Position numbers and translations under genes: made by a program
Origin: Pseudomonadota bacterium
Lineage (GTDB): Bacteria; Desulfobacterota; Desulfobacteria; Desulfobacterales; JBDRRP01
Assembly: GCA_043825735.1 (NCBI GenBank)
Contig: JBDRRP010000090.1
Coordinates: 1 to 64,000 of the forward strand
Direction of reading: 5' to 3'
Length of the DNA stretch: 64,000 bases
Notes under the pieces: model-generated
What the model was told of the DNA's origin: nothing
The model's database searches: none
Seen by the model: only the letters and a program-made list of their open reading frames with translations
Shown: one piece after another, positions 1 to 64,000 of the stretch
How the letters are laid out: every line of letters starts with the position of its first letter
Position numbering within the stretch: the first letter of the stretch is position 1

Positions 1-72
1 TTGACGGCGCAGCGTGCTTTTGATGCCGGAATGAATCGTGTCCGGCGTTTTCCAAGCACAGCGCCCGGTTTT

Positions 73-100
73 TCGATACCGATAGCGATCCCGATTTCGA
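73..100. repeat. Hexamer (NNCGAT)n repeat; related copies at 661-690, 18480-18603 (inverted pair) and 42669-42740 (inverted pair)
   Basis: CGATACCGATAGCGATCCCGATTTCGA; near-identical runs recur at the listed loci. Confidence 0.75.
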
Positions 101-133
101 GGCCACAGCCCAAACGGATAAGTTAGCGCTTAT

Positions 134-221
134 GGGGTTTATCCCCTCCCGGAACCGGTAAAGATACCCCCAACCGTTTATGCTCAACCCACGACGGGCG
201 GGGATAAACCCCGCACCCTAC
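134..221. repeat. GTAG-type REP doublet (REPIN-like), left copy degenerate
   Basis: GGGGTTTATCCCCTCCCG ... CGGGCGGGGATAAACCCCGCACCCTAC; minus strand reads GTAG followed by a palindrome. Confidence 0.6.
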
Positions 222-756
222 ACTCGATTTAGTGATCCCCAGTGCCGATATGCCATGCGGCGATAGGCGCTTGTGGTGCAACGATGAATTCCGGTTGTGG
301 CTTGAGCTTTTTGATAACCGCTTAACACAATTCGGGACCGCCGCAACCAAAACCAGTTTTCGCGCAGAGGCGCAGCGACGCAGAGCTGCGGAAAAAGATG
401 AACGCCCAGCATTGAACTTCAAACGCTGAACATCAAATGAAAACCCGTACTCTCGCTAAGACGCAAAGCGCGCAAAGAACTGCACGATTGCTGAAACCCA
501 GAAAATCGATCATTTTCCCTGGCATCGGTCGCTGTCACCTGATGTGAAAGTGAATTCGCGCCGCGGGCGATGCCACTCTGATTTTCTTGGCGTTCTTGGC
601 GCCTTGGCGAGAGTGTCGCTATATGGTTTTTCCATTTTCGTATTTCGGGCCCACGTCTTTACGATTTCGATAGCGATCCCGATTTCGATTCGGATGGTTT
701 GCCCCATGCAACCTGCGATAACGTGTACCCATCTGACCCTGTAAAGGAGACGACCC

Positions 757-957
757 GTGCGAAACCTAAACGCATCCGGTGCCGTCGCCATCGGAATCCG
801 CATCGTGGTGTTGCTGGTGCTCATGACGAGCGCCGCAGCGGCCGGGACGGTGTATGAGTGGATCGATGAGCGCGGCGTCATCTATTTGCCCCGGTCGGGA
901 GCTCGTCCGGGGCGGCCGGTGGCGGTGCCGCTGCCTTCCGGGCCGGCCAGTCGCTGA
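757..957 (+). CDS. Short secreted protein with DUF4124-like N-terminus, possibly truncated
   Basis: Signal-peptide-like stretch followed by TVYEWIDERGVIY; GGAG upstream. Confidence 0.4.
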   Translation: MRNLNASGAVAIGIRIVVLLVLMTSAAAAGTVYEWIDERGVIYLPRSGARPGRPVAVPLPSGPASR

Positions 958-969
958 GCCGGCTGCCGG

Positions 970-2475
970 TTACCGTTTTTCGTCAAGCAGCGACTCCTTG
1001 GCTTTCATCCGGGCCGTCTGCATGTCAACCTGCAACCGGTAGGCGATGTAGAACTTCGTGATATTGGTGACATACGTCACCGTCTCCCGCCCGATTTTTT
1101 CCGCGGCAATGACTTCAACATTGAAAAACCATCGGTTGGGATCGAGTTCCCGTTCGGCGGCAAGGCGCCGCATCTGGCTGATTCGTGCAGGGCCGGCGTT
1201 GTAGGATGCCAGGGAAAAGAAGACCCGGTCGGTGGGAGCGATATCGGGTTCGGTGAAATAACGCTGCCGAAGAAAATCGAGGTATTTGGTGCCGGCGTGG
1301 ATGTTGTTTTCCAGCTTGGAGACGGCTTTGACATTAATGTTCTTGTCGGCGGCGGTGCTGGGAAGGACCTGCATGATGCCGACAGCCCCCTGGGGGCTTT
1401 TCTTCTTATTGCTGAAGCCGGACTCCTGGTAGGCCAGCGCGGCCAGAATCAGGGGATCAAACCCGTATTTGTCTCCGTATTTTCTAAACAGCGGAACGAG
1501 CTGGGTAAGTTTTCGGTGCTCGATGCCGGCAACGGCGTTTTTAATCCACCGGCTGTTCTCATAGTAGCGGTTGAAGATGATATTGCCCAGATGGGACCCT
1601 TTTTTGTTTTTTCCGATGAACGCGTTGAGGCTCTTGAGCAGTTCCGGGCTGTCCTTGCGAACAGCCCAGGCGACGGCGCCGCCGCGGTTGATCGCAAGAT
1701 CCTCCCTTACTACGATATCCGGCAACACCCGGGACCAGGCGCGGGCAATATGGCCATCGGCGATGGTGAGATCGATAAGGCCGGCATTGGCCATTTCCAG
1801 GTAGTCTTCAGTCACCAGAAAGGGGTCCAGCTCCCGGATGTGTATCCCGCTGGAAAACCACCCGGCGTGCTCTTTGTTAAAGGCCTTTAAGTGCTCCACA
1901 TAGCTGCTGGCTCTGCGGACGAAGACCGTGCGCCCTTTCAGATCACTGAGACTCGCAATCGCGCTCACCGACGGGCCGGCCACCACCACTTCGCTGATAT
2001 CGGCAATATAGGGATTGGTGAAATCGACCTGTTTTTGCCGGTCGTCCGTGATGGTCAAGCCAGCGGCAGCGATGTCGCCGCGTCCTTCAACGAGGCCGCT
2101 GATGAGCTGGTCGAAGCGAACGGGGATGAATACCACCTGTGTCCAGTCCTTCTTTCTTTTAACCTTACGATTGAGAAACGTTTCGTAGGCTTTCATCAGT
2201 TCATATTCGAATCCGCGTGCGTGACCATCCTCATAAAAAAAGTTGGACCTGCTGTAGTTGACCAGCGCCCGGATGACCCGTCGGGCTTTCAGGGCGGGCA
2301 GATCCCCGGTGACTTTGCGATTTGCCGCCTGGATGAGTGCGTCGGCGGCGTGGCTCCGGGAAATAAAAGGCTGCGCACATAGCGGCAATAGCAGCGCGGT
2401 CGCAAGTGCGATGATTCGGCATCGGCGCACTGCCACGACGATCTGAAAGGCGATTTTTTTTCTGAGCGGCTTCAC
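970..2475 (-). CDS. MltF-like lytic transglycosylase (substrate-binding domain plus SLT domain)
   Basis: GFEYEL and GRGDIAAAGLTIT binding-domain motifs; SLT motifs AYQES, GAVGIMQ, ASYNAGP. Confidence 0.85.
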   Translation of the reverse strand: MKPLRKKIAFQIVVAVRRCRIIALATALLLPLCAQPFISRSHAADALIQAANRKVTGDLPALKARRVIRALVNYSRSNFFYEDGHARGFEYELMKAYETFLNRKVKRKKDWTQVVFIPVRFDQLISGLVEGRGDIAAAGLTITDDRQKQVDFTNPYIADISEVVVAGPSVSAIASLSDLKGRTVFVRRASSYVEHLKAFNKEHAGWFSSGIHIRELDPFLVTEDYLEMANAGLIDLTIADGHIARAWSRVLPDIVVREDLAINRGGAVAWAVRKDSPELLKSLNAFIGKNKKGSHLGNIIFNRYYENSRWIKNAVAGIEHRKLTQLVPLFRKYGDKYGFDPLILAALAYQESGFSNKKKSPQGAVGIMQVLPSTAADKNINVKAVSKLENNIHAGTKYLDFLRQRYFTEPDIAPTDRVFFSLASYNAGPARISQMRRLAAERELDPNRWFFNVEVIAAEKIGRETVTYVTNITKFYIAYRLQVDMQTARMKAKESLLDEKR

Positions 2476-2669
2476 CGTTGGCGTTTCCCCTCTTTGTGAG
2501 ATTTTAGGGCATCAAATCGTGGAATCATAGCAATTTTTCATATCGCATCGGTTTTCTCTACGATATTATTGCCGAAGGCCAGCGCCAGGCGGTGATCAAG
2601 GTCTTGCCCGCGTCGCTGATCGCCGATGTCACCGGCGGTTTTTTTCAAGGTGTGGCGATACACTTTTCC

Positions 2670-2998
2670 CAACAGCCGGCCGAATGGGCCTTTGCCTGGA
2701 TCTGGAACAACCCCGAGGTGACGGTGGTCCTTTCGGGCATGAACGATGAGCACCATATCGATGAAAATATCCGCACGGCGCTTTCGGCACCGAGCCCAAG
2801 CACGCCTCGATGTGTCAGCACTGCGGCCGGTGCGAAGAGAAATGCCCCCAGGGACTGCCCATCCAGGCGCTTTTGGAAGATGTCACCGCCACTTTCGAAA
2901 CCTGCTCCCTGAAGATGATCGCCTTGGTGGCGAAACGGTTTTTCGCGTTTCAGCGGTGGCAGTCGATCAGGAAGGGGCGTGACCGGGCAGCATCCTGA
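2670..2998 (+). pseudogene. Remnant of an aldo/keto reductase with C-terminal 4Fe-4S domain
   Basis: PAEWAFAWIWNNPEVTVVLSGMN in one frame joined to ASMCQHCGRCEEKCPQ in another; N-terminus and linker missing. Confidence 0.7.
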
Positions 2999-3022
2999 CA
3001 AATATGATCGGCCTGGTTAACA

Positions 3023-3051
3023 TTGACATTTGTGACCTCATTAATTAGAAT
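3023..3051 (+). promoter_or_regulatory. Sigma70-type promoter of the first vapBC-type pair
   Basis: TTGACA-17 bp-TAGAAT, followed by an inverted pair TGGACA...TGTCCA. Confidence 0.65.
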
Positions 3052-3100
3052 TGTGGACACAGTTTGAGTTCATGTCCATCATTGACTGAGGACTTTTGCC

Positions 3101-3370
3101 ATGGATACCGTCGGCATCAGAGAGCTTAAAAAGAATCTGAGCGAATATTTGAGACGCGTGAAGGCCGGTCAACAGGTCGTTGTTACGGATAGAAAATCCG
3201 AGATTGCACTGATCGTCCCTTACCGCAAGGCGCAGGAGCGTATCAATATTCTCCAATTAGTGAGCGATGGGACCGCAGTGTGGTCCGGAGCAAAACCCCG
3301 GGGGTTCGCTGACCGGATCCCATGCGCCGGAAACAGCGTTTCCGAGGCTGTGTTGGCTGATAGAAGATGA
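3101..3370 (+). CDS. Phd/YefM family antitoxin
   Basis: MDTVGIRELKKNLSEYLRRVKAGQQVVVTDR signature; 4-bp overlap with the PIN gene. Confidence 0.9.
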   Translation: MDTVGIRELKKNLSEYLRRVKAGQQVVVTDRKSEIALIVPYRKAQERINILQLVSDGTAVWSGAKPRGFADRIPCAGNSVSEAVLADRR

Positions 3371-3792
3371 TTCTCTATCTGGATACCAGCAGCCTGGTCA
3401 AACTTTATGTGGAAGAAAAGGGATCCGGGCAAGTGGCGGAGATGGTTGATCGGGCAGAGGTCTCGGCAACATCCATGATCGCTTACGCAGAGGCCAGGGC
3501 GGCATTCGCCCGACGATTCAGAGAAGCGTCCATTTCTTCCAAGGACTACAAAAAATTGCGACGGGGTTTCGCATCGGACTGGCAAAATTTCTTGTCCATT
3601 CACGTGACCGATGCGTTGGTCCGATTGGCCGGTAATCTTGCCGAAAAACACCGGCTTCGAGGATTCGATGCGGTTCATCTGGCGTCGGCGCTGACCCTGA
3701 AGGAAAAGCTGGCCACCGCGATTACCTTCTCCTGCTTTGACACCGTGCTTCAAGACGCCTCACGGCGGGAACAACTCACGCAGCCTTCATAA
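3367..3792 (+). CDS. vapC: VapC (PIN domain) toxin
   Basis: YLDTSSLVKLYVEE, YAE and LRGFDAVHLASA PIN motifs. Confidence 0.9.
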   Translation: MILYLDTSSLVKLYVEEKGSGQVAEMVDRAEVSATSMIAYAEARAAFARRFREASISSKDYKKLRRGFASDWQNFLSIHVTDALVRLAGNLAEKHRLRGFDAVHLASALTLKEKLATAITFSCFDTVLQDASRREQLTQPS

Positions 3793-3824
3793 TTGGGCCT
3801 TAGCCCGGACCATGAGGAAACACC

Positions 3825-4280
3825 ATGAGCCTCCTTAGACATTCCACCAAGCATGATCTTCTCAAAAAAGTCCCGCTGTTCAGCAAACTGAGCAAATCCA
3901 ATCTGGAAGATATTGCCAAGAGCTCCGATGAGGTATCCTTTCCGGTGGGAACCGTGCTGGCCCGGGAGGGGGAAACCGGTCATGAGTTCGTCTTCGTTCT
4001 GGACGGCGAGGCGCGGGTGGAAAGCGGCGGCGCGGTCATCAACCGTCTGGGGCCCGGCAGTTTTTTCGGTGAGATCGCGCTTCTTGACGGCAAGTCCCGC
4101 ACCGCTTCGGTGATCGCCGACACCGACATGGCGCTGCTGGTTGTTCAATCTCAGTATTTCACGCAGGTGCTTGAAAAGGCGCCCAAATTGCAGATGGAGA
4201 TCATTTCCGCCCTCTGCCGGTACCTTCGGGAGGCCCAGAGCCAGAAGTGCGACGGGGCGTCAGAACCGATCAACGCGTGA
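3825..4280 (+). CDS. Stand-alone cyclic nucleotide-binding domain protein
   Basis: VPLFSKL; GSFFGEIALLDGKSRTASV phosphate-binding cassette; no HTH. Confidence 0.85.
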   Translation: MSLLRHSTKHDLLKKVPLFSKLSKSNLEDIAKSSDEVSFPVGTVLAREGETGHEFVFVLDGEARVESGGAVINRLGPGSFFGEIALLDGKSRTASVIADTDMALLVVQSQYFTQVLEKAPKLQMEIISALCRYLREAQSQKCDGASEPINA

Positions 4281-4785
4281 TCAGTGGGTTCTCCCGGATT
4301 TTGGCAAGGGCATCGCGCAAGGCCTGCCGCGGCGGGCTGCCGCCACTGAAGAGCACCCGATTGTCCACCACCAGGGCCGGCACCCCCATAACACCGTAGC
4401 CGGCGATCGCTTTCATATCCCTGACATGCTCCACATCAGCGGGCAGGTTCAGCTCGCTCAGGACAGCCACCACGTCGGCCATGAGCCGGTCGCACTGGGC
4501 GCAGCCGGGTCCGAGTACCCGGACGCTTATGACCTCCGGTTCGGTCTCTGCCACCGCCTGGCCCAGATATCGGCGGAATTCCCTGACCAGGGCGGCGCCG
4601 TAACCGGTGTGGACATGGGCGGGGATGTAGTTCTCCCGGGAGAGCCGCTCGATGAGGGCGTGGGCGATCACCGCGTCGCTTCGGTCGGTATCGTCCAGGG
4701 CAATCGCTTCAAAGGCCTCCATGAGTCCGACGAGCCCGACGCGGTGCGCGCCGATCTGAATTTGCGTCACAGGTTTTTCAGTCAT
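4270..4785 (-). CDS. Thioredoxin-family (small redox-active disulfide) protein with N-terminal extension
   Basis: VLGPGCAQC and YGVMGVPALVVD. Confidence 0.8.
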   Translation of the reverse strand: MTEKPVTQIQIGAHRVGLVGLMEAFEAIALDDTDRSDAVIAHALIERLSRENYIPAHVHTGYGAALVREFRRYLGQAVAETEPEVISVRVLGPGCAQCDRLMADVVAVLSELNLPADVEHVRDMKAIAGYGVMGVPALVVDNRVLFSGGSPPRQALRDALAKIRENPLITR

Positions 4786-4806
4786 CTCATTTCTCGCCGT
4801 CGAAAC

Positions 4807-4944
4807 TTGATCAGTCCCGTAAAAAGTCTGAAATAACCACAGAGGACGCAGAGATCACAGAGGTAAACCACTAATTATTAAACATATTCTCTGCGTCCCT
4901 CTGCGTTCTCTGCGGTTCAAAATCACTTTTTACGGATTCATCAA
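4807..4944. repeat. TTGAT...ATCAA-bounded palindromic element (family A), interior of CGCAGAG 9-mer type
   Basis: TTGATCAGTCCCGTAAAAAGT ... CTTTTTACGGATTCATCAA; near reverse complement of 14074-14210. Confidence 0.85.
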
Positions 4945-5086
4945 AGAAAAGAACCAAAAACAACAATGACACCGTTCACGGTTCAGGATCTGTCGATTCT
5001 TGAAGTGACTTTAGTCGTTTTGGTCCTTTTCGTCCTTTTGGTCTTTTACGCCTTGTCTGAGGTGGATACCTTCCGTGGGCGAGCGA

Positions 5087-5944
5087 TCAGGCCGGGGGTG
5101 TCTCCTTTGCCGCCGGTTTGATCCAGTGGCCGTCTTTTCGGTATTCTCCGCTGATCTCCTTGAGCTGGGCCTTGTTTTTGAGAAACCGCTCCTTCATGTC
5201 CATGAGCCAGCTCTGGTGGGCCAGGGCGATCTCGTCGGCGAAGAAAAGATCGTGGCCGGTCTTGTCGATTTCGAACCGGGGAACGCCCCCGTCGGTCACC
5301 ATCCGCCCCGGGTTGCTGCACAGCATGCAGCGCACGCGCTCGGTGTCCAGAAAGCGAAAGGTGTCCCCGCCGCACAGCGGGCAGGCCACCGGGGTGGGCG
5401 GTTCGGCCGGGCCGATGAGGGCGGTGGCCAGCTCTTTGACGGCCTGCCGGTTCTCCTCGCTTAAGAACACCTCGCCGGGTAGTGCGCCGTAAAGGATCCG
5501 AGTGGCCTTCACCTCGGAGAGCATGATTTTTTGGAACCGGTGGATTTCGAGCCGGGTGCAGCCCTCCTTGCCGGCGATGCCGGCAATACCCACGGCCACC
5601 GACGGCTTGTGCCAGAGCTGCTCGGCACGGGCGTAGAAGGAAAGACCCCGGTCCAGAAGATCTTTGAGGCGGGCGTTGGCTCCCAAAAAGTAGGTGGGAA
5701 CGGCCAGAATGAAAGCGTCGCAATCGGCCAGAGCGTCGATGACGGCGCCCATATCGTCGTCAAGGACGCACTTTCCCTTGAACAGACACTGGTAGCACCC
5801 GATGCAGGGCATGATCCTGAAATCGGAGAGTCTCAGCAGGCTCAGATCGTGATCGGTGCCGATCTCACGGCTGATGGCTTTCACAAGAATTTCCGAGTTG
5901 CCCAGCTTTCGCGGCGAGCCGATGATGCCCAGCAGTTTTTTCAT
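5087..5944 (-). CDS. Flavodoxin/iron-sulfur flavoprotein (NADPH-dependent FMN reductase family) with C-terminal CxxC..CxxC
   Basis: GSPRKLGNSE; CIGCYQC-x5-C; PTYF; CPLC...CMLC. Confidence 0.8.
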   Translation of the reverse strand: MKKLLGIIGSPRKLGNSEILVKAISREIGTDHDLSLLRLSDFRIMPCIGCYQCLFKGKCVLDDDMGAVIDALADCDAFILAVPTYFLGANARLKDLLDRGLSFYARAEQLWHKPSVAVGIAGIAGKEGCTRLEIHRFQKIMLSEVKATRILYGALPGEVFLSEENRQAVKELATALIGPAEPPTPVACPLCGGDTFRFLDTERVRCMLCSNPGRMVTDGGVPRFEIDKTGHDLFFADEIALAHQSWLMDMKERFLKNKAQLKEISGEYRKDGHWIKPAAKETPPA

Positions 5945-5966
5945 TTCACGATGCCCCTTTCGTCAA

Positions 5967-6788
5967 TCAGCCTTCAATACCGAGCACCCGCCGGGGGTTG
6001 GACTCCAGCAGCAGTTCCCGGGCATTGTCGTTGAGCTTCAGCCGGTCCAGCTCTTCCATGATGCGCACCCGGGTGAGCAGCGGGTAGTCGCTGCCGAAAA
6101 GGGCCTTGTATTTGAGCGGGCCGTTGATCTGGGTGATCACCGGCTCGGGGATGTAGCGCGGCGCCCACCCGGCGATGTTGAAGTAGACATTGGGGTTTCT
6201 CGTGACCACCGCGAGCCCCTCATAAAACCAGGGATAGCCGAAATGGGCCATGATGATGGTGAGCTTTGGGAAATCCACGGCCACGTCGTCCAGATCCACC
6301 GGCATGCCGTACTTGATTTTTGTCCCGGCATGAAACTGGGTGCCGGTGTGGAAAAGTACCGGTATGCCGAGCCCGGCGGCAGTTTCGTACAGGGGATACA
6401 TGGCCGGATCGTTGGCGTGCAGCCGGTGCAGGTGTGGCAGCAGTTTCAGTCCCCGGAGCCCGAGCTCGGTCACCGCACGGATCAGCCCGTCGCAGGCCAG
6501 TTTCCCCTTGTGGGGATCGGCGCCGGCAAATCCGATGAGCCGGTCTGGGTGGCTGGCCACGGCCTCGGCCACCAACTCGTTGGAGACCCGGTAGCGGAAC
6601 GTGGTTTCGGCATCAAGGCCGACGATGACCGCTTTGGCGACGCCGGCGGCGTCCATATCGGCGATGGTGTCTTCAATGGTGGGCATGGCTATTTCGGTGA
6701 ACATGGCCCGGTAGCCGGCGGCCATCTCTTCGGGGAAACTTTCGATGGCCTCGCCGGTAAACAGCTGCGAATGGGTATCGATGATCAT
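5967..6788 (-). CDS. Amidohydrolase family 2 protein
   Basis: IIDTH, GLKL, PVLFHTG, IMAHFGYPW, LFGSDYP. Confidence 0.9.
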   Translation of the reverse strand: MIIDTHSQLFTGEAIESFPEEMAAGYRAMFTEIAMPTIEDTIADMDAAGVAKAVIVGLDAETTFRYRVSNELVAEAVASHPDRLIGFAGADPHKGKLACDGLIRAVTELGLRGLKLLPHLHRLHANDPAMYPLYETAAGLGIPVLFHTGTQFHAGTKIKYGMPVDLDDVAVDFPKLTIIMAHFGYPWFYEGLAVVTRNPNVYFNIAGWAPRYIPEPVITQINGPLKYKALFGSDYPLLTRVRIMEELDRLKLNDNARELLLESNPRRVLGIEG

Positions 6789-7807
6789 GCGAGGTTCTCC
6801 ATGGCGGTAGTGATGGCCCCCGGCGACAGGACGCGGATTCCGGCGGCGTCAAGATCTTTCAGGCAATCGGGCCATGCCTGGGGCGGCAGCCAGCCCGGCG
6901 ATGCCGGAAAATGGGAACGACGGCGACGGGCCGCAGCGGTTTCTGCTGCTGAGGTGCCGCCCATGATCACGGCGGGGGTAGCGTCGGGTGGCAGGGGCGT
7001 GGCACCGGGGGACACGATGATGAAAGCCAAATCATCTCCGCCGAGGATGCGCTTCAGACGGGGGGCACGCCCGGTGAAGACGGCGGCGGCCAGTCGAACG
7101 ATGGTATCGACATCGGTTGCGGCCGGGGGACTCAGATCATGCCAGCCGTCGGTTGCCAGCAGAATACACCAGTGCGCGTCGTCCAGCACGACATCCCTGC
7201 CGGTGGGAACGTTTTTGCTTCTGCCGGCGAATGTCATGTCCGAGGCGCTTTGATGAACCACCCGCGCGTCCGTGGTGGAAATGACGGCGGCAAAGGAGTC
7301 TCCGCCGCTGGTGATACGGGCGACCGACCGGCCCTTTTCCGAGCGCAGCGCCACGCAGCAGAAGGTGCTGCGGGCAGTATATGCCTGGTCGGCAAAGGCC
7401 GCGGCGACGGCAGCGTCCATCTCGCGCGGCGACGGCGGGCCGCCGCCGCGGGGCAGGGCGGCGTGAAAATGCTCCAGCAGCGCTCTCGAAGCTTGCGGGC
7501 AGCGATCACTGGCGTCGGCAACGGCATAGATCCCCCGTTGCGCATCGATGAGCAGGCAGTCGCCGATACCGTAGCCGTTGTCTGCGCCGGACTGCCCCGG
7601 AGCCAGCCCGGCCAAAAACATATCCGGCTGCCAGATCATTCGGTCTCGGGGATGGACGGACAGCGGCCGATCGGTTCGGATGTCGGCTGTTGGGCTTGGC
7701 AAGAGGGTCTTCCTCACGTTGATGACGGTCTGCCGCGGGGTAACGGCACCACTGCGCGGGCGAATGCCAGATTTCGGGTATCGCATTTCAGGTGCCAGTT
7801 GGTGCAT
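6785..7807 (-). CDS. PP2C/SpoIIE-like phosphatase-fold protein (start uncertain)
   Basis: GDCL, YAVAD, GGDS, LATDG and GDD motifs in PP2C order; 4-bp overlap with the amidohydrolase. Confidence 0.6.
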   Translation of the reverse strand: MHQLAPEMRYPKSGIRPRSGAVTPRQTVINVRKTLLPSPTADIRTDRPLSVHPRDRMIWQPDMFLAGLAPGQSGADNGYGIGDCLLIDAQRGIYAVADASDRCPQASRALLEHFHAALPRGGGPPSPREMDAAVAAAFADQAYTARSTFCCVALRSEKGRSVARITSGGDSFAAVISTTDARVVHQSASDMTFAGRSKNVPTGRDVVLDDAHWCILLATDGWHDLSPPAATDVDTIVRLAAAVFTGRAPRLKRILGGDDLAFIIVSPGATPLPPDATPAVIMGGTSAAETAAARRRRSHFPASPGWLPPQAWPDCLKDLDAAGIRVLSPGAITTAMENLA

Positions 7808-8195
7808 TGACAACTGGTTTTCCCATCTGAAAGTCACAATGCCTTCATCTAACACCGAAAACTTAAAACTTAAAACTCAAATCTGACAAACTCGAAAAAA
7901 AGCAATTTTCTCGCAAAGACGCCAGGCACGCCAAGAAAAACATCATTAATATCAATGCGTAAGCTTTGCGAACGGTGCTCTTCGACTTCGCTCAGGGCCG
8001 TGAGCCTGTCGAACGGCGACGTTACACGATTTACTGATTCCCGGTGCCCCTAAGGAATGCCGAGGTGGGCGCTATGTTGAAACGACGAATTTCATATGCC
8101 ACAACAGTGCCTGCCCATTTGGAGCATGAACAGGCACTCAAACACAGGCTGCCGGCATCGCAACACGGAAAATCAAGACGCTGCTGAAACGCCTC

Positions 8196-8660
8196 TCAGT
8201 CGACCACCCTAAAGAACCGGATATCACGGATGGTGCCTTTTCGCGCTTCTGCGAACACCGGCGCCACCCGGGCACCGATCCGCACGCGGGTTTCATCGTC
8301 GATGGCGATGAAGTGTTGAAACAGGGTGTCGGCGCCGTCGAAGCGGATGAAACCGTAGCCGTAGGGGACGGGTTTTTGTTCGCCGGTTTCCGGATCGATG
8401 AAGGCGTAGCGCAAAATGGTGAAGGTGCCGATGGTGCCCTCCGGCCCCACTTCCACCCAGTCGGTCATCTCCCGAAAGCAGGGGCCGCAAACCTTGCGCG
8501 GCGGCACATAGACCTTGCCGCAGTCGGGGCATCGCACTGCCATGATGCGCCGGTTGTCGCGCAGTTCTTCGAAGAATTTGCTGCCGTACATGCCAACGGC
8601 GTATCTGAATGGCTGGGCGGCATCCCCGGAGCTGATGATGAGGCGTTCGGTTTCAATCAC
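8196..8660 (-). CDS. Zn-ribbon/OB-fold (DUF35) protein
   Basis: RCPDCGKVYVPPRKVCGPC; OB-fold C-terminus IGARVAPVF. Confidence 0.9.
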   Translation of the reverse strand: MIETERLIISSGDAAQPFRYAVGMYGSKFFEELRDNRRIMAVRCPDCGKVYVPPRKVCGPCFREMTDWVEVGPEGTIGTFTILRYAFIDPETGEQKPVPYGYGFIRFDGADTLFQHFIAIDDETRVRIGARVAPVFAEARKGTIRDIRFFRVVD

Positions 8661-8700
8661 TGGTTGTCTCCCTGGTGACTAATACGATTCAAGCCGTTTA

Positions 8701-8804
8701 AACCACGAAGTGCACGAAGACCACGAAGAGGTAATGGTTTCTGTCGTTTGCTGCCGGGTGTAATGAGCGAAATTATCTTCGTGTCCTTAGTGATCTTTGT
8801 GGTT
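8701..8804. repeat. 9-mer-periodic inverted repeat (family B, AACCACGAAG..CTTCGTGGTT); also 16310-16381, 31232-31316, 44096-44180, 45399-45467
   Basis: Runs of CACGAAG units followed by their reverse complements across an AT-rich spacer at five intergenic loci. Confidence 0.85.
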
Positions 8805-8833
8805 TCTCATTACGGTTAATCAAAACACTGTTC

Positions 8834-9997
8834 TTAAAAATCCGGTTTCTTCCGTCCGTGTAGCAGAATGTCGGTCCAGAAGCAGCCGCCGAAACCGGTG
8901 CTCAGGGCCAGCTCCACGTCTGGCACCTGGCGCTGCCCGGCCTTGCCCATGACCTGGAGCGCCGCTTCGGCGCAGCGAATCAGTCCCGTGGCGCCGATGG
9001 GGTTGCAGGCGATGACGCCGCCGGAGGGGTTGATGGGAAGCTCTCCGCCCATGTCGGTGGCGCCGCTCCAGATAAGATCGGCCCCTTTGCCGTGAGGCGC
9101 CAGGCCCAGGTCTTCGATCCACATGATGCCGGCAAAACTATAGGGCTGGTAGAGTTCGATGACCCCGATTTCCTTGAGCGGTTCCCGGATGCCGGCCTTG
9201 GCGTAGATCTCGGCGGAGGCCTCGGCCATGCTGTCCAAACGGCCGTAGGTGGCATCACTCAGGTAGCTGTAAGTGTGCCGGCTTGCCGTTGCCCAGATCC
9301 AGTCGGGCTTTGGGCACAGCTTTTCCGCGCTGTCTTCGCTGGCCATGATCACCGCGCAGGCCCCGTCGGTGCGGGGGCAGACATCGAGCAGGTGGATGGG
9401 ATCGGCCAGCATGGGCGAGTTCAGCACGTCCGCCACGCTGATCTCTTTTCGAAGCTGGGCGTGGGGGTTGTTCATGGCGTGCTTCCGGTCGCGCACCGCC
9501 ACCCGGGCGGCGTCCTTTTCCGTGGCACCATAGCGGGCCATGTAGGCCTGGGCCTCGGCCGCGAGACCGGAAATGGCCCCGGCAAACACCAGGCGGTCCC
9601 ACACCGGGTCAAAGGCTGTGGTAATGGCGCCGGTCGTGTCCGACTCCGAGTTTTTTTCCCAACCGATGACCAGAACCTTGTCGAAAAGACCCGAGCCCAC
9701 CAAGTGGGTGCCGCCGATGGCCAGCGTGCTTCCCGTGGTGCCGCCGGTGGTGAGCTTGATGACCGGTTTCATGCGGCCGCCGGCGCCGTCCACGCTCCAG
9801 CAGTCTACGTAGTTGATGCCTTCAAAATGATCCATGTTGCCGATGATCACCGCGTCGATATCGCCAATAGTGAGATCGGCATCGTCCAGGGCGGCGCGAA
9901 CCGCCTCGTTGATGAGTTCCTGGCCGTTGACATCCGGGCGGTGGCTCTTGTGAAAGGTTTGTCCGGTGCCCACGATGGCCACGCGTTTTTTACCCAT
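8834..9997 (-). CDS. Thiolase-fold protein lacking the catalytic Cys (Ltp3-like)
   Basis: TTGGTTGS at the usual Cys position; GWEKNSES; ELYQPYSF; INPSGG..CNPIGATG. Confidence 0.8.
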   Translation of the reverse strand: MGKKRVAIVGTGQTFHKSHRPDVNGQELINEAVRAALDDADLTIGDIDAVIIGNMDHFEGINYVDCWSVDGAGGRMKPVIKLTTGGTTGSTLAIGGTHLVGSGLFDKVLVIGWEKNSESDTTGAITTAFDPVWDRLVFAGAISGLAAEAQAYMARYGATEKDAARVAVRDRKHAMNNPHAQLRKEISVADVLNSPMLADPIHLLDVCPRTDGACAVIMASEDSAEKLCPKPDWIWATASRHTYSYLSDATYGRLDSMAEASAEIYAKAGIREPLKEIGVIELYQPYSFAGIMWIEDLGLAPHGKGADLIWSGATDMGGELPINPSGGVIACNPIGATGLIRCAEAALQVMGKAGQRQVPDVELALSTGFGGCFWTDILLHGRKKPDF

Positions 9998-10009
9998 CTT
10001 TCTCTCCTA

Positions 10010-10142
10010 TGGCGGCGTCAATTCGCTTGTCATATGGTCGCTGCGCGACCGTCATTTGCCGGCTCCGCCGGCGTCAATCGCTCGCTGCGCTTCGCTGTCA
10101 ATGACGCGTCGAAGACGCTTGTGACGCGCCGCAGGCGCAATT
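10010..10142. repeat. Short divergent array of TGAC plus mini-hairpin units (family D)
   Basis: Minus-strand units TGAC-GGTCGC-GCA-GCGACC and TGAC-GCCGGC-GGA-GCCGGC; plus-strand TGAC-GCGTC-GAA-GACGC and TGAC-GCGCC-GCA-GGCGC. Confidence 0.75.
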
Positions 10143-11287
10143 CAGCGGCTGTCGCCCAACACCCACACGCAGTGGGACTGACCGCACAGGCCGTTGACTC
10201 CGTGGGCCAGTGCCGTGTGAACGCCCGGCACCTGGTGCGCTCCAGCGTCACCCCGAATCTGCAGCGCCGCCTCGGCCAGCCGGATGAGCCCGGCGGCGAT
10301 GACCGGATGCCCGCTGAGCAGGCCGCCGCTGGGGTTCACCGGCAACACGCCGTCCGGGTTGAATCGGCCCGCCATCGTGAGCCGGCCCGCCTGGCCGTCA
10401 CCGCACAATCCCATGGCTTCCAGCCACAGGAGCTCTTGGTAGGTGAAGGCGTCGTAGACCTCGGCAAGAGAAATATCTCGGGACGGGTCGTCAATGCCGG
10501 CCATGGCAAAGGCCTTGCGGGCCGCGGTGGTAAGGGCCGGCGCCCGGGACAGATCCCGGTCTCCCAGGTAGTAGGCGTCTGCGCAGAATGCGGCGCCGCG
10601 AATCCATACCGGCGGGGCCTGGTACTGGGTGGCCCGGTCTTCGGAGGCGATGATCAGCGCGCAGCAGCCGTCGGAGACCGGCGAGCAGTCCAGCTTATGA
10701 AGTGGGTCGGCGATCATTTCAGAAGCCAGCACATCGGCCACGCCGATGTCCATGGGCAACTGGGCCATGGGGTTGGCCCGGGCGTTGCCGTGGTTTTTCA
10801 CCGAGACGGCGGCAAGCTGTTCGCTGGTCGTACCGGTTCGGTGCATATAGGCCGTGGCCTGGAGGGCGGCTGCGGTGATCATGTCCATTCCCAGCGCCCG
10901 GTCATAGATGGGGTCGAATGCCGCATTGGTGATGAGGCTCGAGACGCTCTCCGATCCCTTGCTGTGGGCGGTGACCAGGGTGGTCCCGTAGGCCCCTGAA
11001 AGGATCCGGGCCAGACCGTAGAAGGCACCGAACGTGCCGTCGCCCTCCACGCAGGAGATGTTTTTCCCATAGGCGCCGCTGGCATCGCCCACCGCCATGC
11101 AGGAGATGGTGCGCCCGTCCCAGAAGTCGTTGGATGTGGTGATGATGTTGTCGATATCGCCAATGGTCATGCCCGCATCGGTCAGGGCGCGGTTCACCGC
11201 TTCCCAGGCCATGTCGGCAAAGGTTTCCGTCGGTTTTTGCGCTTCGATGCGGGTCATGCCCACGCCGATGATGGCCGCTTTTTCCAT
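10142..11287 (-). CDS. Thiolase-fold protein (Ltp4-like)
   Basis: SNDFWDGRTIS and SCVEGDG; AEVYDAFTY; VNPSGG..GHPVIAAG. Confidence 0.8.
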   Translation of the reverse strand: MEKAAIIGVGMTRIEAQKPTETFADMAWEAVNRALTDAGMTIGDIDNIITTSNDFWDGRTISCMAVGDASGAYGKNISCVEGDGTFGAFYGLARILSGAYGTTLVTAHSKGSESVSSLITNAAFDPIYDRALGMDMITAAALQATAYMHRTGTTSEQLAAVSVKNHGNARANPMAQLPMDIGVADVLASEMIADPLHKLDCSPVSDGCCALIIASEDRATQYQAPPVWIRGAAFCADAYYLGDRDLSRAPALTTAARKAFAMAGIDDPSRDISLAEVYDAFTYQELLWLEAMGLCGDGQAGRLTMAGRFNPDGVLPVNPSGGLLSGHPVIAAGLIRLAEAALQIRGDAGAHQVPGVHTALAHGVNGLCGQSHCVWVLGDSR

Positions 11288-11311
11288 TGTCGTTCTCCGA
11301 AAGGGTTTGAG

Positions 11312-11776
11312 CTAGGCCAGGGGTTTGAAGTGCCGGATGTCCATGATGCTGCCCGTGCGCGTCTCTGCGAACACCGGCGTCACCCGCAGCCCGATATGCA
11401 CCGCTTCCGGCGCGATGTCGTCCAGATGGTGGAGCAGCGCTGTGTCGGCCCCGTCCAGGCTGATGAGTGCGAAGATGACGGGGACCGGTTTCGGCAGGGC
11501 CGCCAGCTGACGGCGGGCCACCGTAAACGAGGCGACGGTGCCGGTGCCCGGCAGCGTCACCCACTCGGCGTGCTGCGTGAAGCATTGCGGGCAGCTCTTG
11601 CGGGGCGGCACGGTAACGGTGCCGCAGTCCTTGCATCGTGTGGCCGTCAGCCGGGCGTCATCGCGCAGGGCCGCATAAAACCGGCTGGCCGTGTCTCCGG
11701 CCCACCAGTGGTAGGGGACGTTGATCTGGCTTTCCAGGGTCATGGGGGTGGTGTTTATAAACGTGTCGATCATCAT
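11312..11776 (-). CDS. Zn-ribbon/OB-fold (DUF35) protein
   Basis: RCKDCGTVTVPPRKSCPQC; start placed at MMIDT after a GGGAG RBS. Confidence 0.9.
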   Translation of the reverse strand: MMIDTFINTTPMTLESQINVPYHWWAGDTASRFYAALRDDARLTATRCKDCGTVTVPPRKSCPQCFTQHAEWVTLPGTGTVASFTVARRQLAALPKPVPVIFALISLDGADTALLHHLDDIAPEAVHIGLRVTPVFAETRTGSIMDIRHFKPLA

Positions 11777-11823
11777 AAGGCTCCCGGTGGTTTTTTTAAT
11801 TATGGGTCTTCTCCAATTTAGTT

Positions 11824-12081
11824 GGAGAAAAGGGTTCAAGGGTTCGAGGGTTCAAGGGGTGCGCCTATACGGCTTAACAGCGGCAAGGGGCCAAGTAACG
11901 GCATCGGGCGATATTCAGTACTTTTTCGGCCGGCAGCCGATCGGAGCGGCATATTAGCGGTGAGATCAAAACGCAGATTCACTGCAGGCGCTCCTAAGTC
12001 TTTCGGTCGGTAGACGTAATTGGCTGTTTTCTTTGTTGCTTTTCACTCGAACCCTTGGACCCTCGGATCCTCGAACCCTTC
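11824..12081. repeat. Element with inverted terminal octamer arrays (GGGTTCRA)n (family E); related at 20605-20687 and 51934-52202
   Basis: GGAGAAAAGGGTTCAAGGGTTCGAGGGTTCAAGGGG ... CACTCGAACCCTTGGACCCTCGGATCCTCGAACCCT. Confidence 0.75.
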
Positions 12082-13882
12082 AATTGTCATACATCTCCTC
12101 GATGAGCGCGGCGTATTTTTCAAGGACGACCTTTCGCTTGAGCTTGAGCGACGGGGTCAACTCTCCGGCTTCCTGGGAAAACTCCCGGGGCAGCACCCGG
12201 TAGCGTTTGATGGTCTCAAAGCGCGGCAAATACTTGTTTCGCTCCTGGACGTGCTCGTCGATGACGGCCAGAAAGGCCGGGGCGTCCAGGAGCTCGGCCG
12301 GCTGCGTAAAGGGGATCTGTCGACTTGCGGCCACGGCGGCGGCCTGATCCAGGTTGACGGTGATCAGCGCGCTCAAAAACTTGCGACGATCGCCGATGAC
12401 CAGAAACTGTGCAAACAGCGGATCGCTGACGAAGACGTTTTCTATTTTCTGCGGGGCGATGTTTTTTCCGCCGGAGGTGATGATGATGTTTTTTTTCCGG
12501 TCGGTGATCATGAGAAATCCGGCGTCGTCGAAGGTGCCGATATCGCCCGTGCGGAAATACCCGTCCTCGGTAAAGGCGGCGCGTGTTTCGTCCTCCATCC
12601 GCCAGTAACCGGCAAAGACGTTGTCTCCCTTGATGAGGATTTCGCCGTCCTCGGCGATCTTCATGTCCACCCCGGGCAGGGGGCGCCCCACGGTGCCGAT
12701 GCGGTAATCGGCCAGGTTGCTCATGGTGGCCGGGGCAAAGCATTCGGTCATGCCGTAGCCCTCCACCACCATAATGCCTGCGGCATTGAAAAACAGGACA
12801 ATCTCCCTGGCGGTGGGCGCTCCGGAGGCGGTCATCCAGCGCACGCGCCCCCCCAGCGCGTCGCGCAGTTTTTTGAAAATCATGCGGTAGGCCAGTTTGT
12901 ATTGAAGTGCCAGCCAGAAGGGCACGGGGGCTTTTTGCTCCCGAAGGGTGCTCATACGGGTGCCGATCCGGTGCCCCCACCAGAAGATCTTCTGCCGCCA
13001 CGGCGGTTGACACTGCACCTGGGTCAGAATCCGCTGATAGACCTTTTCGCAGACCCGGGGCACGGCAAGGATCATGCTCGGCCGCTTTTGGGCGAAGTCC
13101 TGCAACAGGGTGTTGATGTTTTCAGCGTAGGTGGCAGTGATACCGATATACATTCCGTAGAAGTGGCCGGCGGCCCGTTCGAACACGTGGCTCAAGGGAA
13201 GAAACGGCACCGTCTGGTCGGTATCGTAGGCAAAACGGGGCCGAATGGCATCCAGCATCCGAATGACTGCCATGATGTTGCCGTGGGTGATCATGGCGCC
13301 CTTGGGCCTACCGGTGGTGCCCGAGGTGTAAACCAGGGTGGCCAGATCCGACGGGGTCACGGCGGCGGACAGTGTTTCAAAACGTCCTTCATCCTGCGCT
13401 GCGGCCGCTTCGCCAGTTTTCAGCATGGCGGCAAAGTTCGTCACGGCCGGGTTGTCACTGTAGCGGGGATCCGGATCCATGACCACGATGTGGGTCAGCT
13501 CAGGGCACTGGGCCAGCGCTGCAAGTGCTTTCTCCAGCTGCTCGCCGTTTTCAACCACCAGGACGCGCGCACCGGCATCGCCCACGATGAAGGCCACTTC
13601 GTCCGCCGTCAGTGTGGCGTAGATGGGGACCAGGCAGCCGCCGATGCCCAGGGTTCCCATATCGGTGTAGAGCCATTCCAGCCGGTTCTCAGCAAGCAGC
13701 GCGACCCGGTCGCCAGGCGCAACGCCCATATCGCGCAGTGCCATGCCCACCGCCCTGGCCCGGGTGTGATACTGGCGCCAGGTGGCACGCTGCCATGCGT
13801 CGCCCTGCTTCTTTTCGATGGCCGGCCGGTCACCGTAGGTTTCTGCGCGGTTTCGGAATACCTGATTGATGGTCTGTTCCAC
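12080..13882 (-). CDS. Long-chain fatty acid-CoA ligase (AMP-dependent synthetase)
   Basis: YTSGTTGRPKG, EGYGMTE, YFRTGDIG, DRKKNIIITSGGKN. Confidence 0.92.
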   Translation of the reverse strand: MEQTINQVFRNRAETYGDRPAIEKKQGDAWQRATWRQYHTRARAVGMALRDMGVAPGDRVALLAENRLEWLYTDMGTLGIGGCLVPIYATLTADEVAFIVGDAGARVLVVENGEQLEKALAALAQCPELTHIVVMDPDPRYSDNPAVTNFAAMLKTGEAAAAQDEGRFETLSAAVTPSDLATLVYTSGTTGRPKGAMITHGNIMAVIRMLDAIRPRFAYDTDQTVPFLPLSHVFERAAGHFYGMYIGITATYAENINTLLQDFAQKRPSMILAVPRVCEKVYQRILTQVQCQPPWRQKIFWWGHRIGTRMSTLREQKAPVPFWLALQYKLAYRMIFKKLRDALGGRVRWMTASGAPTAREIVLFFNAAGIMVVEGYGMTECFAPATMSNLADYRIGTVGRPLPGVDMKIAEDGEILIKGDNVFAGYWRMEDETRAAFTEDGYFRTGDIGTFDDAGFLMITDRKKNIIITSGGKNIAPQKIENVFVSDPLFAQFLVIGDRRKFLSALITVNLDQAAAVAASRQIPFTQPAELLDAPAFLAVIDEHVQERNKYLPRFETIKRYRVLPREFSQEAGELTPSLKLKRKVVLEKYAALIEEMYDN

Positions 13883-13926
13883 GGCTGGCGTCCTTCGGGT
13901 GTGGGTTTATTATGAATGGTTCAAAT

Positions 13927-14210
13927 TTGATGAATCCGTAAAAAGTGGTTTTTTCTTTTTCCGTCATCCCGGACGAGTGAAACGAGATCCGGGATCCAGT
14001 GATTTCGAGCACTTCTGGACCCCGGCGGTCGCCAGGGTGACGGGTCTTGAGACTTTTTACCGGTTCATCAAAGTTGATGAATCCGTAAACAGTGGTTTTG
14101 AACCGCAGAGATCGCAGAGGAACGCAGAGAATATGTTTAATTATTGGTGGGGCATCTCCGTGTTCTCTGCGTCCTCTGTGGTGATTTCAGACTTTTTACG
14201 GGACCATCAA
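13927..14210. repeat. Two tandem family A elements (13927-14071 and 14074-14210) with different interiors
   Basis: Each begins TTGATGAATCCGTAAA and ends CTTTTTAC..CATCAA. Confidence 0.88.
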
Positions 14211-14421
14211 CGATCATCGCTCAACGCTTCGTATCGCAGCCCCCGGTTATTCCCTTAGGAGACCAGGTGAAAAAAGTCAACGTTTTGTTGAATCAGATTC
14301 AAATTTATAATACACTTCGAAAAAAACATCGAATTCGAATATGGTTTTACTGTTTGGCGGGCGCCGCGGCTAAAAGGCGCGCGGGGTGTCATCACACGGG
14401 AAAACAGGACAGGAGGATGTC

Positions 14422-16299
14422 ATGAATGAAGTGCTGGCCATCAGGAGTGTTGCCGATATCGCGGCTATCGAGGAGACACCGTACATGGAGCGGGTGCCGG
14501 CCACCGACACCTATTCGGCCATCGTCCACGGCGCCGGCCGAAATCCGGATGCCGTCGCCATCAGTTTTCTGCTCTCCGGGGATGCCTACGACCAGCCCAT
14601 GGAGATCACCTACCGGGCGCTGCTGGCGCGCATCAGGCAGACGGCCAACCTGTTTCACGATCTGGGTGTGGGGCCGAGCGACGTGGTGACCTACCTGTTG
14701 CCCAATTTGCCCCAGACCCATTTTGTCCTCTGGGGCGCCGAGGCGGTCGGGATCGTCAACCCCATCAATCCGCTGCTGGAGGCCGGCACCATCCGCGACA
14801 TCTGCATTGCGGCCAAGACGACGGTGCTCGTGGCGCTGGGGCAGATGCCGGGCTCGGATATCTGGGAGAAGGTCGAAAAGATCCGCACCGAAATACCCAC
14901 CCTCCAGCGGATCGTCCGCGTCTTCGGCCCCTCTGACGAGATCCGGGGTATTGTGGGCTACGACGAGGTCATCGACCGGTACCCCGGTGACCGGCTGACG
15001 TTTGAACGGGTCATTGACCCCGACGACATTTCCAGCCTCTACCATACCGGCGGCACCACCGGCACACCGAAACTGGCCCGGCGGTCCCATTTCAACGAAG
15101 TGATCATGGCCTGGATCCTACAGTCCATGGGCGAGATGACCCAGGAGACGACCCTGCTTTGCGGTCTGCCGCTGTTTCATGTCAACGGCACTACCGTGAC
15201 CGGGCTGGGACCCTTCAGCGTGGGGGCTCACGTGGTGATCCTCTCGCCCCGGGGCTACCGGGATCCTTCCGTCATAAAGAACTTCTTCAAAATCGTCGAG
15301 CGATACAGGGCCTTTACCTTTTCAGCGGTGCCCACCGTGCTTTCCATATTGCTGGAGATCCCGGTCGGTGAGACCGACATTTATTCCCTTCGGTATGCCA
15401 TCTGCGGAGCGGCGCCCTTGAGCGTTGAGATGTTCAAACGGTTCGAAAGCCACACCGGTATGAAGATCCTTGAAGGCTACGGGCTCACCGAGGGGGCCTG
15501 CGCCTCGTCCATCAACCCCAAGGACGGCCAGCGCAAGGTCGGCAGCATCGGTATTCGCATGCCCTACCAGCAGATGACCACGGTGATCCTCGACGACGAC
15601 GGCAACTGGCTGCGGGAGGCCGCGGTAGGAGAGATCGGGGTGGTGGCCATCAAGGGGCCCAATGTATTCAAGGGCTACGTGGAAGAGGCCCACAACACCG
15701 GCATCTGGATCGGTGATGGCTGGTTCAACACCGGTGACCTGGGCCGCCGGGACGAAGACGGCTATTTCTGGCTGACCGGCAGGAAAAAGGAGTTGATCAT
15801 TCGCGGAGGGCACAACATCGACCCGGGGATGGTGGAAGAAGTGCTTTACCGGCTTCCCGAGGTGGCGGTGGTCGCGGCGGTGGGTCGACCCGACCCCCAC
15901 GCCGGTGAGGTCCCGGTGGCGTTTGTCCAGCTCACGGAGGGCAGCACCATGAGCGAAGACGATCTGCTCACTTTTGCGCGGGCAAATATCGGGGAACGGG
16001 CCGCAGTGCCAAAGGCGATCCACATTGTCGAAGCCATCCCGCTGACTCCGGTGGGCAAGATTTTCAAACCGGCCCTGCGATGGCGGGTGATCAGTGAAAT
16101 TTACGCCGCCGAGATAGCTGCCCTGGGAGAGCTGGCCACGGATGTTTCCGTTGTGGCTGTCGAAGACAAGGTCCACGGCACCAGCGTCCGGATCAGCGTG
16201 ACACCGGCGCCGGGGGTCAGCGAAGACGTCCTTCGCGGAAAGATCGACGAACTGCTCGCCATGTACACGGTCCGCTATGTGATCGAGATGGTAAAATAA
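14422..16299 (+). CDS. Acyl-CoA synthetase
   Basis: YHTGGTTGTPK, EGYGLTE, WFNTGDLG, KIFK; AGGAGG RBS. Confidence 0.92.
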   Translation: MNEVLAIRSVADIAAIEETPYMERVPATDTYSAIVHGAGRNPDAVAISFLLSGDAYDQPMEITYRALLARIRQTANLFHDLGVGPSDVVTYLLPNLPQTHFVLWGAEAVGIVNPINPLLEAGTIRDICIAAKTTVLVALGQMPGSDIWEKVEKIRTEIPTLQRIVRVFGPSDEIRGIVGYDEVIDRYPGDRLTFERVIDPDDISSLYHTGGTTGTPKLARRSHFNEVIMAWILQSMGEMTQETTLLCGLPLFHVNGTTVTGLGPFSVGAHVVILSPRGYRDPSVIKNFFKIVERYRAFTFSAVPTVLSILLEIPVGETDIYSLRYAICGAAPLSVEMFKRFESHTGMKILEGYGLTEGACASSINPKDGQRKVGSIGIRMPYQQMTTVILDDDGNWLREAAVGEIGVVAIKGPNVFKGYVEEAHNTGIWIGDGWFNTGDLGRRDEDGYFWLTGRKKELIIRGGHNIDPGMVEEVLYRLPEVAVVAAVGRPDPHAGEVPVAFVQLTEGSTMSEDDLLTFARANIGERAAVPKAIHIVEAIPLTPVGKIFKPALRWRVISEIYAAEIAALGELATDVSVVAVEDKVHGTSVRISVTPAPGVSEDVLRGKIDELLAMYTVRYVIEMVK

Positions 16300-16491
16300 C
16301 TGCGATGGCACCAGGAAGAACACGAAGTTCACGAAGAAAACAATTAAATCGCAGGCTAACAGCTTCGTGAACTTCGGGGTTATCAAAAATGCCATCGTGC
16401 CAAGCAGATTTTACAACAATACTCGGTTTGGTGCATAATCAGGTAACTGAACAGCGTTTTCGGCATGTGTTGCCGGGAAAGGAGAATACCC

Positions 16492-17295
16492 GTGGCATTG
16501 CTCTATGAGAAGAAAAACAATATCGCCACCCTGACGCTGAACCGGCCCCACGCCCACAATGCCGTGGATCCGGAGACCGTCCTCGAGCTGGTGGCGGCCT
16601 GGGAGGACTATCGCGACGATGCGGCCATGCGATGTGCCGTGATTACCGGCGCTGGGGACCAGAGCTTTTGCGCCGGCGCCGATCTGGCCACCTTGATTCC
16701 GCTGTTTACCGGGGCACGCAAAGGTGAGAGCGCGGCCGAAAAAAAGGTCCAGGCCGACCCCAGCGTGTCCATGAAGGCCTTTTTGAGGGATTTTCCCCTG
16801 TTCAAACCCGTGGTGGCGGCGGTCAACGGCAACGCCATTGCCGGCGGCATGGAACTGCTCTACGGCACGGATATCCGGATCGCCGCCGACACAGCCCGAT
16901 TCGGCCTTCAGGAAGTGCGCTGGTCGGTTTTTCCCATGGGCGGATCCACGGTGCGCCTGCCGCGGCAGCTGCCCTATGCCAAGGCCATGGAAATCCTGCT
17001 TACCGGCGAGCTCATGGATGCCGCCGACGCCCTGCGCTGCGGGTTTGTAAACCGTGTGGTCCCCCAGGCCGATCTCATGGCCGAAGCCTACCGTTTTGCC
17101 GAGACCATCGCCAAAAACGGTCCGATGGCTGTGACCGCGGTGAAGCAGGCGGTTCTGGAAAATCTGGGCCGTCCGACCGAAGAAGGGCTCAAGCGGGAAA
17201 TGGAACTGGCCATCCCGGTATTTCTCAGTCAGGATGCCCGGGAAGGGCCAAGGGCGTTCAAGGAAAAAAGAGATCCGGTGTTCAAGGGGCGGTGA
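16492..17295 (+). CDS. Enoyl-CoA hydratase (EchA19-like)
   Basis: FCAGADL, IAGGMEL, GTDIR, WSVFPMGGSTVRLPRQLPY, DAREGPRAFKEKR; GTG start after AAGGAG. Confidence 0.9.
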   Translation: MALLYEKKNNIATLTLNRPHAHNAVDPETVLELVAAWEDYRDDAAMRCAVITGAGDQSFCAGADLATLIPLFTGARKGESAAEKKVQADPSVSMKAFLRDFPLFKPVVAAVNGNAIAGGMELLYGTDIRIAADTARFGLQEVRWSVFPMGGSTVRLPRQLPYAKAMEILLTGELMDAADALRCGFVNRVVPQADLMAEAYRFAETIAKNGPMAVTAVKQAVLENLGRPTEEGLKREMELAIPVFLSQDAREGPRAFKEKRDPVFKGR

Positions 17296-17296
17296 G

Positions 17297-17615
17297 TGTG
17301 CTGGCTGCGCCAGCGTCAATGGCTCGCTGCGCTCGCGTCACATGCTGGCTGTGCCAGCGTCATATGGCCGTTTCGCGACCGTCAATTGTCGGCTGCGCCG
17401 ACGTCACTGATGGTCAATTCGCTTGGCAGCCAATGACGCGCCGTCAGGCGCTATTGACGCCCCGTAGGGGCAATTGACGCGTCGAAGACGCATTTGACGC
17501 GCCGTCAGGCGCAATTGACGTTCGCGAAGCGAACCATTGACGTGCCGAAGGCACAATTGACGCGAGCATCGCGAGCATGTGACGCCGCAGGCAAATGACT
17601 CCGGCAAAAGCCGGC
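17297..17615. repeat. Large divergent array of TGAC plus GNA-loop mini-hairpin units (family D): 5 units on minus, 9 on plus
   Basis: e.g. TGAC-GCCCC-GTA-GGGGC, TGAC-GCGTC-GAA-GACGC, TGAC-GTTCGC-GAA-GCGAAC, TGAC-GTGCC-GAA-GGCAC; period about 16-22 bp. Confidence 0.9.
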
Positions 17616-17628
17616 CAAGGAACTCTTT

Positions 17629-18225
17629 ATGAAAATCGTCGGCCTCACGGGTGGTATCGCTTCGGGCAAATCGACCGTTTCGGCAATGCTGGCCGAACTG
17701 GGTGCGGCGGTCATCGACGCCGACCGGATCGCCCGGGAAGTGGTGCGGCCGGGTATGCCGGCCTATTCCCGGATCGTGGATCATTTCGGCCAAGCGGTTT
17801 TACTGCCTGACGGTGAGATTGACCGCCAGGCCCTGGGGGATATTGTCTTTTACGATGCAGCGCAAAAAGAGGTCCTAAACGCCATTGTTCACCCTGAAGT
17901 CATCTCGGCCTACGCCCTTGAGATTGCCGCGCTGGAAAAAGACCGGCCCGAAGCCCTGGTGGTCATGGACGTGCCGCTGCTGCTGGAGAGCCGAATGCAC
18001 GAAGGGCTTTGCGAAGTCATCGTGGTCTATGTCCCCGAATCGCTCCAGCGAAAACGCCTCATGGCTCGCGACGGCATTTCAGCAGCCGATGCCGATGCCC
18101 GCATCGGCTCTCAGATGCCCATTGAAGAAAAAAAACGCTGCGCCACCATCGTCATCGACAACACGGGCGATCTTGCCGAGACCCGGCGCCAGGTGACGGC
18201 CGCGTTTCACCGTCTGGTGTCCTGA
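17629..18225 (+). CDS. coaE: Dephospho-CoA kinase
   Basis: GLTGGIASGKSTV, IDADRIAREVV, IVHPEV, DVPLLLE. Confidence 0.95.
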   Translation: MKIVGLTGGIASGKSTVSAMLAELGAAVIDADRIAREVVRPGMPAYSRIVDHFGQAVLLPDGEIDRQALGDIVFYDAAQKEVLNAIVHPEVISAYALEIAALEKDRPEALVVMDVPLLLESRMHEGLCEVIVVYVPESLQRKRLMARDGISAADADARIGSQMPIEEKKRCATIVIDNTGDLAETRRQVTAAFHRLVS

Positions 18226-18291
18226 CCCCCGCCTTTTCGGTCGTACTTGCATCTTTTCCCTGCCGTCGCCTATAGTGCCCCTGCTCCAATG

Positions 18292-18657
18292 TTGATGGTC
18301 CCGAAAAAGTCCGAATCTCTCGCAAAGCCGCAGAGATCGCAAAGCTAAAAAAATGATATTAAAAATGTTTTGCGGTTCTCTATGAAGCTCCAGTTGTCCG
18401 GTGGCCCGGTCCATCGGCGCCCGGACACGCGGCATGAATGACCCTGCCCGCCAAGGGCGCCCCGTGGTTGACGGGTGTTATCGAAATCGCTATCGGGATC
18501 GAAATCGCAATCGGCGGTTGCCGTTACCACGGTGGCAGCAAATGGCGGATCAGGGACAAAATAATTGCCAACACCCGATACCGATAGCGATACCGATTGC
18601 GATGAACGGCGCGCTTGGCGTCTTTGCGAGAAAATTGCTTTTTTACGGATTCATCAT
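18292..18657. repeat. Family A element with nested CGCAAAG-type and hexamer repeats
   Basis: TTGATGGTCCCGAAAAAGT ... CTTTTTTACGGATTCATCA enclosing an inverted (NNCGAT)n pair. Confidence 0.75.
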
Positions 18658-18697
18658 CATTAGACAACGAACTTGCTTTTAACACGGGTACGCGATC

Positions 18698-20467
18698 ATG
18701 AAACCATCACACGAGGATACCGGCGGAGACCGGTTTACGGCTGAATGGGTGCGCAGCATCTGGCAGTTGACCCGCGGCTACTGGGTGTCGAAGGAAAAGA
18801 CCGGCGCCTGGTTGCTCACAATCGTCATCGTCATGCTCAATCTGGGCACCGTCGCCCTGCAGGTGGTGCTCAACCGCTGGAACGCGACCTTCTACAACGC
18901 CCTCCAGAACTACGACGCTGCCGGATTTGCCGCGGCCATCTGGCAGTTCTGCCTTCTGGCGGGAATTTTTCTGGTGGTGGCCGGCGCCATGATTTACCTG
19001 CAGATGCTTTTAAAGATCCGGTGGCGCCGGTGGATGACGGCGCAGTACGTTGACCGGTGGCTCCAAAACCGGACTTACTACCGGCTCAGCCTGTTCGGAG
19101 AGCATTCCGACAACCCGGACCAGCGGATCAGCGAGGATATCAACATTTTCATCGACCGCAGTCTGGATCTTGCCTTGGGGCTTCTGGTGGCCGTCACCAC
19201 GTTGGTGAGCTTCCTTTACATCCTGTGGCAGCTCTCCGGCCAGCTGACGCTTCCGGTGGCCGGCGTACCCGTGGTGATCCCCGGTTACATGGTCTGGATG
19301 GCGATTCTCTACTCCGGGGCGGGCACCTGGCTGACCACGGTCATCGGGCGGCCGCTGATCCGCATCGAATTTCTCCAGCAGCGCTACGAGGCCGATTTCA
19401 GGTTTTCCCTCATGCGGCTGCGGGAGAACGCCGAGAGCATCGCCTTCTACAACGGCGAGGCCGACGAGCAGCGACATTTCATGGCGCGTTTTCGGAGGAT
19501 CGTCGGCAACTACCACCAGATGATGCGCTACGATATGCTCCTGGAATTCTTCCGGGCCGGCTACAATATTTCGGCGTCCGTATTTGCCATCATCGTGGCG
19601 GCCCCCCGGTTTTTCGCCCGTCAGATCCAGATCGGCGAACTCATGCAGGTGGCCAATGCCTACGGTCAGGTGCATGGGTCGCTGTCGTTTATCATCAACA
19701 GCTTCACGGTCATCGCCGAGTGGCGGGCCGTGGCGTTTCGGCTCAGTGATTTTATCGCCACCATGGATGCCGTGGATTCCCGCGTTGCGGCGGTAAGCCG
19801 GCTCTCGATCACGCCCGGAGACGGCGCCAGCCTTCGGCTTTCGGATATCCGTGTCCAACTGCCCGACGAGCGCATCCTTTTAGAGGCCCTGGATGTCGAT
19901 CTCGAAGCTGGAGACGCCCTGTTGATCACCGGGCCCTCTGGAGTGGGGAAAAGCACGCTGCTCAGAACACTCGCCGGGCTTTGGCCCTTCAGCGCCGGCC
20001 GGATCATCGGCCCCCGGCATGAAGACACCATGTTCGTGCCCCAAAAGCCCTACATGCCCATGCTACCGCTGAGGGACGTGCTGTGTTACCCGGACAAGGC
20101 CGATGCGGCGATTGCCGATAGTGCACTCACCGAGGTGCTGGCGGCCTGCCGATTGGGGCATCTGTCCGGGCGACTGGATGAGGTGTGCGACTGGGGCCGG
20201 GTGCTGTCCGGCGGCGAGCAGCAACGGGTCGCCTTTGCCCGCGTACTAATCCAGAAGCCGCGGTGGCTGTTTCTGGACGAGGCGACAGCGTCCCTGGATC
20301 CGGAAACCGAGGCCGTCCTGCTGAGTCTGCTGAGCGATAGACTCCCGGAAACCACGATCATCTCCGTGGGGCACCGGGCCGCGCTCATCCGCTATCATCG
20401 CCGGCACCTGCGGCTGGAGGGGCCCGGCGCCTGGCGCCTGGAGCCGTTGGCAGAGCTGGGAAGTTAA
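18698..20467 (+). CDS. Fused ABC transporter permease/ATPase, YddA/ABCD type
   Basis: DNPDQRI, EADFR..RENAESIAFY, GPSGVGKST, LSGGEQQR, FLDEATASLD. Confidence 0.9.
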   Translation: MKPSHEDTGGDRFTAEWVRSIWQLTRGYWVSKEKTGAWLLTIVIVMLNLGTVALQVVLNRWNATFYNALQNYDAAGFAAAIWQFCLLAGIFLVVAGAMIYLQMLLKIRWRRWMTAQYVDRWLQNRTYYRLSLFGEHSDNPDQRISEDINIFIDRSLDLALGLLVAVTTLVSFLYILWQLSGQLTLPVAGVPVVIPGYMVWMAILYSGAGTWLTTVIGRPLIRIEFLQQRYEADFRFSLMRLRENAESIAFYNGEADEQRHFMARFRRIVGNYHQMMRYDMLLEFFRAGYNISASVFAIIVAAPRFFARQIQIGELMQVANAYGQVHGSLSFIINSFTVIAEWRAVAFRLSDFIATMDAVDSRVAAVSRLSITPGDGASLRLSDIRVQLPDERILLEALDVDLEAGDALLITGPSGVGKSTLLRTLAGLWPFSAGRIIGPRHEDTMFVPQKPYMPMLPLRDVLCYPDKADAAIADSALTEVLAACRLGHLSGRLDEVCDWGRVLSGGEQQRVAFARVLIQKPRWLFLDEATASLDPETEAVLLSLLSDRLPETTIISVGHRAALIRYHRRHLRLEGPGAWRLEPLAELGS

Positions 20468-20698
20468 AACAGGAGAAAGCCTTGCCACCGGATATCGAAC
20501 AGTGGATCTCTTGGAATCGAATGGTTGCAGCCGCATGTTTTGAAAGCGGCTGTGGCGAATGCAAGCTCGAGTCTCACGACCGCTCGTCATTGTGTCGTTT
20601 GGTTTCACTTGGCCACTTGTCGCTGTTAAGCCGTATAGGCGCAACCCTCGGCCCCTCGAACCCTTTTCTCCAGATGAACCCAATGGGATCTAACGATT

Positions 20699-21136
20699 TT
20701 AAGATGGATCGGTTTCCGGGAGAAACGGCAGCGGTTTGCCGGTCCGATACGCCAGGGCCTGGCATGAGGCGATGGCCCGGCCCGCGTCATCGGTGACGGT
20801 GATCCGGTAGGACCCGGTCCGGCGGGAGCGGTGCTCTTCGGTGGCCTCGGCCCTCAGCGTCGTTCCCTTGTCCGGTGGGCTGTAATAGGTAACGGACACA
20901 TTGAGTGCCACCGCAACGGTGCCGTGGCTATTGCACGCGATTTGAAAGGCTTCGTCCATGAGGCTGAAGATCGCTCCGCCGTGGGTCATCCCAAAGAGGT
21001 TGTCCACCGCAGTGGTGCAGGGCATTTCGACAACGGCGCGACCGGCTTCCAGGGCGGTGACGGTCAGGTTCATTTTTTCGGCAAACGGTTCTGTCGCCAC
21101 CTGGGCCAAAATAGCATCTCTAATGGTGTCGTCCAT
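20699..21136 (-). CDS. PaaI-family hotdog thioesterase
   Basis: NLFGMTHGGAIFSLMDEAF..ACNSHG. Confidence 0.88.
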   Translation of the reverse strand: MDDTIRDAILAQVATEPFAEKMNLTVTALEAGRAVVEMPCTTAVDNLFGMTHGGAIFSLMDEAFQIACNSHGTVAVALNVSVTYYSPPDKGTTLRAEATEEHRSRRTGSYRITVTDDAGRAIASCQALAYRTGKPLPFLPETDPS

Positions 21137-21331
21137 GGTTTCGTACTCCGTCGATGTGATTGCCTGAAAATACGTCGTTGAGTGGATCACGCATGCCACC
21201 ATAGCCCCGGCACCGGCACCGGGCAAGAAATTTGGTTGAAGTGCGCTGCCGCATCCGCCATAATAGCGCCACAATTGCCGGCCGGTGCTGTTTTTAGACC
21301 GCTGACGTCCACCTGTAAAGAAGGACTCTGA

Positions 21332-22231
21332 ATGCGTATGAACAATAAAGGCATGTCAACCGTTGCCGGGCTGCTGGTTGTCGTTGTCGTGATGCTGGCC
21401 ATCGTGGGATTCGGCGCGCTGGCGGCACGGTTTTTTTTCAAGCCGGAGGCGCCTCAGCAACCCCTGGAGACCAACGGCGGCACATTCAAGGTGGACACCG
21501 CCAAGCTGATCGCCGATCTTGAAAAAATGGTGCAGGGCATTCCTGCGGATCAGGCGGCGGCCAATGCACGCGGTTACGAGCAACTCCTGGCACTTGACCC
21601 AGGCAATGAACGCTACCGGCGCAAGCTCGCCTACTACCGCGCCCAATTGAAGGCCACCGCCGCAGCCGCACCGGCGGCGGCCGAACCCCCCAAGGTCGTC
21701 GAAAAACCATTCGTCAAGATTGCCTTTCCGGCCCCCCGGGTGCTCGAGCGCCCCGATGCCGGCGAGATGGTAGGCCGGGCCCCGTCCGGCGAGATGGTGG
21801 AAGTGCTGGAAACACAGGTGATCCGAAAGGGCAGCACGTACATTTCCTGGTACCGGATACCATTTAAAAAAAGCAGCGGGTGGATCAGCCAGATGGGCGT
21901 TTTCGGAGGCGTGGTCATCAAAACGGTGCCGATCGAAAGCGCCGCGGGGCGCGATTCCAAATGGGAAGACACGCAGCAGGGGTTGATCGACGCCTATAGC
22001 GGGAAAATCACCGCGGTGGAGAAAATCTCGCCGGAAGAATGCCAGGTGCAGATATCCTCTGATTTGACTTTTGAACAGGCCCGCCAGGTCAGTGAGAATA
22101 TCGGTTACTATATTCGCAACAGCACCGGCGCAAGTCCTGTGGTTACGGTTTTTGTCGGTGATCTGCAGATTGCCGTGGCGCGGCTGGCCACTAATAAATA
22201 CAGTGGCCAGCTGGAAGTGAAAAACCGATGA
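21332..22231 (+). CDS. Membrane-anchored hypothetical protein with SH3-like segment
   Basis: N-terminal TM helix; VEVLE..WYRI....GWIS pattern. Confidence 0.65.
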   Translation: MRMNNKGMSTVAGLLVVVVVMLAIVGFGALAARFFFKPEAPQQPLETNGGTFKVDTAKLIADLEKMVQGIPADQAAANARGYEQLLALDPGNERYRRKLAYYRAQLKATAAAAPAAAEPPKVVEKPFVKIAFPAPRVLERPDAGEMVGRAPSGEMVEVLETQVIRKGSTYISWYRIPFKKSSGWISQMGVFGGVVIKTVPIESAAGRDSKWEDTQQGLIDAYSGKITAVEKISPEECQVQISSDLTFEQARQVSENIGYYIRNSTGASPVVTVFVGDLQIAVARLATNKYSGQLEVKNR

Positions 22232-22276
22232 TGGCACAAACCGCGCGCTCCGCCGGCGCGGCCGCAGGAGACGCGC

Positions 22277-22822
22277 ATGCCTGAAAACGATTTTCTAAAA
22301 CGGCAGAAAACCGCCGCGACTCGGGAGTTCCGTCTTCAGGCCGGCCATGACCCGGAAGCGGTGAGATGGCAGGAAGCTTTGGAGTTGATGCTCATCCGGG
22401 TGGGCGATCGCCTCGTTTCCGGTCGACTGGAGAGCTTTGACGGCCTTGGCGGTGACGAAGCCAAGGTGCTTAAGGCCTTGGCGAAGAAGGTCATTGTCCC
22501 TGACGGCGTGTGCATCATCTATATCCCCCCCAGTATCATCGAGGCCATGGTGGCTGACGGGCGCTTGCCGCAGCCCGCCGGGGCGGCCGCCGGCGGTTCG
22601 TCGGACGCGGGAAAGGACATCGGGATTTTGATCGGGGCCCGCTGTGAGGATTTTGACACCATCCTCTATGCGCAGTTCGGCCTGCCGCCCCACAGCCCCG
22701 GCACGGAAATTTATCGGGACGGCGAGGCCTTGGCCGTGTATCAATACACCAGTATCGAACATTGCATTTCAGAGCTCAATGACATCATCGAAACCTATCT
22801 GGGGCCGGCCGCCGTTTCTTGA
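22277..22822 (+). CDS. Hypothetical protein
   Basis: 181-aa ORF with AGGAG RBS, co-oriented with neighbours. Confidence 0.6.
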   Translation: MPENDFLKRQKTAATREFRLQAGHDPEAVRWQEALELMLIRVGDRLVSGRLESFDGLGGDEAKVLKALAKKVIVPDGVCIIYIPPSIIEAMVADGRLPQPAGAAAGGSSDAGKDIGILIGARCEDFDTILYAQFGLPPHSPGTEIYRDGEALAVYQYTSIEHCISELNDIIETYLGPAAVS

Positions 22823-22876
22823 CGGGCGATGGCGCGCCGCCTTGCGTGATGACCGGCTGCGGCCAGGGAGAGAGTT

Positions 22877-24841
22877 TTGGGGATACTGAAAAAACGCAAA
22901 CCGCCGGAGACGGTGCCGGCAGCCGATGACGCCGGAGACCGCCGCCGGAATATCCAGCGCATTTTACGGCGCAACCGGCGGATCTTTGCCAATTATCAAG
23001 CCTTCAGGCAATCCCTGTTCGCCGAACTGGCACCGGAAGACAGCGAGGCCGTTCTCTACCTGCTCCCGTGGCTGCTCAGTATCAACGAGCCCCAGTGCCC
23101 GGGCTTTATTGCCCAGATCAAGCATCCCTTTCGCGTCTACGGCATCGATTATGAAAAGGGCATCCAGGACCGCGAGCCGCAGTTCAAACGCCGGTTCGGC
23201 GTCACCCGCAAAGGCACGCTGTTGCGGGAGGCGGCGGACTACCGCACCATTCTGGGGCTTTACACCATCGGCAGTGTGGGCAGCGTTTCCCAGACCAGCG
23301 GATCCGACTGCGATATCTGGGTGTGTATCGACAAGGAGTCCTTCGATCGGGCGTCGTGGCAGCAGCTCAACATGAAGATCAACCTGATCCGGGATTGGTT
23401 CGACATGAACATCCGGATGCCGGCCTATTTTTTTCTCTCGGATATCAGCGCCATTCAGAGTTGCCAATTCGGCAGTGTCGACTCGGAGAGCTCGGGCAGC
23501 ACCCAGCAGAATGTGCTCAAGGAGGAGTTCTACCGGTCCTTCATGGTCATCTGCGGAAAGATACCCTTGTGGTGGCTATGCTGGGACCCCCGGGAGAACA
23601 TCGACTACCCGGAAGCGGTCGCCGCCGTTGCCGACGAGGCGTTCGGGGAATACGACCTGGTGGATCTGGGAGATATCTCCCGCATCAAAAAGCGCGAGTA
23701 TTTCGGTGCGGCCCTGTGGCAGCTCAACAAGTCGCTTTCCCGCCCGCTGAAGTCCATTTTGAAAATGAGCCTTCTGAAAATGCTGCTGGATGCCCCGCCG
23801 GCGCGCTTGATGTGCCACCAGTTCCGGGACCAGGTGCTGTCCACACCGGTGGGAGAACCGTTTCCGGACTACAGCGTCTTCACCATGGAGGCCGTGGCCG
23901 AGGACTACCGCAACCACCGGGCCGATCAGCTCACCTTTCTCATCGAGAGCCTATATATCCGCTGCGAAGTCAACCCCTACAACACCAAGCAGCCCATGAA
24001 AAACCGCCTGGCCTCAGGGTTTTTCAAGCCATACGGGTTTTCCAAGGAGGCGCTGGCCCGCCTCCGGCGCGCGGCGTCCTGGCCGCTCAAGCAGCAGATC
24101 CAGTTTGGCGACGATCTTTTCTCGCTGCTGCTCGGTATCTACCGGGAAACCGCCTCTCAGCACGCGGGCGTTGTCGGTGAGAGCGACCATCGGGATATGA
24201 CGATCCTGGGGCGAAAGATTTCCGCATATTACCTGAAGAAGAAGTACAAGCTGCCGGTGCTGCAGCGGCCCACCGGGGTTCTCAACATCCCCGGCGTCAC
24301 GTTCAGCCTCAACGAAGGCACTTGGCAGGTGCTTGCCGGCAACGATTCGGCCAATCCCATCTGCACCAGTACCGACATCGTGTACACCATCGCCTTTACC
24401 GTATGGAACAATCTTTTTTCCATGAGTCAGGTGCGGATGCGCCCCAACCCGTCCAGCATGACCCTTCAGGAGATCATGAACCTGGGTGGGCGCATCAAAC
24501 AGTGTTTCGGCAGTTTTGAAACCGCCGATATCGATTACGGCAACTACTTGAGAGACGAACAGATCGTGAGGCTTTTAGTGGTCGTCGGGCTGGAAAAGTC
24601 GCCCTGGCAAAAGGACAAGCTCGATTTTGGCGTGGTCTATTTGAACGGCTGGGGGGAACTCTTCGCCCGGGGCTTTGCCACGGCGCGCGCCTACGACAAG
24701 TTTCTGCTGGCCCTCAGGGCCAACAACCCGCACCTGGAACCGTCATTTTACGTCCGTCGCAACGCAACGTCCTACGAGCAGATCATCGAACGGACCAAGT
24801 TGATATTACGCTCCAATCTGGGCGGCGTTGCGGCGCTTTGA
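22877..24841 (+). CDS. cyaA: Class I adenylate cyclase
   Basis: GLYTIGSVGSVSQTSGSDCDIWVC; EEFYRS..GKIPLWW; EYFGAALWQL.KS...PLKSILK. Confidence 0.85.
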   Translation: MGILKKRKPPETVPAADDAGDRRRNIQRILRRNRRIFANYQAFRQSLFAELAPEDSEAVLYLLPWLLSINEPQCPGFIAQIKHPFRVYGIDYEKGIQDREPQFKRRFGVTRKGTLLREAADYRTILGLYTIGSVGSVSQTSGSDCDIWVCIDKESFDRASWQQLNMKINLIRDWFDMNIRMPAYFFLSDISAIQSCQFGSVDSESSGSTQQNVLKEEFYRSFMVICGKIPLWWLCWDPRENIDYPEAVAAVADEAFGEYDLVDLGDISRIKKREYFGAALWQLNKSLSRPLKSILKMSLLKMLLDAPPARLMCHQFRDQVLSTPVGEPFPDYSVFTMEAVAEDYRNHRADQLTFLIESLYIRCEVNPYNTKQPMKNRLASGFFKPYGFSKEALARLRRAASWPLKQQIQFGDDLFSLLLGIYRETASQHAGVVGESDHRDMTILGRKISAYYLKKKYKLPVLQRPTGVLNIPGVTFSLNEGTWQVLAGNDSANPICTSTDIVYTIAFTVWNNLFSMSQVRMRPNPSSMTLQEIMNLGGRIKQCFGSFETADIDYGNYLRDEQIVRLLVVVGLEKSPWQKDKLDFGVVYLNGWGELFARGFATARAYDKFLLALRANNPHLEPSFYVRRNATSYEQIIERTKLILRSNLGGVAAL

Positions 24842-24884
24842 GCACCGCGAGGCTGCTTGTCCGCAAAAAAAAGAGGTAAATCGC

Positions 24885-25466
24885 ATGCACAATAGACTCC
24901 TGGTATTTTCCCGTGGAATCAAGCATAGCAGGTTCAACAGCCGGCTCCTGGCGGCCGTTTTGCCGCTGCTGGCGGTTGTGCTCGTGGTTCTGGGGCCCAC
25001 TGGCCTTTCCGGGGCGGCGGAAGATGACCCTCTGGCCCAGGCGCGTGAATATATTGCCGACGAAAAATACACCGAGGCTTCCGATCTGCTTCGAACCGTT
25101 ACCCGCAAAGACGACGCGCCCCTGGAGGCTTGGCTGCTGCTGGGCATCGCCTACGAGGGGCAGGGCCTGTCCTCGCGCGCCATTACGGCCTATGAGGAAG
25201 TGATGAGCAGGGACAAAACCCATCTCGACGGCGGGTTAGGGCTCGGGCGCAATCTCATGCAAAATCGCAGCAAGCGGCAGCAGGCGATGAGTCTCTACAA
25301 ATCGCTCTTGAAGGTGTACCCCGACGAACCACGGCTCCACTTTGCCCTGGGAATGGCCTACAACGAGATGGCCGAAGTCAGCTATGCATTCGAGCAGTAC
25401 AAGATGATCAAGGACACCGCCCCCGAGCTGGCCCAGCAACTCTACGACGCGATTTTTCTGCGATAG
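24885..25466 (+). CDS. Exported tetratricopeptide repeat protein
   Basis: Signal/TM segment; AWLLLGIAY and LHFALGMAY TPR helices. Confidence 0.8.
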   Translation: MHNRLLVFSRGIKHSRFNSRLLAAVLPLLAVVLVVLGPTGLSGAAEDDPLAQAREYIADEKYTEASDLLRTVTRKDDAPLEAWLLLGIAYEGQGLSSRAITAYEEVMSRDKTHLDGGLGLGRNLMQNRSKRQQAMSLYKSLLKVYPDEPRLHFALGMAYNEMAEVSYAFEQYKMIKDTAPELAQQLYDAIFLR

Positions 25467-25542
25467 CCCGCCGATTTTCAACATCCGCTATTCGGGCTGC
25501 GGCCGGCTTGACAGCCCTGCCGCCGGCATGCATCTTTACCCC

Positions 25543-26508
25543 ATGCATACCCGCAACATCGACAATTGGAAATGCGATCTGGCTCCGGAGGATGCGGACC
25601 GCCGCGCCGAGCGCCAGACCCGGCGGGTCATCGCGCTGACCCTGAGCATGATGGTGGTGGAGGTGGGCGCCGGGTGGATATACGGATCCATGGCGCTGCT
25701 GGCCGACGGATGGCACATGGGCACCCACGCGGCGGCGCTTGGGATCGCCGCCTTTGCCTACTGGTATGCCGATCGGAACCGCAGAAACCCGAATTTCACC
25801 TTCGGCACCGGCAAGGTGGGCGTGCTCGGCGGCTACACCAGTGCCGTGGTGCTTATCATCGTGGCGGTCATCATGATCGGGGAATCGATCGACCGGTTGA
25901 TGTCTCCGGTGTCCATCCACTTCAACGAAGCCATTGCCGTGGCGGTCGTGGGCCTTGTCGTCAATATCGTCAGCGCGGTGATGCTTCAGGGGCCGACAGG
26001 CCACGACCACGACCATTCCCATCACCACGACCACAACCTGAGAGCGGCCTATCTTCACGTCCTGGCCGATGCGCTGACAAGCGTGTTCGCCATCGTGGCG
26101 CTGACCGCCGGAAAGTTCCTGGGCTGGGTCTGGATGGATCCGGTGATGGGGGGCGTGGGCGCTCTGGTCATCATTAACTGGGGGCGCGGACTGCTCAAAG
26201 ACACCAGCTGCATCCTTCTGGACCGCCGGATGGATGCCGATACCGTGAGCGCGATTCGGGCGGCCATCGAGGCCGATGCCGACAACCGGGTGGCCGATAT
26301 CCACCTGTGGCACATCGGCGCCTACCGACAGATCGCCATGGTTTCCATCGTCACTCACTACCCCCGCTCACCCGGCCACTACAAAGCCCTTCTGGCCGGA
26401 TTCGGCAGCCTCGCCCATATCTCCATCGAAGTGCACCGCTGCGACGGGCCCCAGTGCATTCCCCTGGCCCGCCCGCTGACCGACGGCGGGCAAGCAGATG
26501 ACAGATGA
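25543..26508 (+). CDS. dmeF: CDF-family Co(II)/Ni(II) efflux transporter
   Basis: SMALLADGWHMGTH, FTFGTGKV, His-rich loop, DHNLRAAYLHVLADALTS. Confidence 0.88.
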   Translation: MHTRNIDNWKCDLAPEDADRRAERQTRRVIALTLSMMVVEVGAGWIYGSMALLADGWHMGTHAAALGIAAFAYWYADRNRRNPNFTFGTGKVGVLGGYTSAVVLIIVAVIMIGESIDRLMSPVSIHFNEAIAVAVVGLVVNIVSAVMLQGPTGHDHDHSHHHDHNLRAAYLHVLADALTSVFAIVALTAGKFLGWVWMDPVMGGVGALVIINWGRGLLKDTSCILLDRRMDADTVSAIRAAIEADADNRVADIHLWHIGAYRQIAMVSIVTHYPRSPGHYKALLAGFGSLAHISIEVHRCDGPQCIPLARPLTDGGQADDR

Positions 26509-26620
26509 CCCGCCTTCGCTGACAAGTCAGGCTACGGCGGGCAAGCAGATGACGGAAAAATTAGGTGAGGGTTTCAGACCAAAGGGGCCAATAGGACCCA
26601 AGGGACCAAAAGAACATAGT

Positions 26621-26809
26621 AATCCCAACGATCCCAACAATCCCAACGATCCCAACGATCCCAACGATCCCAACGATCCCAACGATCCAAACGATCCCAA
26701 CGATCCAAACGATCCAAACGATCCAAACGATCCCAACGATCCAAACGATCCAAACGATCCAAACGATCCAAACGATCCCAACGATCCAAACGATCCAAAC
26801 GATCCAAAC
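26621..26809 (+). repeat. Tandem 9-bp repeat RATCCMAAC, 21 copies
   Basis: 189 bp of GATCCCAAC/GATCCAAAC/AATCCCAAC units. Confidence 0.95.
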
Positions 26810-26911
26810 GCTTCCGCGAGAACCGGTAATTCCCCTTGCCGTTTGGGCACATGTCGTCTACAAAGTGACGCTTCCGATTTACACTCACACTGAAGCCGAT
26901 ATGAGCCTGTC

Positions 26912-27679
26912 ATGAGCCTGCTGATGTTGCTGGGACTTTTCGCCACCGGTCTGGTGGCCGGGTTTGTCGACGCCATTGCCGGCGGCGGCGGCCTCATTGC
27001 GCTGCCGGTGCTTCTTTCCATCGGCCTGCCGCCCCAGGTGGCGCTGGGTACCAACAAGTTTCAGTCCAGTTTCGGTTCGTTTACCGCATCCATTCAGTAT
27101 ATCCGCAGCGGTCAGGTCCGCCTCGGCGACACCCTGACCGGCATCGTCTGGACCGCCGCCGGCGCCATGAGCGGTGCACTGATCGTGCAGATGATCTCCG
27201 CGGGTTTCATTCGGCATCTCATTCCGATTCTGCTGCTGGCGGTATTCGTTTACGCGCTCGTGGTCAGGGATTTCGGCGGCACCGACGCCCGGCCTCGGAT
27301 GTCCTCGCGGGTGTTTTACGCCCTTTTCGGGCTGATGCTCGGTTTTTACGACGGTTTTTTCGGGCCGGGGACCGGATCGTTCTGGACGGCGGCGTTCGTG
27401 CTGCTTTTGGGTTTTAACATGACCAAAGCAGCGGGCCACACCCGGGTCATGAATTTTACGAGCAATTTCGTGGCGCTGGTGATGTTCGTCCTGGGCGGGC
27501 AAGTGGTCTACACCATCGGCCTGTGCATGGCGCTGGGCCAGGCCATCGGCGCCCGGCTGGGCGCCCGAATGGCCATCCGGCGCGGTGCCGGGTTTATTCG
27601 CCCGGTGTTTCTCACCATGGTGTTTCTGACCATTCTCCGGCTCATCTACGTCAACTACGGCCCCTTGCTGTGGCACTGA
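26912..27679 (+). CDS. TSUP (TauE/SafE) family transporter
   Basis: AGFVDAIAGGGGLI, ALGTNK, GFYDGFFGPGTGSF. Confidence 0.9.
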   Translation: MSLLMLLGLFATGLVAGFVDAIAGGGGLIALPVLLSIGLPPQVALGTNKFQSSFGSFTASIQYIRSGQVRLGDTLTGIVWTAAGAMSGALIVQMISAGFIRHLIPILLLAVFVYALVVRDFGGTDARPRMSSRVFYALFGLMLGFYDGFFGPGTGSFWTAAFVLLLGFNMTKAAGHTRVMNFTSNFVALVMFVLGGQVVYTIGLCMALGQAIGARLGARMAIRRGAGFIRPVFLTMVFLTILRLIYVNYGPLLWH

Positions 27680-27797
27680 CGCCGGCCTTTACACGGTAGG
27701 GTGATTTTGGCATACTCCCCGAACGCGGCCCGCTCGCCCGGGGCTCCCGCCAAAACCGCCAAACACCGGGAAACAGATCAATGCCGAGCATCCGGAC

Positions 27798-29519
27798 ATG
27801 AGCATGGAAGACGTTATCGCACGGTGTCTGCCCGCCTACAGCATCGGGGAAAAAGTCGGCGAAGGGATCTACGGCTGCGTTTATCGCGTATTTGACGACT
27901 ACAAGCAGCGTGCTGTCAAAGTCGTACCCATCAGCATCGAGCGGTCCCTGGACTGCCGCACTCCCGAAGCGCTCGACTCGCAGGTGAGCCGCGACTTTCA
28001 CGTGGTCAAGGCCTACTACGACCAGATCAAGGGGCCCGGCGTCATCGAGGTCTACGATTTTCACCTGATGGACAAGATTGTTACGCCCCAGAAGGCCGAA
28101 GCCCATCTGGTAATCCTCATGCAGCTGTGTCCGTCAAATCTGATGGACTACGTCCTTGACCAGTTCCCGCTGCCGCCATCGGGCGTGTTGCGGCTCATGC
28201 GCTCGCTGGCCGATGTGCTTCAGCGGCTTTCCGAGAAATCCGAAGAAGTCTTTCTGCTCACCGACCTCAAACCGTCCAACATCCTGATGGACGACGCCGG
28301 CCGGCCACTCATCGGCGATCTGGGCGGCATCAAGCGGGTCGGGGGGGCCTCCACCTCAGTGGCCCCCCAGTTCACCCCGAACTGGTCCTCGCCGGAGTTC
28401 ATCCTCAGCGGCGCAAGCCCCCAGCTCGCCTCGGTGATCTTTGCCTACGGGCTGGTGAGCTATTTTCTGGCCGAAGGCCGGCTGCCGTACGAGAAAGAAA
28501 ATTTCGTCGAGCGCATCCGCCTCATGAAAACCGGTGGCGTTTCCTTTCACCGGAAGAAACTTCCCATGGGCATCCGGCAGCTCATCTGCGCCTGCCTGGC
28601 CCACGACCCAGACCAGCGGCCGGCCAGCTTTGCCGAACTGGTGGCACACCTCAACGACATCTCCGAGGAGCATCGGGGCAACGCCAGCTACGGCATCGGC
28701 AACCGGGTGAACATCACGGGGGCCCGAAAGCCGCAACTGAACGGCTCGGACGCCGGCGCCGGCTCGCGCCCGATTGCGGTCCCGCCGCCCCCGCGCGAGC
28801 AGCCCCCGTGGACCGAACCGGTGGTGGGCATTTCCTTTGTGTGGATTCCCGGCGGGGCCTTTGATTTTGCGATTCCGAATCTCAGCCTGCCGTCCGCGCC
28901 CCCCCTTATGGAAACCATTGTCGTGGGCGGTTTCTGGATGGCCACCACGCCGGTGACTCAGGGCCAGTGGCGCCGGGTGATGGGGAGCAACCCGGCCATG
29001 TTCACCAAAGGCGATACTTACCCGGTGGAAACCGTTTCCTGGGAAGAGTGCGCCGATTTTCTCCGGCGCTTGGCCGCCATGAATAGCAACCGCTATCACT
29101 TTACCCTGCCCACCGAAATCCAGTGGCAATATGCGGCCACTGCCGGCGGTCAGCTGGACGCTACCGCGGTGGCGCCGAATGTCGACCAGCAGGCCTGGCA
29201 TCGGGCCAACAGCGGCATGTCCACCCAGCCCGTGGGGCTCAAGGAGCCCAATGCCCTGGGCCTCTTCGACATTCTCGGCAACGTCATGGAATGGTGCGGG
29301 GAAAACGCCTCGCAGGTCATCTATCGCGCGGGCCGGCGCCGCACCTCCATTTATGCCGACGTGGGCAACCGGCAGCCCGGCCGGGGCGGCAGCTGGAAAT
29401 CCGCCGCCGCAGATTGCTGCCCGGCCTATCAGCGCATGTTTACACAGCAACTCGGCTATGCCACGCTCGGGTTCAGGGTCGTGCGGCTTTACGGGGAAGA
29501 CGGCGGCAGTAGCGCCTGA
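27798..29519 (+). CDS. Ser/Thr kinase-like domain fused to FGE-sulfatase (SUMF1) domain
   Basis: GEGIYGCVY, AVK, TDLKPSN, GDLG; C-terminal TLPTEIQWQYA, NALGLFDILGNVMEWC, RGGSW, LGFRV. Confidence 0.85.
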   Translation: MSMEDVIARCLPAYSIGEKVGEGIYGCVYRVFDDYKQRAVKVVPISIERSLDCRTPEALDSQVSRDFHVVKAYYDQIKGPGVIEVYDFHLMDKIVTPQKAEAHLVILMQLCPSNLMDYVLDQFPLPPSGVLRLMRSLADVLQRLSEKSEEVFLLTDLKPSNILMDDAGRPLIGDLGGIKRVGGASTSVAPQFTPNWSSPEFILSGASPQLASVIFAYGLVSYFLAEGRLPYEKENFVERIRLMKTGGVSFHRKKLPMGIRQLICACLAHDPDQRPASFAELVAHLNDISEEHRGNASYGIGNRVNITGARKPQLNGSDAGAGSRPIAVPPPPREQPPWTEPVVGISFVWIPGGAFDFAIPNLSLPSAPPLMETIVVGGFWMATTPVTQGQWRRVMGSNPAMFTKGDTYPVETVSWEECADFLRRLAAMNSNRYHFTLPTEIQWQYAATAGGQLDATAVAPNVDQQAWHRANSGMSTQPVGLKEPNALGLFDILGNVMEWCGENASQVIYRAGRRRTSIYADVGNRQPGRGGSWKSAAADCCPAYQRMFTQQLGYATLGFRVVRLYGEDGGSSA

Positions 29520-29807
29520 CGGCGCGCCATATGTTCGCTTCGCGAACGTCAATTGCTCGCGATGCTCGCGTCATTAGTCGGCTACGCCCATGCCACTAAT
29601 GGCCGGTTCGGTAAGCTTTCAATCACGTTCGCGTAGCGAACCTCTGGCGCCCCGCAGGGGCATTTGACGCTCCGAAGGAGCATATGACGTCGGCGAAGCG
29701 GTCGCGTAGCGACCAAATGACGCGAGCATCGCGAGCATTTGACGTGCCGTAGGCACTATTGACGCTCGCGCAGCGAGCTATTGACGCTGGCGCAGCCGGC
29801 AATTGAC
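29511..29807. repeat. Divergent array of TGAC plus GNA-loop mini-hairpin units (family D)
   Basis: TGAC-GCTCC-GAA-GGAGC, TGAC-GTGCC-GTA-GGCAC, TGAC-GCTCGC-GCA-GCGAGC; central spacer resembles the one at 17407-17433. Confidence 0.88.
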
Positions 29808-29827
29808 CTCTTCACGCAAGGCAAGCC

Positions 29828-30616
29828 ATGATCATAAGACAGGCGCGCGAAAACGGACAGTCCAGACGCTTCGCTTTTTTCGGCCGCTGTTTGGTGGCGG
29901 CACTGGTGATGGTGTCTGCGGCGGCTTGCGCAACGGTGTCTCCGGCGCCGCCGCCGGTTCCGGCCACCAAGCGGTTCTCGGCTGACATGTCCGGGCACCG
30001 TTGGTATTATGCCCGGTTTCGAATGGCCTGGCCGGTGGATACCGAGCCCCGGCTGTTTGTTGACACCATGCTGGCTCGTGAAGTGGTGGCGCCGGTGCTG
30101 GCCAGCCGCGGGGGAGATATCGCCCTGTGGCGGTTTCACCGGCGTGCCCGCCGAGATGATGCCGGGCACCAGTTCAGTTTTATATTTTATGCCCCGCCTG
30201 AGCCGGCAGACGCGATTCTCGATGCCTTGAACAAAAGCCCCGCCGCGGCGCGTCTGAAGGATGCCGGCGTTGTGGCGGCCGTCAGCACCGGCGGCTATGG
30301 TGGCTCCGGTGGCGGACAGCCGCTGTCGACCACCAGCGATACCAACTGGTCCGAGGCCATGCAGCGCGCCTGGCCCCTGTACATTGACGGGGTCAGCCGT
30401 CTCTGGCTGGCCTTGATCGAAGAGGCAGCCACGGCCCAGGGGATGAGCGAAGCGCCGGCAGATATGGACGCCTGGCTGGCGCAGTACCAGGCGATCAATG
30501 CGACCATCACCGCCACCTGGCAAAACGAGGGTCGCCACGCGCTGCTCCATCACCTGAATGCCATTTTCGGATACGAGCCGATTCCGGTGGTTGAGCAGCG
30601 GATGCTGCGCTTCTAA
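29828..30616 (+). CDS. Hypothetical protein, probable lipoprotein
   Basis: Hydrophobic stretch ending AAAC; globular remainder. Confidence 0.65.
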   Translation: MIIRQARENGQSRRFAFFGRCLVAALVMVSAAACATVSPAPPPVPATKRFSADMSGHRWYYARFRMAWPVDTEPRLFVDTMLAREVVAPVLASRGGDIALWRFHRRARRDDAGHQFSFIFYAPPEPADAILDALNKSPAAARLKDAGVVAAVSTGGYGGSGGGQPLSTTSDTNWSEAMQRAWPLYIDGVSRLWLALIEEAATAQGMSEAPADMDAWLAQYQAINATITATWQNEGRHALLHHLNAIFGYEPIPVVEQRMLRF

Positions 30617-30813
30617 TGCGTGTCCGGCCACAGGCGGCATCTTTGCCTTAGAAACCCTGCGCTGCGCGCAGGGTTCCAGGCGAAAAGCATGGCCCCTGGC
30701 GGCGTGTTCGCACTTTTTGAAAATCTCAACGGTGTTCCGCTACGCCTCCGGTTTCAAAAATGCTCGGGCCTTGCCAGGGACCAAAATCTACCGCCTGTGG
30801 CCGGACACTGTGG

Positions 30814-30938
30814 ATAGATAAAAGCCCCAAAAGATGTCCCCCCGGCGAAGGCCGGGGTCCAGAAATCTCTGAACGCACTGGTTCCAGGCCTTCGCCGGGA
30901 TGACAGAATCAGGAATCCGAATTTTTGCAGCACCATCG
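30814..30938. repeat. Degenerate family A element
   Basis: GTCCCCCCGGCGAAGGCCGGGGTCCAG...CCTTCGCCGGGATGAC interior, as at 41548-41690. Confidence 0.65.
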
Positions 30939-30948
30939 AGGACCCGTT

Positions 30949-31224
30949 ATGAACCCACCGGATGACGCATACCGACCGGCGTTCGAAAAACTGACCGCGC
31001 GCTGCCGGGCGTTGACCGAGCGCTATGCCCGGGCTCGGATGGACGACGGCGAGCGTCACAGCACCATTGCCTTCGAGTTCGGTTATCTCTTCAAGGACGC
31101 CCGCGAAGCGCTGCCCGCAGATCCTGAGAGCCCCTGGGGGATCGAGGCCTTCGAGACCGCCTACGAGGAGATCCGCTTCGCCTGCTTTTCCGAGCCGACC
31201 GCCGGCGATACTGATGCTTCATAG
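30949..31224 (+). CDS. Small hypothetical protein
   Basis: GAGG RBS; protein-like composition; flanked by repeats. Confidence 0.45.
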   Translation: MNPPDDAYRPAFEKLTARCRALTERYARARMDDGERHSTIAFEFGYLFKDAREALPADPESPWGIEAFETAYEEIRFACFSEPTAGDTDAS

Positions 31225-31449
31225 AGAGAGAAACCACGAAGAACACGAAGTTCACGAAGAAAACCCCATAAAAGCGTTGGTTAAAAAAGCTTCGTGTCCT
31301 TCGTGAACTTCGTGGTAATCAAAACACGCTTATGAAATGTTAGCCGTTGAGGCCGCACTGGAGCGCTGCCGGGAAGTGTAAATCATTATTGGCTTATCTC
31401 TGAGTTCTCTGCGCCCTCTGTGGTGATTAGGGGCTTTTGGAGGATGACC

Positions 31450-32196
31450 ATGATCATCACGCAGACCCGCACCATCGACTATTTCGAGGCTGATCCGGTC
31501 TTTCGGGTGAAACTGGGGGTTCTGATCAAACGGCTCCAGGAAGCGGCCGTGAGCCATTCCGAATCGGTGGGCTTTGGCTCAAGGAACATGGCCGGCAACA
31601 AGAATGCCTGGATTTTAAATCGCCTGGGCATCGATATCATCCGCTGGCCCGCCTATCTGGAGCCGCTGACCGTCACCACCTGGCATCGGGGCTCACGGGG
31701 CTTTATGGCCTACCGTGACTTCCGGCTCTCCGTCGAAGGCGAGCCCGTCGCTGTCGCCACCAGCCGGTGGCTGTTTTTCGATCTTGGCAGAAAGCGCGTG
31801 GTCAAGGTTCCCCCCGAGACGACCGCCGCCTACGGCGCTGAGGATGATCGCGCCACGGACATGGATCTGGACACCTGGTCGCCGCCGGCCGCCCCTAACA
31901 TCGTAACCCGGCTGGACATCAGCACGCGCGCCAGCGACTACGACCCCAACGGCCATGTCAACAACGCCGTCTATTTCGATTACCTGGAAACCCTGCTTGT
32001 CGCAGAAACGCACGGCGGCGATCTCCCGAAGCGATTTCTGATCCAGTACCAGAAGGAAATCCCGCGGGAGGTGGCTTCCATCAGTGTGGGAACAGGGCCC
32101 GGAAACACCGAACGCAGTTTTTCCATATGGGGTGACACCAGTACCTATGCCAGCGGTGAAATCATTTTCTCGCCACCAGTGAGTGGCTCTGTCTAA
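31450..32196 (+). CDS. Acyl-ACP thioesterase (double hotdog)
   Basis: LQEAAVSH, WILNR, VTTW, DYDPNGHVNNAVY. Confidence 0.88.
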   Translation: MIITQTRTIDYFEADPVFRVKLGVLIKRLQEAAVSHSESVGFGSRNMAGNKNAWILNRLGIDIIRWPAYLEPLTVTTWHRGSRGFMAYRDFRLSVEGEPVAVATSRWLFFDLGRKRVVKVPPETTAAYGAEDDRATDMDLDTWSPPAAPNIVTRLDISTRASDYDPNGHVNNAVYFDYLETLLVAETHGGDLPKRFLIQYQKEIPREVASISVGTGPGNTERSFSIWGDTSTYASGEIIFSPPVSGSV

Positions 32197-32227
32197 AATT
32201 CGAATCTGTTGAGAAAGGAAAATTAAA

Positions 32228-32671
32228 ATGGAACAAAAGCCCTTGGCGTCTGCACGATCCGATACGCCGAAACAGCACAGGCGCCGGAAAAAACCGATAT
32301 TTCTGATGGCCGGAATCATCGTCTGCATGGTGATCGGCGCCGTCTCGCTTTCATTTGCCCAGTCATTGCCGGATCTCAGCGGGCGGTGGTCCGGTGACTG
32401 GGGCGAGGTCGTACTTGAGCGTATCGGCCCCGTGTCCTATGCGGGCACCTATTCGAGCACCCATGGCAAAGATGTCGGCCGGATGACGTTTTCCCATGTT
32501 GCCGGAAACTACGAGGGCAAATGGTGGGAAGGCACATTCCGGATGGGGGTGATCACGCTCCAGGTCTCCGATGACGGGCGCGTGCTGACCGGTCTGTGGA
32601 GCGCCAGCCCTGCCAGCACGATCAATCCGGGGCAACCCATACAATCGTCCTGCCGATGGACCAAAAAATAA
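32228..32671 (+). CDS. Exported beta-rich hypothetical protein
   Basis: Signal peptide; LSGRW.., GKW and TGLW beta-strand repeats; AAGGA RBS. Confidence 0.6.
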   Translation: MEQKPLASARSDTPKQHRRRKKPIFLMAGIIVCMVIGAVSLSFAQSLPDLSGRWSGDWGEVVLERIGPVSYAGTYSSTHGKDVGRMTFSHVAGNYEGKWWEGTFRMGVITLQVSDDGRVLTGLWSASPASTINPGQPIQSSCRWTKK

Positions 32672-32730
32672 TCGCCAATTGTGAGGAACATTGCCTCCAT
32701 GACCAATAGCGGTGCTCACGCAGTCAGTAC

Positions 32731-32758
32731 TTGACAATGATATCACTATTGGTACTAT
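32731..32758 (+). promoter_or_regulatory. Promoter/operator of hicAB
   Basis: TTGACA-16 bp-TACTAT with palindrome TGATATCA in the spacer. Confidence 0.55.
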
Positions 32759-32769
32759 GGCATAGAATC

Positions 32770-33030
32770 ATGACAAAAATATCTGACATCTTAGCACAGA
32801 TGAAAAACAATCCTAAAAATGTCAGATTCGCCGATCTTTATAAGGTATGTGATGAATTCTTTGGGGAAGCCCGAATTCGTGCAAGCAGCCATCGTATCTA
32901 TAAAACGCCGTGGCAAGGGGACCCAAGAATCAATATCCAGAATAGCAAGGGGAAGGCCAAAGCATACCAGGTGAAGCAGGTGCTACTGGCAATAGAAAAG
33001 TTGGAGGTCAACCGTGGCTCTGAGAAATGA
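32770..33030 (+). CDS. hicA: HicA family toxin
   Basis: NPKNVRFADL, SSHRIYKTPWQGDPRINIQ, KAKAYQVKQV. Confidence 0.88.
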   Translation: MTKISDILAQMKNNPKNVRFADLYKVCDEFFGEARIRASSHRIYKTPWQGDPRINIQNSKGKAKAYQVKQVLLAIEKLEVNRGSEK

Positions 33031-33343
33031 TCGTTATACATACCGAGTGACGTGGTCGGAGGACGATGCAGACTATGTCGGTCTGTGCGCGGAGTTTCCG
33101 AGCTTGAGTTGGCTGGCGCATACCCCGGAGGCGGCATTAAAGGGGATTCGAAAATTGGTGGCCGATGTCGTGAAGGATATGGATGAAGGCAGGGAGTCGG
33201 TCCCACAGCCTATTGCATGTCGGCCCTATAGTGGGAAATTCATGGTTCGAGTGCCCCCGGACGTTCATCGAAAGCTTGCCGTTCAAGCAGCGGAATCCGG
33301 AGTGAGCCTCAATCGCATTGCCAGTTCCAAATTGAGCCAATAA
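33014..33343 (+). CDS. hicB: HicB family antitoxin
   Basis: YTYRVTWSEDD..YVGLCAEFPSLSW; YSGKFMVRVPPDVHRKL. Confidence 0.9.
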   Translation: MALRNDRYTYRVTWSEDDADYVGLCAEFPSLSWLAHTPEAALKGIRKLVADVVKDMDEGRESVPQPIACRPYSGKFMVRVPPDVHRKLAVQAAESGVSLNRIASSKLSQ

Positions 33344-33600
33344 ATCCAAGCATCAAACAACAAGGGCTTGCAGCCGACGAGAACGACTGCGCGGCTGCAA
33401 GCGCGACGTCCATGCGCCAAGCCTATCTTTGTGCGACTTATAGGAAGCGAGCCCCTGCCGGGCCGTGGGGTGGCTTTGCCCCATGGTTTCGGTGCGGAAA
33501 GCGAGAATGGCCTTTCCAAGAAAGGATCCTCTTCGCACGCTTTAAACAGGTACATTTTCGCATTTTTTGAAAAGACCCATTTTAAAAAGCATTATCTATT

Positions 33601-33807
33601 ATGATGAGTACATCGGTATTGATGTGGGGGCTGCTTTACGGGTCAATCGGCTTGGGACTGTTTATCTATGGGAAAAAACAAGGAGCAATGATTCCGCTGC
33701 TATGCGGCATCGGGTTGATGGTTCTGCCCTATTTGATTACGAACGTATACATCCTTGCGATTTCAGGTGCGGTGCTGGTCATCGCTCCTTTTGTGATTAA
33801 AATCTGA
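33601..33807 (+). CDS. Small membrane protein
   Basis: Hydrophobic; GSIGLGLFIYGKKQ and LMVLPY motifs. Confidence 0.65.
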   Translation: MMSTSVLMWGLLYGSIGLGLFIYGKKQGAMIPLLCGIGLMVLPYLITNVYILAISGAVLVIAPFVIKI

Positions 33808-33837
33808 TGCCGTCTTTTTCAAATCGGTGTGGATCTG

Positions 33838-34126
33838 GATTCCGGATCTCGCTTCACTCGTCCGGAATGACGAAAAAGAGAAAAACCGACTTTTTACGGG
33901 GCTGTCAATCTCGATGGTCCCATAAAAGGCTGAATCTCTCGTAAAGCCGCAAAGATCGAAAAGCTAACTAGTGTCCATCCATGGGAAACCTCTTGCTCCC
34001 TCTCCCTTGATGGGAGAGGGCTGGGGTGAGGGTGGCAACCCGGCGATAACAAGAGATCATCTTTTACCGACCGCCCCCTCCCCTGGCCCCTCCCGCGAGG
34101 GGAGGGGTATTTATGGATGGGCACTA
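33838..34126. repeat. Composite repeat cluster: family A halves plus a TAGTGTCCATCCAT...ATGGATGGGCACTA element (33969-34126) enclosing CCCTCTCCC/GGGAGAGGG palindromes
   Basis: 14-bp terminal inverted repeat with 1 mismatch; nested hairpins. Confidence 0.7.
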
Positions 34127-34201
34127 ACTAACAGATATTAAGTATGTTTTTCTTGGCGCACGCGGCGTCTTGACAAGAGAATTGCATTTTTACATGTTTG
34201 T

Positions 34202-34255
34202 CCATCTCCCATCTCCCATCTCCCATCTCCCGTCTCCCATCTCCCGTCTCCCATC
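34202..34255 (+). repeat. Heptamer tandem repeat CCRTCTC, 7 full copies plus a partial one
   Basis: Direct reading of the sequence. Confidence 0.9.
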
Positions 34256-34416
34256 AAGTTGCGGTTGTGGAACCCGCCCAGACACAGTACACTGCAAGGG
34301 CAATCGACCCGAACAGAATGAGCGCGGGCTATGGCGAACCACCACCACCACCGGCACGCGATCCCCGGATGTCTGCCTTTCGCCGCCCGCCGCACGCGAT
34401 CATTTAGGAAGCCAGC

Positions 34417-35178
34417 ATGAACCCGAGAGTAAAAATTGCCTCCGCCCAGACCCCGGATGGTGGCGAAATGGTGCTTTACCAGCATGATCGGGATTTTTTG
34501 ATCACGATCAACGGTCAGGATCTGATGCACAGTCGTCAGCATGAGTCTGAACTGGCGCTGGCGCGGCTGGGCTGCGCGCATCTGGCCGCGAACCCGGCGC
34601 CGAGCGTACTGATCGGCGGGCTTGGGCTGGGCTATACCCTGCGCCAGGCGCTCGATATGGTCGGCGCCCAGGCCAAAGTGGTGGTCGGGGAACTGATGGG
34701 TGATGTCGTTCAGTGGAATCGTACGTATTTGGGTGCGCTCAACGGCCATCCCCTGGCAGACGGTCGGGTTGATATTCAAACGGGCGATATCGTCGCGCTC
34801 ATTTCACGATCAAAGAACCGTTTCGATGCGATTCTTCTGGATGTCGATAACGGCCCCAGAGCGATGACCGATTCGGGCAATCGGCGTCTATACGGATATG
34901 AAGGCATCAGCGCCTGTCAGCGCGCGCTGCGGGGGCAGGGGTGCCTTGCGGTGTGGTCGGCTGAGCCGAGCAAGAAATTCGAGCAGGTGCTGATGGGTTG
35001 CAACTTTCACGTGCGCCGGTTCCGTGTCCCTGCCTATCAGGGAAGTAAATCGCAGTACCGGTTCGTATGGGTCGCCTCGGAGGACAACCGCCGGCTGCCC
35101 CCGGGCGGCGGTGAACCGCGCAAACCGATCAAAAAATTGTCGACGGGGCGCCGCAGACGATCCCGAGAAAGCCGATAA
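34417..35178 (+). CDS. Spermidine-synthase-like SAM-dependent protein
   Basis: LMHSRQHESE, VLIGGLGLGYTL, FDAILLDVDNGP, LAVWSA. Confidence 0.85.
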   Translation: MNPRVKIASAQTPDGGEMVLYQHDRDFLITINGQDLMHSRQHESELALARLGCAHLAANPAPSVLIGGLGLGYTLRQALDMVGAQAKVVVGELMGDVVQWNRTYLGALNGHPLADGRVDIQTGDIVALISRSKNRFDAILLDVDNGPRAMTDSGNRRLYGYEGISACQRALRGQGCLAVWSAEPSKKFEQVLMGCNFHVRRFRVPAYQGSKSQYRFVWVASEDNRRLPPGGGEPRKPIKKLSTGRRRRSRESR

Positions 35179-35264
35179 TCGTTGAGTGAACCTCGCCGCC
35201 GGTTTGGCCCGGGGCTCTGAGCGAGGCGCCGGGTTTCCAAGGCAATCACTGGAGAATAAAAAAT

Positions 35265-35936
35265 TTGATTGAGAATAGCGATATCGCTATGGGCCCCGAA
35301 AAATTCGGAGCCGATATGCCGGTTACATCCGAAGAGCATTTTGTCACGGGCGTGTATTCGGCCGTGGATAAAGCCGCTGCCGGCGGCCTTGACTTTCTGC
35401 GAAGCGAGGGAGGGATCGTTGCCACCTGCAAGGTGGGCTGTTGCCACTGCTGCCAGTTTCATATCCTCACCAGCAGCGCAGAGGCCCACGCCCTGGGGCA
35501 ATACGTGAAACGAGAATTGTCGGAGCAACAGATTGACGCTCTTCGGCAGCGCACCCGGCAATGGCATGACTGGGACAGCTCCAGACCCGGCAGATATCCG
35601 TCAGAAAGCCGCCATGCGCAGACGGATCTTTCCCGCTATGATCATAGCTGCCCGCTGCTGGTCGATGGCACCTGCAGCGCCTATCCCGTGAGGCCGGTCG
35701 TGTGCCGCACCCATTTTGTCCGCTCGCCCCAACGATCGTGTTCAGAGGCGAACAACCCTGAATCGACGGAAGATGCGCCGGTGGTGCTCACATCCGTTGT
35801 GGCGGCAGCCAGACCGTTTTCACTGGAAATCAGGGCGCATATCGAAAACGAAGGCCGTGATTTCTCACGCTCCTTCATGCTTTTACCGCAGTGGCTGGCC
35901 ATCGAGATGGACTGGGACTTTGCCATAGCGCACTGA
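35265..35936 (+). CDS. YkgJ-family cysteine cluster protein
   Basis: CKVGCCHCC ... CPLLVDGTCSAYPVRPVVCR. Confidence 0.85.
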   Translation: MIENSDIAMGPEKFGADMPVTSEEHFVTGVYSAVDKAAAGGLDFLRSEGGIVATCKVGCCHCCQFHILTSSAEAHALGQYVKRELSEQQIDALRQRTRQWHDWDSSRPGRYPSESRHAQTDLSRYDHSCPLLVDGTCSAYPVRPVVCRTHFVRSPQRSCSEANNPESTEDAPVVLTSVVAAARPFSLEIRAHIENEGRDFSRSFMLLPQWLAIEMDWDFAIAH

Positions 35937-35976
35937 TAACCGGAACCCGAATTCCTGATCCGGAGAGGACATTTTT

Positions 35977-36441
35977 TTGCTGCACATTTTTATCGATGCC
36001 GATGCCTGCCCGGTCAAACAGGAAGTATACCGCGTCGCAGAACGATATCGCCTCGATGTCACTCTGGTGGCCAACACGCGGATGCGCGTTCCCACCGCGC
36101 GAAGGATTTCACTCGAAGTCGTCTCCGGCGGTTTTGACGCGGCCGATGACTGGATTGTCGCGCACGTACAGCCGCGGGACATCGTCATCACCGCTGACAT
36201 TCTGCTGGCGAGCCGCTGCGTGGCGGCAGGCGCGCGCGTCATCGGCCCTACCGGCAAGCCCTTTACGGAAGACAACATCGGCTCGGCGGTCGCAACGCGC
36301 GATCTGCTGTCGGATCTTCGCAGTGCCGGAGAGATCACCGGCGGGCCCAGGCCGATCAATCAGCGCGACCGGTCACGGTTTCTTCAACAGCTCGATACGG
36401 TGATTCAATCGATTCGACGGGAGCAGTTGCTCGACCATTAG
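35977..36441 (+). CDS. YaiI/YqxD (UPF0178) family protein
   Basis: IFIDADACPVK, DAADDWI, DIVITADILLA. Confidence 0.9.
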   Translation: MLHIFIDADACPVKQEVYRVAERYRLDVTLVANTRMRVPTARRISLEVVSGGFDAADDWIVAHVQPRDIVITADILLASRCVAAGARVIGPTGKPFTEDNIGSAVATRDLLSDLRSAGEITGGPRPINQRDRSRFLQQLDTVIQSIRREQLLDH

Positions 36442-36529
36442 GAATGCAAATTGGGCGATGTGGCAGATTCGACCCGGCATGCGCGGCAGGCCGGAGCCAT
36501 TTTACGGCAAAGGAGGAGGGACATGGATC

Positions 36530-36949
36530 ATGAATGAAGATGCCTGGAAAATGATTCAGCAGCATCTCGGTTATGACGACGAGGAACTGGCGCTATTTCG
36601 AAGCAATCCCAAGAATGTCGAAATCATGTCAAAAGCGCCCGCCTTGATGCAGAAAACGATTGTCGCTGAAGTAGTCGCCTCCCATGGGTGCAACAGCCGG
36701 CATCTCGTGGGTGATCGGTTGTATTTCGATGGTGCCGGCAATCTGATCACCAAACTGAATCCGAAGCGCATTTGCATCCATGCCCTTAGCGCCCTTGCCG
36801 GGCCCATTTACGTGGCCAACGAGTTGTTCTACGCGGGTGTCGATCCCAATGACATGCGGCTGAACCGCGTCGGCTGTTTCGATGTGGGGGTCCGCTGCGG
36901 CGGGTGGGGGCACATCGTACTGGCGCTGAGCGTAGAAGATCGGAAATAG
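36530..36949 (+). CDS. Hypothetical Cys-containing protein (TIGR04076-like pattern)
   Basis: AEVVASHGCNSRHLVGD, ICIHAL, GCFDVG; AGGAGG RBS. Confidence 0.65.
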   Translation: MNEDAWKMIQQHLGYDDEELALFRSNPKNVEIMSKAPALMQKTIVAEVVASHGCNSRHLVGDRLYFDGAGNLITKLNPKRICIHALSALAGPIYVANELFYAGVDPNDMRLNRVGCFDVGVRCGGWGHIVLALSVEDRK

Positions 36950-37484
36950 CTGGTTTCACCGAAAGCCATCGTCTTTCTGGATCGGTTCCCGGCCATTGTA
37001 ATCCGACCCATGAATGCCGTGACTTTTTACGAACGGGACTGCCATGCCATTCATACACATCAAATCGCTGCCATAAGCCCAAAACGAAAGGAGACGCCTG
37101 CGAGCGGTCATCGATGTATGCTTTTTATCCTTTTGAGCGTCGTGGGAGTGGTGCTTTGGTTTTCTGCCGCGCTCGCTGCCGGCGTCCAGCCAAAGACGCC
37201 CTGTGACGGGTCGATTGCCCGGCTGGAGGATACCTATCGCGCAGACGCCACCTTCAAGTTCATGCTCGATCAGGCCTTCAAGAACATGCACCAGGTGCCT
37301 GACGGCTACGCGGACGCCAAAGATTTTGTGGGCGGCACGGCGCTCATCGGTCGGCGACATCGAAAAAAGCAGCCCTGCTGCACAACATGTTAATCTAAGT
37401 CACTTTGAAATAGTAGATAGGCCCGTTGATTTTTACCACGGAGGCACCGGCATTATTTCTTGGGTTTTGTGCATCACCCGGTTA

Positions 37485-39413
37485 TTAGATTTCCCGGGCG
37501 ATCTCATCGGCTTCGGCCAGGCCCAGCATGAGGTTTCGCGGGGTTTTGGCGTCTCCGATGATGTGAATGATGACATCCCGTTTTTTAAGGAGGCGGCTGG
37601 CCTCCCGTACCGAGGCCATGGCTTCGGCCACCACCACCGTGTCGAATCCGTCGAGGGTGACGGTGTCGCCGGAGACGGTGAATTCGACGGCATCGCCATA
37701 AACGCGGTTGATGGACACCCCCTTGAAGAGCCTGACCGTGGCGCGCTTGAGGCGCTCGCGCAGATAGAAGCGGTCGTTGGCCGACATCTCTTCGGCAAAA
37801 TGCCGTTTGCGGTTGAGCACCACCACGTCCTTTCCTTTTTCCGCCAGAAAGTCCGCCGCCAGAAGCCCTGCCTGGCCCCCGCCGATGACGAGCACCCGGT
37901 CGCCGGTGATTTTGCCGTCAAGGACTTCGGTCACCGTGCAAAGATCCATGTCGGTTTTGAAAAGGCCGGTGATGATGGGCATCTCGGGCATGCTGCCGGT
38001 GGCCAGGATGACGACCGCCGGATCTATGGCATCCAGCAGTGCGTCGGTGACGGGGGTGTTGAGGCGGACCTCAACGTTCAGGCGGCCGAGTTCCCGGTTC
38101 AGCCAGGCGATGATGTCGCCCACTTCGGCACGGCCCGGCGGCACGGCGGCCAGACGGAGCAGCCCGCCGACATGGGCGCTTTCCTCGCACAGCACCACCC
38201 GGTGACCCCGCAGGGCGGCCATGCGCGCCGCCCCCATGCCGGCCGGGCCGGCGCCGATGACAAGGACGGTCCTGGCCGGATCGGCGATGCCGGTTGCCGC
38301 CAAAAGGTACTCGCGCCCCACGGCCGGGTTGACGACGCAGCCCCCGGGCTCGAGCTGAAACACCGCGTGGATGCACCCCAGGCAGCAGCCGATGCAGGGC
38401 CGCACCGTGGGCAGGGCGTCAGCTGCGGCCTTGTTGGGAAGCTCGGGGTCGGCGATGAGGGCCCGGCCCATGGCCATCACGTCGCATTTGCCCTCGCGGA
38501 TGAACCGGTCTCCCAGATCGGCATGTTTGACCCGGCCCACCCCGATCACCGGGATGGAAACCACTTTTTTGACCGCTTCGGCCAGGTGGATAAAACAGCC
38601 GTGCGGGACGTACATGGAGGGGATGGTGAGCTGGCGCGAGCCGTAGACTCCGGCGGAGACGTGCAGATAGGTGGCGCCTTCGGTCTCCAGGATGGGGGCC
38701 AGCTTCAGCGCCTCTTCAAGGCCCCAGCCGTCCTCGATATAGTCCTCACCGTTCATGCGGATGCCCACGGGGAAATCCGCCCCGCATTTTTTCCGGATGT
38801 CTCTGAGCACTTCCAGCATGAAGCGGATGCGGTTTTCGAAGCTGCCGCCCCACTGGTCGGTGCGCTGGTTGCTGTTGGGGGCCAGAAACTGGTTGATGAG
38901 GTAGCCATGGGCACCGTGCACCTCCACAAAATCAAACCCGGCATCCCGGACCCGGCGCGCGGCGTTGCCGTAGCTCGCGATGGTGGCCACGATCTCATCG
39001 GGCGTCAACTCCCGCGGGGTGCCCTTGGCCAGGGCCGGCGCGGGGATGGCCGAGGGGGCCACCTTGTGGTCGTGGTAGCTCTGCCGGCCGCCGTGCATGA
39101 TCTGCATGCCAAAGCGGCAGTCGTAAGGGGCCACGGCCGCCACCATCGTTTTCAGGGCCGGGATGCAGGCGTCGTCCCACAGTGCCGGCAGTCCGGGCAG
39201 CTCCACCCCGTCCGGGTGCACCCCGCCGCCGCCCACCAGCATCATGCCGGCGCCCCCCTTGGCCCGGGCGACGAAATACTGGGTCAGCTGGTCGGTGACG
39301 AATCCATTGTCGTCCACACCGAAATTGATGCTCATGGCCGACATGAGAATGCGGTTTTTCACTTTCAGAGGGCCGATGGTGACTGGGGAGAAAAGATGTT
39401 TGAGCGCAGTCAT
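37485..39413 (-). CDS. NADH:flavin oxidoreductase, Old Yellow Enzyme family with Fe-S and FAD domains (FadH/BaiCD type)
   Basis: KNRILMSAM, EVHGAHGYLINQF, NQRTDQWGGSFENR, CIGCCLGC, VIGAGPAG, VIGGGQAG. Confidence 0.9.
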   Translation of the reverse strand: MTALKHLFSPVTIGPLKVKNRILMSAMSINFGVDDNGFVTDQLTQYFVARAKGGAGMMLVGGGGVHPDGVELPGLPALWDDACIPALKTMVAAVAPYDCRFGMQIMHGGRQSYHDHKVAPSAIPAPALAKGTPRELTPDEIVATIASYGNAARRVRDAGFDFVEVHGAHGYLINQFLAPNSNQRTDQWGGSFENRIRFMLEVLRDIRKKCGADFPVGIRMNGEDYIEDGWGLEEALKLAPILETEGATYLHVSAGVYGSRQLTIPSMYVPHGCFIHLAEAVKKVVSIPVIGVGRVKHADLGDRFIREGKCDVMAMGRALIADPELPNKAAADALPTVRPCIGCCLGCIHAVFQLEPGGCVVNPAVGREYLLAATGIADPARTVLVIGAGPAGMGAARMAALRGHRVVLCEESAHVGGLLRLAAVPPGRAEVGDIIAWLNRELGRLNVEVRLNTPVTDALLDAIDPAVVILATGSMPEMPIITGLFKTDMDLCTVTEVLDGKITGDRVLVIGGGQAGLLAADFLAEKGKDVVVLNRKRHFAEEMSANDRFYLRERLKRATVRLFKGVSINRVYGDAVEFTVSGDTVTLDGFDTVVVAEAMASVREASRLLKKRDVIIHIIGDAKTPRNLMLGLAEADEIAREI

Positions 39414-39561
39414 GGGTGTCTCCGATCTGAGTGTGGCGCGTGCCGCCAATCGGGAAAGAGAGGGACTGTCAGGAGCCGAGCGTCTTTCCTTATACGATGG
39501 GGGCGGGCATGTCAAAACCCCAGTGGACGGATTGCCGCCGCCCGGTGCCGGCGGGCGGGGC

Positions 39562-39975
39562 TCAGATGCATCGTGTTTCCAATCCGGCCCTTTTGGCGGC
39601 GTCGCTCTGCCAATGATCGGATGTGACAAAAAGATCCGCCCCGCACGCCACCGCGCAGGCAATGTGAAGGGCGTCCATGGCGCGCAGGGGTGATGCTTCA
39701 AGGAGGGTTATGGTGGTGGTAATGACTTCAGAGGTCAGGTTGATGATTTCAATATGTCTGAGATCTGACGATAAGTGTTTCTTGATGGTGGTATATTGCG
39801 GACGCGTCATTGCATTTTCCCTGACGCGGCGGTTCATGGCGGAAATGATCTCCGGCAGGCAGATGGTGCTCAATACGAGTGCCGACGAAGACATGCAAAT
39901 GTCCTCTACCGCATCACTGCCAGGTTCGTCCACGTAGCGCTTGGCAAAAGCGGAGGTGTCAAAGAACGTTTTCAC
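39562..39975 (-). CDS. vapC: VapC (PIN domain) toxin
   Basis: FFDTSAFAKRY, LRAMDALHIACA, FVTSD. Confidence 0.88.
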   Translation of the reverse strand: MKTFFDTSAFAKRYVDEPGSDAVEDICMSSSALVLSTICLPEIISAMNRRVRENAMTRPQYTTIKKHLSSDLRHIEIINLTSEVITTTITLLEASPLRAMDALHIACAVACGADLFVTSDHWQSDAAKRAGLETRCI

Positions 39976-40195
39976 GTTCCCGTTCCTCCAGTATGGCCGA
40001 AGACAAGCTCGCGCCTGTGATTGAAAGCCTCAGGGCCGGTTGTTTCCATGACGGCGCCGAATCGGGGTGTGTCACCGGAGAAATTTCCGCAACGGGTTGG
40101 CCATGGCGCAGCACAATGAACGTTTCGCCCTTCTCGACGGCTGACAGGATAAAGGATGCCTTTTTCCGAAATTCCGTAAAATTGATGGTGTGCAC
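39959..40195 (-). CDS. Phd/YefM family antitoxin
   Basis: INFTEFRKKAS..VEKGETFIVLRHGQPVA. Confidence 0.88.
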   Translation of the reverse strand: MHTINFTEFRKKASFILSAVEKGETFIVLRHGQPVAEISPVTHPDSAPSWKQPALRLSITGASLSSAILEERERENVL

Positions 40196-40231
40196 CTTTT
40201 CGGCCCTCCTTTCAGCTCTGGATATTATCTC

Positions 40232-40267
40232 TGTACACTAATGTACATTATAATGCTCAGATGTCAA
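40232..40267 (-). promoter_or_regulatory. Promoter/operator of the second vapBC-type pair
   Basis: Minus-strand TTGACA-16 bp-TACATT; twin TGTACA palindromes at 40232-40247. Confidence 0.55.
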
Positions 40268-40328
40268 TGCAGCCATTCATGATGGCCTGAATCATCATCC
40301 AACTCGCTGGAAAATGATCCTGAGGCTT

Positions 40329-41441
40329 TTACTCAATGGCTTGAAATTCGCTCATGAACCGGCGGTCCAGATAGTCTTTGAAAAGAAAGGCCGGGCGGCC
40401 GCCGAAAAGGAGGGACCATTTGTAAAATATCCCGGTGCCGTCTCCCAGGTTGAAGATCAGCAGGTATTTGCCGCCCGGATCGAAGCCCTGCAGCGGGCCG
40501 CCTTCGAGGGTGGCCATGAGGTTGTGGTAGATGACCGGGTTCTGGCGAACGGCATAGACGCCCACCTTGTCCAGTGGGGCGTCTTCGAAATAGATGCAGT
40601 CGCCGCCGCCGAAAATGTCGGGGTGGGCGACGCTTTGCAGATGGCGGTTGACCCGCATGCCGCCGTCGGGTCCGATGGGGATTCCCGAGGCGGCAAAAAC
40701 CGGGCTGGGCTTGACTCCCACTGCAACGAAAATGATGTCGAGGTCATAAACCTTGCCTGAAAGATCCGTCACGCGACCGGTTTGGATTTTTTGGACATCG
40801 CAGTGTTCCACGATATCGATGCCTCTTTTCGTGAGTGACACCAATGCCTTCCGGCGCACGCCCGGGGGGTGGTGGGGCAGGAGCGTTTTGCTGGTGAGTA
40901 TCTGGATGGTGGCCGGATGCATGCCGGGCGTGCGGGTGAGCCGCCAGAGGTTGCCGGAGATCTCGACCGCCGAGGGGCCGCCGCCGATCACACCGATGGT
41001 GATCTTTTTTCCCGCTCCGAGCGCGAGGACGCGCTGCCGTGCAGCGAGCAGCCGTTCGATGGGTTTGACCAGGTAGATGTCCTCCAAGGGTCCGGTGACA
41101 ACCGTTTCGGGCACCTGGCTGCCGAGGTTGCAGGAGAGCACATCGTAGGGGACGGTGGCGCCGGTGTCGAGATGGACGCGTTTTTCCGCGGGATCGATGC
41201 CCACGACTTTGGCCCGGATGAAGGCGCCGCCCTGCTTTTCAACCACGTGTCTGGTGGCAAAGCGGATCTCTTCGGGCCGGTAGGTCCCTCCCAGCATGCC
41301 GGGGCCCATCCCCGAGTAAAAGTGGTGGTCAGAGGGGCCGATGACCGTTACGGCATGGCCTTTATCAACGAATGTGTGAAGCTTCGCTAAGGTGACCATG
41401 TGCACGTGGCCCCCGCCGGCAATAACCAGTCTCTTGTTCAT
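40329..41441 (-). CDS. FAD-dependent pyridine nucleotide-disulfide oxidoreductase, similar to the domain found N-terminal to SelD
   Basis: LVIAGGGHVH, YSGMGPG, IGGGPSAVE, IFGGGDC, KVGVYAVRQ. Confidence 0.82.
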   Translation of the reverse strand: MNKRLVIAGGGHVHMVTLAKLHTFVDKGHAVTVIGPSDHHFYSGMGPGMLGGTYRPEEIRFATRHVVEKQGGAFIRAKVVGIDPAEKRVHLDTGATVPYDVLSCNLGSQVPETVVTGPLEDIYLVKPIERLLAARQRVLALGAGKKITIGVIGGGPSAVEISGNLWRLTRTPGMHPATIQILTSKTLLPHHPPGVRRKALVSLTKRGIDIVEHCDVQKIQTGRVTDLSGKVYDLDIIFVAVGVKPSPVFAASGIPIGPDGGMRVNRHLQSVAHPDIFGGGDCIYFEDAPLDKVGVYAVRQNPVIYHNLMATLEGGPLQGFDPGGKYLLIFNLGDGTGIFYKWSLLFGGRPAFLFKDYLDRRFMSEFQAIE

Positions 41442-41547
41442 AGCGTTTCCTCTTGGGGCGGCAGGGTTAATTGTTTCGGGTCTTTGCCCCTACTCATCGA
41501 CCAACTCTTTCGGAGATGATCCATTGTTTTTTATGGATTCATCCTCC

Positions 41548-41690
41548 TTGATGGCTTTGTAAAAAGTCCCAAAGTTCGTCACCCCGGCGAAGGCCGGGGT
41601 CCAGAAGTGTTTGAAATCACTGGATCCCGGATCTCGTTTCACTCGTCCGGGATGACGAAAAGAAAAAAATCGCCTTTTTACGAATGCCTC
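41548..41690. repeat. Family A element (reverse orientation of 51775-51921)
   Basis: TTGATGGCTTTGTAAAAAGT..GTCACCCCGGCGAAGGCCGGGGTCCAG..CCGGGATGAC..CTTTTTACG. Confidence 0.85.
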
Positions 41691-41718
41691 CTCCGTGTCG
41701 CAGTCGCTGCCGCACATC

Positions 41719-42546
41719 TCAGGCGTCAAGCAGGTTGCCCAACTGCTGCAGATGGGCGCGTTCTTCGTTGGCGATCTGAATCAGTGCGGTCTTGGCATCG
41801 GCAGTAGCGGCTTTCTCGGCGGCCCGCTGGTAGAGATCCAGCGCCTGGGCTTCGATGGCCATGGCCAGCGAGATTACCTCCGTTGCCACTTCGATATCGG
41901 GATCGTACAGTTTCAGGTATTCTTCGGTTGTCAGGCCACCTTCAACGGCGGGGGCCACGGCGCGCTGTTCAAAGGTTTTCCGGTCTTCAGTGCGGCCCGA
42001 TAGCTTGCGGTATTCGGTAAAGATGCGCTGCTGGTGTTTTTCTTCAATGGTGGCGAGTTTCGCAAACAACTGCCGGGCGGCGTCGTTGCTGACGTTCGGG
42101 AGCATCGATTCATAAAAATCCGCCAGCCCCTTTTCAAGGGAGTAGGCCACGATGAGGGTTTCCTCGGGGGTTTCCTTCCCGGTGAACAGATCGAGGCCCA
42201 GGTCCTCGGGACCCACCGCAGTATTGCTGTGCCACGCCTTGATGCCGCCGGCCATGTTGATGACGTCGGTGAAGCCCATTCCGCTGAGCATTTGAGCAGC
42301 CACCCGGCTGCGTCCGCCCACCGCTCAGTATACCAGCGTCGGTTTTTTCGGGTCGATGTCGTCGATGCATTCAGACAGATTCGACAGGGGCGTCAGTTTG
42401 GCCCCTGGAATGTGGCCGGCGGCGTACTCGGCGGGCTGGCGCACGTCCAGAAGGTTGAACTGGCTTCCGGCAAGTGTTTCCATAAATTTTCCGGCTTCCG
42501 GAGCGCCCATGGAACGGACACGGGTGAAAAACTGTTTCCAGCGCAT
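41719..42546 (-). CDS. Probable selenoprotein: rhodanese (active-site Sec) fused to rubrerythrin/ferritin-like domain, 275 aa
   Basis: ORFs 42325..42546 and 41719..42321 are in frame across one TGA: LLDVRQPAEY..GHIPGA..TLVY-U-AVGGRSRVAA; EEKH and EERAH di-iron motifs follow. Confidence 0.85.
42296..42327 (-). promoter_or_regulatory. Bacterial SECIS-like hairpin
   Basis: UGA, 13 nt, then GCAGCC-GGGU-GGCUGC; loop starts with G about 20 nt after the UGA. Confidence 0.7.
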
Positions 42547-42914
42547 AAATGCCTCCTACAGTGAAAGAGAAAAGAACCGGCGGCGCTTTCAAGCGGCTAG
42601 CGCCGGGGTGTTTATGGCAATTGTCGTAAATACGTTCCGTTTGCACAACAACGCCGTGTGAACATCCAAATCGCTATCGGGATCGATATCGACCGCAGAA
42701 AACGTCGATCCCGATCCCGATTTCGATCCCGACCCCGATAGGATCTTGGGGATGAATCGGAACAATATTCTGACAAGTACTTTAGACCCGGATTTTGAGT
42801 ACCTTGTCAAGACTTGGGTCGCATTCGCGTGCTATCCCGGGCGGGAAACAGGGGGTGAGGTCTCCGCGACAGGGAATATTTTACCCGGTGTTACGGTCGC
42901 TCAACGGCGCACGG

Positions 42915-44066
42915 CTATACGATGCCGCCCTCGGTCATTTTGTCGATTTCCGCGCCCGTGTATCCGTATTCGGTCAGGATTTCACGGGTATTTTGGCCAA
43001 AGGCGACCGGCGGGGTGCGAACCGCTCCGGGGGTCTCGCTGAGCTTGATTGGAACGCCGAGGGCCGGCGTGGCGTGGCCGTCGGCGTCCGGCAAGGTGAC
43101 GACCATCTGCCGGGCGTGAAACAGCGGGTTTTCAAGCGCTTCATCCAGGGTGCGGACGCCCTCGGCGCAGGCGTCCAGGGGGCGCAGTTCCGTTTCCCAG
43201 GCGGCGAGCGTTTTTTGGCGGAATACGTTGCGAAAGGCGGCCGTGATCTCGTCGCGGCGGGTGTCGTCGTACTGGAGCGGAATGAAGTCGGCAAAGCCCA
43301 GGTGCTCGCAGAGGGTGCGCCAGAAGCGGCTTTCCACGGCCCCGATGCACACGGCCCTGCCGTCGGCGGTCTCATAGGTGTTGTAGCAGGCGTATCGATG
43401 GGAGAGCATGGAGTCGGCCCGCTCCGGCGCTTTTCCGGTGATTTGTCGAAGGAACATGGAAACGGGCAGCAGGCTGAGCATTCCGTCGGTCATGGAGATG
43501 TCCACAACCTGCCCTTGTCCGGTGCGCTCCCGGGCGAAGAGGGCCAGCAGGATTCCGATGGCCGCGTTCATGCCGCCGCCGGCGATGTCCGCCAGTTGGA
43601 TGCCGGGGATGGATGGCGGGCGGTCGGCTTCACCCATGACATCCAGAATTCCGGCAGTGGCCAGGTAGTTGACATCGTGGCCGGCGCGATCCCGGTAGGG
43701 GCCCGTCTGGCCGTAACCGGTCACCGAGCAGTAGATGATGTCTGGCTTTTTCGCCTTCACCGTGGCGTAGTCGACGCCCAGGCGCGCCGTCACGCCCGGG
43801 CGAAATCCTTCAAGCACCACGTCCGCAGTCTCCAGCATCCGGTAGAAAACAGCGCGCCCGTCATTGGTTTTAAGATCCAATGACATGTGGCGCTTGTTGC
43901 GCTGGACCATGGGCAGGAACAGGCCGTCTTTGGCATACTGCTTCTTATCTTCGATGGCGATGACCCGGGCGCCGTGGTCGGCCAGAATCATGGAGCAATA
44001 CGGGCCGGGCAGCAGCCGGGAGAGGTCCAGGACGGTGATGCCTTTCAGTGCGCCGGTGTTTTGCAA
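42915..44066 (-). CDS. CaiB/BaiF class III CoA-transferase
   Basis: LDLSRLLPGP, QRNKR, EGFRPGV, GYGQTGPY, AGHDVNY; TTG start after AGGAGG. Confidence 0.9.
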   Translation of the reverse strand: MQNTGALKGITVLDLSRLLPGPYCSMILADHGARVIAIEDKKQYAKDGLFLPMVQRNKRHMSLDLKTNDGRAVFYRMLETADVVLEGFRPGVTARLGVDYATVKAKKPDIIYCSVTGYGQTGPYRDRAGHDVNYLATAGILDVMGEADRPPSIPGIQLADIAGGGMNAAIGILLALFARERTGQGQVVDISMTDGMLSLLPVSMFLRQITGKAPERADSMLSHRYACYNTYETADGRAVCIGAVESRFWRTLCEHLGFADFIPLQYDDTRRDEITAAFRNVFRQKTLAAWETELRPLDACAEGVRTLDEALENPLFHARQMVVTLPDADGHATPALGVPIKLSETPGAVRTPPVAFGQNTREILTEYGYTGAEIDKMTEGGIV

Positions 44067-44204
44067 TGAGCCTCCTGCACAAGGTCGGTTTGATGAACCA
44101 CGAAGAACACGAAGGTCACGAAGTTTTGATCTCACTGCTTGAAAAGGATTCTCTTCGTGCACTTCGTGCACTTCGTGGTTCCCATTCGGTCTTTCGCAAT
44201 GAAA

Positions 44205-45347
44205 TTATAGCCCCATAAACTTGGCAACAATCCCCTTCATGATCTCGTTGGTGCCGGCAAAGATGCTCATGACCCGCACATCGCGCCAGGCCCGCACCAG
44301 GGGGCAGGCTTCCAGGGTGGCGTAAGGGGCGCACAGATCCAGCGCGCGCTCGGCCACGCGCTTGACCATGTCGGTGGTCCAGTACTTGGCCATTGAGGTT
44401 TCAATCACGATCTGAGCGCCGGCCATGTGGTCGGCGACCAGGGTGTCCACGAAGGTGCGCCCGATCTTGACCTCGGTGGCCATTTCCACCAGGGCGAACT
44501 GAACCGCCTGGTGCTTGACCATGGGCCGGTCGTTGACGATTGTCTTTTTAAGATAATCCGTGGCCCACTGGAGGATCACCTCAGCGCCGGCCACCGCGCC
44601 TACCGCGCAGATGAGCCGCTCTTGCTGAAGTTTTTCCATGAGCATCAAAAACCCCGTGCCCTTTTCCCCCAGCCGGTGATCGGCCGGGATGCGGCAGTCG
44701 GTGAAAAACAGCTCGGCGGTGTCCTGGCTGTGCCAGCCCATTTTTTCAAGTTGCCGGCCCCGCTTGAAACCGGGGGTGTCGGTGGGCACGGCAAAAAGCG
44801 ATATTCCCTGGTAGGGGTTCTCCGCATCGGCATCGCGGGCAGCCACGACGGCCACGTCTGCGTGGATGGCGTTGGAGATAAAGGTCTTGGCGCCGTTGAG
44901 CACCACCGTGCCGCCGTCGTCGACGGCCGTGGTGCACATGCCGGCCAGATCGCTGCCTGCCCCGGGTTCGGTCATGGCAACGGCGGTGACCACATCGCCG
45001 TTGACGCAGCCGGGAAGGTATTTTTTCTTGATGGCCTCACTGCCGAAGCTGGCGATGTAGGGAACCACCACGTCGCTGTGCAGGTTGGCGGCAAGTCCGG
45101 TGTGGCGCGTGCGAGAGAGCTCTTCGGAGACGATGACCGCGTAGCGGAAGTCGCCCCCCAGACCCCCGTAGGCAGGGTCCAGGTCGGGGCACAGGAACCC
45201 GGCGCGGCCAAATGAGCGCCAGATGTCCCGGGGAACGATGCCGTCCTTCTCCCACTGGTCGACGAAGGGGATGATGTGCGTCTCGCAGAACGCCCGCAGC
45301 CGCGTGCGGAAATCTTCGTGCTCGGGGGTGAACTTCAGGATGTTCAT
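44205..45347 (-). CDS. Acyl-CoA dehydrogenase (long-chain type)
   Basis: AMTEPGAGSDL, NGAKTFISN, QDTAELFF, LQQERL, IFAGTNEIMK. Confidence 0.93.
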   Translation of the reverse strand: MNILKFTPEHEDFRTRLRAFCETHIIPFVDQWEKDGIVPRDIWRSFGRAGFLCPDLDPAYGGLGGDFRYAVIVSEELSRTRHTGLAANLHSDVVVPYIASFGSEAIKKKYLPGCVNGDVVTAVAMTEPGAGSDLAGMCTTAVDDGGTVVLNGAKTFISNAIHADVAVVAARDADAENPYQGISLFAVPTDTPGFKRGRQLEKMGWHSQDTAELFFTDCRIPADHRLGEKGTGFLMLMEKLQQERLICAVGAVAGAEVILQWATDYLKKTIVNDRPMVKHQAVQFALVEMATEVKIGRTFVDTLVADHMAGAQIVIETSMAKYWTTDMVKRVAERALDLCAPYATLEACPLVRAWRDVRVMSIFAGTNEIMKGIVAKFMGL

Positions 45348-45490
45348 GGGTCCCTGATTCCTTGTTCAAAAGTGGATCTTGAGCAGATCGGTTAAATGAA
45401 CCACGAAGTTCACGAAGAACACGAAGAAATTATTAAAACCTTCGTGCCCTTCGTGTTCTTCGTGGTTCAACGCGTCTCCGGTTTTTAGGC

Positions 45491-46699
45491 TCAATCACCA
45501 TATCTGCCGATAATGGAGATGCTGCAGATGTTTTGAAACGGAAACCCGCCCAAGTTGTGGGTGAGCCCGAATTTTGGATTCTTGACCTGCCGTTCGCCGG
45601 CTCGGCCTTGAAGCTGGAGATACATTTCGTAGAGCATCCTCAGGCCCGAGGCGCCGATGGGATGGCCGAAGCATTTGAGACCGCCGTCCACCTGGCAGGG
45701 GACTTTCCCGTCCAGATCGTAGTAGCCGTCCAGGATGTCCGTCACCGCCCGGCCGCGCTCGGAGATGTGCAAGTCTTCCATGGTCACCAGTTCGGTGATG
45801 GAAAAGCAGTCGTGGACTTCCATCATGCTGATGTCTGTTTTCGGATCGGTGATGCCGGCTTCCTGGTAGGCCTTAAGACTGCATTTGGTGGTGGTCATGA
45901 AGTGATCACCGTCCCAGTCGTTATAGCCCAGCTCCTCGCCGCTGCTGAGGGCGATCTGGAGGGCTTTGACCGATACGATGTCGTGCTTGCCAAGGCTTTT
46001 GGCGATCTCCGGGGTGGTGACGATGGCGCAGGCTGCGCCGTCACTCACGCCGCAGCAGTCGAAGAGCCCGAGCGGGTGTGCGATGATGGGGGCGGCCATG
46101 ACCTGCTCGACCGTTACTTTTTTGCGCAGATGGGCCTTGGGGTTGAGCACCCCGTTGGCGTGGCTTTTGGCAGACACGTGGGCCATGGCCCGTTTGAGGT
46201 CCTTATCGGAGATTCGGTACTTGGCCGCATAGGCGCTGGCGAGCTGGGCAAAGGAGCCGGGCGCCGTGAGGTTGGGCCACCACTGCCACTGGAGGGTGCC
46301 CGCGCCGGAGCCGGGGTTGGGCAGCCCGCCGTAGCCGGTGTCTTTGAGTTTTTCCACACCCAGGGCCAGACAGATGTCGTAGGCCCCGGAAGCCACGCCG
46401 TAGCAGGCCCCGCGAAAGGCTTCGCTTCCGGTGGCACAGTAGTTTTCCACGCGGGTCACCGGGATCATGGGCAGCCTGAGGGTGGTCGCCAGCGGCATGG
46501 CCGTTTTCCCCACATTGATCTCGTCCATGCAGGTGCCCAGCCACGCGGCACCGATGTCCTTTTTCTCGATACCGGCATCGGTGATACATTCTTCGAACGC
46601 TTCAACCATCAGCTCTTCGGCGCCGGCGTCCCAGCGCTCGCCGAACCGGGTGCACCCCATGCCGAGGATGGCCACTTTGTCTTTGATTCCTGTTGCCAT
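45491..46699 (-). CDS. Thiolase (acetyl-CoA acetyltransferase, SCP-x type) with catalytic Cys
   Basis: ENYCATGS, EVHDCF, GHPIGASG. Confidence 0.9.
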   Translation of the reverse strand: MATGIKDKVAILGMGCTRFGERWDAGAEELMVEAFEECITDAGIEKKDIGAAWLGTCMDEINVGKTAMPLATTLRLPMIPVTRVENYCATGSEAFRGACYGVASGAYDICLALGVEKLKDTGYGGLPNPGSGAGTLQWQWWPNLTAPGSFAQLASAYAAKYRISDKDLKRAMAHVSAKSHANGVLNPKAHLRKKVTVEQVMAAPIIAHPLGLFDCCGVSDGAACAIVTTPEIAKSLGKHDIVSVKALQIALSSGEELGYNDWDGDHFMTTTKCSLKAYQEAGITDPKTDISMMEVHDCFSITELVTMEDLHISERGRAVTDILDGYYDLDGKVPCQVDGGLKCFGHPIGASGLRMLYEMYLQLQGRAGERQVKNPKFGLTHNLGGFPFQNICSISIIGRYGD

Positions 46700-46846
46700 A
46701 ATTACCTCCTATACACCGCAACCAAGCCGATATTTTACGTATTTTCCGAAAAGATGATTCGCGGATGTCACGCGGCTCACCATATCCAGGATGCGGTGTA
46801 TGTATAAAAAGTGGTTCTTTGCTGTTTAGTCCTCACACGACGGCCG

Positions 46847-49582
46847 CTATGCTTTGATATCGAAGAGCTTGCCGATGAGCTGGCTTTTCATGATGTCGCC
46901 GTCGATGATCAGTTTGCCCGAGGTGTACGCCTGCATCGGGTTGAGCCGGCCGGTCATCATGGCGGTAAAATCGCCGTCGGCCATTTTTAGGGTGCAGGTG
47001 GGCGCGGGGTGCTCTCCGGCGGCCACGGTGCAGGCCTTGCCTGAGACGATGCAGTGCCAGTCGCCGCCGCCGGGACCGGAGATGCGGAAGGCAAACACCA
47101 CATCGACCCCTTCTGCGGCATCCGGCCGGAAGCTCACCGCCATCTTTTCGAAGATGTCCTGCACGCTCGGACCGTCGGTTTTTTTGACCTTGCCGCCACC
47201 GGTTTCGGGCGCGGCCGGCGGCGTCAGCAGCTCCATGAGGGCCGTGTTGAGATCGCTGAGTTCTTTGGCGCCGTCGAGGGCGTCGATGCGGGCCCAGTTT
47301 TCTTCGATGTCTTCCACCGTGGGCAGGCGGCCTTCGGTGGCCAGTTGAATCCCCGGTCCGGTGACCATGGCCGCCCGGCTGAAATAGCCCATGCCGGCAT
47401 TGAAGATCTGCCCGGTGACGCTGCAGTGCTCGCTTACGAGATACAGCGCCATGGGGACAACGAATTCCGGTTTGGCCTTATCGAAGATCTCCGGCGGCAT
47501 GACGTCTTCGGTGAGCCGGCTGGCGGCCAGCGGCGCGATGGTGTTGACCGCGATGTCGTATTTTTTGCCCTCCAGCTTGAGATTGTTCATGAGCCCCACC
47601 AGCGCCATCTTGGCGGCCGAGTAGTTGCTCTGGCCGAAGTTGCCATAGAGGCCGGCCGCCGATGTCGTCATGAGAATCCGGCCGTAGCCGTTTTCCTTCA
47701 TGACCGCAAAGGCCGGACGGGTGACGTTGTAGGCGCCGTTCAAGTGAACGGCAAGAACGGCCTGCCAGTTCTCCGGACTCATCTTGATAAAGCTCTTGTC
47801 TCTAAGGATGCCGGCGTTGTTGACCACGATGTCAACGCGGCCGAAGGCCCCCATGGCCGCGGCGATGACGGCCGCGCCGCCCGCTGCGGTGGCCACGTTG
47901 TCGTCGTTGGCGATCGCCTGGCCGCCGGCGGCGATGATTTCAGCCACCACCTGATCGGCCGGGGCCGCCACGCCGTCGCCTGATCCGTCCCGGGCGGCGC
48001 CCAGGTCGTTGACCACCACCTTGGCCCCGCGCCGGGCCAGTTCCAGGGCATAGGCCCGGCCCAGACCGGCGCCGGCCCCGGTGACCACCGCCACGCGGCC
48101 GTCAAAGGAGATCCGGTCCGCTCCGCCCGCGGCTCCGGGGATGGGAACGGCCTTCCAGAAGTAGTTGACGAACCCGCGCCCCTTGTCTTCGCTGCGTTTT
48201 CGAAACACCATGCGCACCGGGAGCCCCACTTTGAGCTCTTCAAATTCGCAGTCGGTGAAGTCGGCCATGAGTCGGCCGCCATTGTCGAACTGGACCATGC
48301 CGTATTTATGGGGCGGATCCACCGATACGGCTAAAAGATCCCAGGTGAAGGTTTTGATTCGGGCCGGCTGGTCGGCAAATGCGTAGTCGTCCTGGCTGCG
48401 GTGAGCGCCGCACGTCGGGTTGACGCAGATATCGGTGCGGGGGAACTGGGGCGTGTTGCAGGCGCTGCAGACGCCGCCCATCATGCCCAGAATCATTTTA
48501 CGCTTTCGCCACAGCGCGGTCATGGCCGTCTGTGTCGGGGCTTCGGCCCGAATGCCCATCTCCGGGTCGATGAGATCCCGGAACTTGAGCCACTTGGGGT
48601 AGTTGTCCACGCGCTTGCCGCAGGCCACCGCGCTGCTGAAGCAGTCTCTGGCAGGCATCGCCGTGATGGCCTCGGTGACTTCGAAAAGCAGCGCGTTGCT
48701 ACCCTGGCCAAAGCCGGCAACGAGAATCGTCTCACCGGGGGCGGCCTTTTCCAGGGCGGCCGTGAGCATGAGCAGCGGGTGGGCCGTGCCGGTCTCTCCG
48801 CAGACCTCGTGGAGGGTGTCCACCACCTGCCCGGGAGCGGCCCCCATGGCGGCGGCGATCTTCTTGTGCTCGGCCTTGAAATAGCAGGGAAAGACCAGGT
48901 GGCTCACCCGGTCCATGGTCATGCCGGTTTTTTTCAGCAGACCGCTGACCGCTTCGGGGATGATCTTGGCGTAGCCTTCGTCGCGGACCCAGCGCTCCTC
49001 CCACGTGTAGTCGAAACGGTGCCCGGCGCCGCGGTAGTGGTCCACGAAATCATAGGAAACCGAGTAGGACCCCTTGAATTCGGCAATGACATCGGTATCG
49101 CCCACGGTCACCGCAGCGGCGCCGTCGCCGTACCACATCTCGTAGAAATTGCCGGGTTTTGTTTCGCGCCGGTCGGCGGCGGCCACGAGGACGCGGCGGC
49201 GCTCGCCGCCTTTCACCGTTTCCAGGGCCGTGAGCAGCGCCGTGGTGCCGGCCTTCTGGGCGGACGTAAAATCGGCGGTCAGGGCCGTTTCCGGCAGATT
49301 CAGCGCCGTGGCCACGATGCCCGCGTTCTGACGGTCGGCAAAGGGCAGGGTTGTGGAGGCCAGGTAGAGGGCGTCAATGTCTGAGCGGGGGGCCCCGTTC
49401 AGGCAGTTCCGGGCCGCCGCCACGGCCATGGTCACCGCGTCTTCGTCCCAGTTGCACATGGTCCGCTCGCCCTGGGCCACCATGACCAGGGCCGGGGCGA
49501 ACCAGCCCATGGCCTGAAAGATCGCCATGCGGTCCAGCCGCAGGCGAGGAAGGTAGGCGCCGTATGATGTGATACCGATCAT
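46847..49582 (-). CDS. Four-domain fusion: HMG-CoA-synthase-like, DUF35 Zn-ribbon/OB, SDR, SCP2
   Basis: MIGITSYGAYLPRLR, DEDAVTMA, GDGAAAV; CSAC..CVNPTC; TGAGAGLG, NNAGILRD, YSAAK; NPMQAYTSGKLIIDGD. Confidence 0.85.
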   Translation of the reverse strand: MIGITSYGAYLPRLRLDRMAIFQAMGWFAPALVMVAQGERTMCNWDEDAVTMAVAAARNCLNGAPRSDIDALYLASTTLPFADRQNAGIVATALNLPETALTADFTSAQKAGTTALLTALETVKGGERRRVLVAAADRRETKPGNFYEMWYGDGAAAVTVGDTDVIAEFKGSYSVSYDFVDHYRGAGHRFDYTWEERWVRDEGYAKIIPEAVSGLLKKTGMTMDRVSHLVFPCYFKAEHKKIAAAMGAAPGQVVDTLHEVCGETGTAHPLLMLTAALEKAAPGETILVAGFGQGSNALLFEVTEAITAMPARDCFSSAVACGKRVDNYPKWLKFRDLIDPEMGIRAEAPTQTAMTALWRKRKMILGMMGGVCSACNTPQFPRTDICVNPTCGAHRSQDDYAFADQPARIKTFTWDLLAVSVDPPHKYGMVQFDNGGRLMADFTDCEFEELKVGLPVRMVFRKRSEDKGRGFVNYFWKAVPIPGAAGGADRISFDGRVAVVTGAGAGLGRAYALELARRGAKVVVNDLGAARDGSGDGVAAPADQVVAEIIAAGGQAIANDDNVATAAGGAAVIAAAMGAFGRVDIVVNNAGILRDKSFIKMSPENWQAVLAVHLNGAYNVTRPAFAVMKENGYGRILMTTSAAGLYGNFGQSNYSAAKMALVGLMNNLKLEGKKYDIAVNTIAPLAASRLTEDVMPPEIFDKAKPEFVVPMALYLVSEHCSVTGQIFNAGMGYFSRAAMVTGPGIQLATEGRLPTVEDIEENWARIDALDGAKELSDLNTALMELLTPPAAPETGGGKVKKTDGPSVQDIFEKMAVSFRPDAAEGVDVVFAFRISGPGGGDWHCIVSGKACTVAAGEHPAPTCTLKMADGDFTAMMTGRLNPMQAYTSGKLIIDGDIMKSQLIGKLFDIKA

Positions 49583-49614
49583 GGTTGTCTCCTTTCCGGA
49601 TGCGGGGCGTTGAG

Positions 49615-51732
49615 TCACCGCGCGAAACCGAAGAGCTTTTCGATGAGCTGTGATTTCATGATGTCGCCGCCGATCCTGAGCTTGCCCGAGGTGTAGGCCT
49701 TCATGGCCGCAAGCGTTCCGTTCATCATGGCAAGAAAGTCGGCCGCGCCCATGGCGAGGGTGCAGGTGGGCGCATCGTGAGTGCCTTCGCCCACCTGGCA
49801 GACGCCGCCGTCAACGATGCAGTGCCATGTCCCGCCGCCGTCCCCGGTGATCTCGTACTGAAAGACCACTGAGACGCCTTCGGCGGCGGACGGCTTGAAC
49901 GCTGCGGGCATGGCCGAGAACACTTCGGAAACGGCTGTGAAACCGGCAGCCTTGGTCTGATCGGGCGCTGCCGGCGGGCCGCTCAGGGCGGTGAGCACGT
50001 CGCCGATCTGGGCGTTGAGTTGATCATGGAAGCGTGCGTCGGTGTTGTCCGATATGGTACTCAACCGCCCGGCGATGTCTTCCAGGGTGGGGAAGGCGTC
50101 TTCGGGAGCCACCACGGCGCCGGGGCCCGTGGCCACCGCCACCCGGTTGAAGAATCCCATGCCGGCGTTGTAGATGCCGCCGGAGACCGGACAGTCCTCG
50201 CTGGCGAGGTAGACCACCAGGGGGGTGATGTATTCGGGTTTCATTTTTTCGAAAAGATCGGGCGGCAGGACGTCTTCGGTGAGCCGGGAGGCGGCGATGG
50301 GCGCCACCGTGTTGACCTTGACATCGTACTTGGCCCCTTCGAGCTTGAGGGTGTTCATGAGCCCCACCAGGCCCATCTTGGCAGCGGCGTAGTTGGCCTG
50401 GCCGAAATTGCCGTAAAGCCCGGCCGCCGATGTGGTCATAATGATGCGGCCGTAGCCCTTTTCCTTCATGACGGTAAAGGCCGGGCGGGTGACGTTGTAG
50501 GCGCCATTGAGGTGGACATCGAGAACAGACTGCCAGATATCCGGTTCCATTTTGACAAAGCTCTTGTCGCGAAGAATGCCGGCGTTGTTGATGAGGATGT
50601 CCACTGTGCCGAAGTGATCGATGGCGGTCTTGATGATGGCCTCGCCGCCCTCGGCGGTTGCCACGTTATCGTAATTGGCCACGGCTTCGCCGTCGAAGGC
50701 ACGGATTTCTGCCACCACCGTGTCCGCCGGTGTCGCTGATCCGGTGCCTGCGCCGTCCCGGGCGCCGCCCAGATCGTTGACCACCACCCTGGCCCCGCGG
50801 CGGGCCAGCTCCAGGGCGTAGGTGCGTCCAAGGCCGGCGCCGGCGCCGGTGACCACAGCCACCCGGCCGTCGAGCCGGATCCGGTGGGCCGGTGGATCGC
50901 CGTAATCAAAGACGCCGCGGTCGATGACCACCTCGCCGGTTTCGGCGTTGCAGGTCCGCCACAGGGCTTTGCCGTCTTCGATTTTCCAGATCTCGGTGCG
51001 GATGGGTGTCCCCGGGTAAAGGGTCTTTGAGAACCGGCAGACCATTCGGCGCGCCTTTTCGGGCGCCCCGGGAATCAGGCTGGCGATGAGGGCGCGGCAG
51101 GCGAATCCGTGGGTGCACAGGCCATGCATGATGGGTTTGTCGAAACCGGACATCTTGGCAAACTCCGGGTCCACGTGGAGGCTGAAAATGTCGCCCGAGA
51201 GCCTGTAAATCAGTGGCTGGTGAGCCAGGGGGGCAGCGGTAACGCTGATGTCCGCATCTCTTTCCGGAAATGAGAAATCTGCTTTCGGGGCGTCCGGGCC
51301 GCCGAATCCGCCGTCTCGACGGGCAAACACGGTGGCGATGCTGGTGAACAGTTTTTTGCCCGAGCCGTGAAAGGTGTCGCTTTGGGCCACCACCAGGGCG
51401 CCCTTGCCTTTGCCCTTATCGTAGTAGTGGGTGATCTTGCCCGTCGTTTTGAGGCTGCCTTCGGTGGGGATGGGGTTGTGGAAGATCAGCTCCTGCTCGC
51501 CGTGGAGAATGCCGGCCAAATCGACGTTCGAGGCGATGCCGATATTGGAGAGAAAGTCGAAGACGGCGGCGATGGAAAAACTGGGAATGACCTTGAGGTC
51601 TTTTTCATAGCAGTAGTCCAGATCATCGAACCCGGCGCCGACACCCAGGGCATAGAGCACCACGTCCTTCCAGGTGTATTCCCGTGTGATAGGGCCGATG
51701 GGTTTTCCGACCGCATCGAGGTTGAGTGCCAT
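49615..51732 (-). CDS. Fusion of MaoC-type hydratase-2, SDR dehydrogenase and SCP2 (MFE-2-like, rearranged)
   Basis: LYALGVG, LHGEQ, YRLSGD...LHVDPEFA, PIMHGLCT; TGAGAGLG, YAAAK; AYTSGKLRIGGD. Confidence 0.88.
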   Translation of the reverse strand: MALNLDAVGKPIGPITREYTWKDVVLYALGVGAGFDDLDYCYEKDLKVIPSFSIAAVFDFLSNIGIASNVDLAGILHGEQELIFHNPIPTEGSLKTTGKITHYYDKGKGKGALVVAQSDTFHGSGKKLFTSIATVFARRDGGFGGPDAPKADFSFPERDADISVTAAPLAHQPLIYRLSGDIFSLHVDPEFAKMSGFDKPIMHGLCTHGFACRALIASLIPGAPEKARRMVCRFSKTLYPGTPIRTEIWKIEDGKALWRTCNAETGEVVIDRGVFDYGDPPAHRIRLDGRVAVVTGAGAGLGRTYALELARRGARVVVNDLGGARDGAGTGSATPADTVVAEIRAFDGEAVANYDNVATAEGGEAIIKTAIDHFGTVDILINNAGILRDKSFVKMEPDIWQSVLDVHLNGAYNVTRPAFTVMKEKGYGRIIMTTSAAGLYGNFGQANYAAAKMGLVGLMNTLKLEGAKYDVKVNTVAPIAASRLTEDVLPPDLFEKMKPEYITPLVVYLASEDCPVSGGIYNAGMGFFNRVAVATGPGAVVAPEDAFPTLEDIAGRLSTISDNTDARFHDQLNAQIGDVLTALSGPPAAPDQTKAAGFTAVSEVFSAMPAAFKPSAAEGVSVVFQYEITGDGGGTWHCIVDGGVCQVGEGTHDAPTCTLAMGAADFLAMMNGTLAAMKAYTSGKLRIGGDIMKSQLIEKLFGFAR

Positions 51733-51774
51733 GATGGTTCCTCCTTTATTTGAAATTTGTGCGCGCTTTAAGCT

Positions 51775-51921
51775 TTGATGAAACCGTAAAAAGTCGAAAA
51801 TCTCCTTTTTTTGTCATTCCGGACGAGTGAAGCGAGATCCGGGATCCAGTGATTTCAAGCACTTCTGGACCCCGGCCTTCGCCGGGGTGACGGGCGTTGG
51901 GACTTTTTACCGGTTCATCAA
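51775..51921. repeat. Family A element, directly followed by a family E element (51934-52202)
   Basis: TTGATGAAACCGTAAAAAGT ... ACTTTTTACCGGTTCATCAA; near-identical to 13927-14071. Confidence 0.88.
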
Positions 51922-52235
51922 GCTTTGGGTTTTCTCCCATTGGGTCGGAGAAAAGGGTTCGAGGGTTCAAGGGTCCAAGGGATTGTCCGCCGTTGGTGTG
52001 TGGCGGGATCGAGCGGCGGCATTGGGCGTCATCCAATACGCTTGCAATTGGCAGCCGATTCGCGCAGCATGTTGGAGGCGCGATCACAATCCACACCCAA
52101 TGAAGGCGGCCCAAGGGTGTACTGTCCACAGACGCATTTTGTCGTTTTCTGAGTCGTTTTTCACTCGACCCCTTGAACCCTCGGACCCTTGAACCCTTCC
52201 AATTCGCCAAACGTTATACGTGACAACCTCGGCTG

Positions 52236-52871
52236 CTACATGTGCTGCCGATGTCCAACAAAGGCAGGAATCAGAATGAAGCGCAGGGTTTCCTTGACCA
52301 CTGACTGGTACTCAGGAGACCCCAGGTGAAGCATGGGTCGCAGAAAGTGCTCGCCGGCGGTGAAGTTGATGACGCTGTTCCAAACGGCGAGCACCCGGGC
52401 GTTGGCCTGGGGCGTCACGGCCTTGCGGTCCAAGGCCAGCCCCATGGCTACGGCGATGTTGCCGATGTGCTCGGTGAGCAGTTCCTCGAAGTTGAAATCG
52501 GTTCGGGTTTTGCTGAAATAACTCAGGAGCATCAGTTTGGCCGCTTCCGGATTGGCAAAGAGATAGTCGCACATGACGTCGATGGCCGCCGCGAGCCGGG
52601 TGCCCAGATCCTTGCCGCGAACAGCTTTTTCGATCTCCTTGAGTTTTTCCCGGATCTCGTCGTTCAGGTCCACGAGGACCGCCTCGTAAAGGTCCTGCTT
52701 TTCCCCCCAGTGGTAATACAGGGTTGACACGTCGATGCCGACGGCCTGGGCGATCATCCGGGCGGTGACGCCGTGGTAGCCGTATTCACCGAACAGGCGG
52801 CGGGCGGTGGTCAGAATTTTCGCTTTCATACCGTCCGGCGCTTGCCGGGCTTTTTCCAGAGGAGAGGGCAC
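52236..52871 (-). CDS. TetR/AcrR family transcriptional regulator
   Basis: KILTTARRLFGEYGYHGVTARMIAQAVGIDVSTLYYHWGEKQDLY; GTG start after AAGGAG. Confidence 0.9.
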   Translation of the reverse strand: MPSPLEKARQAPDGMKAKILTTARRLFGEYGYHGVTARMIAQAVGIDVSTLYYHWGEKQDLYEAVLVDLNDEIREKLKEIEKAVRGKDLGTRLAAAIDVMCDYLFANPEAAKLMLLSYFSKTRTDFNFEELLTEHIGNIAVAMGLALDRKAVTPQANARVLAVWNSVINFTAGEHFLRPMLHLGSPEYQSVVKETLRFILIPAFVGHRQHM

Positions 52872-52889
52872 AGAGATTCTCCTTGATGG

Positions 52890-52911
52890 TTTTCCAACAT
52901 TTGTTGGAAAA
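52890..52911. promoter_or_regulatory. Candidate TetR operator
   Basis: TTTTCCAACA-TT-TGTTGGAAAA, perfect 10-bp arms, just upstream of the tetR RBS. Confidence 0.65.
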
Positions 52912-53052
52912 CAGATATTGAAAAATATTTCGAATGTCAAGAAACAAATAAACGGGGTTCACCGCCCAGACGCACAACGTCTGCGGCCGGCGCCTTCACC
53001 GCCTTCATTTTTCTCTATGGATTAATGCAAGGGTGCCATTCGATGTCATGCG

Positions 53053-53081
53053 TTGACTTTCAATGCATTGCGTTGTAATTT
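53053..53081 (+). promoter_or_regulatory. Promoter/operator of the DUF433-DUF5615 pair
   Basis: TTGACT-17 bp-TAATTT with palindrome CAATGCATTG in the spacer. Confidence 0.5.
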
Positions 53082-53107
53082 ATTGGCATCCCAACGAAAG
53101 GGGGAAC

Positions 53108-53536
53108 ATGATTTCCACGATTCAAAAGAGTATACGGCTTCCCGGTGACGCTGTCGCGGATATCGAAAACCTTGCAAGGACCCTTGGCAAGGATTTCTCG
53201 GGCCTGGCGCGGGATCTTCTTATGGAAGCCATCAGATTGAGAAGGTGTCCCGGAATTGTCTTTGTGGACGGCCCTTCGGGCCGGCGTGCCAGGATTGCCG
53301 GCACCGGCATCGACGTATGGGAGTTGATCGCCGCATTCCAGGGGATGAATGAAGACTACGAGAAGCTGAAATCAGCCTATCATTGGCTCGCCGACGCGCA
53401 GATCCGATCGGCGTTGTCGTTTTATGCATTGTACCCTGATGAAATCGGCGAAATCATTGAACGGAACGAACGCTTGACCGAAGACCTGATTCTGAAGCGC
53501 TTTCCGTTTTTATCCAAATCATATGGCGCGCCGTGA
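53108..53536 (+). CDS. DUF433-domain antitoxin with RHH-like N-terminus
   Basis: KSIRLP; ARIAGTGIDVWELI; LADAQIRSALSFY. Confidence 0.82.
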   Translation: MISTIQKSIRLPGDAVADIENLARTLGKDFSGLARDLLMEAIRLRRCPGIVFVDGPSGRRARIAGTGIDVWELIAAFQGMNEDYEKLKSAYHWLADAQIRSALSFYALYPDEIGEIIERNERLTEDLILKRFPFLSKSYGAP

Positions 53537-53886
53537 AACTCTACCTCGATGAGGATATCAGCCCACGGGTGGCCGAACGGCTTCGCAAAAAAGGTGTGGA
53601 TGCCCTCAGCGCCCACGAGGTCAACATGACGGGTGCCACAGACGAAGAACAACTGGCGATGGCGGTTTCCGAGGGGCGGGTGATGGTCACCCGTAATAGA
53701 AATGATTTTATCGCCTTGACCGTCCGCTCATTTCAGGATGTCAGACCCCACTGCGGCCTCCTCATCACCCCTTACACTATCCCGGGCGACGACTTCGGCC
53801 TTTTGGCCGACCGGTTAAGCGAATACGCCCGACGCCATCCCCATGGTATCGCTCCCTACACGATTGATTACCTATCAATATCTTAG
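53533..53886 (+). CDS. DUF5615 PIN-like toxin
   Basis: MKLYLDEDI, GATDEEQL, GRVMVTRN..DF, HCGLL; 4-bp overlap. Confidence 0.85.
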   Translation: MKLYLDEDISPRVAERLRKKGVDALSAHEVNMTGATDEEQLAMAVSEGRVMVTRNRNDFIALTVRSFQDVRPHCGLLITPYTIPGDDFGLLADRLSEYARRHPHGIAPYTIDYLSIS

Positions 53887-54145
53887 GAAAATGTCTAGAA
53901 AATTGATGACGACATCATTAAAGTCATCGATAAAATAGAAAAGTCAGCGACCATGAACGGTGCCAGCGCCTTTGATTTGTAAACGCCGGGCTTTCGCACA
54001 CGCCAAAGTCTATAAGCGCCTAGTAACGAACCGCGAGATATAGAACGCATTCTGAGTCATTTCTTATTTGGGTTCAAACGAGATATATGGCAAACAGTGC
54101 GCGGTCCCTCTGCGCAGCTACCCAAGCTACGGGTTGTTGCTGCCA

Positions 54146-54862
54146 TTACTCGGTCTTTCCTAATGTTGCTTTTAAATACGTTGGACTGAGTTTGCGGACT
54201 CTTTTCATTTCTTTTCGAATTCTTTTACCTGATTTTGGATTGACATGATAATAAGATGTTCGGGATACCTCATAGGGTTCACTCCCTTTCATTTTTAAGA
54301 TCAAGCGCGTAGTATAGCTTTCTCCAGGGATATTTTCAATTTTCCAGTCTTCTATGTTATGAAGAAATGCTTCCCAATAAAGGAAATGAGGCTTATGGGT
54401 AGCTATCTTTTCAATGAACTCCTTAATTTTAAAGCCATATTTTAAAGTCAGATCTAAATCATTAAAAACATCATTCCAGTTAATATAATGCGACTCAACG
54501 TCTTTTGCTTTTTTAGCAAGTATCTTAAATTTATGTTTGTTTATCATTAATCCTTTACGCCCGACACCGATCTTTCTGGAGATTTGGGCAACCGGAATGT
54601 CTTTCAATATGCCATCGATGTACTGAATTATTTGCGCCAAACTAAATTTAGTTCCCTGCAAAATTGTTCCACTAAAAATATTAAAGCATTTTTCACAGGT
54701 TTTACAGCGATAATCAAGAATAGGTTCTCTGCCACGTTTATAAACGAAACAGTTTTCTAAAGGATGACCATTGGGACATTGTAAGTTGTTTTGATGCAAT
54801 AATCGAAGAAGAAAGTCATAGCTCTCTTGGTCTTCTGGAATATATTTTAGTGGAAAATCCAT
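54146..54862 (-). CDS. Protein with IS1595-like Zn-ribbon and HTH N-terminus and unrecognised C-terminus
   Basis: LQCPNGH, YRCKTCEKCFNIFSGTILQGTK, VAQISRKIGV; no DDE region recognised; AT-rich. Confidence 0.6.
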   Translation of the reverse strand: MDFPLKYIPEDQESYDFLLRLLHQNNLQCPNGHPLENCFVYKRGREPILDYRCKTCEKCFNIFSGTILQGTKFSLAQIIQYIDGILKDIPVAQISRKIGVGRKGLMINKHKFKILAKKAKDVESHYINWNDVFNDLDLTLKYGFKIKEFIEKIATHKPHFLYWEAFLHNIEDWKIENIPGESYTTRLILKMKGSEPYEVSRTSYYHVNPKSGKRIRKEMKRVRKLSPTYLKATLGKTE

Positions 54863-55161
54863 CCTACGCTCTCCTAATTCGACAAGTATCGCTTAACGAA
54901 AATTTTGATCACACCATATAGTGCCCTAAAAATCACCATTTACGATACATATAATTTTATATCTTTTATGTCAAGAATATGTAGGCTTAAGGATATATAA
55001 CAATAATTCAAGCAGTTAACTATGAAACCGAGATGAGGAAAATTTCTCTGATGCTAAATCGAATATATTATGCTGGGGATACCAAAGCATTGCTTTTCCA
55101 CGACCGAGAGAAAAAGTTTTCCATCTGCCACGACTTTACACCACCAAACAAAAGGGGACCA

Positions 55162-55994
55162 ATGACCAAATTTGAATTAAATGAAAAACGACAGAGGAAT
55201 TGTTCTCTAATCACAGGGGTCCCAAGCGGGTTTTCGCGGCTCGACTCTTTGACAGCAGGCTTTCAGAAATCGGATCTTATAATCTTGGCCGCCAGACCGA
55301 GTATGGGCAAGACCGCGTTAGCACTGCAATTTGCCCGGAATGCCGTCTTCGAAAATGGGGTGCCTGTAGCCGTTTTTTCACTGAAATTGGCCAGTAACCA
55401 ATTGTCCATGCGCATGCTCTGTTCCGAAGCCAGAGTTGATTCAACAAAGCTGAAAAATGGAGTTTGGGGCAGACGTGACTGGGTAAAAATCACCGGTGCC
55501 GCTGAAATCTTATGTGACGATCGTATCTATATCGATGATTCAGCTGACATATCCCCGAAAACCATCATGGCTAAAGTAAGACGCCTTAAAAAAATCACGA
55601 TTTAGGAATGATCATTGTCGATAACCTCCAACTCATGAATCTATTTCAAAATGCCGAAAGGTCTGATCTGGCAATTAGTAAAATTTCAAAAGCACTCAAA
55701 GGGATTTCAATGGAATTTGAAATTCCAGTTGTTGCAATTTCCCAGCTGAATCGACACATGGAAGAGCGTACTGACAAACGGCCAATACTCTCCGACCTCA
55801 GTGAATACGGAGCGCTGGAACAGAATGCGGACATCGTGGTGTTTATATACCGCGAGGATGTTTACAACCAGAACTCGGATGTTCCGGTAACAGGGAAAAC
55901 CGAGCTGATCGTTGCCAAAAATAGAAACGGTGCCATTGGAACGATAGCAATGCGATTTGTCAATGTTCACAATCGTTTCGAACAGACAGTTTAA
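55162..55994 (+). pseudogene. dnaB: DnaB-like helicase C-terminal domain, frameshifted and degenerate
   Basis: LAARPSMGKT; frame break at A7 (55588-55594); IIVDNLQ, SQLNR, LEQNAD, AKNRNG; N-terminal domain absent. Confidence 0.8.
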
Positions 55995-56171
55995 GTTTTT
56001 CAGAAAATTGGCACCAAAATATTTTACGCGGAAAAATAGTAACAACAAGATTTCGGGGGACTCAGGCTCTGCTTCCTCAGGGGGAAGGACAGTTTATCCA
56101 TTCCAGGGGTTAAACCAAATCGTGGCCCTCCGGGTCAGGATCTTTAAAAACAATAATTTCCTTAGAGAAAA

Positions 56172-56546
56172 ATGAAAAAAGTAAGCAATGACTGCCCGGT
56201 CTGCGGTTTACAGTTGGATGACAATCACTTCGCGCCGGTATTGTTCCCTGGAATTGATAACGAAATATGCTGTAACTGCTGCCAAAATCTCGGCCTAATG
56301 TTCACCAACTTTGAAAAGAAACCAGGCGATAACGGTTATATCGTTCCAGATAATTCTTACCGACTCGAACAGATCACCGGACGATCTTACCTGGAGAATA
56401 GGTTGTTTTATTACAAAGATTGCTATAAGTTACGAAAGTCAAAAAAAAATTTGGCGAATGCTGAAGTCCTTCAGGAACTGGAAGATGAAATCGAAAAGAT
56501 CACCGTATCCATCCAGGAAAGGAGATTAGCTAAATGGATATTGTGA
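56172..56546 (+). CDS. Small putative Zn-finger protein
   Basis: CPVC ... CCNCC; 13-bp overlap with the next gene. Confidence 0.55.
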   Translation: MKKVSNDCPVCGLQLDDNHFAPVLFPGIDNEICCNCCQNLGLMFTNFEKKPGDNGYIVPDNSYRLEQITGRSYLENRLFYYKDCYKLRKSKKNLANAEVLQELEDEIEKITVSIQERRLAKWIL

Positions 56547-57781
56547 TTCATCGAGGCGCCAGAGAGATTGGCGGCACCTGTATCCAGATGACATCCGGCG
56601 GAAAATCAATCTTGGTGGATGCCGGGCATCCTTTAGGTGATACATCCAGCCATATCGACCTATCAGCACTCGACTTTAGTGATGTGCTGATCAGTCATCC
56701 TCACAAAGACCATTATGGCATGATTGAAGAAATAGAAAAGAATAAAACCATCCATGTGGGTGAACTGGGCCGAAAGCTCATAGATGCTGGCCGGATTTTT
56801 ATGGGCCAACCTGCTCTGGATAACAGTTTTAGTTACTATGAAAACCGAAAACCGTTTGTGATCGGCCCGTTCACTGTGACCCCTTACCTAATGGATCATT
56901 CGTCGGTCGATGCTTTTGGGTTCTTGATTGAAGCTGAAGGGAAGCGAATATACTACAGTGGTGATTTCCGTTCGCATGGAATGAAAAAGAAGGTTTTTAA
57001 ATGGTTTCTGTCAGATCCGCCGAGGGATGTTGACCTCCTGTTGCTGGAAGGGACGATGATGTCACGTATGGGGCGGGACAGTGACAAGGAATCGGTTCTC
57101 GAAAACCAGATGCTCGAGATAATTAAAGGCGCTATCGGGGCGTGCTTCTTGATCTGCTCCGGCCAGCATATTGATAGGCTCAGTGCCTCATTTCGCGCTT
57201 GCAAGCGTGCGAGACGAATTTTTGTGATCGATATCTACACTGCCTATATCCTTCGGTTGGTTTCTGATCGATTCGAGAATGTTCCGGATTTTACCGATAA
57301 ACACTTCCGGGTTCTTACTAAGGGCAAAACGGCAAGTGCCCACTTTTCAAAGGTTGCTGCTAACCGAAGACTCTTCGGAAATTTCATCTCCGACATTTTT
57401 GTGGTAGGAACTCAAATTGGCAAAGAAGAGATACTGGATAAGCCGGGAAAATTCTTTTTGAAAATCAGCAATTTTTCTGATTTGTTGGATGCGCTATCTG
57501 AAACACCGGTCAGCGTAATTTATTCCCAATGGGATGGTTACAAGAAGGAAAAATACAATCCCAGCGGATTTATGAAGTTTGTTGATCTGGAAAACAATCC
57601 CAATATCGAATTCCACAATGTACACACCAGCGGTCATGCTGTTTTAAGTGATCTGCAAGAACTGGCAGAAGCAGTTAGGCCGGGAATAGTAGCACCGATT
57701 CACACTGAAAATGCTAACAATTACCATAAATATTTTTCCAATGTCCAACTATTGGGTGATGGTGAAGCGTTTTCAATTTAG
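56534..57781 (+). CDS. MBL-fold beta-CASP (RNase J-like) nuclease
   Basis: HRGAREIGGTC, SHPHKDH, DHS, YSGDFR, LEGT, HTSGHA, PIHTE. Confidence 0.88.
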   Translation: MDIVIHRGAREIGGTCIQMTSGGKSILVDAGHPLGDTSSHIDLSALDFSDVLISHPHKDHYGMIEEIEKNKTIHVGELGRKLIDAGRIFMGQPALDNSFSYYENRKPFVIGPFTVTPYLMDHSSVDAFGFLIEAEGKRIYYSGDFRSHGMKKKVFKWFLSDPPRDVDLLLLEGTMMSRMGRDSDKESVLENQMLEIIKGAIGACFLICSGQHIDRLSASFRACKRARRIFVIDIYTAYILRLVSDRFENVPDFTDKHFRVLTKGKTASAHFSKVAANRRLFGNFISDIFVVGTQIGKEEILDKPGKFFLKISNFSDLLDALSETPVSVIYSQWDGYKKEKYNPSGFMKFVDLENNPNIEFHNVHTSGHAVLSDLQELAEAVRPGIVAPIHTENANNYHKYFSNVQLLGDGEAFSI

Positions 57782-57854
57782 TTTTTAAACACTGTTTATA
57801 CAAGAACAAACTGGCCTGTAAAATTATTGCCTAAACGAATCGAAAGGATCAAAT

Positions 57855-58589
57855 ATGGACATTTTGAGTTTTTCTCGGAAGGCTTCTGATGCTTGGAATA
57901 GTTTACCACAAGAAATGAAAAGTAGCTTAGATAAATATTTTCATTTACGTCCTACTAATTCAGGGATAACTATTGTTTCAACTATCCCTTTTTTCCCAAT
58001 GAGAGGGATAGCGGGTATTCGTAGCAAAGATTCTCTTTTAGATAAGCTAAATGACATTTACAAAAATATGAACCAAATATCTTCAGTTGATATAGAAGTT
58101 GTTACTGAGAAAATGAAAGAAATAGGTTTCACAAAAAGAGAGGGCAAGAAAGCAGTCAATATCGAGGAGGATATTCAAGCATTGATGATACGGAGTATGT
58201 CTAACGATGAGAACTTACGTATCAAGTTGTCTGCAGCAAATAGGATAAAGTTTGTTGCATCTGAACTAATCTTTGAAAAGGGGAAGAATCGTGTAGATGT
58301 TGTTGGTTTCGATGGAATCAATTTATATTTATTTGAATTGAAGAAAGGAAGAACAACTAAAGTCGATCAGGTTAGACGATATGTTGATTACTATTCAGAG
58401 TCAAAGAATTTAATTCGACTTAAAGAGTTATTAAAGTTTTATCCGATCAATCCAGTGGATAGATTTGATGGAATCAAAGGGATAATGGTTATGCAGTATG
58501 CTGATAATAGTACAAAAAACTGGCCTTACCTCGCTGAAATAAATGATATAGATATCTTGTTTTTTGAAAAATCAATATCATACAGATAA
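57855..58589 (+). CDS. PD-(D/E)XK-like nuclease
   Basis: EEDIQALMI..SEL..RVDVVG..LFELKK..DQVRRY; very AT-rich. Confidence 0.7.
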   Translation: MDILSFSRKASDAWNSLPQEMKSSLDKYFHLRPTNSGITIVSTIPFFPMRGIAGIRSKDSLLDKLNDIYKNMNQISSVDIEVVTEKMKEIGFTKREGKKAVNIEEDIQALMIRSMSNDENLRIKLSAANRIKFVASELIFEKGKNRVDVVGFDGINLYLFELKKGRTTKVDQVRRYVDYYSESKNLIRLKELLKFYPINPVDRFDGIKGIMVMQYADNSTKNWPYLAEINDIDILFFEKSISYR

Positions 58590-59074
58590 GTGTTGCATAG
58601 AAATAAATTAAAGACGATTCAATCGCACGCTTATAATAAAGCATCTTGAGATAGTTTCGATAACTGCTATGACTCTGCACCTATCAGACATATGAAATAT
58701 TATGATATCCTCAAAATATCAAACCCAGAAAAGTGATTTTTTTTATGGTTTCTGATGCCAGACCCGTTGCCGCGCACTACGGCCATCATTCTTTCGGTTG
58801 GGCAACCCAAAATCCTGCCCCGACTAACCACCGCCCTACGCCTATCTATACGTAACAAAATGACTGTTGACCCGTAAATGGTTGCGGGCGATTATGTCTC
58901 TGTTTTTTCTATTAAAAAGAGAAAACGGAGGCAATTATGGTTCCCACCGACATCCTTTCCTCCATTGCTCGGCCGTGGGCATCGTGAATTGTAGTTTGAA
59001 TTAACTGGTTTTGCAGGATTAGATGGGGCGGAAGAGAAGATCCCGCCCCGTCTAACGTTTATTGGGAGGAAGCA

Positions 59075-61003
59075 TTAACAATCGCTGAACGGATCGTCAC
59101 CCCGAGGGAAGAGTTCTTCCGTGTCTATTTCCTGTGCGATTTTTTTGGCCTGCAATTTCCTGGGGGGGCCATCGATATTAGCGTCTGTAACAGTGCGTTG
59201 TTTTCGGCGGAAGAAACTCCCGTTTGACTTATTGTCCATCAGGCTCTCGGCTGCAGCACCGGCCACAATTTTCACCAGGTCCTTAACTAAAACTTTCATC
59301 TGTTCGGCCTGGACGCTCATTTCTTCGGCGGCTGACGCAGACTCCTCGGCCCCGGCCGTGTTGCTCTGGGTCACCTTGTCCATTTCGGTAACGGCGATGT
59401 TGATCTGATCGATACCACGGGCCTGTTCGCTGGATGCGGCGGCGATCTCCGACACTAGCTCGCCCACTTTAGTCTCAGCCTCCGACACGCTGGCGAAAAC
59501 GGCATTGGTAGAGACCACCAGTTCGGAGCCGTCCTTGACCTTCTTCACCGTTCCCTCGATGAGGTTGGCCGTATTTTTTGCCGCCTCGGCCGCCCGCATT
59601 GCAAGGTTTCTCACCTCGTCGGCCACCACGGCGAACCCTGCGCCGGCCTCTCCGGCACGGGCTGCCTCCACCGCCGCGTTCAGAGCCAGGAGATTTGTCT
59701 GAAAGGCAATCTCGTCGATAGTCTTGATGATTTTACTGGTCTCCTCGCTGGCGGTGGATATCTCAGACATGGATGCGGTGAGCGCATTCATGGACCGGTT
59801 GGCAGTGAGCACTACGCTGTTGGCCTCTTTCATCAGAAGATCGGCCTGGGTGGCGTTGTCAGCGTTCTGCTTGGTCATGGAACTCATCTCCTCCAGTGAG
59901 GAGGAGGTCTCCTCGATGGAGGCGGCCTGCTCGCTGGAACCCTCGGCCAGGGACTGGCTGTATGACGATACCTGACCGGCGGCCGAGGCCACCTGCTCGG
60001 CGCCCGTCCGAAGATCTCCAGCCATACGCTGAATGGCCTTCGATATCCGGCTGATCAGAATGAATGCAGTCAATATGACGAAGGCTGTCACGGCGGCGCC
60101 GGTGATGATTAAACTCTGTCGGGTGCGGTGTGACAGGGTGGATATGGAATCGTCGATTTCAGCAACTACACTGTTGCGGGTTTCTTGCCCCTCACGGCGT
60201 ATCTTACCAACACGATCGCTAATATCGCGGTTCAGCGCATCGCGTTCGGAGGCCATCACGCCTGCGATGAGGGCCGCGTTTCCGGTGATCATCTCCCCGA
60301 AGCGGAGATCCATTCCCTGTAATCGAGCGGACATACGGTCCCGACTCACGCAAAGCACCAAAGAACCCAGCGGCTTGCCTTCTAACGCCACAGGTTTTTC
60401 TATGCGAAAAACGGTTTCGTCCTTTGCGGAGGCGGAAAGAATTTTTTCAATCTTACCGCCGTCCGAGTCACTTTGAAGGTAGGTCTGGATCTTGGGGTGA
60501 TCCTTGTCTACGAAGCGGCTCAGCGGTTTTCCATCCGGCTTCAGGTAAATCGCATAAACGATGTCCGGGTGCTGAGACGCGGAACGGGCGTAGGTGATCA
60601 ATTCCATGAAGTCATTGGTGACAATCGCCTTGGGCGCCACCCTTACAAGCAACTCAGCGATGGTTTCCATGTTTTCAGTCAGCACCTGGCTGTAACTCTC
60701 AGCAACGCTTCTCTTTTCCTCATTGAGCGTTCTTTCGCTTTCTTCGGTGATCTGGGTCCGTGCAGTCTCGGTCATCCGGACAAGGCTACCGGCGATTGCG
60801 GTGCTGAGTTGGTTCATGGCGTTATCCGCACTTTTGCCGTTTTCAGCAAGCGACCCCGTCACACTGGATCCCATCCGCTCGAGCAGGGATGACTCCAAGA
60901 TCACCACAACCGAAGTCAAAGCGACGATGGCAACAGCCATTGACACTCCGATGGCGATGATCAGTTTGGTCCGCAGACTTTGGTTGGTTATCCTTTGGAA
61001 CAT
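59075..61003 (-). CDS. Methyl-accepting chemotaxis protein
   Basis: [37 protein letters not shown]; two TM helices around a periplasmic domain. Confidence 0.95.
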
Positions 61004-61104
61004 TTGGTTGCCCTCAATAGGTTGTATGCTGTTCGCAATCCGTCCTGAGTGCCGGTGGGCAGTGATGTTCCGCCCACCGGTCATGATATTGATCTGATAT
61101 TCTA

Positions 61105-62022
61105 CTATTTGGCTGCTAGTTTCGCCGAGGCGTAGGCGCCGACACCAAGCGTTTTCTGCAGACTCTCAATTCCGTCGTAGTCGAGGGCATCGGCCCAGCC
61201 GACCACCTTCGCGTCCTTTGCAGCAGGGTCATCGCTATTCATCTGTTTGAGGGCCTCCACGACCTTAGCAACCAACTCCCCGTCCGTTTTGGCGGTTTTG
61301 GCTAGCGGCCATTCCGGATAGAGCGCGGTGCTGCACACAAACGGAAACCCATCATGAGAGCGTGGAGCGATGATACGGAATTCGTCCATGTCGATCACCC
61401 CGGCAGCCACCATGCGCTCAAGGGTGTCGGTACGCACCGTACCTGCTTCGACAGCGCCGTTCTGGACCGCCAGTACAACGTTGTCGTGCTTGCCGCCGAA
61501 GGTCAATTGGGAAAAATCTTTGCCTGGGTCGATTCCTGCGTCGATGAATTCCTTGTACGCCATCTGCCACCCGCCAAACGAGGATTCCTCGACGGCCATG
61601 AAGGAGTGCCCTTTGAGATCGTTCAGCGTCTTGATGTCGTCGTTTTCGGCGTTGGTGAAAATGACGCCGCCGAACGCCCTAAGGGGTTTACCCTGACGGG
61701 AATTGATCATGGTTGCCACAGCCTGGGCGCCGTATTTCACCTTGGCGGTGATGAACATTGACGAGTTGACCAGAAAAAAATCAACGGTGCCATTTTGAAC
61801 GGCAGGGTTGACCTCATCGAATCCCAGCGGCACGATTTCGAATGTGGTGCCCGGAATCTTTCCGGACAAATAGTCTCCTGTGGTTTTCCATTGATTAAGT
61901 GCCTTTACCGGGCCGTTTTTGGCCAATACGCCGATTTTAACCGTGTCGGCGTGAGCGCAGACAGGGAAAGACAAGAAACAAGTAAGCGCTGCGATTAACA
62001 CAAGAGAACCTGTCTTTTTCAT
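61105..62022 (-). CDS. Periplasmic PhnD/SsuA-type (phosphonate-binding fold) solute-binding protein
   Basis: Signal peptide; [44 protein letters not shown]. Confidence 0.85.
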
Positions 62023-62278
62023 GGGGATTCCTCCTTAACAATAAAAATTATAAAATTATGGCGTTGAATGAAAAGCCCCTAAACTTCAGATCTGTAAAGC
62101 GATGCCTAATAATTCGGCAGGATCCAATTAAACTTGAGTAAAATTTGACCCCGTCGTAAAAAGGCCGACTTCAGCGAACTATAGAAATATCAGGAAAAAT
62201 TTGATTTTCCCGTTGACGAGAAACGGCTGACTTGGCAGCATATTATAAACATAAACAATGCTTTAGATAGATTTGGAT

Positions 62279-62549
62279 ATGCTCAGGGCAAACGGCCGCA
62301 AACAACGACATCTGTTCGACCCCTGGCAGTTCATGAGCCCGAAACGGCGCAAAATGCTCGACGAGGACTGGCCCGGGTTTTTCCGTCAATACATCATAGA
62401 CCTGCTGCCGGTTGAAAAACTCAGCCTGGCCTTTCCTCACCACATGGGGCGGCCCACCAAGGAATTGCATACCGTAGCCCCATTGCTTATGAAAAAGAAC
62501 GAATACGAACGGCTGCCTAACCGTGTGTCCGTTTTCAGTTGACACTACA
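62279..62549 (+). mobile_element. Chimeric IS remnant: transposase N-terminus (IS1182/IS5-like) joined to an IS3-family right end
   Basis: LFDPW..SPKRRKML..W.GFFR..GRPTKEL; then YRSPIAYEKERIRTAA* (62470-62520) and terminal TGTGTCCGTTTTCAGTTGACACTACA. Confidence 0.65.
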
Positions 62550-62652
62550 CAGAGCTCTACGCCTATCATTCTGCAATTGGCGGCGGATCAGGAAGATAGA
62601 GGAACATGGCAAATAGTCCTCCCATAGAGGAAACTGAATTAGGCTGACGTCG

Positions 62653-62699
62653 GCCTAACCATCGTTGAATGAGATGTCTATTAAATATGAATGTTATGT
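62653..62699 (+). other. Short, degenerate attC-like site
   Basis: GCCTAAC ... GTTATGT, 47 bp, imperfect inner palindrome. Confidence 0.4.
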
Positions 62700-62750
62700 G
62701 TTTTGGAAAAGTAATAGGGGTCAGACCACGAATATCGTTGAGGGTTTATA

Positions 62751-63239
62751 ATGAGCGAAAAATACAGATTTAAACCAGCTTCACAACAAGAGCTATCGCT
62801 ATATTGTTTTGTTGGCGAGTCTGTATGTGCAGTGCAGCATGTGGAAGATGCCCTTAGTCATTCGATTATATTAAAAAGGACAAAACCACGGTTAAGGTCA
62901 GAAGCTGACCAACTTTTAGAGGAATACCGTTCATATACTCTTGGTAAAGCTATCAAGATTGCCGAACAAGAAAGTTTATATCCTGAGTCACTACAGCAAG
63001 AACTTATAGAGTTTTTGTCAGAAAGAAATTGGCTTATTCATAAAAGTATTGCACAAAGCCGAGATGAATGGGATTTGAATATCTCCAGAGAAAAATTGAT
63101 TTATAGAATAAAGGCTATCACAACACAAGCACAGAAGCTTTTACAGTTGATCGAAGAGGATTTGATCGAGTTTTCAGAAGCTAATGGTGTTGATATGTCT
63201 CGGGTGAGAGCTGAAATAAATAAGCATTATTTTGAATAA
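62751..63239 (+). CDS. Cassette-borne hypothetical protein with HEPN-like Rx4H motif
   Basis: Helical composition; YTLGKAI; ERNWLIH; AT-rich; GAGG RBS. Confidence 0.65.
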   Translation: MSEKYRFKPASQQELSLYCFVGESVCAVQHVEDALSHSIILKRTKPRLRSEADQLLEEYRSYTLGKAIKIAEQESLYPESLQQELIEFLSERNWLIHKSIAQSRDEWDLNISREKLIYRIKAITTQAQKLLQLIEEDLIEFSEANGVDMSRVRAEINKHYFE

Positions 63240-63320
63240 TAAGGGGACAGGCCACGAACTATAAGTATCCGCTTAGGCCGTTATCAGATATAGAGAAACT
63301 AAAGTTAAAAACAATAAAAC

Positions 63321-63392
63321 ACATAACAAGGCGCTCGTTCGGACTCAAACTTCACTGCGTTTCGTTTGCGCCGCACAGGTTAAGCGTTAACT
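63321..63392 (+). other. Integron attC site
   Basis: ACATAAC ... GTTAACT, 72 bp; inner CGGACTCAAAC/GTTTGCGCCG pairing with an unpaired base; AAAACACATAAC is the exact reverse complement of GTTATGTGTTTT at the cassette start (62693). Confidence 0.78.
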
Positions 63393-63406
63393 CTTTGAAG
63401 GTTATT

Positions 63407-64000
63407 ATGGGCAAGAGTTCAAATCAAGAAATTGAAAAATATTTCTTTGAAATGTTTCGTAAGGATTATCCGTTGCCATCTGGTAATGTTGTCTACGGAG
63501 ATAGTCCTGATATCGTTATGGATGGTGAAAGAAAAATCGGGATCGAAATTACCAACTTTTACCACAAGCCTGGCTCCGCCCCAGAAAGCGAGCAGATTCA
63601 AAATAGCTGGAGAGGTAAGGTCATTTCAGAGGCACAAAATTTTTATGAAAAACAAAATGGTAAAAAGTTTGAAATTTCCTTTGGATTTGATAAATCAAAT
63701 CCTATCCAAAATCAAAAAGATCTAATCAAACAAATATTTGATTTAGCAACGCAAATTCAAAATTGTGAAACTGGGCAAATTAGAACAGATTATTTTAAGC
63801 AGATTCCGGAGCTTTCATTCGTTTATTTGAACAATAAAGAGTACAGAGACAATAAGTGGAGAATCGTTCAAGTTTACGATGTTCCAATTCTAAAAATGAA
63901 GCGATTATTAAAAATTGTCAGAGATAAAGAACATCGCTCTAAAAAATATGAGAAATGTGATGCGTATTGGTTACTTGTTGTTGTCGATTTTATGAATCGT
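63407..64000 (+). CDS. Partial cassette-borne protein with PD-(D/E)XK-like motif (runs off the window; absent from the ORF track)
   Basis: Own translation MGKSSNQEIEKYFFEMF..GDSPDIVMDGERKIGIEITNFY..KKYEKCDAYWLLVV; open for 198 codons. Confidence 0.7.
   Translation, partial: MGKSSNQEIEKYFFEMFRKDYPLPSGNVVYGDSPDIVMDGERKIGIEITNFYHKPGSAPESEQIQNSWRGKVISEAQNFYEKQNGKKFEISFGFDKSNPIQNQKDLIKQIFDLATQIQNCETGQIRTDYFKQIPELSFVYLNNKEYRDNKWRIVQVYDVPILKMKRLLKIVRDKEHRSKKYEKCDAYWLLVVVDFMNR

Follow-up and report, generated by a model that had tools for sequence, protein, structure and literature searches.

The closest published relatives of the hairpin arrays described here are the ORF-bearing intervening sequences (IVSs) of 23S rRNA and the Gut-1 motif. 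As outlined in PMC4990558, an IVS places an ORF of the S23p family (23S_rRNA_IVP, PF05635) between inverted pairing ends, is sporadically distributed and can lose its ORF by decay, and its mobility is proposed there without explanation; these traits have counterparts in the cassettes of which the arrays are probably copies. The same outline gives this four-helix-bundle family solved structures and no known function, and the sections of PMC3936711 that concern the family note it in cas loci only. Gut-1 (RF01706) is, like the arrays, a string of variable small hairpins joined by a constant 7-nt linker, and the portions of its description available to us (PMC2864571) present a human-gut noncoding RNA of three hairpins with neither a two-arm layout nor a partner gene. 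Heptamer-type repeats are over-represented in bacteria and unexplained (reported in part of PMC4692102); those of Xanthomonas and Nostoc resemble the arrays in being intergenic 7-mer runs near stop codons, often inverted pairs, of unexplained origin, and differ in their word, which forms G-quadruplexes, in having no inset hairpins and, within that part of the source, in having no partner gene reported. REP/BIME/REPIN elements with TnpA-REP (RAYT), as treated in parts of PMC6006769 and PMC3733652, share with the arrays an intergenic position behind stop codons, a tetranucleotide beside a hairpin, and the occurrence of one gene-bearing copy and many empty ones.

The window, i.e. the whole 64,000-nucleotide stretch of DNA analysed, belongs to a 6.8 Mb genome in 160 contigs (G000; C-numbers denote its contigs) and holds three divergent hairpin arrays, at 10010-10142, 17297-17615 and 29511-29807, the coordinates at which they were first reported from inspection of the letters. 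The pattern TGACG-stem-C-GNA-G-stem-3 nt-TGAC matches 13 times in the window, every time within these three arrays, and never in 100 dinucleotide shuffles of the window. A contig of run X1, possibly the source sample, covers 16894-18331 with zero differences, so the main array (17297-17615) is not an artefact of this assembly. The features of the three arrays and the host genes that flank the main one are as follows.

10010..10100, minus strand: second array, left arm, containing a fixed three-unit order
10102..10141, plus strand: second array, right arm, ending 3 nt from the stop codon of the upstream thiolase gene
16465..17295, plus strand: enoyl-CoA hydratase, host gene upstream of the main array, outside the element
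17300..17406, minus strand: main array, left arm, five units TGAC-stem-loop-stem-NNN in minus-strand reading
17407..17433, no strand assigned: main array, centre, two degenerate minus-strand words without a conserved core
17434..17615, plus strand: main array, right arm, eight hairpin units and a degenerate ninth, TGAC-punctuated, 16-22 nt each
17562..17576, plus strand: unit with two tandem G.A pairs in its stem (letters read directly, G.A pairing inferred)
17629..18225, plus strand: dephospho-CoA kinase coaE, host gene downstream of the main array, outside the element
29513..29573, minus strand: third array, left arm, overlapping the last codons and stop of a kinase/FGE gene
29574..29664, no strand assigned: third array, decayed units separating the arms
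29665..29807, plus strand: third array, right arm

The left arm of the main array begins 4 nt past the stop codon of the enoyl-CoA hydratase gene, and a single base separates the arms of the second array. The earlier note had described similar centres in the two large arrays; these centres proved to be decayed units with no conserved core, and in 5 of the 11 arrays of the genome only 1 to about 5 bases separate the arms. The centre of the main array (17407..17433) is the position that a four-helix-bundle gene occupies in complete cassettes elsewhere. The kinase/FGE gene (window 27798-29519) terminates within the first unit of the third array, and its orthologue in genome G001 has a different C-terminal tail at an orthologous site without the array, which indicates that the insertion rewrote the last codons of this gene. 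The upstream neighbour of coaE also differs in G001, so that no clean empty site was found for the main array.

All arrays carry GTCA on the left arm and TGAC on the right, and both arms consequently read TGAC-hairpin-NNN outward. The basic word is a 7- or 10-mer of TGAC-NNN type, and the 16-22 nt unit is this word with a mini-hairpin set between TGAC and its last three bases; unit lengths in 273 arms of the fetched loci peak at 7, 10-11 and 14-22 nt. Many arms carry TGAC words without any hairpin, which makes the hairpin optional, and around genes hairpins are less frequent in upstream arms (63 of 455 words) than in downstream ones (133 of 463). GNA triloops, which stabilise DNA hairpins, close 77 of the 110 units in G000 and, outside it, 321 of 419 perfect stems, as against 6 of 419 with GNRA loops and 9 of 419 with loops of the complementary TNC type. 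Units with identical rather than complementary halves, such as 17562-17576, can be read, on the TGAC strand, as stems that include two tandem G.A pairs; tandem G.A pairs are stable in stems, and this unit points to the TGAC strand as the one that folds. Judged from their letters, the loop types fit single-stranded DNA on the outward-reading strand, in line with the stable single-stranded DNA hairpins envisaged previously.

An RNA element resembling a 23S rRNA IVS that had moved into operons would account for some of these features: its arms would pair into a long branched stem, to be cut by RNase III or to set mRNA stability, and the protein of the complete cassette would bind RNA. That protein belongs to the family of the IVS S23p ORF, and IVSs are bounded by inverted repeats and cut by RNase III (as given in part of PMC4990558); the arrays also have complementary ends able to form a stem, the main array being predicted to fold arm-to-arm as RNA at -174 kcal/mol (z -7.2). 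In 53 of 58 loci the gene and its upstream neighbour point the same way; Avd, a protein of similar predicted fold, binds RNA in the structures listed for it, and the part of PMC2864571 that defines Gut-1 does so as an RNA. A low folding energy is, however, expected of any string of palindromes, the predominance of GNA over GNRA loops favours DNA over RNA, good loops on the outward-reading strand of both arms would reach a transcript in one arm only, and 4 of the 11 arrays lie between convergent or divergent genes. We regard an RNA element as improbable. The main array aligns over the full length of the Gut-1 model (30.9 bits, E 0.00036), and all Gut-1 scores obtained (30.9, 31.5 and 35.7 bits) are below the gathering score of 50; an Rfam scan of the window gave nothing at gathering level. 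The linker differs as well, with GUGA in Gut-1 and GUCA in the arrays.

The earlier note had proposed a genome-wide scan, and this returned 66 matches to the TGACG-hairpin-TGAC pattern, all on seven contigs that together carry 11 arrays, and none to the reversed pattern. Array clusters contain 97 of the 169 strict units of the genome, and unit pairs no more than 45 nt apart number 71 for TGAC, as against 0-1 for any one of 16 control words. The 11 arrays are all flanked by protein genes, and none is in a 23S rRNA helix, which sets them apart from IVSs, as do ends built of repeated words with inset hairpins in place of one 28-bp stem (a length given in an excerpt of the IVS literature). Seven arrays lie between co-directional, three between convergent and one between divergent gene pairs. 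Arrays follow host stop codons closely: where an arm end faces the 3' end of a gene, it starts within 5 nt of the stop or overlaps it in 11 of 13 cases. The three window arrays are all at junctions of co-directional genes, as would suit regulatory elements evolved for the neighbouring CoA-metabolism genes. The neighbours of the 11 arrays, and of arrays in other phyla, are unrelated housekeeping genes, orthologous junctions without an array exist (L222, L220, L266 and L271), and the main array showed no promoter-like or terminator-like site; a regulatory origin is accordingly the least credible of the readings considered here, and almost certainly wrong.

Sorting of the 127 units of G000 into 14 classes showed that identical units avoid each other, with 2 identical neighbours where 14.3 were expected (none of 5000 shuffles gave so few); for other organisms the figures are 21 against 35.7 (p 0.001, for loci that are not independent). 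Distinct neighbour pairs are fewer than expected (49 against 58.7, p 0.0002). In 5 of 11 arrays one type of arm has three units in a fixed order, and tandem repeats of 3-4-unit blocks, read by eye from the unit orders, are present in C127, C115 and C101. The 3-nt tail is associated more strongly with the hairpin before it (z 6.5) than with the one after it (z 3.9), which is what exchange at TGAC would produce. Unit pairs common to different loci did not differ from within-arm shuffles (33 against 34.3), and same-unit recurrence at distance 2 outside G000 was not enriched (34 against 30.1). Comparison of orthologous loci, another step that had been proposed, revealed that units are gained and lost entire: in a related population (run X2) precisely one unit of 22 nt, at 17335, is missing, and the array at C106, common to G000 and G001 (L212), keeps three units and differs in the remainder. 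Unit order is partly inherited and partly reshuffled as whole units. The shuffled units of the earlier note are borne out as regards reshuffling, although free shuffling is contradicted by the fixed three-unit order and the tandem blocks, and its view of a modular family that is neither CRISPR nor single-unit slippage stands. CRISPR loci combine a constant repeat of 23-50 nt with unique spacers and cas genes, whereas the arrays have a 4-nt constant part, recurring palindromes and housekeeping flanks.

The pattern matches at least once in 45 of 401 genomes of the order, many of them by chance, and three or more times in 10 genomes besides G000. A stricter pattern found 71 stretches in GTDB genomes titled Cloacimonadota, Rhodothermales, Kiritimatiellae, Bacteroidales, Verrucomicrobia, Desulfobacterales and others, and this patchy presence across phyla suggests horizontal spread. 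Some pattern matches (e.g. L001, L002, L037 and L097) were rejected as chance hits in coding DNA. Other palindromic repeats (CGTC-REP-like and a CCCTC-type palindrome) share gaps with TGAC arrays at L019, L079 and L081.

The proposed builder of the arrays had been an HUH/Y1 tyrosine transposase that reads TGAC as a guide tetranucleotide at the hairpin foot, making them a REP-like family. A tetranucleotide 5' of the hairpin foot is indeed the layout of REP and IS200 elements, of which atypical families with other feet exist (as covered in part of PMC6006769), the placement behind stop codons is REP-like, and one of the 8 Y1_Tnp matches of the genome could act in trans. None of these, nor any of 5 GIY-YIG matches, is on an array contig, however, and the flanks of the 8 Y1 and of 4 GIY-YIG genes of G000 contain no TGAC units. 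A tblastn search of Y1/GIY-YIG proteins against 194 loci (710 kb, E 1e-4, with a positive control run) gave no hit, and a Pfam scan of 100 of the 141 ORFs flanking arrays in other genomes found no Y1, GIY-YIG, reverse transcriptase or integrase. On contig separation, the tblastn search and the flanking-ORF scan, Y1/HUH and GIY-YIG genes were rejected as partners, a Y1/HUH enzyme is largely refuted as the cognate gene, and a REP-like origin has very little to commend it: the hairpin is optional, the tag is TGAC and not GTAG or GTGG (the control words GTAG and GGAG form no tandem pairs in G000), and the gene actually enclosed belongs to a family without known catalytic activity, TIGR02436. CGTC-tagged REPs, as characterised in part of PMC3733652, have 8-9 bp stems starting with AT, 4-5 nt loops and a CCA tail, and occur mostly as head-head dimers; the arrays have GC stems of 3-6 bp, GNA triloops and long head-to-tail arms, an arrangement that the same part of the source presents as rare in CGTC families.

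Besides a repeat-derived frame and housekeeping genes, the only ORF cluster found near arrays across organisms encodes a four-helix-bundle protein (TIGR02436/PF05635). Seven of eight tested ORFs of this top cluster are TIGR02436; its member at L048 was rejected as a spurious frame across repeats. Starting from the arrays, 54 of 59 arm pairs have centres of at most 169 nt and are empty, and the other 5 have centres of 439-600 nt, every one of which encloses TIGR02436; no other gene type was found between TGAC arms among the 59 pairs. The gene family that was to be sought at array centres is thus this one, and it lies outside the window, which had rightly been described as lacking a cognate enzyme. 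Starting from the protein, and counting as arms 3 or more GTCA upstream and 3 or more TGAC downstream of the gene, TGAC arms were present at 53 of 65 metagenome loci with full flanks (80 fetched) and at 8 of 13 loci of the order (3 of the 13 being seed sequences). Sister clades carry other words instead, with TGAC arms at 0 of 13 loci (17 fetched). Of the 30 rows that one clade occupies among the 68 proteins of a tree, 27 have TGAC arms (branch support 87/94, not starred), which shows clustering of TGAC arms and not co-evolution, given that kin share labels and that neither loci nor rows are independent.

The arrays have the layout of a repeat-armed TIGR02436 cassette, in which diverging arms of a clade-specific word surround a gene or nothing; an S23p/PF05635/TIGR02436 ORF, the link to ORF-bearing IVSs, is found inside complete cassettes elsewhere and is absent from the window copies. 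We consider it probable (roughly 0.66) that the arrays are gene-less, non-autonomous copies of a guest cassette, formed by one four-helix-bundle clade between diverging TGAC-NNN arms. Alternatively, the arms could be self-propagating repeats, maintained through slippage, template switching or gene conversion by host enzymes, and the gene a passenger captured once. Hairpins between direct repeats are known slippage substrates, block repeats do occur, empty pairs outnumber filled ones, and arrays abound in genomes in which the cognate clade was not found. A passenger captured once would not, however, account for the finding that each clade examined, including five other TIGR02436 genes of G000, has its own word in the same inverted layout, for the absence of any other enclosed gene type among the 59 pairs, or for a protein strongly conserved across phyla (58% mean identity), and we think self-propagating arms unlikely.

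The distribution of the cognate clade only partly follows that of the arrays. It is present in 6 of the 10 other array-rich genomes of the order and in 7 of the remaining 390, a comparison that is partly circular, as the arms of the gene itself match the pattern, and that one family dominates. Among five array-bearing genomes reached from stricter-pattern loci, three have the clade and a fourth has a broken gene piece beside one arm. The clade was not found in G000, G001 or G401, all of which have arrays, among the best 10 candidates scored per genome in assemblies that may be incomplete; the TIGR02436 genes of G000 reach at best 22-35% identity to it. Its absence from the G000 assembly makes the arrays of this genome likely non-autonomous relics, and its absence from these three genomes and from 4 of the 10 other array-rich ones implies that arms persist, and perhaps spread, without the gene. 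At one aminotransferase / methylmalonyl-CoA-epimerase-like junction, G003, G352 and G373 have gene and arms (L182, L184 and L186), G001 has arms only (L214), and G000 (C48) has an unrelated 9-mer repeat instead. The 93 gene loci reduce to up to 50 site clusters, and the presence of 21 of the loci at one junction is as compatible with long vertical residence as with mobility. Neither an intermediate of transposition or insertion nor a target duplication, catalytic motif or transfer vehicle was found, with no relative of the clade in IMG/VR and one distant relative only in PLSDB; mobility of the cassette is suggested only by its patchy presence. The full-text literature searched, which mostly does not extend to subscription papers, contains no paper linking the four-helix-bundle gene to repeat arms.

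The predicted structure of the cognate protein (pLDDT 82.5) has as best matches Xcc0516 (2GSC) and BT_0352 (2RLD), followed by Avd (4DWL). Avd, of diversity-generating retroelements (4DWL, 8UB7), is alike in predicted fold (TM about 0.72) and belongs to a nucleic-acid-binding pentamer family; unlike in Avd systems, no reverse transcriptase (100 of 141 flanking ORFs scanned) or template repeat was found beside the arrays, and sequence identity is 12-14%.

Several other loci show variants of this layout. In G000, C15, C151, C152, C22 and C17 hold five other TIGR02436 genes, each flanked by inverted runs of a 6-10 nt word of its own, and further bare runs of TGAC-containing 7-, 8- and 10-mers are present at C36, C55, C72, C93, C101 and C145. 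A sister-clade gene at L278, in an apparent cas operon, has arms with a TGAC-containing 7-mer in opposite polarity (TGAC upstream, GTCA downstream). At L144, L147, L161 and L172 the arms preceding the gene are TGAC-oriented, which suggests tandem or nested cassettes or arm inversion, and L188 (G151 C251) has two cognate genes 1.5 kb apart in one operon resembling gas-vesicle genes. Seven GxxExxY (TIGR04256) genes on G000 C27, C25 and C151 (L260-L265), of which the six with printed flanks are bounded by inverted 9-mer repeats, offer a parallel in which another protein family is set between arms.

A given junction can be occupied by different repeat families. An inverted 9-mer repeat element lies at the CoA-transferase / acyl-CoA dehydrogenase junction (window 44090-44190), where G001 has a TGAC array (L213); the same swap is seen at G000 C48, and the reverse direction at the pdaD-speB junction (L271). 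The gap between coaE and an ABC transporter (window 18304-18640) contains two nested gene-less elements, an outer one of 9-mer type and an inner one of 6-mer type, the latter resembling the flanks of the C17 four-helix-bundle gene. Contig depth is very high at 18276-18400.

For the guest cassette we propose the following course of events. The clade protein, whose predicted fold is like those of Avd and Xcc0516, both pentamers, likely binds the word of its own clade in single-stranded nucleic acid. Together with a host enzyme it would help to place copies of the cassette, with or without the gene, in the neutral stretch that separates a stop codon from the ribosome-binding site after it. Arms would then be remodelled at the DNA level: a stable hairpin between two TGAC direct repeats could be deleted as a unit, and multi-unit blocks could be duplicated and copies exchange units, giving the half-shuffled order. 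In G000 the cognate gene has likely been lost, with 11 relics remaining, and the copies in the window are probably inert. A bolder proposal, which we offer tentatively and think doubtful, is that the pentamer serves an undescribed class of mobile element as the core that reads sequence. Every clade would recognise a 7-10 nt word of its own, and a host polymerase or reverse transcriptase would join it in writing or inserting units singly at TGAC, at the outward 3' end of each arm, from a shared pool of mini-hairpins. If true, such one-by-one writing would account for the scarcity of identical neighbours and for a unit order that is only half shuffled, as well as for the heptamer repeats that have long lacked an explanation in many bacteria.

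What Rfam lists as 'Gut-1 RNA' may represent one arm of a cassette of this kind. More broadly, the association of a little-studied four-helix-bundle family with repeat arms makes that family a possible source of unexplained short repeats in bacterial genomes. The clade-specific link between protein and word renders two questions, the function of the protein and the origin of the repeats, testable with one small protein, a defined substrate and sister-clade controls, and the hairpin-studded form seen in this genome adds a structural readout in its DNA-type loops, strand polarity and unit-wise turnover.
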